From positions 434,001-498,000 of the forward strand of contig OZ251246.1 of NCBI GenBank assembly GCA_965240325.2: a stretch of DNA of 64,000 bases. Reading direction: 5' to 3'. The translations under genes were made by a program, and so were the position numbers. This stretch comes from Rebecca billardiae RCC1528. Its lineage: Eukaryota > Protista > Haptophyta. The notes under the pieces were generated by a model that searched no databases, was not told the origin of the DNA, and saw nothing but the letters and a program-made list of their open reading frames with translations. Below, piece after piece: positions 1 through 64,000 of the stretch. How positions within the stretch are numbered: position 1 is the first letter of the stretch; the number at the start of each line of letters is the position of its first letter.

Positions 1-1088
1 GCGCGCGCCGAGTCAGAGCCGCTGGCCTGTTTTATTTCTACCAGATTCCATTTACTATGTCACGGCGACAAACCCGTGCTCGCCAGTGGGAATCGGTGTC
101 ACGCTCCGTTGGGTGTACCTCTCACGGCCGATGGCGGCCCCCACGTGCGCAAGGAATGCGATTCGTGCACTCCTCGGTGACCGGTGAGTGCACGAATCCA
201 GTTGCGGCGCTCGTCCGCCTCGTCGTTGTCGCACACGAGGTACACCCAACACCATGGGTCGGATCCCAGAACTCTCCGCGCGCTCGCGCCTGCGCGGCAC
301 TGGCAGGCTTGTTCTCATCATCTTGGCCAAGACTGCAGCCTGAAAGATGCGCGAGGACGCGTGTGCACGCCTTTCCGCGCGTCATGGGTGCGCGTGGCAC
401 GCACCTTGTAATATTATACGCCGAGGAGGCCTGAGCATCCGGCCTACTAACCTTCCGCGATCACGTTCAAATGCAGGCAGCAAGCTGCAAGCAAGCGCAC
501 GCCGAACGGAAGCATCTCAAGCTCGACAAGGTAGTGGCGGCGGAGCGTTTAGAGCTGGTGGCGATTGCAGTCCATCTGGCTGTGAACTGGTCGCTAACTG
601 ACACGGGTGCGACGCAGCAGCCAAGGCAGAGTGCTTGCAGCTTGCAGAGGGCCTCCAGCTGCAGCGCCGGTTTGCCGCCGCTCGCCGCCGCTGCATCGTG
701 CACACTGCCGTGCACCGCGAGTGACCCCTGTGTCAAGGCGAAGCACCACGGCAAGGCGAATCAGCATGTCTGACAACATCCTTCGCCACAGCGCAGCGCC
801 TCAACACGAGAATGCGCGAATGACGTGCCATCACTTCTCCGGACTAGCTCCGGGGCCCGCACCAGCGGGCAAGCCGCCATTGTACCGCGTTTTGGCGAAT
901 GTCGCCTTTGGGCTCTCGTAGAAATAAAACAGGCCCGCTGTCTGGTGAGCCGTGTGAGTCGGGCTAACGGCATCATGCACTCTAGATACCACATACATGC
1001 AGCAGACCACCTCAGGGATTCACTAGGCTTCCGCGCCACCGCCAGCCGGCGCTGCGGCTGCGCGGCCAGCACGGTCGACGACGACAGC

Positions 1089-2460
1089 TCATACTGACGC
1101 GGCGGTGCCCGGCGCGGCCGGCGCCGGCGCCGATTGCTTGCGAGCTTCCGAGCACTCGGCCTTCTTGCACAGCCACCCTCGGAGATCGATCTTCTGGCAC
1201 GTCGGGCAGCGTCTCGCCTTCGCCATCGGGCAGGGCGACACGCCGCACGAGCAGGTCTGGTGACAGCGGTCGAAGCTCGCCTCGAGCTCAGCAGCAGCTG
1301 CCTCCGCCTCCGCCTTCTTCCGCGCACGCTCGGATGCGGCCGCCGCCTTGCGCGCCGCCTCGGCCTCCTTCTGCGCGGTCTGCGCGGCCTTCTGCGTGTT
1401 GATCTCACGCAACGACCACGAGCCGTTTTGGCTGTCGAGCCGCGTGTTGTCCGGCTTCGGCGCGGCGAGCTCCACGGCGGGCACTGGAAGGACACCGAGC
1501 TGGTCTGCGAGCTCACCCGGGTCGAACCTCACCTCCTTGCGCACCGCGGCGAGCTCGGCGTCGTGCTCATCACGCTCGCGCACGAGCTTGGCGGCCTGGC
1601 GGCCGGAGTACTCCTTGGCGAGCTCGAGCTTGGCGCGGAGGGCTGGAGCAGTGTTCGAGCGCATCCCCGCAGGCGTGGCTGTGAACGCACTAAACGTAGG
1701 TGATGCGTGCGCGCCAGAGGGCTCGCCGTCGTCGGCCGAGCGCGCAGCCCCGCGCTCCGGAGTGCTTGGCGCCGCTGCCGGCGCCGCCGCCGCGAGCGAC
1801 GCGGCATCGGCCTCCTCCTCTTGCCGCCTGCGCTCCGCCTTCGCCTGTGCGGCATCGAGACGATCCACGAAGTCCTTCCTGTTGATCTGGTCCGGGTCCA
1901 ACACGTTGCCCGTGATGCCCACCTTGCGCCACGCGTTGATGATGTCAAAGGTGTCACACCACGAGAACCACGCACCCGGCGTGGACAGCTCCTCACAGCC
2001 GCCGAGGATCTGGAGGAACTCGCGGAGGCCGATCGTGGGCTCCTTGCCGTAGCTCGCCGTGTACGCGTGCTTGAAAGACGCCAGGCCCTTCTGGTATTGC
2101 GAGTGGAACTTGTGGTTGTACTGATCGAGAGCCTTCACGGTGCGTGCGGCCGCGCGAGGGCGGAGAGGTGATTGTGCGCGCGTCGCGCGCGCGCGCCGGG
2201 CCGATTGCACGCCAGGTACACCCGGGGCACGCGCGCGCGCCGGAGAGGCGCTGCAGCCGTCCGCGCGCACGGGCGCCTACCTGTAGGAAGTGCGACGTGT
2301 TCGGCTCCTCGGTGAAGATGCGGATGCCGAACTCGGACTCAGCAGTGCCGAGGGCTGCGAGCACGTCCTCCGTGTACCGCGACGAGTGGTTGTCGAGCAA
2401 CAGCACGATCGGGAAGGCGATGGGCTCCAGCCCCGCAGCCACCAGAGCTGCGTTGAGGTC
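1089..2460 (-). pseudogene. 5'-truncated pogo/Fot1-like (DDE_1) transposase containing one intron (2133-2280)
   Basis: Exon PIVLLLDNHSSRY...IRIFTEEPNTSHFLQ splices (GT...AAG) in frame to ALDQYNHKF, rebuilding the pogo-type 'LLLD.H.S...P.TSH.LQ.LD' motif. It is followed by NAWRKVGI and a Cys-rich tail (CSCGVSPC...CPTC...CKKAEC). No N-terminal HTH or first Asp is seen. Confidence 0.75.
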
Positions 2461-2644
2461 ACCAGACGCGCCGACAGGCCGCCTAGCCCTGCCGCGCGGC
2501 GCCCGCCACACAGCAGCCGCTGCGCGAGGTGCGTCGCCATCGCCGGGTCTGAAAGACGAAGCAGTCCGAAAAACGAAGCAGCGACCTGTACAGGCTCCAC
2601 GGACGGCCTACTGTACGGCCTACCGGTGCCGATAGTCACGAACC

Positions 2645-4753
2645 ATGGCGGCGGATGCCGGGCGCCGCGGGGCCGATGGCGCTCTGGACCTCGCGGGCCT
2701 GCTGCGCGTGCTGAGCGCGCAGGCGGCGATGCTCACTGTGGGCTACGCCGCGGGCCGAGCGATGCCGCGCCTCGACTACTCGCTGCTCGTCAAGTTCGTC
2801 TGGTACCTCGCCCTGCCCGCCATCCTCTTCCGATCGACGGCGACGCTCGACGCCGCCGCGGTCGACGCGCGCTTCCTGTGCGCGATGGTGAGCGCGAAGG
2901 CGGTGCTCGCGCTGTTCGCCGGCGTGTTCCTCGCGCCACGCCTCCTCCCCGGCCCGCGGCTCAAGTCCGCAGCCCTGTGCGCCCTGCTCACCACCTGCTC
3001 GAACGACCTGGCTCTTGGCTTGCCGATTGTCGCCGCTCTCGTCCCGCCCATGGCGGAGCAAGTGGTCCTGCTGGCCGCGCTGCAGAACCTGGTGCTCAAC
3101 CCGGTCTTCTTCGCGCTGATGGACGCCGCCGACGCCGCCGACGACCGCGCCGACGACCCCGCGGGGCCGCGCTACGCGCCGGTGCGCACGGAGGAGGACG
3201 CTGGAAGCGGCCGAGGCGGCGAGCGCGCGCACGGCTCCGCGCGCGGCGATCGGCGGAGCTCGGCGGCGGGCAAGCTGCACGGCGCCGGCGAGAGCGACGG
3301 GAGCGGGAGCGACGAGTCGGGCGCCGAGCCGCTCGCACTCGCGCGCGAGCGCAGCGGCTCGCACGCGCAGGGAGCGTGCAGGCCGATACGACACGCCGCG
3401 GCCGCGCGCAGCTCGGCAGACGGGGCGGCGGGTCTGGGGCTGGGGCTTGACGACGATGGCGGCTCGGCGGCGGAGAAGCAGGAGCTTGGCGTGGCGTCGT
3501 GCGGCGTCGCGGGCGGCGGGGAGCACGGGCTGCTGTCCAGCGCGGCCGATGGCGCCGCCGCGCGTGCCAGCCGGCAGCACGGTGCGCACGGCGGCGGCGG
3601 CGGCGGCAGCGGTGGCGCCGGGCTCGCGCCTCTCCTCACGCCTCCGCGCCACCACCTGTCGCGCTGGCTCGCGCGCGCGCGCGCCGGCTCGCTCGACGCG
3701 CACGGCGCGCGCGTGTGCGCGCGCGCGTGCGCGCGCGCGGCGTGGAGCGGCGTGCGCCGCGCGGCGGGCAACTATGCCACCCTGGCGGTCTTCTTGGGAG
3801 GCGCTGCGCACGAGGCGCTGCGATGGCGGGCGGCACGTGGCGGGCGTGGCGGGCGCGGTGGCGGCGCGCACGCGCCGCTGCACCTGCCGGAGCCGCTCGA
3901 GACCGTGCTCCGCGCGCTGAGCTGCGCGTTCCCGCCCGCGGCGAACATCGCGCTCGGTCTCTCCCTGTCGCCGCGCGCCGGCGGCGCCGAGCCCTCGGGC
4001 GGCGGCGGCGGCGGCGGCAACGGCGGCGGCGGGGGCGCGCGTACCAAGCGCCCGCGTGCACTCGCCACCGCGGCGCTGGTGAGCTGTAAGCTACTTCTCC
4101 TGCCGATGCTCTGCCGCGCCCTCGTCACGCTCACCGCTGTCCAGGCACCCGCCGCGCGCGGCGGCGCGGCAGGCGCGCGGCCGGCCTCCCCCGCGCCCAT
4201 GCGCTTTGGCTCCGTGCCCGCCGCCGTCCTCTATGGGAATGTCGCTTGGGTCTACGGTGCACTTCCCACCGCCCCCTGGGTGGCCGCCTTCGCGCATGCG
4301 TACGGTCACCACACGGTGATGACCTCCCGAGCGATCAGCACGTCGCTGCTCCTCTCGTTCCCGCTCGTCGTCGTCGCGAGCATCCTCTTCCTCAGCCCAG
4401 CCGAAGGCCCGAGCGCGTCCGCGCGCGGCGTGGCGCGCGCCGCCGACCCTGGCGGCGGCCACGCCCCGGCGGTGACGGCACGGTGGCTGCTGGCGGAGGC
4501 GTGGCGCGCGCTCGCGGGTGAGGGCTCACTCTTCGGGCCGTGCGCGGGCGCGTCGCTCGCGCTGGCCGGGCTGGATGGGTCACCGCTTGGCGGCAGTGCG
4601 CGCGTGGCAGCGGGCTCGAAGCAGCAGGTGGCGTGGGCGGTGGCGCGCGGCGCGCGCGGCGGCGGGCAGCTGTGGCATGCACAAGCTGCCGAGTGCACGC
4701 CCGCTGAGAGGCTTGCGCGCCTCATGCAGTGCAGCGCTGGGCCGCGTCGCTAG
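2645..4753 (+). CDS. Auxin-efflux-carrier (Mem_trans) family membrane protein, similar to the GPR155/LYCHOS permease domain
   Basis: Two hydrophobic helix bundles separated by a long low-complexity loop. Motifs ALPAILFRS, SNDLALGLPIV and YGALPTAP resemble GPR155 SNDFALGYPIV and YGVFPVAP. The 3' end is uncertain. Confidence 0.75.
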   Translation: MAADAGRRGADGALDLAGLLRVLSAQAAMLTVGYAAGRAMPRLDYSLLVKFVWYLALPAILFRSTATLDAAAVDARFLCAMVSAKAVLALFAGVFLAPRLLPGPRLKSAALCALLTTCSNDLALGLPIVAALVPPMAEQVVLLAALQNLVLNPVFFALMDAADAADDRADDPAGPRYAPVRTEEDAGSGRGGERAHGSARGDRRSSAAGKLHGAGESDGSGSDESGAEPLALARERSGSHAQGACRPIRHAAAARSSADGAAGLGLGLDDDGGSAAEKQELGVASCGVAGGGEHGLLSSAADGAAARASRQHGAHGGGGGGSGGAGLAPLLTPPRHHLSRWLARARAGSLDAHGARVCARACARAAWSGVRRAAGNYATLAVFLGGAAHEALRWRAARGGRGGRGGGAHAPLHLPEPLETVLRALSCAFPPAANIALGLSLSPRAGGAEPSGGGGGGGNGGGGGARTKRPRALATAALVSCKLLLLPMLCRALVTLTAVQAPAARGGAAGARPASPAPMRFGSVPAAVLYGNVAWVYGALPTAPWVAAFAHAYGHHTVMTSRAISTSLLLSFPLVVVASILFLSPAEGPSASARGVARAADPGGGHAPAVTARWLLAEAWRALAGEGSLFGPCAGASLALAGLDGSPLGGSARVAAGSKQQVAWAVARGARGGGQLWHAQAAECTPAERLARLMQCSAGPRR

Positions 4754-5875
4754 CTCGGGTCATGGAGCAAGCAGTTGCGCCCACCAGCGGAATATACGGA
4801 TGGCCGGCGCCAACGCGGCCATCAGTCCGTAGAACTTCTCACTCTTATTCGTCTGCCTGCACTGAGTGGTCCGCGCCCGGCGATTTAAAGTCGGCCGAGC
4901 CGCGCCGGTATACCGGCACCACGACAGGCGATTCCGAATCCGAGGCCGCGCCGACAGGCGGCATCAGCGGCGCCTGTTCATCAGCAGCAGCACACTGCAG
5001 CCTGCCCGAGAGCTGCGGCGGGGCCAAGTGCGGCGCGGCGGGGTTCTCGCGTCACACTCACGGACGACTGACGCCAGCGGATAGTCGCTGACTCGCCGCT
5101 GCGCCGCCAATTCACGGCACCTGACTGACTGCTCTGAGTCTGATAGTCCGGCTCGGGACCGCTGGCACCGGGGGGCCAACGACGCCAGCTCGGATCAGGG
5201 GGCGAGGACGCCCATTCGGGCTCGCGGCAGGCCGAGCGTATGCGACGCGGCGACGGTCCTGCGGGCGGACCTGCGGCCCGGCCCTGTGATCGGCCGCGCG
5301 CCGCGGTAGTCTGCCGGTGCGGGCGGCGCCACCTTTCTCTACGGGTCGGCAACCGTGCCGGCCTCGCCGTGGTGCGACGGCGACGGCGGCCGACGCGCGT
5401 GAGCACGGCGGCATATTCTTCTCTCGTGATTGCGCGAGAAGCAGTTGCTCTGGCTCCACCTGCCGATCGCACCTGAGCTCTCTGGAGTAGGTTGCTTGAG
5501 TGTTGGCTCGCGCGCCCACAGCAAGGGCGGCCATCGTTTCGAGCGCATCCAATCTCGAATCGGAGTCACCTGTAAAGAGTACAATATGAATATGGAGGGT
5601 AGCTTACCGTACGGGATGCACTAGTAAGTTGTAATGACAATGGTGATAGCGCGCGCCCGCGCCGGGGAGTCACTATGGGGGTAATGAGGCGTTAGATTAT
5701 CAGTGTTGGGTCTTGAAACACTTGGGGCCATCTGATTGGCCAGACCCCAGTTGTTCAGGCTCCCAAAGCGGCACGTTGCCCCTTGCAAACCGTCTTCCGC
5801 GCGCGTTCGCATCGAAAGGCAAAGAATCTCTCACGCCCACCGCCGACGAGCTGACCAGGACCGCGCCGGGCACGA

Positions 5876-9441
<3,566 letters not shown>

Positions 9442-10029
9442 GCAGATGGAGCTGCCTATGCCTCTGTGCGGCGGCGGCTGAGCCCGGGTGGCGCGAAGCT
9501 GTGCGCCTGTGCGCCGCGTTCGGCCTTGCGCACTTGGCCTGCGGCTGCGCGGGCCGCTGCGTCTGATGATGCCTTGGACCTTTGGACGCGCGCTGACACC
9601 GCGTTGTGATGCACACTCATCGTCCGTCTAGCCGTGATGCTATACTGCTATATTTTATTATATCCCGCCATATAATAATGACCGCGTTCCGCGGTCCTTT
9701 TCCGTAGAACCAACGCAGTTGGGGGCCCGCGGCGCAGTGGTTGAGAATGAGACCGTGACGTCGTCAATCCGCACGGTCTGGCGTCTGCCTGGCAGTCAGA
9801 CAGGCAGCCGCACCGTCTCGGAGAGTGAGTGAGAGTCAGACCCGTCCGTCGGACTCGCGGCGCGTGAATGGGCGCGCCGACGGCCAAGGGTGGCCGGCAC
9901 GGGACACCAGCGGACGGGCCGCGCGGGGAAGCGGGGCGGCGCGCGCGCAGGGCGAGAGGCGCGGACGGGCCGCGCGGGGAAGCGGGGCGGCGCGCGTGCA
10001 GGGCGAGAGGCGCCGCGCGGCGCGGGCCG

Positions 10030-10610
10030 GCGCGTGCGCGCGCGCGCGCGCACCTGCTTGAGGTGCTCGCGCTGCGCCATGCGCTCGACGAAGGGCCGCT
10101 GGTCGCTCAGCCGGCGCGCCTCGGGCCGGCATAGCGAGAGCGCGCGCCACTGCTGCCCGCCCACGCTGCGCAGCCACGCGCAGACCGAGCGGAGCTCGGG
10201 GTGGGACGAAGCGAGTGGCGTGTCGCGCCCGCCGCCAGGCGCACGCGTGCCCTGCTCCGCACCGCGCCGCCGTGCTCGCCCGCCGCCTGCTCCGCCGCGT
10301 CGGCCTCGAGGATGGCGGCGGCCAGCGGCAGGCTGAGTGGCGCGCGCTCGCCCACCGTAGCTTCGAGGGCCGTCCACACCTGCTCGAGCTGCTGCAGGGC
10401 GTGGACAAGGGCAGCGCGCGCGCCCAGCGCATCCGTGCTGCGTGACGCAGCGCGTCGAGCTCGGCGTCTCGCTTCGCCAGCTCGGCGCCCAGCGCCTCTG
10501 CGCGCACGCGTCGAGCTCGGCGTCGCGCTTTGCCAGCTCGGCGCCCAGCGCCTTCACGCGCACGTGCTCGTGTATCTGCGCGCGCACGGCCTGCGCGCCG
10601 CCGCCCATCT
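10030..10610 (-). pseudogene. Probable degenerate gene fragment with a frameshifting ~56-bp tandem duplication
   Basis: ALGAELAKRDAELDA is encoded twice in different frames (about 10450-10555). Weak HMG-box-like W..LS...RPF. No intact ORF. Confidence 0.3.
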
Positions 10611-11788
10611 GCGCGCGCAGACTCGGACTCGTCGCGGCTGGCTGCTAGGGAGTGCTAGGGTGCGCGCCGCGTAGTCGATGGCCAAGGCCTGCAGCCAGCG
10701 CGCCTGCACCGAGAAAAGAAGGCGCGGCACGCGCGCTATAACCCAGTCCACGCAGACACGCGAGCGCGTGCTCGAGCGGCGCGCCGGGGGCGACCGTCCA
10801 CGTCGGCCGCGCGGGAGCCGCAGGTACTCTCGCGCGCCTGCGCGACGCAGCGCGCACGCACAGCGAAACGGGCGCGGGGTAGAATTCAGGAGAGCGCCGC
10901 CGCCCGCGCACCACCCCACCGAGAGTGCGCACATGCGCACGCCACGACATGGCACGACATGGCGCACGATTGACGCAACGCCCGACAGACAGAAGCCTTC
11001 ATCGACAATCCGCGCGCGCCCGCAAACGCGGCCGCGCGCGCGGGCGGGCGCGCGGGCGTGCGTGCGCCACCCGCGCGGGAGGCGCCCGCGGCCGCGCGGG
11101 CGGCGCGCGCGCGGCGCGCGCTCCGCGCGGTCGTCCACACCGATGGCGGTCGATCGAGGGCTCGCCCCGTTTGGCGGTCGATTTTGATCGAGGGCTCGCC
11201 CCGTTTTTGGAGCGAGCGCGTGCCGCGCGCCCCCTGGCTCCCAACTGGGTATGATAATACCCACAATTACCCAAAATGACCTTATGCCCCCAACACCGTT
11301 ATCATAGCGAGCCAATGTACTGATATGATAGACTGAACGATAGTACCCACAATTACCCAATCAAGAGGCGATACAGCCCTTGCCTTGCTGAATGTCTCGC
11401 ACTATTGGAGTTGGTTGGACTCGGCTATAATGTTGATCAACTGTAGTCGTTCTAGTGATGGCATCTTGCGGCGGCGAGGCCATATTATTTTACTATGGTC
11501 ACACTAGAACGAGAGTCTACCCACAAAATTTACCCAGCCTGGCACACTTGGGCGTGGGTTTCGTTGATTCCTCTGTTCACTATTCAAGACGGCGGACGCG
11601 ACCTTTTTCGAAGCTAATCCATGTGTAAGGAGGTCTCAAAAAATCGAAACTCGGTCTCCCCACTCTGGAAAACACCGCCCCGTCCCTTTTTTCTTTGATC
11701 AAAGATCTTTTTGAAACGTGGTTCGGGCCCGCTGGTGCGGGCTCCACGCTGCGCGCTCCGCCCTGCACCGCGGGCCATAATAATATAT

Positions 11789-13466
11789 TGCTGCTATATA
11801 TTGCTGCAGCGGCTCCGCCTGCCCGTCCGCCTCGGGGGGCTCGCCCTGCGCTCGGCGGCGCAGCGGGCACCCGCCGCCTTCTGGGCGGGGGCCCACGCCG
11901 CTGTTCCCGCGTTCCTCGACCGCCACGCCCCCATGCAGGGCGGCGTCGCCGTGCACGGCGTCCTCGAGCGCGACTCCATCGTCGCGCGCGTGGGCCGCGA
12001 CGCGTTCGTGGACATGCGCGCCGCCGGATGGCGCCAGTTTCTGCAGTCGGGCTCGGCGCTCGGGCGGACGCTCGCGACCATCTGGGAGCGCCTCCAGCTC
12101 GCCGAGCAGGAGGCGCCAGCTGTGCCCAACCGGCAGCCTTACTGCGTGCTCCACCTCCCGGCGGGTCAGGTGGCACCCACTGCACGCCGGGCTGTGGACG
12201 GCACCATCTACTACAGCCTCGCCAAGGACATCACGGAGGACGTCGAGAACACCCACGGCTGGCTCCTGCGGCGGCAGCTCAGCTCTCTCTCGCGGGACGA
12301 CCGCCGTGTGCACCTCATCCAGAACGTGGACCGTGCCTCACTCGCGTTCGTGGGCGCGCTCCCGATCGGCAGCGCGGCGGTCCACCACCAGGGTGAGTGG
12401 CTCGAGATCGCGGCGCGCGCGCTCGGGATCCCCAGCCCGGTCTGCGCGCCGCTGGCCCAGGCCGGGGCGTACGTGCCCACGCGCTCGGGTCCTGGCATCC
12501 GGGTGGACGCGTACGGCGACGCGCTCCTCAGCGCGTCCGGCCGCAACGCGCTCCCCGGCGACCACGTCGCACGCTACCGGCACGACCCGGTGATCCGCGT
12601 GCTGGCGGGGTTCTTCCGCACGTACGCCGGTGTGTACGCCGTGCCGGAGGACACCTGGATCTTCGGCTCGGTGCACGCCCAGTCCACCGCCCAGGCGCAG
12701 GCGGTGCTCGGCACGGACCGCAAGCGCGTGCCGGTGGTGGACCTGAGTGCCGAGGTGCACGGCAACTGTACCCTGTTCGAGGTCAAGACCATCTCGCTGA
12801 GCCAGTCGCGCTACAGGGTGAGCGACGGCCGCAACGGTGCGGTGCGCCACCGCGCGGAACTCGTCCCGCGCGAGCGGCGCAAGCAGCTGCAGCTCCTCGA
12901 CCGCGAGGTCTACGGCACGCTTGAGGGCCAGGTGGGCCCATACGAGGCGCGGCTCGACACCTTCCCCGCGATCGTCCCGATTGTCGTGGGGGCGTTCGGC
13001 GAGTGGAGCGCGGAGGTGGACCTCACCCTCAAGAAGATCGCCAAGATGGGGCGGGACACGTGGCGCGCGCGCCTCAGCGCGCCCTCGCGCCCCGCCGCCG
13101 AGCGCGCGCTGCTCGGCACCATGCGGCGCGAGCTGGGCATGCGCTGCCTGCGTGGCCAGGCCAAGATGCTCATCGCCCGCGCGCGCATGGCGCACGTGCG
13201 CCCGGGGGCACGCGCCCGCGGGGGCGCTGCATACGACGACTACTTCGAGACGACGGCTGACGACGCGTGGCACCGCGACCACCGCGGTGGCGCGTGCGCG
13301 TCGACGCCAGACGGTGCGTCGAGCTTCCGCTCGGCGATGGAGTGATGGGCGACTATGAGGGGGGGGGACGACGGCGAGGAGCGCTGATCCTGGTGTTTGT
13401 CTCTGCTGCTCGATCTGCTGCTACAGCTTGCTGACTCTGACGCCTGCCCGTTGCATACCACGTCGT
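11789..13466 (+). mobile_element. 5'-truncated non-LTR retrotransposon with restriction-like endonuclease (CRE/R2-type C-terminus); ORF ends at 13345
   Basis: The ORF begins at the RT-thumb motif LPVRLGGLALRS and has no RT core. It contains DAYGD...RHD, a VDL...FEVK nuclease-like motif and PIVVGAFGEW. Candidate TSD TAATATAT at 11781-11788 and 13467-13474. Confidence 0.75.
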
Positions 13467-14003
13467 TAATATATATATCATACTACTTGCGCGGCGCTGT
13501 AATTAACTCTGCTCAATCATCAGCCAGCAGTGCTGTGCAGTGTGCTCAGCCGCTCAGCGCTGCTGATGATTGACTGCTGCTAAGCCTGCTAAGGCTCATC
13601 CGCGACCGAGTGCTGTATGAGCATGCAGATATATATGCTGCTATATATATATATATGCAGCAGCAGATTCGCCGGGACGACAGACGAGTCAATTTGCGCG
13701 GCGCTGCTGATATAGTGATTAGTGATCGGGCCGACGATGCTGCTGGTGGCGCGGTAACGATTACGCGTAGTTATGTGAGTTTTTAGCACCGATATGAGCA
13801 TCACGTACGTAGTAATTTTGCTCGTAGTCGGTCGGCCGCTGCCGGGCAGTGCCGGCGGCGGAGGCTGCCGCTGCCGCCCGCTGCGCAGTGCGCGCCCGCC
13901 GCGCCCGGCGACAACGGAGTGAACAACGCTGGGCGGGCCCGCGCTGCCCGGCGCTGCCATCATCATCAGCTGGCCACGTGGCAGTGCGCCATCCCACCGG
14001 GCG

Positions 14004-15104
14004 CTACTTCGACGCGCACGCATCAGCCGCCATCGGCTCAGCCGCGCGGCCAGCCAACGGCTGCTCGGCCATCGGCGCGCCGCTGCACGAGTGGCGCGCC
14101 CAGAGCTGCAACTGGCAGCGCTCGCACGAGCCGTCGGGCCGCTGGCTCTGCACGTGCCGCCGCCGGGCCTCGGTGTGCGCGCACGAGACGTCCCGCGGCG
14201 CGAGCTTGCCCCGCGAGCGCCAGCTCGCGTGCACGTCCAGCGCGCGCGGCCGTAGCCCGCGCCCCCACAGCGCACGGCCCCAGTAGCAGAGGGGCCACCA
14301 TGAGAAGCCCCACGGAAAAAGCGACTCGCCGTGCGCGCAGCAGCGCGGCGCGTGGCGCTCACCCTGAGCGAGCGGTGGCGCGGGCGGTGCCGAGCAAGGC
14401 GCGGTGCCGACGGTGTCGAGCGTGCGCAGCGCACTCGCCGCCACGTCGCGGGAGAGCAGCCACAGCCCGTCCGGCACCTGCGTCGCGAACCGCCAGACAG
14501 GCGGTGGCGCTCGCGCGCCCGGAGGCAGCGCTTGCGCGGCAGGCTGCAGGTTGTAGTCACAGGGCGAGGCCAGTGGGCGGTGGAAGTGCAGGTCGGGCCG
14601 GGCGAAGAGGACGGCGTCGAACGCGCGGCGCGTCTGCCGCTCGTGCGCCTCCACCGCCTCCCATGCGATCGCCATCATGCCCCACCAGCGTCGCGCTTTT
14701 CGATCAAGGCTCTCGCAGCCCTGAGAGCGCAGCCGCCTTTGCGCGCGCGCAGCGTCCGGCCGCGGCGCGGATGCAGCGCACTCCCAGATGCAGCGCGCGA
14801 CGGAGAGGTTTTGGAAGCGCTCGGTCGTCGGATCGACGGTCCAGATCGAGCGCACGCGCACCGATGCGCCGAGTGCGCCCACCTCAGACAGCACCTGCCT
14901 GTGCTGCTTGGCGCGCAGCGGCGCGCCCGTCCGGCTCATCGCCTTGAGCAGGACGAAAACAGCCGACTCGGCGTGGGCGCCGAGCGGCTCAATCACGTTG
15001 GGCCCGAACGAGGACAGCGGCGTGTGCGCGAGCCGCGGGTTGTACAGGCCGGTGATGACGATGGCCATGCGCACGGAGCAGTTCGCCGAGCGCGAGGCCG
15101 CCAT
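14004..15104 (-). CDS. Uncharacterised protein with an FD.V...RPDL motif (putative glycosyltransferase-like algal family)
   Basis: Coding-like 366-aa ORF with MAIVITG...R and FDAVLFARPDLHF. Head-to-head with the TMEM65-GAF gene. Confidence 0.5.
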   Translation of the reverse strand: MAASRSANCSVRMAIVITGLYNPRLAHTPLSSFGPNVIEPLGAHAESAVFVLLKAMSRTGAPLRAKQHRQVLSEVGALGASVRVRSIWTVDPTTERFQNLSVARCIWECAASAPRPDAARAQRRLRSQGCESLDRKARRWWGMMAIAWEAVEAHERQTRRAFDAVLFARPDLHFHRPLASPCDYNLQPAAQALPPGARAPPPVWRFATQVPDGLWLLSRDVAASALRTLDTVGTAPCSAPPAPPLAQGERHAPRCCAHGESLFPWGFSWWPLCYWGRALWGRGLRPRALDVHASWRSRGKLAPRDVSCAHTEARRRHVQSQRPDGSCERCQLQLWARHSCSGAPMAEQPLAGRAAEPMAADACASK

Positions 15105-15274
15105 CTTGAAGTACTCCCATATGAAGACGAGGAATCCGCCAGGAATCCCGTTCTGTACTTCCCGGTACCGTAGTACGTTTTACCCCGCCCGCGTTTGCGG
15201 GCGCGGAACGGCACGAAGGACGCTGAACAGGTGCGTGCGTCGTCCGCAGTCCGCCCGCGAGTCGCGACCGAGAG

Positions 15275-16407
15275 ATGGCTGGACGGTCGGGTCACGCCCT
15301 TCTTCGGCATCTCGCCGGCGCATGGACGCGTCGCCCAGGCGCGCGGCGGGCATTCGCCAGTACCGACGCTGCGGCAGGCCTACCATCCACCCCTCGCAGA
15401 CCCGCGGTCGAGCCGCCATCTTTCGAGCAGCTGCGCAAGCAGATGGTCGCCGCGGCGGTGCCAATGGTCGGGTTTGGCATCATGGACAACACGATCATGA
15501 TTTTCGCGGGCGACTACATCGACGCGACGTTCGGGGTGATGCTCGGGCTCTCGACGCTCACGGCCGCGGCGATGGGGCAGGTGCTCAGCGACTTCTGCGG
15601 CGTGTGTTTCGGTGGGACGGTTGAGGCGCTCGCCGCGCGCTGCGGCCTCCCAGACCCCAAGCTGACGTCCGCGCAGAGGAGGCTGCCGATCGTGGGCACT
15701 GTGACGACGGCGGGCGCGGCGATCGGCGTGCTCACCGGCTGCTGCATCGGCATGACCTCCCTCCTCTTCAAGGACCTCGACAAGGCCGACCGCGAGCGCC
15801 GCGCCCGCCGCCTCGAGTACGTCTTCACCACCGTGCTGCGCAACGGCCACGAAGTGCTGGGCGCGGAGCGCGCGACGCTGTGGCTGTACGACAAGGAGAA
15901 GAACGAGCTGTGGACGAGGACAACATCCGCAGTGGACACGTGCGCGCGCGCGCGCGCGCGCCCCGACCGCGCCCGTGTCCCCATGCCGCGAACGCACTGA
16001 CCGCTGCTCCTGCTCTCGCGCGCGCACCCGCGCCGCGCCTTCATTTGGGCAATAATTCATGACTGCTTGGTGGCCACAGCCAGCAGGAGGCGCACAAAAG
16101 CCTGCAGCTGATCCGGCTGCCCATCTCGAGCAGGTCGATCGCGGGCGCGTGCGCGGAGACGAAGCGCTCGATCTGCGTGCCCGACGCGTACGCAGACCCG
16201 CGCTTCAACAAGGAAGTCGACCAGAAGACCGGCCTGAACACCAAATCTATTCTGGTCTCGCCGGTCGTGGACACGGAGGGCGAGCTGCTCGGCGTCGTGC
16301 AGTGCGTGAACAAGAGCGAGGGAGGCCAGTTCACGCAGGAGGACGAGAGGGTGCTCAACACGCTGGCCCTGCACATCTCGATCTTTATCGAGTGCAATGC
16401 GGAGTGA
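15275..16407 (+). CDS. TMEM65-family protein fused to a C-terminal GAF domain; intron 15940-16079
   Basis: Arg-rich presequence-like N-terminus, then the TMEM65 signature PMVGFGIMDNTIMIFAGDYID...STLTAAAMGQVLSD...GCCIGM. A phase-2 intron joins AERATLWLYDKEKNELW to ...DAYADPRFNKEVDQKTGLNTKSILVSP...GVVQCVNK...FTQEDE (GAF). Confidence 0.9.
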
Positions 16408-16536
16408 CGTCCGCAGCCTACTTTCCCTACTCCGCAATCCGCCCGTCGAAAGTCGCGATTTCAGCAGATTTGATGGCGCAAATAAATAATGCATGTGACC
16501 GCCGCGAGCGCGCCGACGACTCGGACCGCCGACGAG

Positions 16537-17666
16537 CAGGGGCGTTCCCCGCGCGGGTCATGCGCCAATAAAAACTCACGCGCGAAAACAAAGCGCGGAA
16601 AATGAAAACGCGCTTGGCGCCGAAGGCGCGCTGGCGTCGATGGGCGCTTGGCGCGCGCGCGGCGCGGCGCGCTGCGGCCGTCGAGTTGCCATGCGAAGGC
16701 GGCGCGTTGCGTGCGTGGCATCGGAACGCTGCCGTGCTCCGCACTGCGCCCCGCAGCTCGCTCCTCGTCGACTTTGCTGCGCCTACGATCAGCGCGCACG
16801 CGAGCGTCGCCTCGGAATGAGCAGCCCGCGCCGGCCTCAGCCGTGAGCACCCGCCTGGCGCGCGATGCGATCAACTCGGGGCACGAGCTGCGGCTGGGCG
16901 AGGAAGCATGTGCCTGCGCGCAAGCCGCGCCGCCTTGAGACATCGATCGTGCGCGTTGATGCAGCTTCAGACGGCTGTCGACGAATGCCCATCAGCCTGC
17001 ACGAGCCTTGCATGCAGTGGAGATGAAACAACGGACCGTGAGCGCCCTGAAGCGATGAATAGGAGTCTTCGGGTTGCGTGTGCGCACAGCAACTCGTGTA
17101 CATCTATGCATCGCATGCGCGCGTGGCTGCCATCATGCCTTGCTTAAGCAGTTGCTCTGATAAGGAGTCCTTTCAAGGACACCGCGACAATGCGCAAGGG
17201 CAAGAAGAATAGTTGCGTGCAAGGTGCGTGCCCTGCTCACGATCGGTGTCTCAAGGCGGCGCGGCTTGCGCGCAGGCACATGCTTCCTCGCCCAGCCGCA
17301 GCTCGTGCCCCGAGTTGATCGCATCGCGCGCCAGGCGGGCGCTCACGGCTGAGGCCGGCGCGGGCTGCTCATTCCGAGGCGACGCTGGCGTGCGCGCTGA
17401 TCGTAGGCGCAGCAAAGTCGACGAGGAGCGAGCTGCGGGGCGCAGTGCGGAGCACGGCAGCGTTCAGATGCCACGCACGCAACGCGCCGCCTTCGCATGG
17501 CAACTCGACGGCCGCAGCGCGCCGCGCCGCGCGCGCGCCAAGCGCTGGTGCGCCGCAGTCCGGGTTGGCGGCCGCCACTGCCGCAGCGCCAGTCCGGAAG
17601 GCAAAGCCCCCGCAGCGGGGGCTTTGCTTTTCAGGAGCGTGTGGCAGGATCCCGGGAACGCCCTTG
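16537..17666. mobile_element. Non-autonomous foldback element, copy 1 (1130 bp)
   Basis: Termini CAGGGGCGTTCCC / GGGAACGCCCTTG. Internal ~308-bp inverted arms at 16644-16951 and 17238-17545 with ~4 mismatches. Homologous to the element at 24278-25386. No clean TSD. Confidence 0.8.
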
Positions 17667-17864
17667 CTGCTAGCTGAGCGCTTGCATCAGGCTCATCGAC
17701 ATCAGAGCGGCAGCATGCAGTCGTGCCGCACTCTGCTCCGATATATATTAACTGCTGTGAGAGTCTATACAGCAGATCGATGAGTCACTGCTGCGCTGCA
17801 ATGACTGACGAGCGGTCGTGCGCGGTGCGCCTCGTGCGCGGGACTGTCAGCCGACGGAGGACGG

Positions 17865-19779
17865 TCACAAGTTGGAGAGGTGCGCCTTCACCTTCTTGAA
17901 CAGCTCGTGGAACGCAAACTGGTCGCCCTGCATGCGCTCGAAGGAGATTTGGTACGTGCCAGGCTCGCGCGCCGGCAGGATGAGCGCGCGGCAGCGCAGG
18001 CCGTTGGCTGGCGCGCGTGGAGGGCAGAGGCAGGCGCCGCGGCGCCGAGCAGGGTGGGTCAGGGCGAAGCGCGCGCGGCGCGCGGCGCGCGGCGCGCAGC
18101 GCGCGGCGCGCACGCACCTGCGTGCGCCGTGATCGCGAAGACCTCGCCGCCCTGCCGCTCGCTCACGTCAACGTCGCAGCCGAGCGCGTGCGAGGCGAAA
18201 GCGTCCTGCGCGGCGCGGGGGGGGGGGGGGGCGGCGCGGCGCGGCGCCGAGCTCGCGGTCAGATCGCAATCTCCGAGGTTCGAGAGTGCGGTGGATGAAC
18301 AGCGCGGCGGGCGCCCTGTGGCGCAGGTGTCGGAGATCGCGATCTCGCGATCTGACCGGAGATCGCGATCTCGCGATCTGACCGCGAGCACCGCCGCGCC
18401 CTGTGCTGCACAGTTGGCGTGGCGGGTCCGGCACGAGCAATGCCAGCCGCCGCGCACGCAGCCAGCCAGCGGCAGCAGCGCAGGCAGAGTGGCGGTGCCG
18501 ACTGCTGCCGGGGCAAGGACCGCGTGCGGAGCCATCGCAGCGGGCGCGGCGCGCGTGCACCGCACCTGTAGCCACAAGGACAGGTACTCCGGCTCGCGGT
18601 TCGCCGCGCTGAAGCCGAGCCGCTTCACGTACATCACCTGCCCCACCCAGGTCGGGTCCACAGGCGGTGCGCCGCCCTGCCCGCCCGCCGCGCCGCCGGC
18701 GGCGCGGCCGGGCGGCAGCGCGACCGTGCCGTCCTGAGCCTCAGACACGACGATGCGCGCGGGCTTGTGCGGCACGCTCGGCAGCAGCGGCCGCTCGGCG
18801 GAGTAGTGCGTCGCCACCTTGAAGAACTGCTGCGGGCGCAGGTTCACCAGCGGCGAGAGCATACTCGAGTAGTCCTGCGGGGCCGTGGAGAAAAAGAAAA
18901 AGGAAAGAATTCAAAATAAAGAAAGGTCACCCGAGCGAGCGGGAGGGCGCGCGGGGACAGTTGGGCCGACACCGTTGGGCGCGGCACACAGGCGCGTGGG
19001 GCGAGCGGCTTCGCGTCAGCACGCGCGCGCACGCACGCGCACGGCACGCACGCATGCGCGCGCGAAAACAGGCGTGCGCACGTGCGTGGCCCCGTCCTCC
19101 AATCATCCCACGCGCCATTCGGGCGCGCCGCGCCGGGGCACGCCACGCCACACACGCCACGCCACACACGCCGCGCCACACACGCCGCGCCACACACGCC
19201 GCGCCACACACGCCACGCCACACACGCCACGCCACACACGCCGCCCGCGCGTGGGCCCATGGGAGGGAGGCCACGGGCGCGTGGGCCCACGGGTGCCGGG
19301 GGCCGCGGGTGCGGGGGGGGGCGCACCTTGAGGACGCCCTTGAAGAGGATCGGCCGCCCGCCGTACTCGATCGGGTGCACGGTGAGGATGTTCCAAAACG
19401 CTTCGCCGCCCTTCCGATAGTTGAGGAGCTGCACCTTGCATGGCTGGCCGCGGCGCACGGCGGCGCCGAGCGCCGTGATGCACTGCTGGTCGGTGAGAAG
19501 GCCCTGGGTGAGCCGCGCGTTCCGGCCGACCACCTCGTGCCGCGCGTACCCGCACATCGACGACCACGCGCCCGTCACCGCGACGATCGGGTTGGTCGGC
19601 TGTGTCGCGTCGGTGACCACCACCGAGTCAGTATCGTCGTCCAAGTTGCCCATTACCCACTCGACGATCTGGTCCTTGACCGCCTGCACGCGCGCAGAGG
19701 CCGGCGAGGGGCTCCGCCCGCCGCACGGCCGGATCTCCTCGACCGGGTCGTCGTCGCCGCCACCGTGCCCGCCGCCGGT

Positions 19780-19820
<41 letters not shown>

Positions 19821-22800
19821 CGCCGCCGCCGCCGCCGTCGCCCGCCGCGCCGCCCCCGGCTGTGTCCTCGCCGTCGCCGTCTGCGCCGTTCCCACGGGCT
19901 CTTTTCTGCGGCGGCGGCGAGTCGACTTGGCGGGTGCTCACGACGCCCCCGCCCGCGCCGCCGCCGACGGCGCTCAGCGCGCCGCTGCGCGCGAGCGCCG
20001 CGCGAGCGCCGCTCCCATCGGCGGCGCACGCAAGCGATTCGCATGCCGGCGCGGGCGCGCACGCCGGCGCGGGCGCGCACGCCGGCGTGGGCCTCCGCTG
20101 TGCCGCCTCCGACGCAGCAGCCGTCAGCACGGGGCGGGGCACCAGCACGGGAGGGCCTGGCGGCGAGGGCGCGCCCACGTGCGCGTCCGCGCACGGCCGC
20201 TTGCCCAGCGCCGAGCCCTCGTGCACCACTGCGGGCGCGGCCGCCGGCGCGCCGCAGGCCGCGGGCACCGGCGGCGGCGGCGGCGGCGCGGCGGGAACGG
20301 CGGCAGAGAGGCCACCGGTGGCGCCCGGCCCGCTCAGCATGGCTGCCGCCGCGCCACCCGCGCGCAGCTGCCGCGCGAGCTGCGTGATGTGGGAGAAGGA
20401 GGAGGTCGAGACTTGGCCGCGCCGCATACCGGTGCCCGCTGCCACGAGAGGCGCGCCGCCAAGAATCAGCGAGCCACCGGCGGCGCCGCCCGGCAGAGGC
20501 GCGGCACCGGCCGAGGTGGCGCGCGGCGGCAGCGGCGTGCTGACAGGCGCGCCGTGCGAGCGCGCGCCGGCCGAAGGCGGCGGCTGCATCGACAGGAGCT
20601 GCTGCTGCTGCTGCTGCTGCTGCGGCTGTGGCGGCGGCGGCGGCGGCTGCTGCTGCTGCGGCGGCGGCGGCGGCGGCGGCTGCGGCTGCGTGTGCGGCGG
20701 GGCAGCGCCCGGCTGCGGCGGCGACACGGCGCGCGGCGCCTCGGCGGGCGAGGCGCGGCTTGGCGGGCCCGCGCTGCTGCCGCTGCCGCCGGCGGCATGC
20801 GCCTCCTGCGTCGGCCCACCAGCCGCCGCCGCCGCGCCATCCGCGCCGGCCAGCAGAATTGGGTCGAGCGCGCGCGGACGAGGCGTGCTCAGCGGCGTGC
20901 CGAGCGTGCCGCCCATGCCGCCGCCGAGCGCGGCCGAGCCCAGCGCGTGCAGCGCGCCGCCCTCGTGCTGCTGCTGCTGCGGCGATCGGGTGCACCACGA
21001 CTCGTACCCGGAGCCGCCGCGAGCGCCCGGCTCGAAACCGCCGAAACCGCCGCCGTAACCGCCGCCGTAACCGCCGCCAAAACCGCCGCCAAAACCGCCG
21101 CCAAAACCCGTTGCGCCGCCGCGGCCCGCCGCGCCGCCGCCGCCCGACGCCAGCGGGTCGGTGGGCTTCGAGGCGAGCGCGGCGACGCCGACGGCGGCGG
21201 GCGGGGGCGCCGTGCCGAGCGGCGAGCCAGAGCTCAGCGCGGGCGCGCAGGTGATCGATGGCGGCGGCGAGAGGCGCGGCAAGAGCTCGAACCCCGCCGC
21301 GGCCACGGGCGGCGCGCCGTGCGCGTGCGCGGCCGGCGCGCGCGCCGCCGGGGCCAGCCTGCACGGCGCGACGGCGGCGGCGGCGGAGGTCGTCGCGGGC
21401 GTGGCGGGCACGACCGACGCGGCGCCCGCCGCCGCCAGCTGCGCGCCCGCGCGCTCGAGCCAGCCGTTTGCGAGCAGCGCCGCCGGACTTGGCCGACGCA
21501 GCGGGTCCGGACAGAGCATCGATGCAATGTGCATGTGCAGCGCGGCCGAGTGCCCCTCGCACGCGGCCGCCGGCAGCGCGGCCACGAAGCGCGCGGCGAA
21601 GGCGAGGTGCGACCTGCGCGCCGGCGCGCCGGACGCCGCCTCCGCCGCCGCCGCCTCCGCCGCGGCGCGCGCGTACGCGCCGTAAGCCTCGCTGCCGCCC
21701 TCGCCCTGGGAGATTGCGATCTCCCACGGCATCTCGCCGTGGGTGAGCGCGTACGTGAACACGCCGAGCGCCCACACGTTCGCCGCCTGCGCGCACGTCA
21801 GCGCGAGCGTGCCGCCGACCTGCCCGCCGCCCACGCTCGCGTACGCCGCCGCGGCGCGCGCCTCCGCGGCCGCCAGCTCATCCGGCACAGCTCCGCCGTG
21901 CCGCCGCAGCGCGAGCAGCTCGGGCGCGGCGTACGCGGAGCCGGCCGTGCCGGCGGCGCACCCGAGCGTGCACGCCTCGAGCGTGCCCGGCGCGCGCGCC
22001 GGCCCGACGCAGCCGGCCACGCTCAGCTTCACCCGCCCCTCCGAGTCCAAAAGGCACTTGCTCGCGCGCAGCCGCGTGTGCGCGAGCCCGCGCGCGTGCA
22101 CGTAGCCCAGGCCTGTGGTGAGCCGCTGCGCGAGCGAGCGGCACGCACGGCGGGCAGGGCGCGGGCGGCGCGAGGCGCGGCTCAGAGCCGGCGCGGCCGA
22201 GCGGCGCGGTGGCCGCGCGCCTGCCGCGCACGGCTTCGCGCCCGCACCCGAATGTGTGCGTGGGCGGTCGACTCGTGCAGCCCTGCGCACTCGTCCGCAC
22301 ACTCGAGGAGGAGGTCGAGCAGGTCGCCGCCGGCGCACAGCTCGGTGATGTACACGCACGTCTGGCCGTCCTCCGCCAGCCAGAAGCCGAGCGTTGCCAC
22401 CACGCACGGGTGCGTCAGCCCGAACAACGCCTCCGCCTGTCGCGCACGCCGGATGGCGCGCAGAGCGGCGGCGGTGGCGGCGGCGTCAGCAGGCGAGTGG
22501 CACGTGGGTCGAGGGCGCGCATGGCGAGGCGGGCGCAGCGCACCATCTCTGCAGCGTGCGCGCTCGGCACGCAGATCTTGGCGGCCGCGTGCTCGCCCGT
22601 GTCAGCGTTGCGCGCGACGCGAATCTCGCTCGATTCGGAGATGTGGAGCACGCCGAGGGGCGAGGAGTCCACGATGAAACGACCGCGTTCACAAGTCACC
22701 TCGTCGACACCCGCCTTGGCGAACGTGGGCCCGCCCGAGTCGAGCGAGCTCGTGGCGAGCGACATGAGCGGAGGGTTGGGGGGCCACCCTGAAAGAATCT

Positions 22801-22873
22801 GCTGGCTCACAACCTTCGCCGAGTTGATGTGCTTGTGCAAAAGGTGCGCGGCGGAAGGACTGGCTGCCATCAC
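17865..22873 (-). CDS. Ser/Thr pseudokinase - low-complexity linker - Cys-less LOV(PAS) domain - KA1-like domain
   Basis: Introns 22437-22543, 22126-22247, 18875-19326, 18206-18565 and 18008-18117 are all GT-AG and frame-preserving. Kinase motifs AAKI, HPCVV, TELCAGGDL, YAAPE, NVWALGV. LOV motifs DSVVVTD...NPIV...GY...EVVGRNARLTQG...NYRKGGEAFWN. C-terminal VKRLGF...ISFERMQGDQFAFHELFKKVK. Confidence 0.85.
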
Positions 22874-24277
22874 TCATTGATGAAAGGGGTTGGGCTAATG
22901 AGCAATCCACACGTTCCATATCATCATCCGTACGGCATCTGCCGAGCTAATGCGCAAGGCCTAGGTACCGCTGCCCATCAAGCGGTAGAGGATGACAATC
23001 TCGATCCTTCAGCGCGAATCTCATCATATGAGCCACATGCTTCTAGAAACTTATCATAGCATCGGCAATTAAGTCATTAGACAAGCCCGACTGGCGGCGA
23101 AACCCTTATATATATAGGGGTAGCTCGGGTTTCGATGAGAAGAGATTCACCTGTATCATTCCGAGTCCACTCCGAGCTCATCACAACGGCGGCGGCATCA
23201 TTATCATCACCCCGCCCCTTGATTCCTTTGGTTGGAGGAAGAGCTCTCGATCGGAAGGCGGTGGAGCACATTCGTGGTCGTCTTTTAAACAGCGGGGGCC
23301 TGGCGGCCTTGTCCCGGTGGGGCTGGTCGAACACAGCGCGTCCTAAGCTGGTTAGGGCCGGCAGACCCGAAGACGATGGGACGAGTTGGCCGTTCAGCGC
23401 TGACTAACGGTATCATCCGGTGGCGCGCCGCAGGCGCGCGCGCGCGGCGCCGGCAGCACGGTACCGCACCGCCACCGCGGTTCTGCACGCAGCCCACCGA
23501 GGCGCACGGCGAGGCGCCCGTCGATGCAGTCGTCGCTGCGCACGGCCGCTCGGGCACGACGGCGCGGCAACGGCACGCACCGCGGATGACCCACCGGGCT
23601 CGGGTCTGCAGGTGCGGGGCGAGCGGCGCACGGGGCACAACCGACTGCATGGCGTAGGCTTGCAGCCGTCGCTGAGCACGGCCCGTCGGGCACGACATGG
23701 TACGAGCGGCTCGCGTCGGTGTGCATGTTGTGTTGTGCAGCTCGCGCCGGCGGGCACGCACCTCCGCAATGGCGCCGCGAGCCGCGCGCGGCGCGGGTGA
23801 CGGCTCGAAGGCCGCGCCCGTTGATGACGAGCCAGCTCGAGTAGTAGTCGGGCAAGTCGGTGAGCGGGTGGCTTATGGTAGGCTTGTGGTACGAGCTTCT
23901 CCATGAGGCCGTTCGTGCACGTCATCTGATGCGGCTGCGGCTGCTTGATCGCCGCCACGTGCCGCTGGATCTCCGCCAGATCGGCGCAGTACCTCGCGAC
24001 GCCGACGATGGCATCTGTGGCGCTGGGTTTGGCGGAGGCCCGCGGAGCTGATGACCTGATCCTCGTCGCACACGTACGTGTGTGCGAGTGCGAGCGCGAG
24101 TGCCGGCAGCGTCGTCGAGCCACGCCGGCTGAGCGCCGTTCTGCGTGTCGCGCGTGGCCTTCACCTCCTGCAGCAGCGCGCTGAGCTCGTTCGTCAAGAC
24201 AGTACTCAATCGTGTGTGCCGAGCGCACGCGGCGCGGTGAGTAATCGTCGCGGTTCCTGAACTTGGGAGCGGATGGT

Positions 24278-25386
24278 CAAGGGTGTCCAGGGTCCGCAAC
24301 AGCCAGTGCGCAGCGCGGCAGAGGCTGTGACATCGCGAGGTCGCCGCTCGCCAGTGGGACTCGCCCGCCCGCCGCCGTGCACGCCGGCGGAGCCGCTCGC
24401 GCCGTGCGCTCCTGCGGCCGTCGGATCGGGCTGCGTAGGCGGCGCGCGGCTTGGGCCGTCGCAGAGCCACCCAGCGCCCCTCTCTGCGCCGCGCGCCTTC
24501 CTCGTCCTCGCCTTCTCCGCGCCTTGGAGCAGCACGCACACGCGCGGCGCCGCACAAAGGCAGCCCAGGCGCTCGCGTGCAAGCGTGCGCGCGCGCAGCG
24601 CGACGGGCTCGACTCGGGGCTCGCGCCGCTGCGGGGGCATGCAGTACCGTCCCATGCGCGCGCGACGCCACCTCGAGCCTGCGCATCGCTGTGACCGTCA
24701 CGCGCCAAATGCTCACACGACCTCGTGTTGAAGTAGGCCCAATCTGACCAGAACCGGCCATGCGTCAGGACAACTTCTTAGGCAAGACACGATGACAGCT
24801 ACGACGCGGCGCTTCTCAGCAAGCGTGGAGACCACAAGACAAGCGCACGCAAGCATGACCGTCTCCGCATCGATCGCGTCGACGCCCTCAAGGCCCGTTG
24901 TGGAAGCTTCCGTCGCACGTGTGATGATGCCAAGTCAGACCATTTTGTAACGTGCATCAGCGTGCACTGACGGTCAAACGCGCAGGTTCGAGGTGGCGTC
25001 GCGCGCGCATGGGATGGTGCTGCATGCCCCCGCAGCGGCGCGAGCCCCGAGTCGAGCCCGTTGCGCTGCGCGCGCGCACGCTTGCACGCGAGCGCCTGGG
25101 CTGCCTTTGTGCGGCGCCGCGCGTGTGCGTGCTGCTCCAAGGCGCGGAGAAGGCGAGGACGAGGAAGGCGCGCGGCGCAGCGAGGGGCGCTGGGTGGCTC
25201 AGCGACGGCCCAAGCCGCGCGCCGCCTACGCAGCCCGATCCGACGGCCGCAGGAGCGCACGGCGCGAGCGGCTCCGCCGGCGTGCACGGCGGCGGGCGGG
25301 CGAGTCCCACTGGCGAGCGGCGACCTCGCGATGTCACAGCCTCTGCCGCGCTGCGCACTGGCTGTTGCGGACCCTGGACACCCTTG
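24278..25386. mobile_element. Non-autonomous foldback element, copy 2 (1109 bp), with 7-bp TSD GGATGGT
   Basis: ~420-bp inverted arms at 24278-24700 and 24968-25386, starting CAAGGGTGTCC and ending GGACACCCTTG. GGATGGT lies directly on both sides (24271-24277, 25387-25393). Confidence 0.9.
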
Positions 25387-26169
25387 GGATGGTCAAGGGA
25401 GGTGCGGATGGTCGTAGAAAAGCGTCAACAAATAGGTGGGAATCGCAACGATGTCCCTATGAGGCGCGCTCAAAAAGGTAACGACATGCGATCTCGATTC
25501 CCGAGGCGTGCCCAATCAAAAAACGTTTCGGGCGTCATTCTTCGTATTCCTACTCCGATATTACTTGGGACAGCAGTACGTCACACACAATTAATGGGGA
25601 TCGGAGCTGGGTCTCCCAGAGCTTTATGAATAGAATTAAAATTCTTTAAAAAAAGCTGTGTTCACTACCAGAATTAGACATTAGTTGAGCCGGGTACTAG
25701 CTGCCACTGTTCACTATCGTCGACTGATACTATCGTCACTCGTCAGCGACGTCAGCCGCGCTACTTGCAACTGCGGCAGCTCGCGCCCACTGAATCGCGC
25801 GGTGAATGATAGCACGGCACAACGGTAGAGCGTCTCGTGGCAAGGCCCACGGCTGCGCAGCGTCTGAGTGCGATCTGAAGCCCACTCTCAGTCTCACTCT
25901 GGCCACTCTTGGTCTCTTGATGATGTCGATCAGACTTGTCCAGTGCAGCGGCGCAGCCGGGCCCGGGGAGCAGCGCGTGGCACGGCACCGTGCCTGACGC
26001 GGTACGTCGTCAGAAGCCACCAACGGTGCCGCGGCTTGCGAGTGTGAGCGGACTGAGTCCGTCCGCGAGTGCGGGGCGCTCGCGGTCTGCCAGGCGGGTC
26101 AGGCGCAGAATGCTGTTGGGAGCCTGCCACGGGCAACAGCGCAGCCGTGGCGCGCCGCTTCGCAGGCCG

Positions 26170-26478
26170 GCCGGACCACGCCGCCCAGCACGGCCGCGCG
26201 GCCGCCGCCCGGCGGCGCCTGCTTCACCTGCTCGCGCCACGCCGGCTTGGAGAAGTGGCCAATGAGCTCACAGGCCGGGGACCACGCCGCCCAGCACGGC
26301 CGCGCGGCCGCCGCCCGGCGGCGCCTGCTTCACCTGCTCGCGCCGCGCCAGCTTGGAGAAGCGGCCAATGAGCTCACAGGCCGGGGACCACGCCGCCCAG
26401 CACGGCCGCGCGGCCGCCGCCCGGCGGCGCCTGCTTCACCTGCTCGCGCCACGCCGGCTTGGAGAAGCGGCCAATGAA
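26170..26478. repeat. Three ~106-bp tandem copies of the 3' end of the adjacent coiled-coil gene
   Basis: GGACCACGCCGCCCAGCAC...GGCCAATGA recurs at about 26173, 26279 and 26385. Confidence 0.9.
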
Positions 26479-26946
26479 CTCGTCGCCACGAGCCGCCTCG
26501 GTCGTGATGTCGTCGAGCTTGGCCTCGCGCGCGGCCTCGAGCTTCTGCCGCATGAGCCGCGCGTTGTCCTCCATCGCGCGCCGCGTCTCCTCCCGCCGCT
26601 GCGCGTTCTCGCGCACCTTCGCGTCGAAGTCGAAGTTGCCCGGCAGCAGGTCGAGCTCGCGGTCTCGCGCTTTCTGCTCGCGCTCAGCCGCCTCCTTCAG
26701 CGCGAGCGCCTGGTCGCGCTGGCTCTGCAGGCGCGCGTGCATCTCCTCGCGGTCGAACTCGTGGATGTGCCCCCACCGCTCGCGCTCGCGCTCGGCCTCC
26801 GCCCGCTGCGCCGCCTTGAGCCGCAGCACGTCCTGCTCGTGCTGCCACTCCTTCTCGATCGATTCCTCGTTGATCCGCCCCGCGGCCGGGCGCTTGGGCC
26901 GGAGGAGGATCGAGCCCCTTGCGGGCGTGGAGGGGGCCGGGATCAT
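26374..26946 (-). CDS. Small charged coiled-coil protein (~190 aa), function unknown
   Basis: MIPAPST...EESIEKEWQHEQDVLRLK...RRAMEDNARLMRQK; E/R/A-rich helical composition. Divergent from the GT41 gene. Confidence 0.6.
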   Translation of the reverse strand: MIPAPSTPARGSILLRPKRPAAGRINEESIEKEWQHEQDVLRLKAAQRAEAERERERWGHIHEFDREEMHARLQSQRDQALALKEAAEREQKARDRELDLLPGNFDFDAKVRENAQRREETRRAMEDNARLMRQKLEAAREAKLDDITTEAARGDEFIGRFSKPAWREQVKQAPPGGGRAAVLGGVVPGL

Positions 26947-27143
26947 GGTGCTGCCGCGTGTGCCCGAGGCGAGCACGCGTCGAGGCGAGTCGCTCCCGCG
27001 CGCTGCGCTCGTGTGGAGGGCCGCCGAGCCGTGGTTTGAAGCGCGCGGTCCAGGCTGTGACGTCGGCCGCGGGCGCGGGGCGGTGAGCTCCTTTTTATTT
27101 GGCTTGAAACCGTCGGCGATACACTCACACGGCAGAGTACAGG

Positions 27144-29219
27144 ATGATGGCGCCCCGCGCGACACGCGCGTGGCATGCGCTGATCGCGCTGGTGGCGCTG
27201 GCCTGGCGAGCGCACGCCGACGCCCCCGGCGGGGCGGCCGAGGACGCCCTCGCGCAAGCCGCCGCCCAGGCCTACTCCCAGGGCGCCGCGCACTACAACC
27301 GCCGCGAGTGGCTCCCGGCGATCGATCAGCTCGAGCGCGCGCTCGAGCACGCGACCGTGCTCGATGGCCGGCCGCCGGGCACGGCGCAGACGCTGGCGAC
27401 GCTGCGGACGTTCATCGCGACGGCGCGGGAGAAGCAGGCCGAGGCCATGGGCGTCGTCGAGCGCGTGCCCACGCCCGAGGAGCCGCAGTACAGCGCCGCG
27501 ATGAAGGCGCTCTCCGGAGAGAATCCGCTTGTCGCCGAGCTCGACGCGCTGCGCACGGCGCGCGACGCGACGGCGGAGGGCTTCCTCAAGCTGGCGATGC
27601 GCGCGTTCGGCGAGGAGCGCGCGCACGCGATCGCCGCGCGCGCCTTCCGCGCGGGCGCGCTCCGCGCCGCGCGGCACGAGCCGGCCGTCGGCGGGTTTGT
27701 CGCACACGGCCTGCCATATCTGCTCATGCACGCGATGCAGCACAGCTGCGACTTCGCGGGCGTGGAGGCGTGGACGCCGGTGCTCGAGCGCGCGATGCGC
27801 ATGGCGATCAACTGCACCCGCGACCTGCCCGCGTGCGCCTCCGACCGGCGCCTCAGCCCCGCGCTCACGCCGGCCGCGCTCACGGCGGCGAACGCTTACA
27901 CCGTCCTTACCAACCCAGTGGCGTTTCGTCAGCCCGAGCTGCTGCTGGCGTTCCTGCGCTCGCGGTACGCGCTGGAGGGCCCGCCGGCGCGCCCGCGGCC
28001 CGGCGCGTTCGCCGCCGCCCACGCCGGCGCGCTCGCGAGCGCGTCCGCCGCGCACGCGGCGGACGCGGCCAGCCGGCCGGGCGCGCGACTGTTTCATTTC
28101 GGTTACATCACCGGCGTCCCCTCGGCGCACGTGACCTACGAGCTGGTCGGGCTGCTGCCGCTGCTGCACTCGGCGCGCTCGGTGCAGCTGAGCTGGTACA
28201 CGCTGCACGAGGGCGACGCGGCCGAGCTCCGCCGGATGGGCTGGTTCCGCACGGTGCGCGTGATCGATCTCGCGCGCATCTCGCCGGACGAGGCGGCCGC
28301 GGCCGTCCGCGCCGACGGCACGCAAGTGCTCGTTGACCTGGACGCGCACATCGAGGTGTCGGCGACGAAGCCGTCGGCGATGCTGATGCGCGCGCCCGCG
28401 CCCGTCGCGTGCCAGTGGCTCGGCTGGGCCGGCACGAGCGGCCACCCCGCCGTCGCCTACGCCGGGCTCGATCTCGAGATTGCGCCGCCGCGGCTCAAGC
28501 ACCTGTTCTCAGAACGGCTCGTGCTGCTCCCCGGGGCGTACCAGGCGAACAACCACGCGCTCAAGTGGAACCACGCGGTGGGCCGGTCCGAGCGGGGCGT
28601 CGCACAGCGCGCCGAGCACCTGCGCGCGCTCATCGCCGCGCAGCGCGGCGTGCGCGACGCCGTCTCGGAGGCGGAATCGGAGGCGGCCGCGGCCGCGGCG
28701 GAGGCGCGCCGGCTCGCGCGCGCGCCGGTCGCGTGCAACTTTAACCAGCTCTTCAAGCTGAGCGACGACGTGTACGCCGACTGGCGCAACGTGCTGCGGC
28801 GCGCGCGGCCCGCCAGCATCGTCCAGGGCGCCGGCGTCTCCTTCTCGCGCACCATCTCCCAGAACGACGCGCCGACGAATCTGCATGCGCTCGCGTACGC
28901 GGTTGGCGCCGACGCGGACAGCCACCTCCGCTTCGCGCGCCCGCTGCAGAAGGGCGACCACCTCGCGCGGATGAGCGTGATGTGCGACCTCGCGCTGGAC
29001 ACGCTGCACTACAACTCGCACACCACCGGCGCCGACGCGCTCTGGACCGCCACCCCGCTGCTCACGCTGCGCGGCACGACGATGGCCTCCCGCGTCGGTT
29101 ACTCGCTCTCGCGCGCCGCGGGCGTCGCCGACACGATGGTGCACTCGCACAAGGAGTACGAGGACTTCGCCGCGCTGCTGCTCGGCGCGGGCCGGCGGGC
29201 GGGCGCGTGGCACAGGTGA
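27144..29219 (+). CDS. O-GlcNAc transferase-like glycosyltransferase (GT41) with an N-terminal signal peptide
   Basis: Motifs SAHVTY, VLVDLDAH, PAPVACQWLGWAGTSG, FSERLVLLP, CNFNQLFKL and DLALDTLHYNSHTTGADALW...MASRVGYSL. Hydrophobic leader MMAPRATRAWHALIALVALAWRAHA; only about one TPR-like segment. Confidence 0.85.
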   Translation: MMAPRATRAWHALIALVALAWRAHADAPGGAAEDALAQAAAQAYSQGAAHYNRREWLPAIDQLERALEHATVLDGRPPGTAQTLATLRTFIATAREKQAEAMGVVERVPTPEEPQYSAAMKALSGENPLVAELDALRTARDATAEGFLKLAMRAFGEERAHAIAARAFRAGALRAARHEPAVGGFVAHGLPYLLMHAMQHSCDFAGVEAWTPVLERAMRMAINCTRDLPACASDRRLSPALTPAALTAANAYTVLTNPVAFRQPELLLAFLRSRYALEGPPARPRPGAFAAAHAGALASASAAHAADAASRPGARLFHFGYITGVPSAHVTYELVGLLPLLHSARSVQLSWYTLHEGDAAELRRMGWFRTVRVIDLARISPDEAAAAVRADGTQVLVDLDAHIEVSATKPSAMLMRAPAPVACQWLGWAGTSGHPAVAYAGLDLEIAPPRLKHLFSERLVLLPGAYQANNHALKWNHAVGRSERGVAQRAEHLRALIAAQRGVRDAVSEAESEAAAAAAEARRLARAPVACNFNQLFKLSDDVYADWRNVLRRARPASIVQGAGVSFSRTISQNDAPTNLHALAYAVGADADSHLRFARPLQKGDHLARMSVMCDLALDTLHYNSHTTGADALWTATPLLTLRGTTMASRVGYSLSRAAGVADTMVHSHKEYEDFAALLLGAGRRAGAWHR

Positions 29220-30515
29220 GTCCGCCGGCGATACGGCGCGCGACCCCGCAGCCGCGTTGCTCGCCTGCTCGCATCCCGGCGCTGCGGCTGCCCGTCGTGC
29301 TGAACTCGACGAATCGCCGCGTGCAGCTAGCAGCTAGCGCAGTAGCCTACTCGGTAGCAGTAGAGTGAGTATAGTTATTGATACTGCGCTGAAGCCTGAA
29401 TCTGCTCTGTCCGTCTGTGGCTGTGCCGCCGCTGACGGCATGCGGACAACCGTCATCAGTCAGCACATCATCAGCAGTGAGTAGTCACTCCGTCACCGCC
29501 GATTGATGCCACTCACACTGCTAGTCGGGCAGCGCCGCAGCGCGTACGTAAGGTCGTAGTTATATTAATTATTATACTTTCCGCGTAGTAGTACCATCAG
29601 CATGTCCATGACGAGTATATATATATACCGCCGGCGGCGCCGAAGTTTGACCGCGCGCGCGGCGGGCTTGAGGCGCGTGTGACGATCCACTACTGGCAAC
29701 CGCCTCATCAACGACCTGAGGCTGATGAGCAGCGACGAATAACTGCGAAGCAGCCTGACGATGAAGAAGCTCACGCCGCGCCGCCGGTCGCGCCACCCGT
29801 CGTAGTCGGATATGCTGATAATCAGTAAGTACTACCGTGCTACTAGTATGAGTAGCAGACTTAGTGGGGTCAGAGCTCCGACCGTTACACTCCCGAGTGA
29901 CACAATCTCCCGAAATCTCGAAATATGAAATATCTCCTCGGTTTCAGTAACTACTGTTTGAGTCCGTTTAAGTTCGTTTAGGCTTAATTCCAGGGTGTAG
30001 AATCCGCCTGTGCCAATTTCAGACTGCCAAAATGTGATCTAGATAGACGGTGCGATTCTGGTGCAAATATAGCGAGATCACCTTGGAGATCGTGTATCTC
30101 CCGTACTAATTGTCAAAGGAATCGCCAATCTACAGTGATTTCCAATTTCCAATCCAACATTTTACTCGCAGTCACACAGTGGCGGCGCGACCGCTGCGGC
30201 GGCGCTCGCACAAAATCCTCCAAAATCAACCTGAACCTCATCCTAAAATACAGCAGGACAGCATGGCTGGCGGCGGCATCTCGAAGTATTCCAGATGATT
30301 CTGAATGAACGCGGAAACATGAGTCGAGCACCACGAACACGTTGTGCTCCGCACCGCAAACAAGAGTCGAAGCCGTCGACCGACCTCGCGACCGTCAAGC
30401 CTCGAGACGCGTTCCCTGACATGCTAGCACGGTGCTGGGAGAACTTGGGCAAGGATGGAGACGACGAGAACAGCGGCAAGGACGTGAACGGCCATCAGCC
30501 CGCCCCAGTTGCTCC

Positions 30516-31669
30516 CCTCATTGGGTTGAAGCCAGGCGTGGCAGAGCGCGCGGCATTGCCGCGCTGCTCATCGGCGATCGCGCGCAAGCGCACGCCAGAC
30601 TACCTCGCCGCTGCCCTGAGGGGCATGCAGGCTGAGAAGAACCGGCAAGGCGAGAAGCTCACGCTTCTCCGCAAGCCCATCTCCAGCGCCTCCGGGCCTG
30701 GCAACATCGCTGACCTGAACTCAGGCAGCATCGTGTCGTATGCGCGCAATGCTGCATCGCACGCAAGGCCTCGAGCCGACATCAAGGATCACCTTGAGGA
30801 GGAGGTTCGCGCCAACCGATTTAGCTCAGTCGTTTCGGGCTCTTCATTCCCTCGGACATAACCGTAAGTCTCCTGTGGGACACCCCGCGAGGGGCTGTAG
30901 TCCCGTCCAGTGTTCTGACGGATTTGTTGTCGAGGTTTTTCTCTCCCCGCCTGGTCTTTCCCAGGTGTTCCACCCTGCGAGCTCGTCTGCTCTGTGGCTT
31001 CGTAGAGACTCCGTCTTTTGTGGGCGGTGAGCCCTTCTTTGCTGCTGTGGCTTTGTGAGGCTCTTTTTGTGTCTTTGTTGTTGACCCGGGCGACTGTACC
31101 CGGAGGTTGCGCGTCGCGTACCGTGCTCGTTTTTCTGTCGTCTTTCTTTGTCGGTCATCTTCTTCGTGCTCCCCTCTTTCGTTCGTCTTTTTGCCGACTC
31201 CCTCGCTTTTCATTCCCCCCCGGAGCCGCGAGGCTCTCGCGAGGTGAAGGTCGAAAGCGCTTCGCGTGAAGGGCCAAGAGTTCTTATGCCTGCGTGTCGG
31301 TCGCTGGATTCGAACAGGTGACTTTATGTCCGAGGGAATGAAGAGCCCGAAACGACTGAGCTAAATCGGTTGGCGCGAACCTCCTCCTCAAGGTGATCCT
31401 TGATGTCGGCTCGAGGCCTTGCGTGCGATGCAGCATTGCGCGCATACGACACGATGCTGCCTGAGTTCAGGTCAGCGATGTTGCCAGGCCCGGAGGCGCT
31501 GGAGATGGGCTTGCGGAGAAGCGTGAGCTTCTCGCCTTGCCGGTTCTTCTCAGCCTGCATGCCCCTCAGGGCAGCGGCGAGGTAGTCTGGCGTGCGCTTG
31601 CGCGCGATCGCCGATGAGCAGCGCGGCAATGCCGCGCGCTCTGCCACGCCTGGCTTCAACCCAATGAGG
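30516..31669. repeat. 346-bp inverted repeat (30516-30861 / 31324-31669) with a 462-bp spacer inside the LTR element
   Basis: The arms are reverse complements; both strands encode the identical peptide LIGLKPGVAER...SGSSFPRT*. Confidence 0.95.
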
Positions 31670-31716
31670 AGGAGGTTCGCGCACAGCGCGGTGAGGAGGA
31701 GCGTTGCCGCTCGCAT
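31324..31716 (-). CDS. Antisense ORF of the LTR element (130 aa) with a signal-peptide-like N-terminus
   Basis: Begins MRAATLLLTALCANLLLIGLKPG; its 3' 346 bp form one arm of the inverted repeat. Confidence 0.4.
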   Translation of the reverse strand: MRAATLLLTALCANLLLIGLKPGVAERAALPRCSSAIARKRTPDYLAAALRGMQAEKNRQGEKLTLLRKPISSASGPGNIADLNSGSIVSYARNAASHARPRADIKDHLEEEVRANRFSSVVSGSSFPRT

Positions 31717-32012
31717 CCCCCGCCATCGCGCCACTCCATCCGCACGCACGTCGTTGCGCAGGGGATCTCAACAACTACCGCCCGGGACTCTGCGCACGCG
31801 AGCGCGGTTCAAGAGCGCGCGGCTGAGAGCCCGCAGCTCAAGGAGTGCCTTGCGGCCTCCGAGTCATCGAACGAGGTCACCGAGCGTTCCGGGGCAGATG
31901 TAGCGCTCGACGCTGCTGCCGCTGATGCCGCTCCGACCGTCGAGGCCCTCGAGCCTGCCAACGCTGCTCGGCGTGCTGGCCTTCTGGCCCGGCCGCCAAT
32001 GACAGCGCGGTC

Positions 32013-33861
32013 GTGACCGCAGTCAGTCTGCAGCCTCGCTCGCACGACTCTGTGTCTGAGTCTGACCGATCGAACGATGACATTAACACCGATGAGTGCG
32101 ACGCAAACGACCTGTATGGTCTGGCAGAGCAAACTATGCTCCAAGATGCTACGACACGTGACTCTGTCACAGCGAGCTCAAGCATCAAGTCAGCGGCCGC
32201 ATTTATTATTGATGCGCCTGACCCAAACAAATACGTTTACCCCAAAATTACCAGCCTCACGATGGCTTCCGAAGCCGAGCTGCTCGCCACGAGCGACACA
32301 AGCAGCCGCGAGATGACCGCCGCAGAGACGGCAGAGTCCTCGTCTGGCACGTATCGACTCGCGTCGAACGTAGGAAGCGCATGCGATGCAGGGGGGGCAT
32401 CATACACCTGCTTGACGGCAAAGCCGCAGCAAAACCAAGTTGGCGAGCGCGACGCGCGTGCGCATGCATCAGCTGCGTCAGCCATCACAACGCCACACTC
32501 TTGCAAGGAAGAGTATTCCGCCGAAGCTGCCGCGGATGCACATGCATCACCGCTGGACAGAACGAGCGTGAAGAAGCCCAAAGAAGGCACCACAGCCTCG
32601 ACGAGGGTCACTCCTCGCTCGAAGGTAGAGCGCGAATCGCCACAGAGCGCGCGCGACACATCGACCAATGCACTTGAGTCGAAGAAACGTGACTGGATAG
32701 TCATCGAAGGAGGAGTCACAGACTCTAATCCAACCAAGAAGGAACGTGTGTTCATGGCACGCGAATCCTCGGCAGGAGTGGATACACCCGCCACACACAA
32801 GCTGACACAGTCGGCTCTGAAATCCAAGCGCGCGGTACACAGCGCGATACGGGATGCACTCGCAGAAGTGAGCACCTACTACAAGGGCAAATCCTCAGAT
32901 GTCACACCTGACATAATGGAGCCCAAGGATAGCAAGCTATCCGGCTTTCAACTCATTGCCAAAGACAAATGGGTGAAAGACGCAGCCAAAATCGATCCAT
33001 ACAAGGCTGACAACGCTGACGCCAACAAGATCGGATCGGTCTACGATCGATCTGCGGCAGCGATATTCAAGCAGCTGAAGGACTCTATTGAGCCTCAGTT
33101 ATTCGCCTATCTGGAATCGAAGCTGCACATCAGCGATCCGACCAAGAACTACTTGGATCTGGCGCTGCTGCTACAGATATTTGAGCGCGAGCTCAAGATC
33201 ACAACTATGTCCGAACTCAGGGATGAATTCCTGAAGTTATACCCGACAAAGGTGTCGCCCATTGGCGCATCGGACATTATCAAGAAATCCGTCGAGCAAG
33301 TCCGCTCATCTCGATATGGGAATCTGGACGATGCTACGATGTTGGTCTTCAAGCTGTATAACAGCATGCACGACCATCCCCAAGTCTACGAGTCAGTTAT
33401 CTCGCACTTCGGAGCGCTCACGCCCGAGCAATGTGTGGATAACACTGACCAGATAATGGCCCAGATGGAAGATGCCTACAAACGGCACGGCTCAATGAAG
33501 CTACTCCATCAGAACAATACCAAGGGGAGAGAGACCGAAAATTATTCCAAGATACGCCAAAATGCTGATTATCAGCAAGGCACGCGGCGACGCGGTGACT
33601 TTGAGGGCGCCGAAGTCTTCGCCGCCCAGGCCCAAAAGGCTCCAGCCAATGGCGAGAGCGGGCCGAATATCTCGGACACCCGGCAAACGGTGCACTCACT
33701 GTGGTCTCAAGAACCATACTGCCCAGCAGTGTTGGAATCTCCACCCAGAGCTACGCCCCAAGGCCAACAATTACAACAAAGGCAAAAACAAGGGAGCCAA
33801 CAAATTTCCCAAGGAGCGTATCCATTTCCTGGATATTCCTGCTCCGGATGCCTATGATTAA
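32013..33861 (+). CDS. Gag-like protein whose CCHC zinc knuckle lies in the +1 frame
   Basis: Long ORF with a helical capsid-like region (AIFKQLKDSIEPQLFAYLE...LRDEFLKL). CTHCGLKNHTAQQCWNLHPELRP (Copia-type knuckle) is in the ORF 33562-33861 frame; the shift is near 33675-33685. Confidence 0.75.
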
Positions 33862-34658
33862 ATATCAAGGCAGGGCATAGCCCAATAACAAGGTCCAAGA
33901 TCAAGGCCAAAGAGTGAACATATGGTGCAAATAAGCCCAGGACTGACTCGGGTTACCCAAAACCGTCACACGGAAGTCCCAGCACATGACCCGTATCCTG
34001 GCATTGGCAACCATTACTGACTCCAATTCACTCATGCACACAGATGCACAAACAATACCAAGCCCAAAATCACTCATAATCCAAGCTTAGTCCTCACAGA
34101 CGAGCGCATATTGGATTGAGGGGGGGTGTCAAAGGAATCGCCAATCTACAGTGATTTCCAATTTCCAATCCAACATTTTACTCGCAGTCACACAGTGGCG
34201 GCGCGACCGCTGCGGCGGCGCTCGCACAAAATCCTCCAAAATCAACCTGAACCTCATCCTAAAATACAGCAGGACAGCATGGCTGGCGGCGGCATCTCGA
34301 AGTATTCCAGATGATTCTGAATGAACGCGGAAACATGAGTCGAGCACCACGAACACGTTGTGCTCCGCACCGCAAACAAGAGTCGAAGCCGTCGACCGAC
34401 CTCGCGACCGTCAAGCCTCGAGACGCGTTCCCTGACACTAATGTTGCCGAGATCGCGTCGAGATTGAGGTCGTATATCTCCGCCAGTATATATGTGACCT
34501 TTTTTCGCAAAACTTGTCAGCGTGACCCCAGCTAGCTCATTTCAGGCGAATATTGACATCCCGAAGTTTGAGAGCCTCATCTCAAGACGACAGGAAGTTG
34601 GATTTTGGGCCACGCACCCCCCAGTGGGGCTCTGACCCCTCTACGAGTAGGCAGTAGC

Positions 34659-35779
34659 TCACTCATCCTGCTCCTCCGACGCGCCCCCTTCCTCCTCGCC
34701 TTTTGCCATCGGATTGCACAGCGTGCACTTGCACGGCACGATCATCCCGCAGCAGAAGCAGCTGCAGCAGGAGATCTTCACCTTGCCGCTGCCCTTCCAT
34801 TGGCACATGTCCAGATCCTGCGTACATCAGCAGTGTATTGCGTGCCACCGGCATTGTAGTGTCGTGTGCGGGGCGGGGGCGGGGGCGTGGGCAGCCGGGC
34901 AGGTGGCACCGCCGCGCGTGGCTCGCAAGCTCGTGGGCGCGCGGCGCGCACGGCGCACGCGCGCGGGCCGCCGCGCCACGCGCGCACGTTCTCGAAGAAC
35001 ATCAGGTCGAGCAGCAGCATCGCGCCGAGCATGTTGGCCTTGGTGGTCGCGTCTGCCGAGGGGTCCTTGAAGTGCAGTCTGAACATGTCCGCGTCCGTGC
35101 CGAGCTCGCGCATCGCGTCGCTGAGCGAGTGCGGCTTCTGCTTGGTGATCACCGCGCGCCCGCCGTCGAGCTTGAAGCTCGTGTCGCAGCACAGCTCGGA
35201 GCACCCGCCGAAGCACTGAGGCCCCTCAATGGTTCCAATGTCGGTCTCGGACCGATCCACAAGCTTAATCGACGGCTTGCATGCGGCGCCGCCAAACATC
35301 GTGGGCTGGCGGACGGCGCCGATCCGACTGTGCGGCGAGAGCGAGCCGGCCTCGCCCTCCACCGCGCCCGCGTACATCGTCGCCCCGTCCGCGCACGGCT
35401 CGCAGCACGCGCAGCAGCCGAGGCACGGCTTTTTGCAGCAGCAGCCGAGCCGCTCGACCGTCATCACCTGGTAGAGCTTGTTGCCGCGAGGGTCGACGGC
35501 GTGCACGTCGACGAGGAGCGTGTGCCCTGGCGCGCAGCAGATCCGGGTGAGCAGCGACGAGCGCTCCTCGGCGAGCATCAGCCGCGTGCCGTTCGTCTCG
35601 TCGAAGATGTCGTATTGGTTTGCTGCCTCGCAGCAGCCGCACGTTCCGGCCTCCATCATACTCACGCGCTGCTGCACGGAGAAGGTGTCCACCCGAGAGA
35701 GGATCTCCGCCGTCTGCGCGTCGATGCCGCCCGACGAGGCGTCCTTCACCTCCAGGAAGGGCGTGTCGCCGTCCTCCAT
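34659..35779 (-). CDS. Phospholipid scramblase (PLSCR) family protein; intron 34818-34987
   Basis: QQRVSMMEAGTCGCCEAANQYDI, AEERSSLLTRICC, ELGTDADMFRLHF and KANMLGAMLLLDLMFFEN. The last exon is Cys-rich (CCSCFCC). Confidence 0.85.
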
Positions 35780-36994
35780 GGTGGACAACGACTCCCGCCC
35801 GCGCGGCTCGAGCGGCCGCGCGCACGCGGGTCACAGGCGAACTGACGGTTCGCGACTTCGCGTGCTGGAATCTATCGCAGCTCCCCGGGGAAGTCCCACG
35901 GTCGGGAGAGTGGGGGCGCGAATGCCCGTCGGATGCCGTCCCACCGCGATCGCAGGCCCCAGCGCCACGACCAGGTCCATGGGGCGTGGCGTAGCCGCGT
36001 AGGCAGGTCGGCGCGGCCGTACGAGCGAGAGTGACAGCTTCCCTTAAGACGGACGTTTCGACCACTCTCACGTCCACGTCCACGTCCTCGACCTCGTGCG
36101 ACCGGGTCGCGTAAGACTGCGCAGGGAAGGATGGGCAAGAAGGGGCCATGATCACCCTTCTGACGGCCACGCTGACCTCTTGGGGCATGCCTTGCGACGG
36201 TGCAAACCTGTCAATGTTCCGTCTGACCCCACACGTCGTGAGTCTGACGAGCAAGGTTGGCCGCGCGGTCCCCGCATCGCCAATACGTCGGCCGCGGCGT
36301 GTGCCGACAGTGTCAGTGTGCGCCCGTCAATGACAGCAGGGCAATCATCGACTGACATGGCTAGCGAGCTGATCGGGGCTGGAGCAGCCTTCTCTGGGAC
36401 CACGCCACGCGCTTTGGCGACCTCGCCACGGCTCAATGCCCGCCCCGGAGGCACTGACGTGCCGCACTACCTGTCTACCTGGCCAGCCACCGCCAAAGTG
36501 GGCACCACCATCTGGCCGTACCGTACAGTCTGAAAGTACGTAGTATTACTATTATTGTACTGCGGTATCAGCAGGCTACAATTACAGCACTAAGCTACTA
36601 CGGTCGTCCGGAAATTGCATCGAAATTGCATGATGTCCGTCTGGGACTCCCAGTCACGTAATCCATATGGATACAGTTTACTATGTTTTAACGTGCACAC
36701 TTGGTTAAGGCGTGATTGACGCCATCCAACACTGCACAAAGACACCGCCACAAAACAGACCGGCGCAGGCAGGTGAGGGGCGCGTTGCCGCACCTCATCG
36801 AGGCGGCCATTGCAGCAAGCGGCCGCCCCGCGCTCGGAGGCACGCGCTCGGGAGCGCGCTCTGACACCACACGGGGAGGGTGCTGCACCTGGATGTTGTA
36901 TCCCAGCCACCTCGAGAGTGCAGCCGCAGTACTATTTACTTTACATCATGCTAATTTCGTTTTGCTCATCAAGCATCACAGTAGCTAGCCTACC

Positions 36995-38590
36995 GTGCGC
37001 ACGTCAAGTACTCAACCAAAGCGCGCTTGGCCCGGGCGGGCCGTGGGCCGTGGCGCGGTGAAAGACACCGAGATTCCGAGGTCGCTCATGCCGGCTGACG
37101 CTTCCGCGGCGGTCGGGCTCCTTCGGCGCAAGTCGGGGCGCGGCGACGCGCGTGCGACGTTCCTTCTGGCGCGGCGGGCTCAGGAAGGCGACGGCATCGC
37201 GCAGGACGAGCGCGAAGCCTTTCGCCTGTACACACTCGCCGCCGAGCGCGGCTTTGCCGAGGCGCAGGTGAGGATGGGCGACATCTGCGCGTCAGGCAAG
37301 CTTGGTCAGCCCGTGGACCTCGAGGCGGCCGCGCGCTGGTACCGGCTGGGGGCCGAGCAGGGCTATGCTGGGGCGCAGTGCAGTCTGGGCGCTTGCTACG
37401 CGCGAGGCGTGGGTGTGCCGCAGGATCAGGGCGAAGGAGCGCGCTGGTACCGGCTGGGGGCCGAGCAGGGCTATGCCCAAGCGCAGTTCAATCTGGGCGG
37501 CTGCTACGCGCACGGCAAGGGTGTGCAGCAGGATCAGGGCGAGGCAGTGCGCTGGTACCGGCTGGCCGCCGAGCAGGGCCATGCTGAGGCGCAGCGGCTT
37601 CTGGGCGTGTGCTACGCGCTAGGTACGGGTGTGCCGCAGGACTGGGGCGAGGCAGTGCGCTGGTATCGTCTGGGGGCCGAGCAGGGCTATGCTCAGGCGC
37701 AGGGCAACCTGGCTGGGTGCTACGCGCGAGGTGAGGGTGTGCCGCAGGACTGGGGCGATGCAGTGCGCTGGTGGCGGCTGGCGGCCGAGCAGGGCGTTGC
37801 TCACTCGCAGATCGATCTGGGCATGTGCTATGCGGACGGCCATGGCGTGCAGCAGGACTGGGGCGAGGCAGTGCGCTGGTTCCGGCTGGGGGCCGAGCAG
37901 GGCCATGCTCAGGCGCAGGTCAACCTGGGCTTGTGCTACGCGAAAGGCGAGGGTGTGCAGCAGGACTCGGTCGAGGCGGCGCGCTGGGTCCGACTGGCCG
38001 CCGAGCAGGGCGACGCTGACGCACAAATCAAACTGGGCCAGCGCTACGCGCATGGCGAGGGTGTGCAGCAGGATGGGGAAGAGGCGGCGCGCTGGTACCG
38101 GCTCGCCGCCGAGCAGGGCAACAAGGAAGCGCAGAACCACCTGGGCGTGTGCTACGTGCAAGGCGAGGGCGTGCAGCAGGACTTGGGCGAGGCGGCGCGC
38201 TTGTTTCGCTTGGCTGCTGATGGCGGGTGCGCACCTGCATACATCTCGCTGGGAAGGCTGACGCTGATGGGTGGGGGAGTGGAGCGTGATGTGGAGGAGG
38301 GCGCGCGGCTGGTGCGCCGTGGCCATGAACTCGATCCCAACCAGAGAGGGGATGAAACACGCATTGCGCTGGCTCAGTTCGCTGGTTACCCAGAGGTGGT
38401 CTCCCAGTGCTGCATTGCCTGCGCACACACAGGCCGTGGTCTGAAGAAGTGCGAGCGGTGCCACGTGGCGGTCTTCTGCTCGCGTGAGCACCTGCGCAGC
38501 TCGTGGAGGGTGCACAGGCCCCACTGCCACGCGTGGTGCACTGCTCGGGCAGCAGGTCAAGCGTCTGCCGCCGCTGCGCCCACTGTGTAG
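36995..38590 (+). CDS. Sel1-like repeat protein with a C-terminal MYND zinc finger
   Basis: About ten 36-aa repeats (AQ.NLG.CYA.G.GV.QD.GEA.RWYRLAAEQG) followed by CIAC...CERCHVAVFCSREH...W..HRPHC. Intronless; the start may be the ATG at 37088. Confidence 0.9.
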   Translation: MRTSSTQPKRAWPGRAVGRGAVKDTEIPRSLMPADASAAVGLLRRKSGRGDARATFLLARRAQEGDGIAQDEREAFRLYTLAAERGFAEAQVRMGDICASGKLGQPVDLEAAARWYRLGAEQGYAGAQCSLGACYARGVGVPQDQGEGARWYRLGAEQGYAQAQFNLGGCYAHGKGVQQDQGEAVRWYRLAAEQGHAEAQRLLGVCYALGTGVPQDWGEAVRWYRLGAEQGYAQAQGNLAGCYARGEGVPQDWGDAVRWWRLAAEQGVAHSQIDLGMCYADGHGVQQDWGEAVRWFRLGAEQGHAQAQVNLGLCYAKGEGVQQDSVEAARWVRLAAEQGDADAQIKLGQRYAHGEGVQQDGEEAARWYRLAAEQGNKEAQNHLGVCYVQGEGVQQDLGEAARLFRLAADGGCAPAYISLGRLTLMGGGVERDVEEGARLVRRGHELDPNQRGDETRIALAQFAGYPEVVSQCCIACAHTGRGLKKCERCHVAVFCSREHLRSSWRVHRPHCHAWCTARAAGQASAAAAPTV

Positions 38591-38711
38591 TCGGCCACCA
38601 GCCGCCGAAGGGCTGATCGGGCAATGCTGCAGACGGCTGCTCACAGCAGTGCTCATCGTCGAGTTGTCGCCGGCGCCCGGCTAAGCACCTGCTGCGGCGC
38701 GGAGCACCGGC

Positions 38712-40429
38712 TAGGGGGGCCAAAGTGGCACTGTGACGTGACTGACGGCTACGAGCGCTGGTCCTAGCGAGTGTTTAGCGCTGAATTGGGGCTGGATCAT
38801 ATGCCCTCTGGAGGGGTCTGGGCCAGCCAAGTAAAAAAAGCAGGTGCACATACCCTGAATATAGGGCGTAACGGCTAGCATATTTACTTATTAGAATGAG
38901 CCTGAACTTATTGGAAACGGCATGTAACGGCTGTCTTATATGTGACATATAGACCATGTCGACTTCACTTTGATAGAGCATCTCGGCGAGATCGTTCTGA
39001 GTCCCCAGCAGCAGCAGGTCCCAACATGCGATATAAGCTGTGTACTGGCAGGCTGTCAAACACGTAGTTTCCCGGAAGCCACTGGTCGTTACATACCCAC
39101 CGTGTATATAGACGCCATGCTGATGAATACAGTCTCGTCTGATCTCGAGCCGCGAGATACGTTTTCAGACTGTGTATACGGCCACGCGTACGGCGTATTG
39201 CAGACATAGTAGACCCAAAGCACCGGCCCCATGTCCTCAGCCCGGGAGTACTCTCGGTCATAATCAAGGTTTAAAGTCACTCGAGCCAACCGTCACCGCT
39301 CCATGGCCGAGACCTACGAGGCAGGTCAAATCTGTCGTCATCGCAGTGCGGCACAGTGCCGAGCATGCGATTCGGCAGCAAACGCCTGCTCCAGGTGGTG
39401 GCTGGCGTCTCTGCACCAAACCAGGCCGGATGGGATCGGTCCATATATGTACGCCCTACCCTGTTCCGCGCTATTTCTGGGCGTTGGGGCGGATATTCGG
39501 CCTACAGAGGCTGATCCGGCGCTGTTCGGCGCTCCTGGCTGGCTGCGCGGAGCCCAATGGCAAGCGCCGGCGTGTGCAAGGTGTCAAGATTGAGACGATC
39601 TCTGACGCTCCCGCCGGTCTTGGGCGCACCACGTGCATGGAGGCCCATCTGCGTCTGCTTCTGCAGGCATGCGCGTCACAGGGGCGCGCTTGTAGGCACG
39701 GTCGAGTGCACGTCGGAGGCCTGTCGAATGAGCCAACCGCTGCCTGCGAGCACGTCCGCAACGTCCTGAGAGGCGAATGGGAGGCGCCCCGACGCCATCT
39801 GGGGGCACGCATGACCCATACCCAACGTGCTGACCATCGCCAGTGCCACGGCAGGTGCAAACACGGGCCCTACGAGCGGAACATGACAGTTGCGGGCTCC
39901 GCGGAGGTGTTGCGCGCGAGCTCGCGCAGGTCTGCTGACGGCGATTCCGGCGCAGCAGGGCAGGTTAGGCGAGCTGGGCATCCACGGATACACATGAACA
40001 CTCGGGGCGAGCATCGATCTCCCCGGGGCGAGTTGATCTTGAGCCACAAGGAGCGGTAGCGTGACGGGCGTACGCAGCGCACCAATTCAAGCCGGCCGAC
40101 GCGCGCCGCGCACGGCGCGAGGTGGCCAAGAACCGGGTGGTGAGCCGCTGGTGGCGCAAAGACAAGGGTCAGAAGCGCCCACCAGCGTCACGCGCGCGCG
40201 CTCCCGAGACCATATCGGCGTCTCATGGGACGCGAGCGCGCGGCGGTCCACTGCCTCCGGCCGCTCGTGCTCGAGCGGAACCGAGCTCTGAGCGCCCGAA
40301 CGCGTCGGAGCTCGATTTTCGAGCGGGGTCCGAGAAAAAGGCTCCGCGCCACCCTAAAAGGCCGAGGGAGGAGCGAAAATGCGCCGCGGCTTTGATTTTC
40401 TTTTTTTAATGAGCGGTTTGGCCCCCCTA
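38712..40429. mobile_element. Non-autonomous TIR DNA transposon (1718 bp) with 7-bp TSD CACCGGC
   Basis: 13-bp TIR TAGGGGGGCCAAA / TTTGGCCCCCCTA. CACCGGC at 38705-38711 and 40430-40436. No recognisable transposase inside. Confidence 0.85.
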
Positions 40430-40535
40430 CACCGGCCCACTCGCGGAGCACCGCAGTCCGAGTCGTGTCACAAGGTACTTAGTTATGTCATCTGTCGGTA
40501 TTGTCATCATGCACATGCATTGTAATATACTGATA

Positions 40536-41174
<639 letters not shown>

Positions 41175-41790
41175 CTATCACTAATAATAATATATGTATT
41201 TAAATTCAGATGACGATTACAATCGTCATAACGTTATATGCAGTTATATTGACATCACTATTACCTAACTGCTACGTCGGTATATCCGCGCGGCGTTTCG
41301 TAACTGCTGCTGGCTGCTGATGAAAGGCTCATATATCGTCAGTTCGTTATGAAATAGCTAGTATAGATGCGCGCGCGCTGCTCTGAGACAGCCGTGAGCG
41401 GATGGGATGACGACGACTCAGCAGATGACATAATGCGCACGCTTATTTGATGATGCTGGGCATGATGGTCATGGACGATGGGGCATGGGGTGACTACTGG
41501 CATGCTGTACGTACTCGTGCACGGCCGGCAACCGGCATGCTGCGCTGCGCGATGATGATCGATGATGACGATCATGATCATGATCGAGACGATACTGCTG
41601 AATGACGACGACGATGATACGCTCGTCGATGGCGCCCGGCAGCAGGATGGCATCGCGTGGTGGTCGTCCTCCTGGTGCTGACCGCAGGGGAGGATGCCGA
41701 CGCGCGCGCTCCAAGCGCTGCGCCACGTCGCCTCCACTGATGCAAGACGGTGACAAAGATGATGAGAGTGCCTGCCGACATCGTCATCAG

Positions 41791-44259
41791 CTAGTAGTGC
41801 GAGAGCATATGGCCGCGCAGGGCGACAAGGGCTTGGTCGCTCATCTGGTCGAGGTCCACGCCGCCCTCCTCGATTGCGCGCATGCGCAGCAGCACACGCA
41901 GCGTGCTGATGAGGTCGGTACGCGTGAAGGCGGGCGGGGCCAGAGGCGTCGCGATGGCGCGGGGCGTGGCCACGCAGGGCGTGGCCACGCAAGCGTGTGT
42001 GGGCGGCAGGGTCAAGGGTGAGGGCGAGGCCGGGCATGCCGCCGGTACCAGAGCATGGCAGCCCGGTCTGGGCGGCGGTGCGACGGGGCAGCCGGCGAGA
42101 GGGGCGAAAGCCGGCGGTGTCGTCCCCACGCCGCCATCATCGCCCATCGCCTCGTCGACCGCCTGTGCAGGCACGTGTGTCGCGTGTCCCGCCGGTGCGG
42201 CGTCGGACGGCGAGACAGTGCCAGAGGTGCGCTCGGCATCTGCGGCGACAGGCGTCCAGCTGTGGCCCTGCAAGCGCAGCCGGGCTCGCTTGGTCGGCGG
42301 TGGCAGAGTGTCGTCACCATCGCCGCGTGCCGGCGCATCGCCATCGTCCTCGGTCGGCGTCGTCGAGCGCTGGTGCTTCGGCGCTGGCGAGCACGCCAGC
42401 TCGCTCGGCGGGCTCGGCGCGCGCGGCGGCTCCGATGACTTGGTGGTGGCGGCGCGCTGCGGGGCCGAGCCGTGCTGCGCGGTAGTCGCGGCCGTGGTGG
42501 GCTCGGAGACAAGGCCATCGGGGCTATCCGCGCAGCCCGGCTCGCCGGCGGGCGCGTACATTGGCTCGGGCGCAGAGCTCTCATGCAGAGCGCGCTCGAG
42601 CGTCGCGGCAGCGCTCGTTGGCACTCGCGCTGCGCGACGTCCCGTCGGCGCCGCGCTCGACGGCAGCGGCAGCGGCAGCGGCAGCGGCGCGCCAGCGAAG
42701 TCCTCGAGGTCGACCCGCGCGACGCGCTTCGTAAACTTCGTGTTCTTGCCCCACATGCCGCAGGCGATCATGTGGCTCTCGATTACGTCGGCCACCTTCT
42801 CCTTGGCCGCGAGCGCCGACAGCATGAGCGCCACCGAACGCGCGCTCGGTGCGTACGCCTCAGAAGGGATGCTCTCCCGGATATTCACCGAGATGTTGGG
42901 GTAGTTGAGCGGCGCGGCGTTGTGCCGGATGCGCGCCCATAGGTCGACGGCGATCCCCGCGTCCGACCGGCGCTCAAAGTCGCCGAGCCACTCGCGCTTG
43001 GAGCACTGGTCCGGCCGCAGACACGCCGGCGCCGACGCGCGCCAACGGTGTTGCTTGCCGTTGGCCTTGTGCGACGCCGCACGCTGCCTGGCGCGGCTCG
43101 CCTTGGCAGCGGTCGGTGGCGGTGCGCTCGCGCCGAGCGCAGAAAGCGGCAAGACCCTCTCCACGCCGACCATCTTCGTGTCCGCGTTCAGGCCGCCGAG
43201 CAGCCCGATCAGCTTTGCGCGCATGTCGAACGTGCTCCCGTGCCGCGTCGCCCTCACGAATGGCGCGGGCGCCGGCGGTGGCAGCGGCTCGGCCGCGCTG
43301 ATGGGAACGAGGGCTGGGCCCGACACGCCCGGCGGCGGCGGCTGCGAGCGGAGCTCGGGGCTCGCGCCGGGCGCCGGCGGGCATGGGAGCTCCGCCGCCC
43401 CGAGCCCGGCCTCCTCCTCGTCCTCCGTGTCGCTCGACGACGACGAGTCGAGCTCGAAGATGGCGGTGCCATCGTCGCGCCGCTCCTGCTTGCGCGCGAC
43501 GCGCGCGCATGCATGCGCGGCCGCGGCCGCGGAGTTGAACGCGCCGAGCTGAAGCACCATCATGCCTTCGCGTGAAACGTACTCGGCGATGAAGTGAGTG
43601 CCGTCGAAGCGCACGCCGGGCGGCAGCCCACGCGCAGCGCTGCGCAGGTTGGACGGCCGTCCCACCTGCGGGCGCCGCGCAGGGTGGAGGCTGCCGGCGC
43701 GGCGCACAGAGGCCGCGACAGCTGCCGAGGGCTTGCCGCGCGACGTCGGCTGCGGCTGCTGCCTCTTCTGCGCCGTGTCCGGCGAGCTCGCCTTGGCGGC
43801 GGCGGCCGGGTTGCTGCGCGCCGGTGCGGTGCTGCGGACGAGTAGGTTCTCCTGGAGCACGCGGCTGTCCCGCTCCTCGCCCTCGTCCGCCTCGTCGCAC
43901 TCGGTCTCGCAGTCGTCGTCATCGTCGCCGTCGTGATGGTCGCGCGCGAAAGCTGTGGTCAGAGCCGGCGCCGTTATGCGCGCGGCGGGCGACGCGGAGG
44001 CGGCGGCGGGCCGCGCGTTGGCGTGCGCATGGTCGCCGCCCGGCGCGGACTGGCGCCCGCCGTCCGCCTCTGCGGGGAAGGGCTGGTGCGTCGCGCGAAC
44101 GAGGTCGAGGAGTGGCGGCGCGTCGTCAATCGGCGCGCCTGCTGGTTCGGGAGAGCTGGCCTCGTCGTGATGACCGGGGAGAGCGGCGTGGTCTTCACCG
44201 CCCTCCTCCGTCGTCCACGGCACCGAGGACTGCGTGCTGGTCGTGCGCTGGAGCGGCAT
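41791..44259 (-). CDS. Intronless protein with two AP2/ERF-like DNA-binding domains
   Basis: Domain 1: GVRFDGTHFIAEY...LQLGAFNSAAAAAHA. Domain 2: GVERV...RWRA...EWLGDFERRSDAGIAVD...PLNYP. NLS-like PPTKRARLR. Confidence 0.65.
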   Translation of the reverse strand: MPLQRTTSTQSSVPWTTEEGGEDHAALPGHHDEASSPEPAGAPIDDAPPLLDLVRATHQPFPAEADGGRQSAPGGDHAHANARPAAASASPAARITAPALTTAFARDHHDGDDDDDCETECDEADEGEERDSRVLQENLLVRSTAPARSNPAAAAKASSPDTAQKRQQPQPTSRGKPSAAVAASVRRAGSLHPARRPQVGRPSNLRSAARGLPPGVRFDGTHFIAEYVSREGMMVLQLGAFNSAAAAAHACARVARKQERRDDGTAIFELDSSSSSDTEDEEEAGLGAAELPCPPAPGASPELRSQPPPPGVSGPALVPISAAEPLPPPAPAPFVRATRHGSTFDMRAKLIGLLGGLNADTKMVGVERVLPLSALGASAPPPTAAKASRARQRAASHKANGKQHRWRASAPACLRPDQCSKREWLGDFERRSDAGIAVDLWARIRHNAAPLNYPNISVNIRESIPSEAYAPSARSVALMLSALAAKEKVADVIESHMIACGMWGKNTKFTKRVARVDLEDFAGAPLPLPLPLPSSAAPTGRRAARVPTSAAATLERALHESSAPEPMYAPAGEPGCADSPDGLVSEPTTAATTAQHGSAPQRAATTKSSEPPRAPSPPSELACSPAPKHQRSTTPTEDDGDAPARGDGDDTLPPPTKRARLRLQGHSWTPVAADAERTSGTVSPSDAAPAGHATHVPAQAVDEAMGDDGGVGTTPPAFAPLAGCPVAPPPRPGCHALVPAACPASPSPLTLPPTHACVATPCVATPRAIATPLAPPAFTRTDLISTLRVLLRMRAIEEGGVDLDQMSDQALVALRGHMLSHY

Positions 44260-46835
44260 CTTCTCGCGGCGGAGGGCCCAATCAGTGCGTCCGCGGTGGA
44301 GCTCGGGGCTTCGCGCGAGCGCCGAGTGAGCGCGCTCGCACTCAAGTCGTGCACTGGCTCCGAAGGATCCCAATCAGATCTTCATAGCGACCTCAACCAC
44401 GAATACCTCTTTCCCTGTCTCATCAGGGGCATCACGGCACGATTCTGAAGGATGCCTCTTCAGCTGGGTTGGCGGCGGATAAGTACGCGATTCTCAGTTT
44501 CCACCGGTGGAAGAGTTATTTACGGGAATCGTGGCTACATTTTCGCGCGCGCGCGAAGAACTCGGCGTTTGGCGCGAATCGCTTTCGCGTCGTCGGCCTG
44601 GCCAGTTGCAATCACTTTGCACTCTCGACGATGGTGGCAGTTGATTATTCGTCCAATGATGATCGCACAAGATGGGTATTTCACTATTTCCACGTCAAAC
44701 AGCGAATGTATCAGCAAAGCAAATTGGCATCGCCCAAATGTCGCCCGTAGTTAATCGTGCATATGCACTGCCGGACTGGTTAATGCGCGGGTAGTCCCGA
44801 TCATGCATCAAGTCGTACTGATAGATGCTGCACAGCCGGATCCCGAGCTAACGCTAAAGATCGCTGAGGGCCTTCATGAAAGGTTGTGCCCCCGCAGCGA
44901 CCGCCCGGCCAATAGCCGCTTGACATAGCAATGAGCGCCACGCCACGCGCCGCTGTCGCCGTCGGGCCTGGGCGTCGCTAGAGAGGCCCTTAGCATCGCC
45001 CCATATACCCACGATCCAGCCGAGTAGCCCTCTCACGCCTCTAAGACTCTACTGTAAGCAACGCCGTGAGCAACGCGGCAGCCATCGGATGCTGACCGTC
45101 CTCACGTGCACGCTACAAGATAGAAATGAGAGCAGCTACAGGACGCATCAGCCGCTCGGCTCTTCTCTACCAGGGCCCAAGCGCAGCGCGTTGCTACTCC
45201 AGCGGCGTCAGCACGCACACACACTTATTTCGGGCGTGCAACGAGCAGCACGTGCAAGCTGTCGCGTTTTACTGCCGCGTGCAGACCGCGCGTCGAGGAC
45301 AAAAGTGGCAGAGACGACGGATGATAGCATGCCGAAGCGGCGCATGCCCTTCCAATCGGTGTCTACTTGCCCGGCGTCCACCACGACGGACGATCCGGCG
45401 ATGACGCCGGGACTCTGAGCGCTCACAGTAGGCGAGGTGCGCTGGGGCGACGACGAGGACGATCTCTTCTAGACAGTAGTCGTCAGATGCTCATGCTGAC
45501 GACTGCTATAAGAGTTTGGAAGCCAGCCTCGTCGTCACCGCTCAGGCGGCTCAGCAACGTCGTCAGTGCAGGCCAGAACAGAGAGTCGACTCGGCTGCTT
45601 GATTTGACTCGGAGGCACTGAGTCTGACTGAGTGTAGTCACGACTCACACGACTTAGTCAAGCGCCGCGGAGGTCGTCATCACTGAGATCATCGTCAATG
45701 AATTCGTTGGCACAGCTAGAAGTCGTCGGCATCCGTCCGCCGTCGGATCTTCGGAATTCGCGCCGCCAGCAGCCTGCCACATCCTGCTCATCAATCATCA
45801 TGCTGGATCAGGCGAACACGTACGTATTTCACTGTTGATAGAATGATCGATGATGCTAAGTTGATGATGAATAAACGCTTAGATGACAGATATTATGAGA
45901 CCATACATGCGCTGCCGCTTGGCTTGGAGCTCCCGCGGCAGCCATGCCGACCACTCACCACCGAGCAAGCGCCCCTAAGACATCAGCTTCAGAGAGCCGA
46001 ACGGACGCCCCTATTTCGACGCGTGGCATACGACACAACCCGCCGTTGCTGAACACGGCTGCATGCACCCACCCGCCGCCTTCGGGCCTGCCTTGACCTA
46101 GCACGGCAGGTCGAGGGGCTCGTCGAGGCGCGTCGGTGATTTCGGTCGACGCCCAGCGGCAGCGCCCCGTGCGAGCGGCAGTCAGCTACTAGATAGTGAC
46201 CTAGTAGTAGTGCCTGCGCATGACAGTAGAACTCACTGAGCTCATCGCCATCGGTCCTCGACACAGTCAAGCCAGCCGCCCGACTACCGGGTACGATCGA
46301 CACCTCCGCGCAGCCGGGATGCCAGTAAGCACTCCGCCCTGCCACTCACTCATCCGAGAGTACTTGGCTCGTCGATCTGAGAGCAGTCGTCGTCGACTGG
46401 CGACTCACTACCGTACCGCTACGGCCGATGACCGCACCGCGTCACACGTCTTCGATGCCGCCAGCACTCAGCAGAGTCAGCCAGTCAGTGAGTACTGAGT
46501 CGTCTGAGAATCATCAGTCATCATCACGATCAGCAGCAGCTGACTCGGCAGCTGTCGTCGTCGCGACTACAGTATACTTAGGCGGCCGCGCTTGCCACCG
46601 CGCTTGCCAGCCGCAAGCTTCAGCAGGCGCCGTGCGCTGCCACTCCTCTATGACGATGACATCGCACGCGACTGTACGCGGCTGCGATTAATATGATGTA
46701 CCTGCTTCGTAGTTCGTCTCGGACTCTCGGATGATATCTAGTATCTACTGGCGACGACGACTGGCTCCAGTCTCCTGTTTCGCTCTTACTCTCTCGATCC
46801 GCGTCGTCTCTCTCTCCCGTCTCTCTCAGCGATGG

Positions 46836-46837
<2 letters not shown>

Positions 46838-46894
<57 letters not shown>

Positions 46895-46968
46895 CTAGCT
46901 CTCTCTCTCTACACACACACACACACACACACACTACACACACGGCGAGCTATATATATATATATATA
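46838..46968. repeat. (CT)n-(CA)n-(TA)n microsatellites just downstream of the HNH gene stop
   Basis: Directly visible dinucleotide runs. Confidence 0.9.
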
Positions 46969-46979
46969 CCCCCATACTG

Positions 46980-48108
46980 CTAAAAGAAGTCGTGCCACGA
47001 CTCGTGCATGCGCTTCGGCGGGTAGTGCTTGGATCTCGCGTGCAGCTCGGCCCAGCGAGGCACGCGCGGCGCCTTCTTCAGCTTCATCCTGCCCCTGAGC
47101 TCGGTGAGCAGCTTCGAGCCCTTGTAGTTGTTGCACGCGGAGCACGCCGTGACCGTGTTCGTCCAGCTGGTCTCCCCGCCCAGCTTCCGCGGGTGCACGT
47201 GGTCGTACGTGAGCTCCCTCGCCGCGAGGGTCACACCGCAATACTGGCACGAGAAGTCGTCGCGCATGAACAGGTTGCGCCGCGTGAGCGCCGGCTCCTT
47301 CTGCGCGTAGGCCTGCGAGAACTTCTTCAGCACGATCACGGAGGGCAGGAGGATCTCGGTCGACGGGCTGCGCGGCGGGCGGGCGGGCGAGCCGGGGCGG
47401 GCAGCACCAGGGGGTGAGGTGGAACGTGTGTGTTCGCGCGCGCGCGCGCGCAGCATATTGGCTGGCGCACGCGGGCAGCCTAAGCGGCGCGTCGGCTGTA
47501 AACGCACCTCTTTACGGTTCGATCGTACGTTGCGACCACATTCACAGTGTCCCTGCACACCGCCCTGCGCGTGGGGTGTGCACGCCGCGCGCTGCACCGG
47601 TGAGCATGCTAGCGGGAGTGGCGCGCGCGCGCGCACATGCGCGTGGCGGCGCGGCGCACCGGATGGAGTCCTGCCAGCTCCAGAGCGAGAGTGGCAGGTA
47701 CGACAGCGGCTGGTAGTCTGCGTTCAGCACCAGCGCGGGGTAGCTCCCGCCGCTGATCGGGCGCGCATGCTCTCCGTTGCGGCCGCCACCCATGCTCGCC
47801 TCGGTGCTGGCGTCGAGCTTCACGTCCGCTTCCAGCTGCGAGCGTTGGAGCTGGCGGAGCGCGAGCTTTTGGTGCGTGCCACGCGAGCGCGGCAGTCTCG
47901 GCACCTTCTGCTTCTTACGCAGCGGCTGGCCTGCGGACCCGCTGGAGCCGCGTGCACCCTTGGGCGCTTGCTTCATGCACGCGCTCGCGCGCGCAGGCAC
48001 CGCTTGCCTGAGCGGCACGGTGCGGGCGAGCGCGTGGGTGGCCATGGCGGCGGCACACGGCCATGCTGCGCACGAGAGGGCGACGGCGAGCACGGCTCGT
48101 CGGCTCAT
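46980..48108 (-). CDS. HNH endonuclease (bacterial McrA-like family) with a bipartite-like targeting leader; introns 47565-47659 and 47368-47507
   Basis: Spliced product: PALVLNADYQPLSYLPLSLWSWQDSIRAV...SPSTEILLPSVI...TRRNLFMRDDFSCQYCG...LTYDHVHPRKLGG.TSWTNTVTACSACNNYKG. Leader MSRRAVLAVALSCAAWPCAAA followed by a basic segment. Confidence 0.9.
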
Positions 48109-48366
48109 CGCAGGCTGCTCGCGCAAGCGGCGCTTCCGGCGGGCGGACACCGGTCCAATGCCGACGGCTGCCCGCTGCAGTCCGCCACCGTTCAGGGCTC
48201 GGGCGTGAACGAATCTGGACGAATCTTGTGAGAGCCTGATCAAGAAGGCCCACCCGCACGCACGGCACTGCCCAGGCCGGGTTCCTCACCAAGCTGAAAG
48301 CGCGGCGGGCGCGCGCTCGGGCAGCGTGCTTGAGCTTTCCGGCAGGCATCATCTCCCAGCCACACG

Positions 48367-51305
48367 ATGGTCGCCGCGTCTCGCGCCGAGCGGCGGCACA
48401 CGGCCTCACACCTGCTCGCCGCGGCACTCGTGGTGGAGTCGGTGGGCGGGCTCTTCTACGCATTCTCGCTCTACTCCGAGACGCTCAAGCGCGTCTACGG
48501 CATCAGCCAGGGCGTGCTGCAGGCGATCGGCAGCGCGGCCAACGTCGGCGGCAACGTCGGCATCCATGCCGGCATGTTCTACGACCGCTACGGCCCGCGC
48601 GCGACGCTCGGGCTGGCGATATCGCTCGGCGTGGTGGGCTGGGGCGGCCTGTGGCTCGCCCTCGCCGCGCGCTGGGCCGTGCCCGCCGCCTTCCTCATCG
48701 CGATGGGCGTCCTCCAAGGCCACGCGCAGATGGTGAGCGACTGTAGCGTCGTGCCGACGATCGCTCGGCGCTTCTCGGTGGAGCACTACGCGATGGCGCT
48801 CGGCGTGACCAAGGCGTTCGTCGGGCTCAGCGCCTCGCTCGCCTCGCAGGCGTACACCGGCTTCTTCGCGCCGCCCGCCACGCCGCCGCCGAGCGAGGAC
48901 GAGGTGGACGCAAGTACGATCCGGTTCCTCGGTTTCGTCACCCTGTGGTTCGGCGGCTCGTGCGTGGTGGGGCTGGTGGCGTTCGGCCCGCCGCCGGCGC
49001 GCGACGCGGCGGCGGAGGCGGACGAGCGGCTCCTCGCCACCTCGCCGCTCGCCGCCTCCGAGCGCGCGCGCGCCGACCGCTGGCTGACTGGGGGTTACGG
49101 AATTGTAATTGGCATCGTCTGCGCGCTCGTGGCGGGCTCGCTCGTGGGCGAGTCGAGCGCGCACGGCGGGCCAGGGCACGGCGTGCGCGGCGCGCTCGAG
49201 TCCGAGCGCTCGATCGCGCTGTTCGTGCTCTTCCTCTGCGCCGTGCTGCTCACGCACATCGCGCGCGGGCCAAGCGCGTGCCCGCCGCCGGCCGGGCATC
49301 GGGCGGCGGCGGTGGCGGCGGCGACGGCGGTGGCGGCGGAGGCGGCGGCGGCGGCGGAGGCCGCTGAGTCGACGGGCGCGCGCGCCGACGGCCTGCAGCC
49401 GCTCAACGCCGCGGCCATCGCCGCGCGCCACGGCGCAGCCGCCGTGAGCCACCACGACACCGCCGACATGGCGGCTGCATCGGCCGAAATTGCCTCGGCG
49501 CCCGCCGCGGCCGCAGCAGACCTGCTGGGCGGACGCCGCGAGGGGTTGCTATTTAATCTCTCCCTGACGTCCCTCTCCCGGCTCACTGAGGGGACGGACG
49601 AGAACGCGAGCACCACCGCGGGCACGCCGATGCGCTCGGCCGCGAACCTTGGCGCGTACGACGACGCCGACGCACCGGGCGGCGGCACCCCGTTCTCGGC
49701 GGTGCCACCCAGCTCAACACCTGAGCCCGGCACGCCAGCCGCCGGCCGCAGCTCTGAGGCTGGGACGCCGGCGAGCCCGGCGTCGCGAGGCCCTCCTGGC
49801 AGCGGCGGGCGCAGCTCGTACGTCGAGGCACCACGCAGCGCCCGGCGCCCCGCCGATGGCACCGCCGCCGCCGCAGCCGCCGCAGCCGCAGCCGCAGCCG
49901 CCGCAGCCGCCGTCCCGCCCTCGCCGCCGCCTGTCCCGGCATCAGCCTCGAGCGCGCTGCTGCTGCGCGCTGGTGGTGCCGAGAGTGCGCACGGCGGCGA
50001 CGACGACGGCGACGCCGCCGCGCCCGCGAGCAGCGTGACCTACGGCCAGGCGCTGTGCATGCTCGACTTCTGGCTTCAGTTCATCGTCCACTTCAGCATC
50101 TCTGGGTCGGCCTTCACCCTCATCAACAATCTCGCGCAGGTGAGATTGCGCGAGATCGCTCCGTGCTTGCGCGCGAGATGGGATCTTGAGATTGCGCGAG
50201 ATCGCGCCGTGCTCGCGCGCGAGATGGGATCTTGAGATTGCGTGAGATCGCGCCGTGCTTGCGCGCGAGATGGGATCGGTGGTGCCGCCAGCGCGGCCGT
50301 GCGGCGCGCGTGCCGGCGTGCGCCGCGCGCCGCGGCCAGCCCCGCACCCGCGCCCACCCTGCACGCCGCCGCTCACCGCCGCGCCGCCACCCGTGCCGCC
50401 CCCCATGCGGCATGCACTTTCAGATCGTGCGCGCGCTCGAGCCCGCGCACGAGGCTGCGGCGGGCGCGGCGCGGCTCGTCTCGCTCCTGTCCGCGTCCAA
50501 CTGCCTGGGCCGGCTCGGCGGCGCGGCGCTCTCCGAGGCGTGCGCGCGGTGGCGGGTCGCGCGCACCGCGCCGCTCGTGCTGGCGTGTGTCCTGATGGGC
50601 TGCTCGATGGCGTGTGTCGGCGCTGGGCGGCGCGCGCTGCTGCTCCCGGCGTGCGCGGTCGGAGGGCTCGCCTTTGGCGCGCTCAACTGCCTCAACCCCG
50701 TGGTGATCCACGCCGTGTACGGGCCGAAGGCGTTCGGCGCAATCTACACGTCGATCGTGATCGCGGGCGCTCTCTCGTCCGTCTCGCTTTCCTCCGGGCT
50801 GGCGGTGTGGGTGTACAACACCCACGCTGTGCTCTCAGATGAGCCTCGTCGCCCCAGCTCGCGCCTCCGCGCCGCCGACGCGCCGCCGCCGCGCGTGTGC
50901 ATCGGCCCGGAGTGCTTCAGGATGTCTGCACTGTGCTGCATGGGCCTGTGCGCGATCGGCGCGGCAGCGGCGGCGCTCCTCACGTGGCGCGTGCAGCGGC
51001 CCCGCCGCCGGCCGCCGCCGCGCAAGCTAAGTCACGACGGTTCCGAGGGCGGCGCCGAGGCGCGCGACGCCGGCCGGAACGGCGGGCCCCGTGCCAACGG
51101 CCAGCTCGCATCACTCGAGGCGGGCGAGGGCCCTGCGCCGCCCTCCGCGCCTCTGGGCGCTGTCCTGGCCGCGGGCAGCGCCGGCGCTGCGCTGGATCTG
51201 GGGGCCCCTGCGACGGCAGCCGCTGCCCCGGCTGCGCGCGGCGGCGCCGGTGGTGGTGACTCGCGGCAGCGGCGGGCAGGGGCCGACGGTTCCGCCCTGC
51301 TGTGA
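48367..51305 (+). CDS. Nodulin-like (NFD4/MCH1-type) MFS transporter; intron 50140-50423
   Basis: YAFSLYSETLK...GSAANVGGNVGIHAGMFYDRYGP, GVTKAFVGLSAS, QALCMLDFWL...INNLAQ|IVRAL, SASNCLGRL and CIGPECF. Confidence 0.85.
50141..50277 (+). repeat. 3x 46-bp minisatellite at the 5' end of the MFS intron
   Basis: Unit TGAGATTGCGCGAGATCGCGCCGTGCTTGCGCGCGAGATGGGATCT. Confidence 0.9.
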
Positions 51306-51787
51306 GTGACTCAGAGTCAGACAGCTCGAGCTGTGACGACCGCGAACGTGACTCGCAGAGTCAGCAGCAAGTGTGAGAGTGGCACCGCGTTCTAGCAGCA
51401 GCTGCTGCTAGTCTACGTGGCTACGGTACTCGGTATCAGACTACATCACTGCTACACCGATGACCGAGTCCGAGTCCGAGGGCGAGTAGTTACTCTACCG
51501 CAGCACCGTAGCAGTGGTACCGGTACCGCTGCGCCCCGAGCGGCCCGCCACAGCGGCGGCGGCCCCGCGCGCCGCTCAGCTCCAAAAATCTGGGAGTGAA
51601 GTTCCGGCGCCGGACTCCGCTGGAGTCGGCGACCTGACCAAAGGACCATCAAATTTGATGGTCCTTTGCCCTGACCACCCTTGCCCTGGTAGGCCAGGCG
51701 CGTGTGTCATTGGCGGGCGCGCACCCTTCGGGCGGGCGCGAGTCGCGACCCAGGTTCGTGGTCGCCTTGCCGGCCAAGCTAGCCGGC

Positions 51788-53071
51788 ATGGTCGACCTGA
51801 AAAGCCGCAAGTGCGATCACACAGGCTGCACCACGGGGCCTTCATGCGGCATGCCGGGCGACGCGCGCGCCAGCCGGTGCGCTGCGCACAAGCTGGCTGG
51901 CATGGTCAACGTTACGAACCGCAAGTGCGATCACACGGGCTGCACCAAGGAGCCTTCATTCGGCATGCCGGGTGACGCGCGCGCGAGCCGGTGCGCTGCG
52001 CACAAGCTGGCCGGCATGGTCGACCTGAAAAGCCGCAAGTGCGATCACACAGGCTGCACCACGGGGCCTTCATTCGGCATGCCGGGCGACGCGCGCGCCA
52101 GCCGGTGCGCTGCGCACAAGCTGGCTGGCATGGTCAACGTTACGAACCGCAAGTGCGATCACACGGGCTGCACCACGCGGCCTGCGTTCGGCATGCCGGG
52201 CGACGCGCGCGCCAGCCGTTGCGCTGCGCACAAGCTGGCTGGCATGGTCGACCTGAAGCACCCCAAGTGCGATCACACGGGCTGCACCACGCGGCCTGCG
52301 TTCGGCATGCCGGGCGACGCGCGCGCCAGCCGTTGCGCTGCGCACAAGCTGGCTGGCATGGTCGACCTGAAGCACCCCAAGTGCGATCACACGGGCTGCA
52401 CCACGCGGCCTGCGTTCGGCATGCCGGGCGACGCGCGCGCCAGCCGGTGCGCTGCGCACAAGCTGGCTGGCATGGTCGACCTGAAGCACCCCAAGTGCGA
52501 TCACACGGGCTGCACCACGCGGCCTCACTTCGGCATACCGGGTGACGCGCGTGCCAGCCGGTGCGCTGCGCACAAGCTGGCCGGCATGGTCGACCTGAAG
52601 AGCCCCAAGTGCGATCACACGGGCTGCACCACGCGGCCTTCCTACGGCATGGCGGGTGACGCGCGCGCCAGCCGGTGCGCTGCGCACAAGCTGGCTGGCA
52701 TGGTCGACCTGAAGAGCCCCAAGTGCGATCACACGGGCTGCACCACGCGGCCTGCGTTCGGCATGCCGGGCGACGCGCGCGCCAGCCGTTGCGCTGCGCA
52801 CAAGCTGGCCGGCATGAAGAGCCATCGGAGTTCAGGTCGGCACAAGCGCGGGCTGCAGCAAGACATGAAGAGCCCCAACGAAGTGACGAGCGCCGCCAAG
52901 CGACAGCGGAAGCGCGCCAGCAGCACAGCCACTGCTCCGGACGTTGTGGCAGCGCGGCGGCCGCGATCATCGCAGCTGCCGCAGCTGGTCACAGCCAGCG
53001 TCGTCTCGACGCCGTCGTGTGTACGACCCGTGGTGATGGCCAGGCGTGTGACCGGGGGGAGCCGGGCCTGA
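51788..53071 (+). CDS. EsV-1-7-type cysteine-rich repeat protein (9 x 38 aa) with a basic C-terminal tail
   Basis: 114-bp tandem units at 51788-52813 encode MV.....KCDHTGCT..P..GMPGDARASRCAAHKLAG (C-x4-C...C-x2-H). The tail has KRQRKR. The ORF is open from 51704. Confidence 0.85.
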   Translation: MVDLKSRKCDHTGCTTGPSCGMPGDARASRCAAHKLAGMVNVTNRKCDHTGCTKEPSFGMPGDARASRCAAHKLAGMVDLKSRKCDHTGCTTGPSFGMPGDARASRCAAHKLAGMVNVTNRKCDHTGCTTRPAFGMPGDARASRCAAHKLAGMVDLKHPKCDHTGCTTRPAFGMPGDARASRCAAHKLAGMVDLKHPKCDHTGCTTRPAFGMPGDARASRCAAHKLAGMVDLKHPKCDHTGCTTRPHFGIPGDARASRCAAHKLAGMVDLKSPKCDHTGCTTRPSYGMAGDARASRCAAHKLAGMVDLKSPKCDHTGCTTRPAFGMPGDARASRCAAHKLAGMKSHRSSGRHKRGLQQDMKSPNEVTSAAKRQRKRASSTATAPDVVAARRPRSSQLPQLVTASVVSTPSCVRPVVMARRVTGGSRA

Positions 53072-53134
53072 GCAGCAGCATCGCAGCTGCGTCGTCGTCA
53101 GGACGGCAAGGGCACCCGGCACCGTAAGGCTTAC

Positions 53135-53174
53135 TAGAGGGGTCAGAGCCCCACTGGGGGGTGCGTGGCCCAAA
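53135..53174. mobile_element. Solo 40-bp terminus identical (inverted) to 34604-34643
   Basis: TAGAGGGGTCAGAGCCCCACTGGGGGGTGCGTGGCCCAAA is the exact reverse complement of 34604-34643. Confidence 0.75.
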
Positions 53175-53398
53175 CTGGTTTATAGTACGACTTACCGGTA
53201 CGTCAATATATATATATTATACTGAGAATGATGGAGTCGTCCGTAGCTTATGATATGTACATGCATCATGCATCATATTCATCATTTGCAGGGTCCGCGC
53301 GTCGTCCAAGTGGATGAAACTTCAACATTGGTGGCATTGTCATCGTCCTGGCTCCTGACCAGTAGGCCGAGGCCCCCGAGGCACTGGGCTGCTGCGCG

Positions 53399-53950
53399 TC
53401 ACGCGGACGGCGGTTGGCCCTCGCCGCACGCGAGCTTGTATGCAAGCGTGTCGATGAAGCCGAGGTACTCGACCGCGGAGATGCTCGGGCACCAGATGTC
53501 CGCGAGCTCGAAGATCGAGTCGAACGTGCGCTCCGGGTCCAAGTTCTCCGCACCGCGCGTGTCGTTGGACCAGTCGTCCGCCACGATCTGCTGCACCTGG
53601 CGCTCGCTCACCTTGTCGCCGAGCAAGATGCGCACGATCGCCGTGTGCACGCGGAAGTACTCCTCCTTGGTGATCGACCCCGACGAGTCCGCGCGGTACA
53701 CGCCGTGCCTGAACCGGCGCACTGCGTCGATCAGCCCCGGGTTTGCGCGCAGCTCCTCGCGCTTCTCGATCGCGTCCGGCGTGTACATGGAATCGTCGCG
53801 GTCGAGCCAGTATGGCGTCTTGGCGGGGCGGTTGTTCGCGTCGAACACCGCGCGCACCGACGGAGGGGCCTGCGGCTCGCGCGGCGGCAAGGCGAAGCCG
53901 CCACCCGTTCGTCGCACGACGCCGTCGCCCTTCCCGGACGTGGCCTGCAT
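53399..53950 (-). CDS. Small EF-hand-like protein
   Basis: DSSGSITKEEY loop, followed by DDWSND...FDSIFELADIW...EYLGFIDTL. Confidence 0.6.
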   Translation of the reverse strand: MQATSGKGDGVVRRTGGGFALPPREPQAPPSVRAVFDANNRPAKTPYWLDRDDSMYTPDAIEKREELRANPGLIDAVRRFRHGVYRADSSGSITKEEYFRVHTAIVRILLGDKVSERQVQQIVADDWSNDTRGAENLDPERTFDSIFELADIWCPSISAVEYLGFIDTLAYKLACGEGQPPSA

Positions 53951-54017
53951 GATCCAGACGCCCGTGCTGCTCTTCTCAAACCGCCGAGCGGTTTTGCATT
54001 TCGTCAAGCTTTGGTGC

Positions 54018-55529
54018 ATGAGAACGATGGCCGTCCACGCACGGCGCAACCCGCCCTTCTCGCGGGTTGCCGCCGCCATACTCGCGTGGTCTATGGCGAA
54101 GACGCTCGCCCGGAAGCCGCCGCCCGCCCTCCGCCTTGACGCTGCCGGCTGGGAGGCCGCGGCGCAGGTGTGCGCGCCACCCATCCGGTGTGCCAAGCCC
54201 GGCCCTGGCTGCGAGCAGGAGCTGTGCGCCGAGGCGGGCGGCGCGTGCTCAATGGTGCCGCGCGACCGGTTTGCGGCGGCGGCGGGGCGCATCATGGCGC
54301 ACCGCGGCGCGGCCAAACACGACTACCTCCTCGGCGCGCGCGAGTACGAGCGTGCGCTCTCGGCGCGCGGGCTTTCGGCCTCGGATCGGCGCGTGGTGCT
54401 GGTGTCTGGTTCACAGGTGGGAGGCTTCTGGGCGGTGGTGCTCTCGGTGATGCACGGCGCGCTGGTCTCGCGGCTGTTGGGGATGGACTTTGCGATCTGG
54501 CGCAATCACACGCGCGACGGCATGTGCGAGGCCGAGTCGCACCCCGACTGCTGGGGTGTGTTCTTCGCCCCGCCGCGCGACAGCACGGGTGCAGGCCAGC
54601 AGGTTAGTCGGTCGCTCGCGGCACACGCGCAGCTCCCGCCGGGCAGCGCGCTGGGCTTGGACTGCGAGTCGCGCGTGCTGCTGTGGGAGCTCCACGGCAC
54701 GCACATCTACCCGAAGCACACCCTCGAGGCGCGCGCCGAGCGCGCGCGCCGCGCCGTCCTCGTCCGGCACGTCGCGCAGCCCACGCCCGCGGTCGAGCGT
54801 TTCGTCAACCGGTGGTGGGAGCGGCACGTGCCGCGGGCGGCGGCGGGCGGCGCGGCGCCGCGCGTGCTCGGCGTGCACCTGCGCGGCACGGACAAGAGGC
54901 GCATCCCGCAGATCCGGCCGCACTGCTACTTTGGGCTGATCGACGCCTACATCGCCAACGCGAGCCGGGCGGCGGCCGCGCGCTGGGCAGCCGGCGGCGG
55001 CGGCGGCGCGGGCGCGGGCGGCGGCGGCGCGGGCGCGGGCGGCGGCGGCGCGGGCGCGGGCGGCGGCGGCGCGGACGAGGCGGAGGCCGGGCTCGAAGTG
55101 TACATCATGCTCGCGACGGACGACGCCAAGTTTGAGCGCGAGGTGCTCGATCGGTACGGCGAGCGCCGCGTGCTTCGGCAGAGCAACGACATCCTCCGCA
55201 GCAGCGGGCGGCTTCCTGGAAATCAGATCTGGCGGCAGCCGCACGCGCCGCGGGACCGCCGCTCGTTCGAGGTGCTGGTGGACACGCTGCTGCTGGCGCG
55301 CACGGACTTCCTGCTCAAGTCGGCGTCGGCCGTCTCGGAGTTCGCGCTGTACTACAACCCGCGCCTCCCGTCGCACGACCTGCAGATCCTGAACAGCCCG
55401 ATGCCGGAGTGGGCGCTCACACTGGACGCGCGGCGCACGCTCGAGAGCGCGCCGCGCAAGGGCTGCCCGGGCACGAGCTCCGGCCGTGTGAAGCCGCTGA
55501 GCTGGACACCCAAGGAGAAGCGACGATGA
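54018..55529 (+). CDS. NodZ/GT23-like fucosyltransferase-fold glycosyltransferase
   Basis: GDP-fucose-binding-type motifs LGVHLRGTDK, IMLATDD and LVDTLLLARTDFLLKSASAVSEFA. Start codon uncertain. Confidence 0.75.
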   Translation: MRTMAVHARRNPPFSRVAAAILAWSMAKTLARKPPPALRLDAAGWEAAAQVCAPPIRCAKPGPGCEQELCAEAGGACSMVPRDRFAAAAGRIMAHRGAAKHDYLLGAREYERALSARGLSASDRRVVLVSGSQVGGFWAVVLSVMHGALVSRLLGMDFAIWRNHTRDGMCEAESHPDCWGVFFAPPRDSTGAGQQVSRSLAAHAQLPPGSALGLDCESRVLLWELHGTHIYPKHTLEARAERARRAVLVRHVAQPTPAVERFVNRWWERHVPRAAAGGAAPRVLGVHLRGTDKRRIPQIRPHCYFGLIDAYIANASRAAAARWAAGGGGGAGAGGGGAGAGGGGAGAGGGGADEAEAGLEVYIMLATDDAKFEREVLDRYGERRVLRQSNDILRSSGRLPGNQIWRQPHAPRDRRSFEVLVDTLLLARTDFLLKSASAVSEFALYYNPRLPSHDLQILNSPMPEWALTLDARRTLESAPRKGCPGTSSGRVKPLSWTPKEKRR

Positions 55530-55771
55530 GGTGCTGTAGTCAGTGCTTGCGGTATTGGGTCATCAGTGGGACCGGTGGGCGGTGGCTAACAGACTGGCAG
55601 TGGTCAATGAGGTGAGCTCTCCGTCCGCTGCCGCAACCGCGCCGCCCGTAAAAATGCCGGTTCGACATCGTGAGCCAACGTTCACGCGGCATACAGCCGC
55701 GACTCGTCAGCTGCATCAGCAGCGCGCGCTTTGCCGCGCCTGGACCCTCGAGCGCACCCCCGGCAGCTGAC

Positions 55772-58700
55772 ATGACCAACGCGGCGGAGACGGGCGAGGA
55801 GCCCAAGGGGCGGTGGGCGGCGGTGATCCTCGCCGCCGGCTACGGCTCGCGCCTGCAGAAGGACATCGAGAGCGACGCGTCGAAGCAATTTGACCATCTG
55901 CTCGGCCAGCCCAAGGGGCTGCTCCCTGTCGGCGGCGTGCCGCTGCTGGACCACTGGCTGCGCGCGTTCCGCGCGACGGAGGGCGAGGTCGGGCCGGTGA
56001 TCATCGTGACCAACGAGTTCTTCCACCGCCAGTTCGCCGAGTGGGCCGTCTCCCGCGGCCTCGGTCGCAACGTCGTCGTGAACGACGGCACGACATCGAA
56101 TGAGACTCGGCTGGGCGCTTGCCGCGACCTGCAGCTGGCGATCGAGACGAAGGGCGACCTGATCGGCGACCGCGACGTGCTCGTCGTCGCGGGCGACACC
56201 CTCTTCTTCCAGGACTTCTCGCTCAAGGCCTTCCTCCACGCGCTGCCGCCGCACCGCTCGGGTGTGGTCACTTACGAGATCCAATCTGACGCCGAGGTAC
56301 GGGCGCGCGCGCAGTCCGGGCGGCGGGCGCGCGCCCTGCCGCGCGCCGTGCGCCCGCCGACGGTCACGCGCGCATATGCGCGGGCTGCGGCAGCGCCTCG
56401 GAGGCGCGGCGCTCTGTTCGCATCCGCGCGCTCACGCGCGCGCGCGCGCGCACGCCCCACGCGCCGGCGTCCCTCCGCCCGCTCTCGGCGCCGGCGGCCG
56501 CAGACGCGCAAGCGTGGGATCGTGGAGACGGACTCGACGGGCCGCGTGACGCGGCTGCTGGAGAAGCCCGAGCCGACCGAGACGGCGAGCCGCGCCGCGT
56601 GCCCCGCCTTCTACGCCTACCGCCACCCGTGCAAGACGCTGATCGACCGTTTTATGGCGGTGAAACGGCCGCTCGGCCTGGAGGCTGTGGACGCGCCCGG
56701 TCGGCTGCTCGCGTGGCTGATTGACGAAACGGAGGTGCAGGCGGTGCCCGTGTCGGGCCGGTTCGACATCGGCAACCTCTCGCAGTACCGCGACACGCTC
56801 TCCTTCTACGCCTCCACCCTCGACTCCGATCTCAACACGATCTCGGGCTCAGGCGTGATTACAGCGCGCGCGTACGCGCGCGCCGCGCTCTGTGGCAACC
56901 CCTCCGACGGTTTCGGCGGGAAGACGCTCTCGCTGCTCGTGCGCAACTACCACGCGGAGGTGACGATGCGCCCGTCCGAGCGGCTCGTCTTCGTGCCGCA
57001 CCCCGAGTACGACCGCGACACCGAGTTCGCCAACATGGGCGAGCTGCTGCTGCGCACCGAGCTGAATGGCTACTACGGCGGGCTCCGGCTGCTGCGCGCG
57101 ACCGTCAAAAAATTCGCCGCGCTGTGCGAGGCGGCGCACGTGCCGCTCGAGAAGAACTTCACGATGAGCTACGAGACGCAGATCCCGCGGATGGTGCGCG
57201 CGCGGCCCCGGACCCCTTCGCCCGCGCCCGCGCCCGAGGCCTCTCCCGCCACGTGCCGCTCTGGTGGTCGTCGCGGCGCGCGCGTCCCGAGCGCGCGCGG
57301 CGGAATGCTTTTTTTTCGTTTTCGGTCTGCTCTTTTTTGGGGGGGGTACACCGAGCGCCCGCGGCGGAATGCGCGCGCTCGCGGTGACCGCGCGCCGGCC
57401 CGCTCCGATGGCCCGCCATGGCCCGCCGCCGCGCCGCGCGCGCGCGCCCGCCGCCGGCGTGCGTGCGCACGCAGGTCGGTCTCTCAGGGTCCTCCGCCAT
57501 CATCACCGCCGCGCTGCGCGCGCTGCTTCACTTCTACGGCCCGGCGCCGGCCGAGGGCGGCCCGGCGGCGCTGCTCGCCCGGCTCGGCCTCCGAGACTGC
57601 GACGTGCCGCAGCTGATTCTGGACGTGGAGGCGCAGGAGCTCGGCATCACGGCGGGGCTGCAGGTGCGCGTGCGCGCGGGTGGAGCGGCCGAGCGGCGGG
57701 CGGGCTGCGCGGCAGCGGAGGGCGGGGCAGGTCTGGGCGCGCCGCACGCCGCGGGCCGCGCGCACACCGGCCGAGCGGCCTAGGCCAGATTCGCATCTCC
57801 AGATTCGCATCTCCAGATTCGCATCTCTAGATTCGCATCTGCCGCACAGCCGCCACCAATGCCTCAGCACTACAGTCGCTTCCCCCTGCAGCCGCGCCCC
57901 GCCGGCCGAGTCTGGCCGAGTGGCCTCGGGGCGTGCTGCGCGGCCGCAGCGGCGCTCCACGGCACGCCGGCAGACGGGCACGCGAGCGAGCGTGTGAGCG
58001 GGACATGTGGGATGAGGCAGGGCTGCGCTGGCATGCCACTCACGCGCCACGCTCTCGCGGCCGTGTGCCCCCGCTGCCCTCCGCGCGCCCCCGCTCGGCG
58101 CTGCCCCGCCCGCCGCCCGCTGCGCCACCCTGCCCCGGCCCCGCGCGCCGCCCCCCGCTGCGCCACTGCCTCTGCCCCGCGCGCCGGCTCCTGGCGCCCC
58201 CCGCGGCGCCACAGGACCGGGTGATCCAGTGGTACGGCGGCTGCGTGCACATGGACTTCCGGACTGAGACCGCCCGGACCGACGCGTACACGCCCGTGCC
58301 CATCGAGGCGCTGCCGCCGCTGTACCTCGCGTTCAACACGCGGCTGCTCGGCGATTCCGGCAAAGTCCACTCGCCAGTTAAGGCGCGCTTCGCCGCCGGC
58401 GAGCCGCTCGTGGTTGAGGGCATGCTCAAGCTGGCAGACAACACCGACGCGGCGCTGCGCGCGGTGCTCGCGCGCGACTACGGCACGCTGGCGGATCTGA
58501 TGGATGTGCGCGCGCGTGCGCGCGGCACAGCTCCGCCGCTGCCGCGCGCGTGCGCGTGGCCTGGACCGCGCGCACGCGGCGTCAAAAGTGTCTTTCGGCT
58601 TTTGATTTTCTTTTTTCAAAAGTCTTTCGGCTTGCTCACACGCCGCCGTGCGCCCCGGGCCGCGCTGCCGTGCGCGCGCGCGCCCGCAGGCCAACTTTGC

Positions 58701-59067
58701 GCTGCGCCGCTCGATCTATGGCGACGCGGCGGTGGGCGAGCGCAACATCGAGATGGTGGACACCGCGCGCGCCCTCGGGCTCGCCGCCAAGTTCACCGGC
58801 TCCGGCGGCGCATGCATCTGCCTCAAGCGACCCACGGCCGACGCCGCGGCTGAGGGCGCGGCGAACGGCGGCGTGCGCGTGGCTGTCGAGAGCCCGCTGC
58901 TGCTCAGCGAGGCGGAGGAGGAGGCCGCCCGGAAGGTCTTCAACGAGAAGGGCTTCACCTTCATCCGGATCCGCTTCGACGACGACCACTCGGGCGGCGG
59001 GCGCTCGCCCCTGCCGCCGTCGCCCTCGTCGGGCGCGCTGCGCGGCGCTGTGCTTCAGATCGACTAG
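55772..59067 (+). CDS. gkup: Bifunctional nucleotidyltransferase-glucuronokinase; introns 56297-56503, 57194-57474, 57664-58214 and 58506-58689
   Basis: N-terminal [10 protein letters not shown]...PKGLLPVGG (NTP transferase). GHMP kinase motifs [21 protein letters not shown]|[13 protein letters not shown]|DRVIQWYGG and KFTGSGGA. Confidence 0.85.
57785..57840 (+). repeat. 4x 14-bp CCAGATTCGCATCT repeat within an intron
   Basis: Directly visible; each unit contains AGAT-N4-ATCT. Confidence 0.9.
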
Positions 59068-59600
59068 GCGGCTGCATCGTCGCGGCCGATTGCAGCCGTG
59101 CGCCGGGCCGCACGATCGGCGCCAGGCGGTGGTACTTGCTCGGGCGGCTGCCTGTGTGCGCCAATCGGGCCCGGCGGACGCGCCGAGCCGCTGAGTCACG
59201 GTGACGGAATTGCCAGCTGAGCCCCCGGGCGGCGGCGCGCGCGGCCGCCTGCCGCCTCTGCGCAGTGTACAGACTCTAGGCCCGAGATGAGTGACGCGTG
59301 GCCGCACGTGCCACGTGTCAGGCAGGCCGTCTCCGGGTGCTCGCCGTCCTTGCACGGCGTCCTGCCCAGCAGTGTGGACTCAGCATGCCTCCTTGCACGA
59401 CGCCACACCTGCCCTGGGCCTTGCGGCAGCCATTCGTCTGCATCGACCCGCCTGTGCCTCCGCGAGTCCGCGTGCGCGGGTCGATCGCAGTCGGCGGCGT
59501 TCATTGCCGGCGACGAAGCCGACGACGACGGCCAGGGCCCAAAGCGCGGGAATCGTCTCGAAATCCGCTGATTCCAGACGGCCCGGCCACGTCAGTCAGC

Positions 59601-60873
59601 ATGGCAGCACGCCTCTGCATCCAACATCCGGCACGGCCCGCGCTCGCGCTCGCGCTGGCGGTGATCGCGGTGCTCGCGGGCACCGCGGCGGGCGTGGTCT
59701 CGCCGCGGCACATCTCCCCCCGCGCACCCTCCGCCTTCGTCTCGCGGAGGCCCGCCGCCTCCGCCGATGTTTCCATGAACATTCTCGATCGGTTCGGACG
59801 GCTGGTGAAGGCGAATGTGAACTCGCTGATCGCGAACGCGGAGGATCCGGAGAAGGTGCTCGAGCAGGCGGTGGTGGACATGCAAAAGGATCTGGTCAAG
59901 ATCCGCCAGTCGTACGCCGAGGTCGTCGCCTCGCAGAAGCGCGCGAAGGAGCAGATGCGCGCGGCCGAGGACGAGGCCGGGAAGTGGTACAAGCGCGCGC
60001 AGCTCGCGCTCGAGAAGGGCGAGGAGGACCTGGCGCGCGAGGCGCTCGAGCGGCGGCGCGGGCAGGACGAGCTCGCGCAGAGCCTCGCCTCGCAGCTCAG
60101 CAACCAGGACGCCTCCGTCCAGGGCCTCTACGACGCGATGAAGGAGCTCGAGGCGAAAATCTCGGAGGCAAAGTTGAAGAAGGACCAGTACACGGCGCGG
60201 GCGCGCACGGCCAAGGCGACGGCCAAGGTGAACGACATGCTCTCCGACGTGGGCACGAGCTCGGCGGTCGCGGCGTTCGACCGCATGAAGGACAAGGTCG
60301 AGACGCTCGAGGCCGAGGCCGAGACCACCCGCCAGCTCAAGCTCACCTCCGGCTCGAGCGCGCCCAAGACGATGGAGGACAAGTTCAAGGTGGGTAATGC
60401 GGGTAATGCGGGTACTTCCCGGGGGGACGCGGGGGGCGTGCTGGCGCGCGCGCCCGCCCGCGCGCGCGGCGGGCCCCCTTGCGTGTGGAACGGCTTGCGG
60501 GTGCCATCCGGCGGGCGGGCGGCGGGGCGGCGGGCTGCGGCGCGGGCTTGCGCGGCGTGTCGTGCTCCCAGCTATGCCAGTCGTGCCCCGCACCCCCAGC
60601 CGGCGGAGCGGCGCGTTCTGGGGCCAGTGTGCACTCGCCACGCACGTCAATACGCGCACTGCTTCGCTCACCGCACCCTGCCCTGCGCCCCCGGCGTGTG
60701 CCCTACGCCGCCTCCGGCCACCGCCCGCCGCGGCGCGATCGCGCGCGCTCGCGCCCGCCGCGCAGGCGCTCGAGGCCGGTACCGACATTGACGACGAGCT
60801 GGAGAAGCTGCGCGCGTCGCTGCCCTCCGCGTCGAAGAAGGAGATCGCCCCTGCGAAGGACGATGAGCTCTGA
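59601..60873 (+). CDS. PspA/IM30 (VIPP1-like) protein with signal and transit-like leader; intron 60390-60765
   Basis: MNILDRFGRLVKANVN...EDPEKVLEQAVVDMQKDL...LALEKGEEDLAREAL...AFDRMKDKV...DDELEKLR. Confidence 0.9.
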
Positions 60874-61979
60874 GCGGCGTGCGGCCTCGCCCTCCCTGAG
60901 CAGCAGGCCAGGCGCGACGCACCCGCAGGCCCGCTCGCAGTGGGCCGCCGTCACAAGAACGAGTGGCCAGTGGCCGGGCCCACTGCTAGCTATCGCCCGG
61001 CCTGCTGAGTGCTGGCAGCATCAGTAGTCGTCCCCGCTACGTCTTAGCCCCCGGCGGCCCGGCCCGGTCCCGGACGTCTGGCGAGGTTGCCGCGGGCGGG
61101 CGGCGCGGCAGCCGATCCGCGCCGGCACCCGGCGGTCAGCGCCCGCTGTGATGACGCGGGCCCGGCTGCAGATTCCGAGAAATAATCGAGATTGCCGGGA
61201 CGCCATCGCCAATCACTTCTGCTATCTATACGTGCGCGCGGTCGCCGCGCAGCGCCGCGTCATATAAAGTAGCCGCCGTCATACCGTCCCGTGTCCGTCG
61301 CGCGTCCATCCGAGCAGACTCGTCCATCACGGTCACGGATCCGATCGTCAATCGTCATGCAAGTCAAGTGACGGTCGTGGTCCGCGTCGGGTCGTGGCTC
61401 GGTGGCATGAGTCGTGTTGCCGCCAGCATCGTCGTCGATCTATCATTGGCGGCCATATATTATTGATATATGACGATGCTGATGACGCGATGCTGCTGCT
61501 GCATGAGACGCGACTCGTCGTAGTGCGCGCATATGACAGTTGCCCACGCCTCGCGGCCTCCGCGCCGGCCCGATAGGCGCTATATATATATATATATATT
61601 AATTATGATATATATATATATACGTAACTTATTATATACTGCTAGCAGGAGACTATCGGCGTGCCCGCTTGTCCTTGACTTGCAGCATACCACGGTCGGT
61701 GTAATAGCCCACGGGCTGCTCAGAGTCAGATTCCGGGGGGGCGGCTCAGCCTGCGGGACCGAGTGCGGGTGGGGCCGGTGCTGGCCGTCGGCGTCGGGCT
61801 GACAGGCGGGCATCACCCGGGCCGCCATCGCACAGTCCGGCGTGACATCTGCGCGCGGAACTGCGCGCCCGATGACGCTCGCCACGGCCGCCCGGAAGGC
61901 GGAAGCCGCTGCAGGCCGAGCGCTGCTAGTAGCACGTCATGCGCACCGTGCGTGGACAGACCGCGCGGCCCCGGCCCGC

Positions 61980-64000
61980 TCAGTTGCCCTTGAAGGCGCT
62001 GCAGTCCGGGCACGAGCACGTCTTGCACACCGTGTGCGGGCAGACCGCGCCCGACAGGCAACATTGCGCAATGCTGCCTGGGCCACATGCGCGCGGGTCG
62101 CACGTGCCGCCGCCTTCGCACTGGGCGTAGGGCGATTCGGGCGGCGAGGGCAACGAGGGCGCGGGCGTGGGCGCGGCCCCGCTCGGAGCGCCGCCCGCCT
62201 TGGGCTCGGGCCGGGCCGGGCGGAAGCGCATGCCGCCGCCGCCGCCGGATTTGCCGCCGCGGCGTCGCACGGGGCCGCGGCCGCCGGGCCCAGCGCCGCC
62301 GTTCGCTAAGTCACGGCCGCCGCCCGGGCCCGCGCCGCCCGCGCCCGCCTCGCCGCCCGCGGGCGCGGGCGCGGCGCCGCCGCCGCTCTGCGTCGTCGTC
62401 GCGAGCGAGGCCAGCCCGATCAGCAGGATCAGAAGGCCGAGGACCGCGACGCCCACGCGGCAGCGCCGACCGGCTGTCGACGGCGACTGTAGCAGCTCCC
62501 ACCAGCGCAGCACGCGCTCGCGCGCGCGAGAGAAGACGGTGCGGGCGATCCCGGCGGCGCGCTCGGCGAGCACGCGCGCGCCCGCCGCGACGACGACCCA
62601 CGCGGCGTGCACGCGCGCGCACACGGCACGCCAGCCGCGTGCGCACGCGGCGGCCGCGCGCCCCGCCCCGATTCGAATGCGCGCCCAACCGTCTGCGGCC
62701 GCATGCGCGACAGAGTTGGGCACAGCGCGGCGCGCGGCCTTGCCCGCGCGCTTGGCCGCGCGGCCGACGGCTTTGCCGGCGAGCATCGCGCCGACGAGCA
62801 CGGCGAGGACGGCCGTGGCCAGCCCGCCGCGGAACCCGCCCTTGCCCGCCGCCGCCTCCAGGCCGCGCGCCCAGTGCGGCTGCGCGACCTCCGCGCCGTC
62901 CGCCACTCGCTCCGCGTCGTCCGAGGTCGAGCCGGAATCGGACTCGGAGGAGCCCCCGGACTGGCCGGCGGGGATGCGCTCGGCGGACTCCTGGTCTGGG
63001 CCCTCGCCCTCGGGCAGCAGCTTCGCGCTGTGCTCGGAGTGCGCCTCGGCCTTCTTCTTCTGCGCGCGAGACCAGTCGCTCACCTGCTGTGCCGCGGCCG
63101 GCGCGACCGAGATGAGCAGGACGACGCCGATCATGAAGGAGCCCGCGATCGTGGCCCAGAGGGCGGCGGAGCGGCCGCGGCCGCTGCGCCGCGGCGGCGG
63201 CGGCACGGTGCCGCCACCGCCCGCCGGGACGGCGGGCGGCAGCGGCGGCAGCGGCGGGAAGGGCACGGCGGGCGGCGCGGGCGCCACGCCGCCGCCGCCG
63301 CCGCCGCTCGGCATGCCGGGCGGCGAGGGCGAGGGCGAGGGCGGGAGCGGCGGGAATGGCGGCGGCGGCGGCGAGGGCGAGAGGATGCGCGGGCTGAGCG
63401 GCGGCGGCGGCGAGTACGGCGGTGGCGGCGAGAAGGGCGGCGGCGGCGACTCGTCGTGCGGCAGCAGCGCCGCTTCGCACTGCGCTTCCGGTGGCCAAAC
63501 GTCCGGGCTCCCGGACCCAGCGCCGGAGGACTTGCTCGCTTGGAGCTGCGGCCGGGTCGCGATCCAGTAGAGCGTCGCGGTGCGGCTGTTGCCGTTGCCT
63601 GCCGGCGCCTCGCCCGAGAAGACCGAGTCCGGGAGCGCGAGCGCCTCCTCCCACGCCTGCGGCGGCGGCGGCGGAGGGCGACGGGCGAGGGCGGCGCGCG
63701 CGCGGGCGCATCGCGATGAGCCCACGCTGCGCGCCCTCCTCGGGGCGGTGCGCGCGGGGCGCGCGCGCGGTGCGCGCTGCCGTGCGCCGCGCACCTTGGT
63801 CGGCTCGAGGATCGCGCGCTGCATGGTGAAGAGCGTCACCCAGCCGTCCTTCACGCACGCGCCCGACATGCCGCAGTCCTTCGCGCCGATCGGGTACGAC
63901 GCGTTCACGAAGCCCGGCTGCAGGTAGTACTCGGATGGCGGGATGAACGGCACCATTTGAATGCCGTGCACCATGTACGCCGAGCCGCCAAACCAGGTCT
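61980..64000 (-). CDS. 3' part of a GH81 endo-1,3-beta-glucanase with Pro-rich linker and membrane segments (continues beyond the window); intron 63657-63794
   Basis: TWFGG...HGIQMVPF...GNSRTATLYWIATRP is the GH81 C-terminal signature, followed by SPPPP repeats, hydrophobic helices and a Cys-rich tail. Confidence 0.7.
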   Translation of the reverse strand, partial: TWFGGSAYMVHGIQMVPFIPPSEYYLQPGFVNASYPIGAKDCGMSGACVKDGWVTLFTMQRAILEPTKVRGARQRAPRARPARTAPRRARSVGSSRCARARAALARRPPPPPPQAWEEALALPDSVFSGEAPAGNGNSRTATLYWIATRPQLQASKSSGAGSGSPDVWPPEAQCEAALLPHDESPPPPFSPPPPYSPPPPLSPRILSPSPPPPPFPPLPPSPSPSPPGMPSGGGGGGVAPAPPAVPFPPLPPLPPAVPAGGGGTVPPPPRRSGRGRSAALWATIAGSFMIGVVLLISVAPAAAQQVSDWSRAQKKKAEAHSEHSAKLLPEGEGPDQESAERIPAGQSGGSSESDSGSTSDDAERVADGAEVAQPHWARGLEAAAGKGGFRGGLATAVLAVLVGAMLAGKAVGRAAKRAGKAARRAVPNSVAHAAADGWARIRIGAGRAAAACARGWRAVCARVHAAWVVVAAGARVLAERAAGIARTVFSRARERVLRWWELLQSPSTAGRRCRVGVAVLGLLILLIGLASLATTTQSGGGAAPAPAGGEAGAGGAGPGGGRDLANGGAGPGGRGPVRRRGGKSGGGGGMRFRPARPEPKAGGAPSGAAPTPAPSLPSPPESPYAQCEGGGTCDPRACGPGSIAQCCLSGAVCPHTVCKTCSCPDCSAFKGN

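Follow-up and report, generated by a model that had tools for sequence, protein, structure and literature searches.

TMEM65 has only recently been established as a mitochondrial Na+/Ca2+ exchanger (papers of 2023-2026), and the way in which this exchange is regulated is an active question, on which the gene described here bears. Several methods have placed the human protein in the mitochondrial inner membrane; its N-terminus and residue Y77 map to the matrix, and a C-terminal tag is lost in proteinase K-treated mitoplasts (PMC12830682, PMC13254257). Residues D132, D167, G170 and E178 are needed for the activity of human TMEM65 (Vetralla et al., PMC12830682), which is also lowered by deletion of the poly-acidic C-terminal tail (PMC12830682). 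In many non-metazoan TMEM65 orthologues an EF-hand has been noted (Supplementary Fig. 1 of PMC13254257). A sequence search of the PDB returned no solved TMEM65 structure.

The second component considered here is a GAF domain of the type found in cyclic nucleotide phosphodiesterases and cyclases. Single isolated GAF domains can bind ligand (PMC4411481). In GAF-B of Anabaena CyaB2, cAMP is contacted by R291 (N1 of adenine), T293 (N6/N7) and T309 (N6) (Biswas et al., PMC4411481), and the stacking residue Ile308 is said to dictate high-affinity binding; in PDE5, Asp164 has a role in guanine reading (PMC4411481).

In the window, that is, the whole stretch of 64,000 nucleotides of Rebecca billardiae RCC1528 contig OZ251246.1 that was analysed, one gene (15275-16407, plus strand) joins these two components in a single polypeptide. 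No paper treating TMEM65 together with GAF was found in the searchable literature, and the word "GAF" has 0 occurrences in the text and supplements of PMC13254257.

A one-intron gene for TMEM65 and GAF

The open reading frame starts at ATG 15275 (plus strand), the earliest in-frame ATG downstream of a stop in the ORF list. Exon 1 (15275-15939, plus strand; 665 nt) encodes aa 1-221 together with two bases of codon 222, and comprises the presequence, the TMEM65 domain, a linker and the initial third of the GAF domain. It is followed by an intron of 140 nt (15940-16079, plus strand) with GT..AG borders (GTGCGC...CACAG) and a (GC)n run at its 5' start. Exon 2 (16080-16407, plus strand; 328 nt, ending with a TGA stop) supplies the last base of codon 222 and aa 223-330, corresponding to the other two thirds of the GAF domain. 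The spliced exons give 993 nt encoding 330 aa, with zero internal stops and no frameshifts. An in-frame TGA at 15998-16000 lies inside the intron and terminates the unspliced ORF, and retention of the intron would yield a 241-aa protein lacking a complete GAF domain. Exons 1 and 2 have G+C contents of 0.86 and 0.92, respectively, at third codon positions (GC3); when the frame of exon 1 is carried on into the intron, the value drops to 0.63 and periodicity is lost. The G+C content of the whole window is 68.6%, and its genes are eukaryote-style.

The intron is located in the beta2-beta3 loop of the GAF domain. As this loop varies in length in the family alignment, homology does not fix the junction to the base (about ±4 codons), and alternative in-frame GT/AG pairs are present in the same loop: 15932/16083, giving 326 aa, and 15932/16086, giving 325 aa. 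With donors farther upstream conserved strands would be lost. The architecture is identical under any alternative splice pair.

The initial annotation had proposed a one-intron TMEM65-GAF gene at 15275-16407, and comparison with homologues bears this out. A single HSP crosses codon 222, extending from before aa 150 to past aa 300, in 136 of the 177 homologues retrieved, many of which are derived from transcriptomes (MMETSP and TRINITY entries); the best alignments reach 46-48% identity over 265-300 aa. The intron interrupts the coding sequence of the GAF domain, so that a GAF requires both exons. That this is one genuine TMEM65-GAF gene is confirmed at the level of sequence comparison, which is also the basis for the junction.

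False joining of a TMEM65 gene to an adjacent small GAF gene, or a pseudogene read through a spurious intron, could be suspected, as a prokaryote-style gene caller gives two ORFs at the locus and several in-frame GT/AG pairs are available. We consider such an artefact extremely improbable. The exon 2 ORF alone would lack GAF helix 1 and strands 1-2, which are encoded by the end of exon 1, where they match CyaB2 (E 4e-12); strong GC3 periodicity is seen in both exons and is absent from the intron; neither exon contains frameshifts or stops; and the 136 collinear homologues include many from transcriptomes. In particular, the presence of the GAF start in exon 1 and the collinearity of the homologues over the junction led us to reject two separate genes.

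The gene is divergently arranged with a minus-strand ORF (14004-15104). The ATG codons of the two are separated by a 170-bp intergenic region (15105-15274, no strand assigned; GC 0.62 vs 0.69 for the window), which is a putative shared promoter. Apart from a kinase-PAS gene (18847-22407, minus strand), the neighbouring ORFs gave no Pfam match, and the genomic context is uninformative on the fusion gene.

Membrane domain, presequence and cellular location

The TMEM65 domain (PF10507; 15452-15772, plus strand; aa 60-166) is complete, as had been read from the sequence initially: it scores 137.1 bits (cut-off 25) and covers profile positions 2-108 of 109. Hydropathy analysis distinguishes three hydrophobic segments at about aa 57-78, 82-110 and 137-165. 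The residues equivalent to human D132, D167, G170 and E178 are D71, D106, G109 and E117, a mapping obtained via the motif context of the mutagenesis primers of PMC12830682 and not from a full human alignment. These four positions are conserved in 133-137 of the 137 aligned family members (97-100%; D or E at the last position), and G109 and the family Gly positions of the Gly-rich (glycine-zipper) helix are more than 90% conserved. With the four activity residues kept, the transport core looks intact, and Na+-dependent Ca2+ efflux is the predicted function.

The N-terminus (aa 1-27; 15275-15355, plus strand) is Arg-rich, acid-free and amphipathic, in agreement with the presequence-like character ascribed to it earlier. 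Of the first 30 aa, 6 are Arg and none is acidic, and they include an amphipathic segment (muH 0.56). At aa 25-29 there is a motif (RAF|AS) that we take to be similar to an R-3 processing site. The alignments of several homologues start at aa 4-24. From the N-terminal composition and the homology with animal TMEM65 we infer that the fusion protein is located in the mitochondrial inner membrane.

It is improbable, in our estimation, that the protein acts in another membrane (plastid or endomembrane) and regulates ion flux there. Such a location could be considered because the mitochondrial assignment draws solely on N-terminal composition and on animal TMEM65 homology, and because mammalian TMEM65 has been claimed to be non-mitochondrial (Sharma 2015, as cited in PMC13254257). 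Against it stand the Arg-rich N-terminus without acidic residues and the inner-membrane site of the human protein, established by more than one method. Moreover, an ER or complex-plastid route would require a signal-peptide hydrophobic core, and none was detected by hydropathy before aa 57, where the first hydrophobic window starts. A further lead, as yet unconfirmed, is Toxoplasma TGGT1_270800, a "GAF domain-containing protein" found in the mitochondrial membrane fraction (PMC7877769), which would also argue for the mitochondrial location. Among the relatives listed by a word search with a 595-aa query none was from Toxoplasma, and the membership of this protein in the family is a lead.

The GAF domain and its putative ligand

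The N-terminal third of the GAF domain (helix, beta1 and beta2; 15809-15939, plus strand) carries R199, T201, T216 and T217, and aligns ungapped with chain residues 215-252 of CyaB2 GAF-B (E 4e-12); the CyaB2 chain offset was verified on four residue letters against PMC4411481. The portion encoded by exon 2 matches PF01590 with 58.3 bits (profile positions 51-131 of 133). The initial annotation had noticed the NK...F...DE motif, and indeed all five residues of the NKFDE signature (16309-16347, plus strand) are present: N299, K300, F306, D310 and E311. In the family alignment the consensus letter is found at these positions in 129 (N), 127 (K), 132 (F), 131 (D) and 92 (E) of the 137 members. 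The signature is found too in PDE GAF domains that do not bind nucleotides, some of which serve only dimerisation, and by itself it is no proof of ligand binding.

The PDE-type character claimed for this domain is supported by its best sequence matches and by the predicted fold of a homologue. Searching the PDB sequences with exon 2 (E <= 0.01) yielded 21 distinct sequences, 19 of which are cNMP-binding GAF domains of PDE2/5/6/10, CyaB2 or Lcd1, with the cAMP-binding PDE10A GAF-B as the top match (E 4.5e-19). The best matches also include 4mcw, an HD-GYP GAF, the entry title of which names no cNMP ligand. The structure was modelled on homologue P0002 (47% identical), using a 25-row family alignment; the model has a mean pLDDT of 78, with most GAF blocks above 90. 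In a Foldseek search of the PDB with the P0002 model, PDE2A, PDE10A, PDE5, CyaB2, PDE6 and Lcd1 made up nearly all of the top 39, and the superposition on PDE10A GAF-B gave a TM score of 0.75 and an rmsd of 3.6 A over 158 columns.

Two enzymatic assignments suggested by automatic names of family members were rejected. The protein is not a phosphodiesterase: it has no PDE catalytic domain, Pfam gives only TMEM65 and GAF, and the chain ends about 20 aa past NKFDE. Nor is it a free methionine-R-sulfoxide reductase (fRMsr), as no chain named sulfoxide reductase occurs among the PDB sequence matches at E <= 0.01, and other family members in the alignment do not conserve the GAF cysteines C246, C254 and C297.

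The ungapped alignment equates R199 with CyaB2 R291, T201 with T293 and T217 with T309, so the three positions that contact adenine in CyaB2 are occupied by the same residues; T216 stands at the position of the stacking residue I308. Among the 137 family members, Arg is found at the R291 site in 117, Thr or Ser at the T293 site in 129, and Val or Ile at the I308 site in 93. PDE10A, PDE5 and Lcd1 also have the DPRFNxEVDxxTGxxT block and the Gln that precedes NK; the D of the EVD block is kept in 130, the T of TGxxT in 127, and Q or E before NK in 136 members. Residues D269 and T272 probably correspond to CyaB2 D356 and N359, as judged by chain offset alone. The Phe-Asp pair of PDE2 and PDE5 is missing and the family has Ala-Thr instead, which means that specificity is not readable from the sequence. 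In PDE2 and PDE5, this pair helps to read guanine. To judge by the aligned residues, the domain looks to have a cNMP-type pocket, with base-contact residues nearer to those of the cAMP-binding CyaB2 than to those of the cGMP-binding PDE2 and PDE5.

A rather unlikely alternative accepts the fusion as real and supposes that the GAF domain has a different ligand, be it a small molecule or an ion, or no ligand, and acts as a dimerisation or scaffold module for TMEM65 subunits. GAF ligands are diverse and include haem, bilins and formate (PMC4411481), and the high rank of 4mcw among the matches and Thr216 in place of the stacking Ile/Val are in line with this view, as is the restriction of some NKFDE-bearing PDE GAFs to dimerisation. 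In opposition to it, the closest solved relatives, bar 4mcw, are ligand-binding cNMP GAFs, and 85-95% of the 137 members keep the Arg and Thr of the base contacts together with the motif of the phosphate/ribose region, a degree of conservation for which a purely structural role would not readily account.

Family, linker and proposed regulation

TMEM65-GAF is a large and old family and is not peculiar to this genome. A word search with exon 1 retrieved 63 relatives, 20 of which had precomputed GAF domains, and a profile built from 25 fusions matched at least 548 proteins at E <= 1e-10; both TMEM65 and GAF are present in 119 of the best 120 of the 548 profile matches. The nearest retrieved relative of the window protein is about 48% identical. 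Those with a named source come from diatoms (Skeletonema, Thalassiosira, Cyclotella, Seminavis and Cylindrotheca), other stramenopiles (Triparma, Chrysophaeum, Tribonema, Ectocarpus, Cladosiphon and Hondaea), dinoflagellates (Amphidinium, Gymnodinium and Alexandrium), other alveolates (Amoebophrya and Perkinsus), chlorarachniophytes of the Rhizaria (Amorphochlora and a Chlorarachnion-type transcriptome), Goniomonas, the hemimastigophoran Spironema, and two unicellular Holozoa, the ichthyosporean Creolimax fragrantissima (genome model) and the choanoflagellate Salpingoeca urceolata (transcriptome). In ESM Atlas clusters with TMEM65 at 100% and GAF at 93%, the commonest phyla are Apicomplexa and Chlorophyta.

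These numbers dispose of the idea that the fusion is a rarity, since the profile search matched no fewer than 548 proteins. The related claim that it is undescribed holds in part: no paper on a TMEM65-GAF protein was found, but the architecture is common in public databases, where it is hidden under automatic names. Some of these are misleading, such as "PDE10A" (Seminavis), "cGMP-specific PDE" (Hondaea) and "methionine-R-sulfoxide reductase with GAF domain" (JGI); the present analysis corrects the names PDE10A, cGMP-PDE and fRMsr.

A sub-family carries a pair of EF-hands inside the GAF domain, in the loop where the window gene has its intron; P0005, P0166, P0208 and P0205 were checked, and in P0005 the GAF domain spans residues 129-333 and the nested EF-hands residues 173-234. 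More generally, other protist TMEM65 proteins have at the same C-terminal place either EF-hands nested in a GAF domain or an ACT domain, the latter standing in place of GAF in P0044.

The membrane domain and the GAF domain are joined by a juxtamembrane linker (15761-15814, plus strand; aa 163-180; LLFKDLDKADRERRARRL), which connects TM3 to the first GAF helix. Its motif, LLFxD-x-[DE]-x-A-[ED]-R-x-[KR][KR]A..L, is among the best-conserved parts of the protein: D167 is invariant (137 of 137) and R173 is present in 127 of 137. The short helix noted earlier between TMEM65 and GAF probably corresponds to this conserved linker, predicted to be helical next to TM3 in the homologue model, where the TM3 helix (H151-178) of P0002 is directly followed by a long helix (H181-207). 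Its conservation and modelled shape are those to be expected of an element that couples the two domains.

If the N-terminus is on the matrix side, the three helices would put the GAF domain in the intermembrane space, and by analogy with the human topology it most likely faces this compartment rather than the matrix. The family mean net charge is -1.9 for the TM1-TM2 loop, +1.4 for the N-flank, +0.8 for the TM2-TM3 loop and +0.7 for the C-flank; the acidic first loop and the positive N-flank and second loop favour this orientation, the last value is slightly positive to near neutral, and charge bias alone does not set the orientation. Because deletion of the human C-tail lowers activity, the C-terminus is a plausible regulatory site, and the EF-hand and ACT domains that other protist members have there point the same way.

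The fusion suggests direct switching of mitochondrial Ca2+ export by a second messenger. We think it probable, if only somewhat so, that this intact nuclear gene encodes a cation exchanger of the TMEM65 type, with one PDE/cyclase-type GAF domain in place of the short C-tail, which is under cNMP control in mitochondria. The Arg-rich presequence would target it to the inner membrane of mitochondria, where the three TMEM65 helices would adopt the human orientation, the N-terminus facing the matrix. This would leave the GAF domain in the intermembrane space, which small cytosolic solutes could reach via outer-membrane porins. There the GAF domain may bind a cyclic nucleotide, cAMP being somewhat likelier than cGMP, and its ligand-induced closure would act on TM3 by way of the conserved helical linker (LLFxD..A[ED]R..), altering Na+-dependent Ca2+ efflux.

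A broader and more tentative reading, in which we have less than even confidence, treats TMEM65-GAF proteins as directly cNMP-gated mitochondrial Na+/Ca2+ exchangers that use an intermembrane-space sensor for cytosolic cAMP or cGMP. The spread of the fusion over SAR, Cryptista, Hemimastigophora, Chlorophyta and unicellular Holozoa suggests that eukaryotes may have had it ancestrally, in which case animal TMEM65 would be a truncated descendant left with the acidic tail only. The EF-hands nested in GAF would merge Ca2+ and cNMP signals in one sensor. The occurrence of the fusion across most eukaryotic supergroups points to second-messenger control via the TMEM65 C-terminus. As these proteins unite sensor and transporter in a single polypeptide, they are simple by nature and permit direct tests of cAMP/cGMP control of mitochondrial Ca2+ efflux; tractable hosts would be diatoms and, should its homologue be confirmed, Toxoplasma.

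Compared with human and animal TMEM65, the window protein has the same complete domain, three hydrophobic segments, presequence and four activity residues, and the two differ in what follows TM3: in the animal proteins a short poly-acidic tail comes right after it, whereas the window protein continues with the conserved linker and a GAF domain of about 150 aa. The EF-hand-bearing TMEM65 orthologues of PMC13254257 belong to the same family, and in the members checked the reported EF-hands are situated inside a TMEM65-GAF protein's previously unreported GAF domain; unlike them, the window protein has a short beta2-beta3 loop and no EF-hands.

The GAF domain most resembles PDE10A GAF-B, PDE5/PDE6 GAF-A, PDE2A GAF-B and CyaB2, in best sequence and fold matches, the full NKFDE signature, the residues equivalent to the adenine-contacting R291, T293 and T309 of CyaB2, and the DPRFNxEVDxxTGxxT block. 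It departs from them in having Thr for the stacking Ile308 of CyaB2 and in lacking the Phe-Asp pair of PDE2/PDE5. In the PDEs and cyclases the GAF domains form a tandem pair, whereas the window protein has a single one, placed C-terminal to its presumed effector; this effector is a membrane transporter, in contrast to the catalytic domain of the PDEs and CyaB2. Uncharacterised database entries with the same domain order, 40-48% identical to the window protein, include those from Skeletonema marinoi (annotated as "TMEM65 domain-containing protein"), Chrysophaeum taylorii (CTAYLR_004352), Triparma, Amoebophrya and Creolimax (CFRG6387T1).

Distribution and database names of the TMEM65-GAF family

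The fusion of TMEM65 with a GAF domain was found in proteins of two unicellular relatives of animals, P0185 of Creolimax fragrantissima and P0104 of the choanoflagellate Salpingoeca urceolata (the latter a transcriptome entry, for which contamination is possible), as well as in the Hemimastigophora (P0207 of Spironema sp. BW2). Because it is present in these lineages, the fusion is probably very old and was probably lost later in animals.

Several members of the family carry wrong names (PDE10A, cGMP-specific phosphodiesterase or methionine-R-sulfoxide reductase) in the public databases. Such members include P0116 of Seminavis robusta and P0158 of Hondaea fermentalgiana (the two being 276-314 aa in length) and several JGI entries; the sole Pfam domains listed for the misnamed proteins are TMEM65 and GAF.

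Genetic surroundings of the fusion gene

Divergently oriented to the fusion gene of R. billardiae is an ORF of 366 aa (14004-15104, minus strand), the two ATG codons being only 170 bp apart. A Pfam search with this ORF matched no family, and its protein-like appearance is confined to the first approximately 150 aa. The intron of the fusion gene carries an alternating (GC)n tract (15941-15960) immediately 3' of the GT donor. An inverted repeat of 311 nt (arms 16644-16954 and 17235-17545, 98% complementary, separated by a 280-nt spacer) begins 237 nt 3' of the stop codon. A long ORF (18847-22407, minus strand) gave weak matches to a protein kinase (32 bits) and PAS_9 (40 bits).

Variation of the C-terminal sensor domain

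Some TMEM65 relatives (P0044 and P0053) lack the GAF and carry a C-terminal ACT domain, which is another small-molecule sensor in the equivalent position; the ACT match of P0044 (residues 221-284) scored 25.8 bits, slightly below the cut-off of 27. In a sub-family of the TMEM65-GAF relatives (P0005, P0166, P0208, P0205 and P0247), the variable beta2-beta3 loop of the GAF holds a pair of EF-hands. In the relative P0005, for example, the EF-hands (residues 173-234) lie inside the GAF domain (residues 129-333). EF-hands have been reported in non-metazoan TMEM65 orthologues, but the surrounding GAF has not (PMC13254257).

Follow-up and report, generated by a model that had tools for sequence, protein, structure and literature searches.

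We found that a gene of the haptophyte Rebecca billardiae encodes a pseudokinase, a low-complexity linker of about 600 aa, a LOV-type PAS domain and a C-terminal KA1-fold domain. The gene lies on the minus strand at 17865-22870 of the window, the whole 64,000-nt stretch of contig OZ251246.1 that was analyzed. The architecture and its dead motifs are conserved in a second species, and the LOV-like and KA1 domains recur together in many haptophytes. The initial annotation did not recognize this architecture, and we likewise found no pseudokinase-LOV-KA1 protein in the literature searched; the LOV-type/KA1 module is apparently undescribed.

The gene model, rebuilt by script, consists of six exons on the minus strand (22870-22544, 22436-22248, 22125-19327, 18874-18566, 18205-18118 and 18007-17865) and five introns. 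All five introns run from GT to AG with a G|GTGCG donor, and the joined coding sequence of 3855 nt has no internal stop and gives a protein of 1284 aa. The rebuilt model bore out the five frame-preserving introns of the initial annotation, and every motif quoted there was located in the protein. Its three domain identities (kinase, LOV and KA1) were supported by Pfam, by a PDB sequence search and by fold matches of the orthologue. Among the Pfam profiles it had named, PAS_9 matched above the gathering score (E 3.6e-10), while Pkinase matched partially and KA1 stayed below its cutoff. The opposite strand carries an antisense ORF of 1238 aa; long chance ORFs are common in this GC-rich genome.

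The CAMK-like pseudokinase domain (21454-22660, minus strand; aa ~71-396) spans introns 1 and 2. Its G-loop is degenerate (PLGVLHISESSEIRV, aa 71-85), with a single Gly left of GxGxxG. HRDLKxxN is replaced by HTRLRASK (22057-22080, minus strand; aa 188-195), in which the catalytic Asp is changed to Arg and the Asn to Lys, and DFG is replaced by VAG (aa 208-210). The VAIK Lys is kept (AAAKI, aa 95-99), as are APE (AAPE, aa 238-241), NVWALG (aa 288-293) and DPxxRPS, and the alphaC Glu lies in HAAEMAEAL, the orthologue's Glu having been aligned against MELK. The kinase substitutions and the retained Lys and APE were thus all present as initially described. The Pkinase matches were obtained on exon pieces, and the solved kinases nearest to the Diacronema lutheri orthologue were MELK, MNK1, DAPK, CaMK1, CIPK23/24 and AMPK. 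The dead catalytic motifs are common to three Pavlovales species: the HTRLRASK site reads HTRVLPSK in D. lutheri and HTHLRPGK in Pavlovales sp. CCMP2436, and VAG reads VVG in both. With the HRD Asp, the catalytic Asn, the DFG Asp and the Gly loop gone, the kinase is predicted to be catalytically dead.

The core of the LOV-type PAS domain (19327-19629, minus strand; aa 1005-1105) had its best PDB match in Chlamydomonas phototropin LOV1 (1n9l, 1.5e-20), with 134 PDB sequences below 1e-3, and the LOV domain of the orthologue was modelled at a pLDDT of ~96. Alignment to 1n9l placed an Ala opposite the adduct Cys, in GRNARLTQ (19504-19527, minus strand; aa 1039-1046), and a Leu opposite the Ibeta Gln, in FKGVLK (19327-19344, minus strand; aa 1100-1105), in agreement with the two losses read initially. 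The claim that the flavin-contacting residues are kept held for GRNxRxxQ, NYRK (aa 1074-1077) and FWN (aa 1082-1084) but not for the second phosphate-binding Arg (R74 of Chlamydomonas LOV1), which is Gly in R. billardiae and Gly or Ser across the family. In total, three of the eight canonical flavin-pocket residues are changed (Cys, second Arg and Gln), and with this Arg lost as well, flavin binding is less safe than the initial annotation assumed.

The KA1-fold domain (17865-18628, minus strand; aa 1188-1284) runs from VKRLGF to FHELFKKVKAHLSNL and the stop, and spans introns 4 and 5. The Pfam KA1 profile (PF02149) matched the last exon weakly (E 0.014; 15.5 bits against a gathering cutoff of 23), and weak matches were obtained in 4 of 60 family members. 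The fold was checked on the domain of the orthologue, which is 54-61% identical to that of R. billardiae. Its AF2 model has a beta-alpha-beta4-alpha order (E73-77, H82-95, four strands, H149-165) at a pLDDT of about 90 or more, and the top Foldseek matches were SAD KA1 (4yom), SOS2 (2ehb_D), Chk1 KA1 (5wi2), the C-terminal domain of AMPK alpha and MARK1/3 KA1, with TM scores by target of 0.55-0.73. The family profile matched the C-terminal domain of SOS2/CIPK24 with an E of 5e-4. These results support the proposed likeness of the C-terminus to KA1.

A conserved connector (DYSSML...LRPQQFFK..., 18629-18874, minus strand) joins the two domains, and it was predicted to be ordered only in the presence of LOV (pLDDT ~50 without LOV versus 86-91 with LOV). 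When the LOV and KA1 domains of the orthologue were modelled together, as the initial annotation had suggested for this protein, a compact arrangement was obtained (pLDDT 89.9, pTM 0.86). The LOV-like and KA1 domains are thus predicted to form a single compact two-domain unit.

The initial annotation also raised membrane contacts through KA1. The KA1 domain could bind acidic phospholipids as in MARK, Kcc4 and Gin4, with the LOV-like domain gating membrane recruitment in the manner of BcLOV4. The confirmed KA1 fold agrees with this reading, as do a conserved KR at beta1 and basic residues in the last helix, presumably the places where MARK1 KA1 contacts lipid. PMC8017926 mentions a LOV protein that blue light sends to the membrane, which also counts in favour. 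However, the net charge of the 29 family KA1 cores, counted as total charge, was +1 to -7, most of them being clearly acidic, and by sequence the domain is nearest to the PPI domain of SOS2/CIPK24, which binds proteins. Because the cores are acidic, lipid binding is disfavoured, and we regard membrane recruitment as improbable. The acidity of KA1 and its likeness to the CIPK/SOS2 PPI domain and to the Chk1 and SAD KA1 domains make protein-protein contact its most likely mode of action.

The D. lutheri orthologue KFE25_002455, from an annotation made by BRAKER2 with RNA-seq hints, matches the R. billardiae gene in its domains, in its dead motifs and in the positions of all five introns. An orthologue retaining the Cys and HRD had been named as a sign of simple decay in this copy; D. 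lutheri has the same dead motifs, with Pro at the Cys site. The shared motifs, architecture and intron positions therefore show that this is not simple decay. The LOV domain is under purifying selection (71% aa identity to D. lutheri, dN 0.22 versus dS 0.78), and dN/dS for the kinase and KA1 domains was uninformative because of extreme GC3 and saturated dS. One might suspect a pseudogene in decay, or an artefact of annotating a GC-rich genome, since catalytic and photochemical residues are lost and long chance ORFs such as the antisense one occur, but the comparative data already contradict it: the losses, the domain order and the intron positions are retained at 41-71% identity per domain, the three folded domains are intact, and homologues are transcribed, as seen in MMETSP and metatranscriptome data. 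We consider this explanation extremely improbable.

The family of proteins with the LOV-like and KA1 domains comprised 61 matches across haptophytes, including Chrysochromulina and Calcidiscus, and PAS_9 matched 27 of 60 members. Where present, the motifs follow GxNPRLTQ...NYR...FWN...LQDYS...KRLGW...GDTFxYH. The module is kinase-free in Chrysochromulina and Calcidiscus. Prymnesiophyte homologues, such as the Chrysochromulina gene, are intronless and stand alone, with a kinesin gene and not a kinase as the upstream neighbour. The pair appears from this distribution to be a haptophyte-wide module that pre-existed. As the module is kinase-free in these two genera, its core job would be independent of the kinase. 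The initial annotation had placed LOV between a kinase and its own KA1; the domain order in the gene models agrees, but insertion of LOV there is, given the kinase-free modules, just one of two possible histories.

The pocket residues show the same pattern throughout the family. All other members with the motif have Pro at the Cys site, Ala occurring only in R. billardiae, and Leu stands at the Gln site throughout, the losses of Cys and Gln being family-wide and old. Between members that are only ~35% identical, almost no variation is seen in the Asn, Arg and Gln of GxN-R--Q or in the Asn residues of NYR and FWN. In canonical LOV domains these residues contact the isoalloxazine and the ribityl, and such near-invariance is hard to account for without these contacts. 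The LOV-like domain might instead be flavin-free. It would then only partner KA1 in structure or dimerization, or detect a different small ligand, and sense neither light nor redox state. The changes of Cys to Pro or Ala and of Gln to Leu and the loss of the second Arg, fixed across the whole family, would suit such a domain, and according to PMC8017926 there is a precedent in the non-photoactive LOV-like PAS domains of Kv channels and NifL, which group with LOV domains. Against it stand the five essentially invariant polar residues, and the same paper cites natural and engineered Cys-less LOV domains that retain flavin and signal (Yee et al. 2015). We judge a flavin-free domain unlikely, though a serious alternative.

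The linker between the kinase and LOV parts (19687-21453, minus strand; aa ~397-985) is a low-complexity sequence of Ala, Gly, Pro and Gln that resists alignment between species. No stop interrupts its reading frame, which shows a GC3>GC1>GC2 periodicity. With three of the six frames free of stops across the linker, openness of the ORF alone is weak evidence. Within the linker lies a Met-led basic/Ser motif (MRRGQVSTSSFSH, 20389-20427, minus strand; aa 739-751), a possible internal start of a product containing only LOV and KA1. The motif is conserved across three Pavlovales species; it reads MRKGRSSSSFS in D. lutheri, and the first residues of the transcript-derived P0064 are MNKGRSSSSFS. The only transcript-type contig, L002, begins 102 nt upstream of this Met, and its predicted product starts at the Met; as no stop closes the frame between this Met and the contig end, L002 neither confirms nor refutes a longer mRNA.

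These features could be read as two neighbouring genes, a stand-alone pseudokinase and, downstream of it in the same orientation, a LOV-KA1 gene with Met739 (20427) as its start, with the linker upstream of Met739 being 3'UTR, intergenic sequence and 5'UTR that are open by chance in a GC-rich genome. The conserved Met motif and the start of the L002 product exactly at it would fit this reading, as would a KKG-S-S-F-S-like motif near the N-terminus of Chrysochromulina-clade models, the kinase-free prymnesiophyte homologues and a composition that by itself opens three of the frames. The kinase of Pavlovales sp. CCMP2436 is also annotated alone, with 359 aa, but this model, truncated next to a gap of 5978 N, reads at its end into a canonical CAG|GTGCGT donor. 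Barring an unseen intron, moreover, the frame of a separate kinase mRNA would run without a stop to the end of the LOV exon in both R. billardiae and D. lutheri. The codon periodicity between the kinase and Met739 is significant in both species (p 6e-6 in R. billardiae and 3e-5 in D. lutheri) and absent from introns and flanks, and the frame agrees in both although the linkers are unalignable and unequal in length. The 102 nt of L002 before the Met are open in frame and, with 67% GC, resemble coding sequence (63%) and not 3'UTR (45%). CAMKL-type kinases normally carry both a kinase and a KA1 domain, and here both are of the CAMKL kind, which speaks for one gene. In three species, the kinase and LOV-KA1 parts are neighbours on one strand. 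We infer that they are carried by one mRNA, and we consider two genes unlikely, though with an appreciable chance of being right; in a milder version, a long fused mRNA would exist beside a short, internally initiated LOV-KA1 mRNA. Given the conserved motif at Met739, a separate or internally started LOV-KA1 product is possible.

We tentatively favour, at somewhat less than an even chance, one gene for a non-catalytic signalling protein, in which a CAMKL-type pseudokinase is tethered through the disordered linker to the LOV-KA1 module and KA1 acts on the pseudokinase to gate a scaffold. The LOV-derived PAS domain would pack rigidly against the KA1-fold domain. Since the adduct is impossible, the Ibeta Gln is gone and five flavin-contacting polar residues are kept, it may sense a ligand, most likely with flavin still bound, and report either redox state or the reduction of flavin by light, and would not be a phototropin-like photocycling switch. 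Its state would be relayed through the ordered connector to KA1. In Chk1, MARK and SAD, the kinase domain is the docking site of KA1, and in Pavlovales the likely partner would be the tethered pseudokinase; docking on it would gate the availability of the scaffold to its partners. We infer flavin binding and each of these signalling steps, and gating by light or redox state is speculation. A more specific proposal is doubtful: that haptophytes invented the LOV-derived/KA1 pair as a flavin switch which, with Pro or Ala replacing the Cys and Leu replacing the Gln, reads flavin reduction by light or cellular redox and, through a rigid connector to KA1, clamps or releases the tethered pseudokinase scaffold in Pavlovales. 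If true, it would be the first LOV-type sensor with a KA1 output and the first sensor-gated pseudokinase of such a kind.

Among modular flavin sensors, LOV domains have been studied best, and many optogenetic tools are built on them; KA1 domains are the autoinhibitory or targeting tails of MARK, SAD, Chk1, AMPK and CIPK kinases. A conserved, tightly packed natural unit of the two would give LOV/PAS signalling a new output class. Having Pro for the Cys and Leu for the Gln but the other contacts kept, the family offers a natural test of what the pocket needs for cofactor binding and for signalling without an adduct. The family may also show how a KA1 tail can outlive its kinase, which in Pavlovales is dead and in prymnesiophytes is missing. 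Haptophytes rank among the main producers of the ocean and, to our knowledge, their sensory proteins are almost unstudied.

Among known systems, the CAMKL or AMPK-related kinases (MARK/Par-1, SAD/BRSK, MELK and Chk1) and plant CIPK/SnRK3 (SOS2) share with the R. billardiae gene model the N-terminal CAMK-like kinase fold, the long linker and the KA1 fold at the very C-terminus. In the R. billardiae protein, in contrast, the kinase is dead, a LOV-type PAS domain is packed on KA1, and KA1 is acidic rather than basic; UBA, NAF/FISL and AIS elements were not detected in it, with no Pfam match to NAF in scans of the exon pieces or of P0001. Phototropin (LOV1-LOV2-AGC kinase) likewise has a phototropin-type LOV domain and a Ser/Thr-kinase fold in one polypeptide, as modelled here. 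The order is, however, reversed, with the kinase first, and the kinase is CAMK-like and dead instead of AGC and active. In place of two N-terminal LOV domains there is one LOV-like domain without the adduct Cys or the Gln, and instead of a J-alpha helix leading to the kinase, an ordered beta-rich connector is predicted to lead to KA1.

Natural and engineered Cys-less LOV domains that signal by flavin photoreduction (Yee et al. 2015, as cited in PMC8017926) share the replaced adduct Cys (Ala) and the kept GxN-R--Q, NYR and FWN. They differ in that the norm of the present family is Pro and not Ala or Gly, that the Ibeta Gln is Leu and that the phosphate-binding Arg is missing. The Ibeta Gln relays N5 protonation. 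Owing to the Pro norm, the Ibeta Leu and the missing Arg, the published Cys-less photoreduction mechanism cannot simply be transferred. Further parallels are two unstudied database entries, the Chrysochromulina tobinii protein KOO29568.1, named 'bacterio-opsin activator', and the Calcidiscus leptoporus protein of MMETSP1334, true members of the family in which a LOV-like domain (GRNPRLTQ) is followed by the LQDYS connector and KA1. They differ from the R. billardiae protein in being 360-540 aa long, with no kinase and no detectable N-terminal domain, and in carrying an extra C-terminal tail with LxLAP[LM]P.

The structural facts of the pseudokinase-LOV-KA1 gene (window 22870-17865, minus strand) are solid. 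The gene was rebuilt by script, and its coordinates are script-derived and translation-checked: six exons at 22870-22544, 22436-22248, 22125-19327, 18874-18566, 18205-18118 and 18007-17865 on the minus strand. All five modelled introns are GT..AG with the common donor G|GTGCG, and the CDS of 3855 nt encodes 1284 aa with no internal stop. The six-exon gene and every motif quoted in the initial annotation were thus found in place. The N-terminus before GGPTFAKAGVDEV (22870-22765, the first ~35 codons) was not conserved relative to Diacronema lutheri or Pavlovales sp. CCMP2436, and Met36 (MSLATSS...) could be the true start of the gene instead of Met1. Short tandem repeats were seen by eye in intron 3 (about 19140-19250) and intron 4 (about 18330-18390), one with CACGCCACACACGCC-type units and the other with two copies of GAGATCGCGATCTCGCGATCTGACCG. 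The GC content of the window ranges from 52 to 81% per 2 kb. An antisense ORF of 1238 aa (18961-22677, plus strand) spans the whole gene; long ORFs of this kind at the gene are a composition effect and no evidence of a gene, because the linker between the kinase and LOV parts is free of stops in three of its six frames.

On the exon pieces of the window, Pfam matched parts of Pkinase. Because the window kinase is divided by introns, it was assessed through the D. lutheri orthologue, whose kinase is CAMK-like and nearest to MELK, MNK1, DAPK, CaMK1, CIPK23/24 and AMPK. The window kinase has HTR for HRD, Lys for the catalytic Asn and VAG for DFG, and it has lost the Gly loop; it retains the VAIK Lys, the alphaC Glu, APE and the DPxxRPS end. 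The N-terminal domain is, judging from these motifs, a pseudokinase presumably incapable of phosphorylation, in agreement with the dead kinase proposed initially. A word-index protein search with the kinase part as query found only the CCMP2436 kinase (P0095), the same pseudokinase reading HTHLRPGK and VVG.

The LOV-type domain in the long exon was matched by PAS_9 above threshold (3.6e-10), and the closest PDB sequence was the LOV1 domain of Chlamydomonas phototropin (1n9l, 1.5e-20). The reading of the protein as a phototropin relative was rejected. The alignment with 1n9l placed Ala opposite the adduct Cys and Leu opposite the Ibeta Gln, which confirmed the two substitutions noted earlier; the domain is therefore predicted to be unable to form the Cys adduct. 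The claim that the flavin-contacting residues are kept was borne out for five polar contacts, but not for the second phosphate-binding Arg (R74 of Chlamydomonas phototropin LOV1), which is Gly in the window.

The KA1 match on the last exon was weak in Pfam (E 0.014), and a PDB search with the C-terminal domain as a single sequence found no match. PDB was reached by the family profile alone, which matched the C-terminal regulatory (PPI) domain of SOS2/CIPK24 (E 5e-4), and the motif GDT-x-x-YH-x-F is common to the family and this domain. The AlphaFold model of the orthologue's C-terminal domain is beta-alpha-beta4-alpha with pLDDT of at least 90, and its Foldseek matches were the KA1 domains of SAD, SOS2, Chk1, AMPK alpha and MARK1/3. 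The KA1-like C-terminus of the initial annotation is thus confirmed as a KA1 fold at the level of profile and predicted structure. A search of the ESM Atlas by features with the KA1 region gave no usable match.

The closest protein was D. lutheri KFE25_002455 (P0001, 1030 aa), with 68% identity over the LOV region, and it was the only protein found by word-index search with the LOV and KA1 parts as queries. The relatives place the alga among haptophytes of the Pavlovales kind, and a green-algal origin, at first suggested by GC content, was rejected. It has the same domain order, its five intron positions are those of the window gene, and it reads HTRVLPSK, VVG, GQNPRLTQ and FKGILK. The D. lutheri annotation was made by BRAKER2 with RNA-seq hints (PMC8379373), three RNA-seq libraries having been used in that study. 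The window region 26383-26922 (minus strand) encodes a homologue of an uncharacterized 189-aa D. lutheri protein (55% identity over 182 aa) whose gene lies immediately upstream of the orthologue, the sole shared neighbour noted and a case of microsynteny; this homologue is in tandem with the pseudokinase-LOV-KA1 gene in the window, while the two are divergent in D. lutheri. Another Pavlovales-like alga is represented by Logan SRR30872635 contig L003, where introns were translated as part of the called protein (P0005). Neither the window nor D. lutheri has one of these introns, located within LOV after LLNYR; family members thus differ in intron content.

Exhaustive searching with a profile of the KA1-like region yielded 61 proteins, none longer than 501 aa. 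PAS_9 was present in 27 of the 60 scanned, and a kinase domain in none. Members from named species are KOO29568.1 of Chrysochromulina tobinii, with the database label "bacterio-opsin activator", and an MMETSP protein of Calcidiscus leptoporus; the remainder come from marine metagenomes and metatranscriptomes. The Chrysochromulina gene is intronless and stands alone, the upstream gene coding for a kinesin and not a kinase. No N-terminal domain was detected in the longer prymnesiophyte members. Prymnesiophyte proteins carry a tail after KA1 with recurring L-x-L-A-P-[LM]-P (e.g. P0023, P0013, P0031, P0010 and P0025), which is absent from the Pavlovales proteins, all ending directly after KA1. The N-terminus of the Calcidiscus protein (P0107, MMETSP1334; aa ~33-55) duplicates its own LOV-like DNPIVYVTEPWQNMCGFTYA segment (~187-209), either as a partial duplication or as a transcript-assembly chimera.

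In the family alignment, every other member having the Cys-site motif reads GxNPR (or K) followed by L/I/V and TQ, with Pro at the Cys site; the Ala of the window protein is the sole exception. Downstream of the motif come NYR, FWN, a Leu in place of the Gln, the connector LQDYS...P-QF, KRLGW and GDTFxYH. This Pro/Leu pattern throughout the alignment argues that Cys and Gln were lost long ago and that both losses are fixed, as opposed to recent decay. A simple pseudogene was rejected for the same family-wide losses, and the decay reading was contradicted also by the orthologue, which lacks both the Cys and HRD. Pairwise dN/dS (NG86) was 0.28 for LOV and 0.66-0.83 for KA1 and kinase, the latter not being taken as relaxed selection because GC3 is near 0.9 and dS is near saturation. 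LOV and KA1 look like one unit in the joint model (P0001 aa 755-1030; pLDDT 89.9, pTM 0.86), in which the connector becomes ordered once LOV is present, its pLDDT rising from about 50 to 86-91. A search of the ESM Atlas by shape with the two-domain model returned generic PAS/LOV matches and no similar two-domain cluster.

The main question is whether the kinase and LOV-KA1 are one gene or two. We consider a single fused gene probable. In both GC-rich species, the window alga and D. lutheri, a single exon without stops encodes the kinase C-lobe and LOV in one frame, though three of six frames over the linker are free of stops from composition alone. From the kinase end to Met739 (window 20427, minus strand), in-frame GC3>GC1>GC2 periodicity was found in the window (p 6e-6) and D. 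lutheri (p 3e-5), and none in introns and flanks. The two linkers are unalignable and differ by ~180 aa in length. CAMKL-type kinases and KA1 domains are normally parts of one protein, and the same-strand adjacency of kinase and LOV-KA1 is kept in three species, which also supports the single gene. For CCMP2436, the last KA1 exon lies ~6.9 kb downstream of P0095 on the same strand of scaffold MU631357.1 (L004), and a 5978-N assembly gap (L004 12130-18107) hides the linker, LOV and most of KA1. Non-coding DNA is AT-rich there. P0095 (359 aa), which is annotated alone, ends reading into a canonical CAG|GTGCGT donor ~350 nt before the gap (L004 11700-12130), so its model is probably truncated.

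If there were two genes, LOV-KA1 would start at Met739, which leads a motif present in three species: MRRGQVSTSSFS in the window, MRKGRSSSSFS in D. lutheri and MNKGRSSSSFS in CCMP2436. A related motif, KKG-S-S-F-S, also occurs near the N-terminus of Chrysochromulina-clade models, and the predicted product (P0064) of the only transcript-type contig, L002, begins exactly at the conserved Met. However, the L002 frame is open for 34 codons before this Met, up to the contig end, and these 102 nt have a coding-like GC content of 67%, against 45% in the 3'UTR; a kinase mRNA on its own would, moreover, lack a stop codon. A short, internally started isoform alongside the preferred fusion is quite possible. 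Two scans of metagenome contigs, one querying the kinase of CCMP2436 and the other the P0064 N-terminus, gave no match, and a search for sequencing runs, RNA or DNA, that contain the gene or its 3' half listed none. The contigs of the further Pavlovales-like homologues P0006 and P0007 are not long enough to extend to a kinase.

Five flavin-contacting polar residues are invariant among family members only about 35% identical, so we favor a retained flavin, with uncertainty because Gln and one phosphate Arg are lost. These same losses make a cofactor-free PAS domain a serious rival, although the invariant contacts render it somewhat less likely. With flavin retained, the domain may sense redox state or light-driven flavin reduction; the latter was shown for Cys-less LOV domains by Yee et al. 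(2015), as cited in PMC8017926. The architecture, which the initial annotation did not recognize, and the LOV-KA1 family were not described in the literature searched, and marine LOV surveys report bZIP, HSF, RGS, EF-hand, homeobox, WRKY and histidine kinase as LOV partners.

The core function of the LOV-KA1 module cannot depend on the kinase, since LOV-KA1 is kinase-less in prymnesiophytes. Because KA1 is a kinase-associated fold, the favored history starts from a CAMKL kinase into which LOV was inserted; its kinase part would then have become inactive in Pavlovales and disappeared in prymnesiophytes. The alternative is fusion of a pseudokinase onto a LOV-KA1 module in Pavlovales. The KA1 cores of the family are mostly net acidic and closest to the protein-binding SOS2 PPI domain, which favors output by protein-protein contact over lipid binding. 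KA1 docks on the kinase in Chk1, MARK and SAD, and by analogy, the likely partner of KA1 in Pavlovales would be the tethered pseudokinase.

Follow-up and report, generated by a model that had tools for sequence, protein, structure and literature searches.

TR-GAG elements are non-autonomous LTR retrotransposons of plants and were described from flowering plants (Chaparro et al. 2015, PMC4350172). They are shorter than 4 kb, carry LTRs, a TSD, a polypurine tract (PPT) and a single Gag ORF without pol, and show signs of recent activity; their Gag and the Gag of autonomous Copia elements are related (PMC4350172). Foldback and MITE-like repeats are short, have long TIRs and many copies but no recognisable coding capacity, and are tied to rearrangements and palindromic arrays. 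FoSTeS/MMBIR-type template switching and fold-back priming make inverted duplications that are nucleated by short inverted repeats. In maize, part of MuDR is present as a naturally occurring inverted duplication at the Mu killer (Muk) locus, whose hairpin RNA silences the family (PMC3440606). Silencing of Ac/Ds was started by alternative transposition (bioRxiv 10.1101/2020.01.07.897926).

The locus described here lies at 30111-34437 of a 64,000-nucleotide stretch (the window) from the haptophyte alga Rebecca billardiae RCC1528 (GCA_965240325.2, contig OZ251246.1, positions 434,001 to 498,000, forward strand). The original prediction described a young gag-only LTR retroelement with a built-in RNA hairpin between its 5' LTR and gag. 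We find that a gag-only, TR-GAG-like family in this alga is real, and that the copy in the window is a damaged member of it. The hairpin is a by-product in one copy and not a device of the family.

A gag-only retroelement family in a haptophyte alga

The copy shows the features of an LTR retrotransposon of the Ty1/copia lineage, namely TG...CA LTRs, a 5-bp TSD and a PPT (Table 1). A direct repeat found by program (30111-30410 and 34127-34426, 100% identity) was lengthened to LTRs of 311 bp by reading the sequence, and the two LTRs show no difference over this length. The identical LTRs, intact TSD and PPT predicted originally were thus confirmed. A search for a PBS was negative: TGCTAGCACGGTGCTGGG, which follows the 5' LTR, begins without TGG and has no complement of at least 8 nt to the tRNAs that ARAGORN predicted in the analysed DNA (predictions only). 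The sole ARAGORN 'tRNAs' in this search were dubious tRNA-Pyl calls within the LTRs of one subfamily.

The assembly comprises 72 Mb in 41 contigs and is clearly long-read based; the best 40 candidates of each own-genome search were scored. The 5' LTR has at least 40 matches (91-100% identity), which supplies the copy count that the original prediction looked to. At least 40 sister copies are present, each of approximately 3.46 kb (range 3.45-3.49 kb), compared with 4.33 kb for the copy in the window, which is larger only because of its private 870-bp insert. The LTR start-to-start spacing is approximately 3,145 bp in the sisters versus 4,016 bp here. Among the 40 scored matches, the LTR pairs are all approximately 3.15 kb apart, except in a rearranged copy on C26, in which a 1,109-bp internal unit is present in triplicate. 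In another rearranged family copy, on C18, the interior lies between 100%-identical inverted X arms (X is the repeat described below). In all ten whole sisters examined, the two LTRs show 0-1 differences, and each of these sisters has a TSD of its own, which bears out the recent activity claimed for the element. The Gag half of the ORF is 98-100% identical across at least 40 family copies, with a pN/pS of 0.22.

Family elements have 311-bp LTRs and a single ORF of 855 codons, followed by a 3' untranslated stretch of 268 bp in which the PPT lies. The ORF is intact in the sisters, and its start ATG is placed at the LTR boundary. In the own-genome search, long open frames of 2,000-2,290 codons that carry RVT_2 further downstream matched the C-terminal 455 amino acids through their N-terminal part, at 49-52% identity (E 1e-70 to 1e-104). 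A CCHC zinc knuckle is found in frame in the sisters, at about residue 668 of the open frame examined. The N-terminal 400-450 residues or so match nothing outside the family in the own-genome search. Pfam gave no match for the ORF pieces of the window or for the intact sister ORF, so the Gag identity rests on homology within the genome and on the CCHC motif. Judged by this homology, the C-terminal half is a Ty1/copia-type Gag, in agreement with the gag-only, non-autonomous element first proposed. RVT_2 had no match in the family copies, and pol (protease, integrase and reverse transcriptase) was not found in them. The 3.45-kb sisters hold one ORF plus 268 bp and lack pol and RVT_2, and the family is therefore non-autonomous, as had been claimed from the window. 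The 40 scored LTR matches included no autonomous element with these LTRs; pol would have to be supplied in trans by autonomous copia elements of the same genome. The closest autonomous relatives lie at C15:406900-411000, C20:1632400-1636000 and C18:522000-526000. Taken together, these results support a young, gag-only, non-autonomous LTR retroelement family.

The family shares with TR-GAG elements all the features listed at the outset (3.45-3.49 kb; one 855-codon ORF). It differs in its host, a haptophyte alga and not an angiosperm, in the length of its ORF, with an N-terminal half specific to the family, in the start of the ORF at the LTR boundary, and in having no identified autonomous partner with the same LTRs. 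Elements of the TR-GAG type reach beyond flowering plants, here as a very young, high-copy and selectively maintained family.

The insert and its three junctions

Table 1. Features of the retroelement copy and its insert (positions in the window)
Feature	Position	Strand	Remarks
TSD, left	30106-30110	.	CTAAT; identical 5 bp beside both LTRs
5' LTR	30111-30421	+	311 bp, TG...CA; 0 differences from 3' LTR
First ORF piece	30421-30861	+	ATG 30421-30423 straddles LTR end; runs into X; stop TAA 30859-30861
A, native portion of left arm	30516-30812	+	about codons 33-131 of family ORF
m, left	30795-30812	+	18-bp direct duplication TGAGGAGGAGGTTCGCGC; sister alignments overlap by 18 bp
X, unrelated 578-bp repeat	30804-31381	+	58-bp TIRs at 30804-30861 and 31324-31381, 58/58
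A', inverted duplicate of A	31373-31669	-	element-derived right arm; 100% reverse complement of 30516-30812
m, right	31665-31682	+	18-bp direct duplication; first 5 bp TGAGG (31665-31669) = microhomology with A' end
Rest of family ORF, Gag-like C-terminal half	31683-33861	+	frame-broken by +CG 31990-31991 and +C 33679
CCHC zinc knuckle	33691-33732	+	C-x2-C-x4-H-x4-C; in this copy not in the frame of the upstream ORF
PPT	34113-34126	+	GGATTGAGGGGGGG; directly adjoins 3' LTR
3' LTR	34127-34437	+	311 bp; identical to 5' LTR
TSD, right	34438-34442	.	CTAAT; same 5 bp as left side

The inverted arms (30516-30861 and 31324-31669) are 346 nt long, 100% complementary and separated by a loop of 462 nt, just as first described. 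The full stem is predicted by RNA folding (-992 kcal/mol). The identity of the arms, like that of the LTRs, tells only that both are recent. The location given originally was wrong: the left arm lies inside the family ORF, so the arm is coding sequence and not leader. Pairwise BLAST aligned 30111-30812 and 31665-34437 colinearly with the sisters, with an overlap of 18 bp. The private insert (30813-31682) consists of the X repeat and a 297-bp stretch of the element duplicated in inverted orientation. The sisters match the arm once, in forward orientation, at 89-100% and only over its bases 1-297, and the inverted A' match was absent from all sisters in pairwise BLAST and present only in this copy. 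The 80-bp junction between the supposed leader and X has full-length matches nowhere in the 72-Mb assembly except in the two arms here; with the best 40 candidates scored, another hairpin copy could escape if its similarity were low, but a full-length match would rank first. The hairpin is thus not built in, and its absence from sister copies is the very result that the original prediction had named as speaking against it.

In this copy, 30421-30828 (C30:464421-464828) matches residues 1-136 of the family ORF. The insert breaks the ORF, and two frameshifts private to this copy, +CG and +C, break it further. Where the sisters keep a single open frame of at least 724 codons downstream of the insert site, this copy has three frame pieces. 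With the insert and the frameshifts in its ORF, the copy is dead. Nothing shows that it stayed mobile with its stem, as had been supposed; a foreign repeat and an inverted duplicate interrupt its ORF. We also considered the +CG as the mark of a shared defective lineage and rejected this, since comparison with the sisters showed it to be private to this copy. On the minus strand, an antisense ORF of 141 codons (31324-31749) has a signal-like start, but it was likewise rejected as a captured host gene. It is the reverse-complement duplicate of the family ORF and continues from there into neighbouring sequence, and the N-terminal half of the family ORF had no match outside the family.

The X repeat has dozens of full-length copies elsewhere in the genome (87-99%), often in head-to-head arrays. 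Its ORFs have no Pfam match. X resembles Foldback and MITE-like repeats in each respect named above: it is multi-copy, 578 bp long, has 58-bp TIRs and is without a recognisable transposase. Unlike them, it has no identified TSD or autonomous partner. There is no direct TSD around X at this locus, where its flanks are inverted. The other copies mostly adjoin further X copies, often meeting at a shared near-palindromic terminus of 14 bp, an unusual arrangement among cut-and-paste MITEs. X adjoins rearranged retroelement pieces at C18, C14, C36 and C34 (the loci on C34, C36 and C14 were analysed by coordinates only). These three lie at C34:398400-399600, C36:619800-622900 and C14:1164700-1169000; as candidate templates of the X copy here, the one on C36 is 100% identical to it over 485 bp and the one on C34 is 99% identical over the full length. 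A tRNA-derived SINE origin of X or of the arms was rejected, as ARAGORN and Rfam found nothing in 29500-35000. The terminus of X includes GGTTCGCGC in about 25 other copies, and other X copies match from 30804 onward. X shares its first and last 9 bp (GGTTCGCGC and its complement) with the element, so these are microhomology junctions. Together with TGAGG, the three novel junctions lie on microhomologies of 9, 9 and 5 bp.

Origin of the rearrangement

Read from the sequence, these microhomologies and the 18-bp direct duplication most likely point to template switching or fold-back priming. We propose that at GGTTCGCGC a growing DNA strand would have switched from the element to an X copy as its template. 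On the new strand, the 58-bp TIR of X would then have folded back to prime backward copying of the element, and the strand would finally have rejoined its original template via TGAGG, at a return point 18 bp upstream of the departure point. The setting would be chromosomal replication or repair and, less easily, reverse transcription. The outcome would be a dead copy; any transcript from it would form a perfect stem of 346 bp. A simple fold-back from a clean X insertion does not, on its own, explain the 18-bp direct duplication. As in FoSTeS/MMBIR-type events, the inverted duplication is centred on a pre-existing inverted repeat (the 58-bp TIRs of X), microhomology is seen at every junction, and return near the departure point would leave a small direct duplication. 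The locus differs from such events in that the central inverted repeat is itself mobile and would have been copied from elsewhere, and the mechanism is deduced from sequence only. Overall, we think it probable that a young, abundant, TR-GAG-like family derived from Ty1/copia has in this copy undergone a private secondary rearrangement by microhomology-mediated template switching or fold-back priming. The copy would then offer a cleanly resolved, three-junction inverted duplication nucleated by a TIR repeat.

X could instead have entered the ORF by transposase-driven cut-and-paste, with the inverted duplication made in a separate, later event, for example a double-strand break at an X end in attempted excision followed by fold-back repair. 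The TIRs and many dispersed copies of X, which are like those of a DNA transposon or foldback element, and its position beside rearranged retroelement pieces at the loci named above would suit this course. However, the missing direct TSD tells against it, 9 bp common to the X terminus and the target would be unexpected for transposase insertion, and a clean insertion does not give the 18-bp duplication at the right-hand junction. We consider such a two-step origin unlikely. Less likely again is an assembly artefact, in which a chimeric or fold-back long read or a mis-join would have created an inverted duplication that is not in the genome. Fold-back chimeras do arise in long reads, on which this assembly is based, and the arms are 100% identical. 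Yet the structure sits well inside its contig, its flanks are unique and its TSD is intact, the microhomologies of 5-9 bp around a complete repeat unit are unlike overlap-based mis-assembly, and a comparable palindromic structure of X and element is present at C18.

The idea that the genomic RNA carries the hairpin as its own device, for self-limiting siRNAs or for dimerisation and packaging, in an element that is mobile with it, has become barely tenable. The predicted stem would be extremely stable in RNA, and this copy has kept its LTRs, TSD and PPT intact, but no sister examined and no scored genome match has the hairpin, it interrupts the ORF, half of it is a foreign repeat, and the genome has no detected Piwi or PAZ domain. 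The finding as proposed, in which a mobile element carries a Dicer substrate as part of its design, fails, which is itself worth knowing.

Hairpin RNA and silencing

Six-frame searches of the genome gave no match for Piwi, though divergent or intron-split genes could be missed, and none for PAZ, in a search that had no positive control and in which such genes could likewise be missed. One RNase III match was found, a single domain in a frame of 381 codons, and the genome has one RdRP gene. The production of siRNAs from the hairpin is doubtful because no Piwi or PAZ domain was found, and the siRNA role first suggested is weakened accordingly.

The locus is comparable in structure to Muk. Both are single loci that arose by rearrangement, with an inverted duplication of part of the coding region of an active transposon family, and from both a long dsRNA without mismatches could arise that is homologous to every active copy. 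Here the A/A' duplicate covers 297 bp, approximately codons 33-131, with 89-100% identity to the scored sisters. Unlike in Muk, the arms are only 346 bp long, of which 297 bp are element. The maize silencing needs RNAi and RdDM machinery, whereas no Argonaute is detectable in this genome. Transcription from the intact 5' LTR would yield 346 bp of perfect dsRNA over these codons, and the target would be a currently active family of at least 40 copies with identical LTRs in an alga apparently without Argonaute. That this accidental locus acts as a trigger like Mu killer, silencing the family through an RdRP-linked or non-canonical dsRNA pathway, is a long shot. In a weaker variant, X would systematically make palindromes with retroelement fragments (at this locus and on C18, C14 and C36) and would be a recurrent source of hairpins. 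Only if the hairpin is transcribed and affects the family would the locus serve as a useful natural experiment on how transposons are controlled where no Argonaute is obvious.

A recently amplified gag-only family

The assembly that holds the window (at C30:434001-498000) is eukaryotic and GC-rich and comprises 72 Mb in 41 contigs. A repeat search and reading of the sequence revealed the LTR pair, TSD, PPT and 346-bp inverted repeat described in the original prediction. Direct comparison of the two LTRs of this copy gave 0 differences. The perfect inverted repeat of 346 bp exceeds chance by far, and the full-length stem is present in the predicted RNA fold of the region (−992 kcal/mol).

Features of the window copy and its surroundings (window positions)
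Feature	Position	Strand	Description	Basis
5' LTR	30111-30421		311 bp, TG start, CA end	sequence read at ends
3' LTR	34127-34437		311 bp, TG start, CA end	sequence read at ends
Direct repeat pair	30111-30410 / 34127-34426		100% identity	repeat search
CTAAT flanks	30106-30110 and 34438-34442		either side of LTR pair	sequence read
Purine tract	34113-34126		adjoins 3' LTR	sequence read
Inverted pair	30516-30861 / 31324-31669		346 nt, 100% complementary, 462 nt apart	repeat search
Repeat X	30804-31381		extent set by other X copies, which match from 30804 on
Element/X overlap	30804-30812		9 bp, left junction
A'	31373-31669		inverted copy, without mismatch, of 30516-30812, element sequence that leads up to X
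18-bp direct duplicate	30795-30812 and 31665-31682		repeats element sequence preceding X
Intronless ORF	34778-35788	minus	336 codons, Cys-cluster-rich, directly downstream of window copy

At least 40 LTR matches with 91–100% identity were scored in the assembly. Nearly all are paired at a spacing of ~3,145 bp; the spacing in the window copy is 4,016 bp. Sisters measure 3.45–3.49 kb. In the ten whole ones that we compared, the LTRs differ by 0–1 positions and each copy has its own 5-bp TSD, which indicates very recent amplification. The reading of a gag-only, recently active element is supported and extends to the whole family. The sisters carry one ORF of 855 codons (857 or 899 in some), whose ATG straddles the 5' LTR end. 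The ORF stops just 268 bp short of the 3' LTR, leaving no space for pol.

The family protein has no Pfam match. Its C-terminal 455 residues are 98–100% identical across about 40 copies. They also share 49–52% identity (E 1e-70 to 1e-104) with the N-terminal portion of open frames of ~2,000–2,290 codons, in which the copia-type reverse transcriptase domain RVT_2 follows ~3 kb further downstream in the same orientation. For example, the Gag-like region C15:1130412-1131137 and RVT_2 at C15:1127343-1128104 share one 2,228-codon frame. This homology, together with an in-frame C-x2-C-x4-H-x4-C knuckle of the CCHC type, identifies the protein as a Gag of the Ty1/copia type. The 400 residues at the N-terminus are found only within the family and are more variable (78–100% identity). 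Plants are known to have a TR-GAG class of non-autonomous LTR retrotransposons (PMC4350172), and the family, here in an alga, is of this type.

The N-terminal ~400 codons (30421-30812 plus 31683-32490) have no relatives even in autonomous copia polyproteins. This half also evolves faster than the Gag half, with pN/pS of 0.67 and ~0.22, respectively (eight intact copies; small counts and non-independent pairs).

Make-up and origin of the hairpin

In pairwise BLAST, the window copy is colinear with its sisters along two stretches, 30111-30812 and 31665-34437, which overlap by 18 bp in the sister. The window copy therefore has 870 extra bp (30813-31682). The sisters match only bases 1–297 of the hairpin arm, once and in forward orientation. 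A probe of 80 bp that spans the left junction (30773-30852) has full-length matches only at the two arms of the window locus. The sisters thus lack the inverted repeat, which, by the refuting condition set in the original prediction, rules against a hairpin built into the element. The hairpin results from a rearrangement in this copy alone, neatly resolved but an ordinary structural mutation.

The central 560–578 bp of the insert is X, a repeat unrelated to the element. X has dozens of full-length copies (87–99% identity) on many contigs, often as head-to-head neighbours with ~6-bp gaps, and carries perfect 58-bp terminal inverted repeats (TIRs). It has no tRNA or Rfam match, and its ORFs have no Pfam match. 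Given an insert of X plus A', the 346-bp arm combines 297 bp from the element with 49 bp from the TIR of X, and the X interior forms the 462-nt "loop".

All three junctions, read directly in the sequence, show microhomology. At the left junction, the final 9 bp of the element, GGTTCGCGC, double as the first 9 bp of X, and the X/A' junction is the mirror image of it. At the right junction, the A' end ...CCCAATGAGG overlaps the 18-bp direct duplicate TGAGGAGGAGGTTCGCGC by TGAGG. Serial template switching with fold-back priming has a footprint known from FoSTeS/MMBIR-type and fold-back events. The three junctions, the inverted duplication centred on the inverted repeat already present in X, and the return into the element 18 bp upstream of the departure point together match such a footprint, and fold-back priming would have taken place at the TIRs of X.

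An origin in chromosomal replication or repair accounts for all these features. It is conceivable that the rearrangement arose during reverse transcription instead, as the family copy on C26 has a 1,109-bp unit triplicated between identical LTRs and the one on C34 directly adjoins an X copy 99% identical to the one here; however, this route requires an X template within the particle and explains the single X copy less readily. Insertion of X by a transposase and later fold-back repair is unlikely, since these two steps predict neither the 9-bp overlap nor the missing TSD. The mid-contig position, intact TSD and microhomology junctions fit poorly with an assembly artefact, which we consider very improbable. 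A hairpin with a built-in function is essentially excluded.

Consequences for the window copy and RNA silencing

The inverted repeat had been placed between the 5' LTR and gag, but its left arm corresponds to codons ~33–131 of the family ORF and not to a leader. In the window copy, the ORF starts at 30421, enters X and stops at a TAA (30859-30861). Further private lesions lie downstream (+CG at 31990-31991, with no other occurrence, and +C at 33679), and the remainder of the ORF is split into three frames. With the stop in X and two frameshifts, this copy is unable to make Gag: the rearrangement killed it. Its mobility would depend on sister Gag and autonomous copia pol, and we found no sign of the window copy ever moving with the hairpin. 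An ORF of 141 codons on the antisense strand, which opens with a signal-like start, was rejected as cargo, as it is a mirrored segment of the family ORF.

Six-frame searches across the whole assembly detected neither a Piwi domain (controls matched in two prokaryotic genomes) nor a PAZ domain (without a positive control). One RdRP gene is present (C1:3394323-3395726). RNase III is represented by a single domain in a frame of 381 codons (C17:112328-112600), which lacks the two-domain layout of Dicer. Such searches could miss genes that are divergent or split by introns, and canonical RNAi in this alga is therefore held to be doubtful rather than absent. The missing matches may reflect Argonaute loss in this haptophyte lineage. 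Emiliania huxleyi, also a haptophyte, is reported to possess Argonaute paralogues that contain PAZ and PIWI domains (PMC4839659), so a true absence here would be lineage-specific. If the window locus were active, its closest functional analogue would be Mu killer in maize, a chance inverted duplication of MuDR whose hairpin RNA silences the family (PMC3440606).

Related structures elsewhere in the genome

Adjoining X copies have a common 14-bp near-palindromic terminus, GGTTCGCGCCAACC (e.g. 30804-30817 in the window and 2385-2410 in L068, a stretch of C18). They often lie head-to-head or tail-to-tail. These traits are atypical of cut-and-paste MITEs and reminiscent of concatemer junctions. L068 (C18:1721436-1727732) contains a second young palindrome of X and the family with the roles swapped, X forming the arms and the element the loop. 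A truncated X variant is present there in two inverted copies (about 2391-2913 and 5871-6297), which show 100% identity over at least 427 bp and flank a 3.4-kb gag-only element piece that spans from 12 bp past the 5' LTR to 3' LTR position 120.

At other loci, seen by coordinates only, X arrays directly adjoin broken or inverted LTR-retroelement pieces. They adjoin gag-only ORF fragments in opposite orientations at C14:1164782-1168975, inverted X copies enclose a fragment of copia RT at C36:619867-622842, and X copies begin ~2 bp past the predicted 3' LTR of a family copy at C34:396531-399514. X may preferentially insert into, or rearrange, retroelements.

The triplicated copy on C26 (L067, C26:965633-972314, at 1766-3422) has identical LTRs, a TSD and three tandem 1,109-bp units. 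The unit begins at LTR position ~157 and takes in the first ~190 ORF codons, with 0–1 bp of junction microhomology, and its left edge may correspond to the 5' terminus of the element RNA. ARAGORN called a "tRNA-Pyl(cta)" at LTR positions ~146–223 in a ~92%-identity LTR subfamily (e.g. L067:646-723 and 6015-6092, and L070:2739-2816, in another stretch of the assembly) and not in the window copy. The call is probably a false positive but marks a tRNA-like fold in the subfamily LTR. The window copy is inserted ~340 bp from the end of the downstream minus-strand ORF, whose product we take, judging by eye, to resemble a phospholipid-scramblase-type protein.
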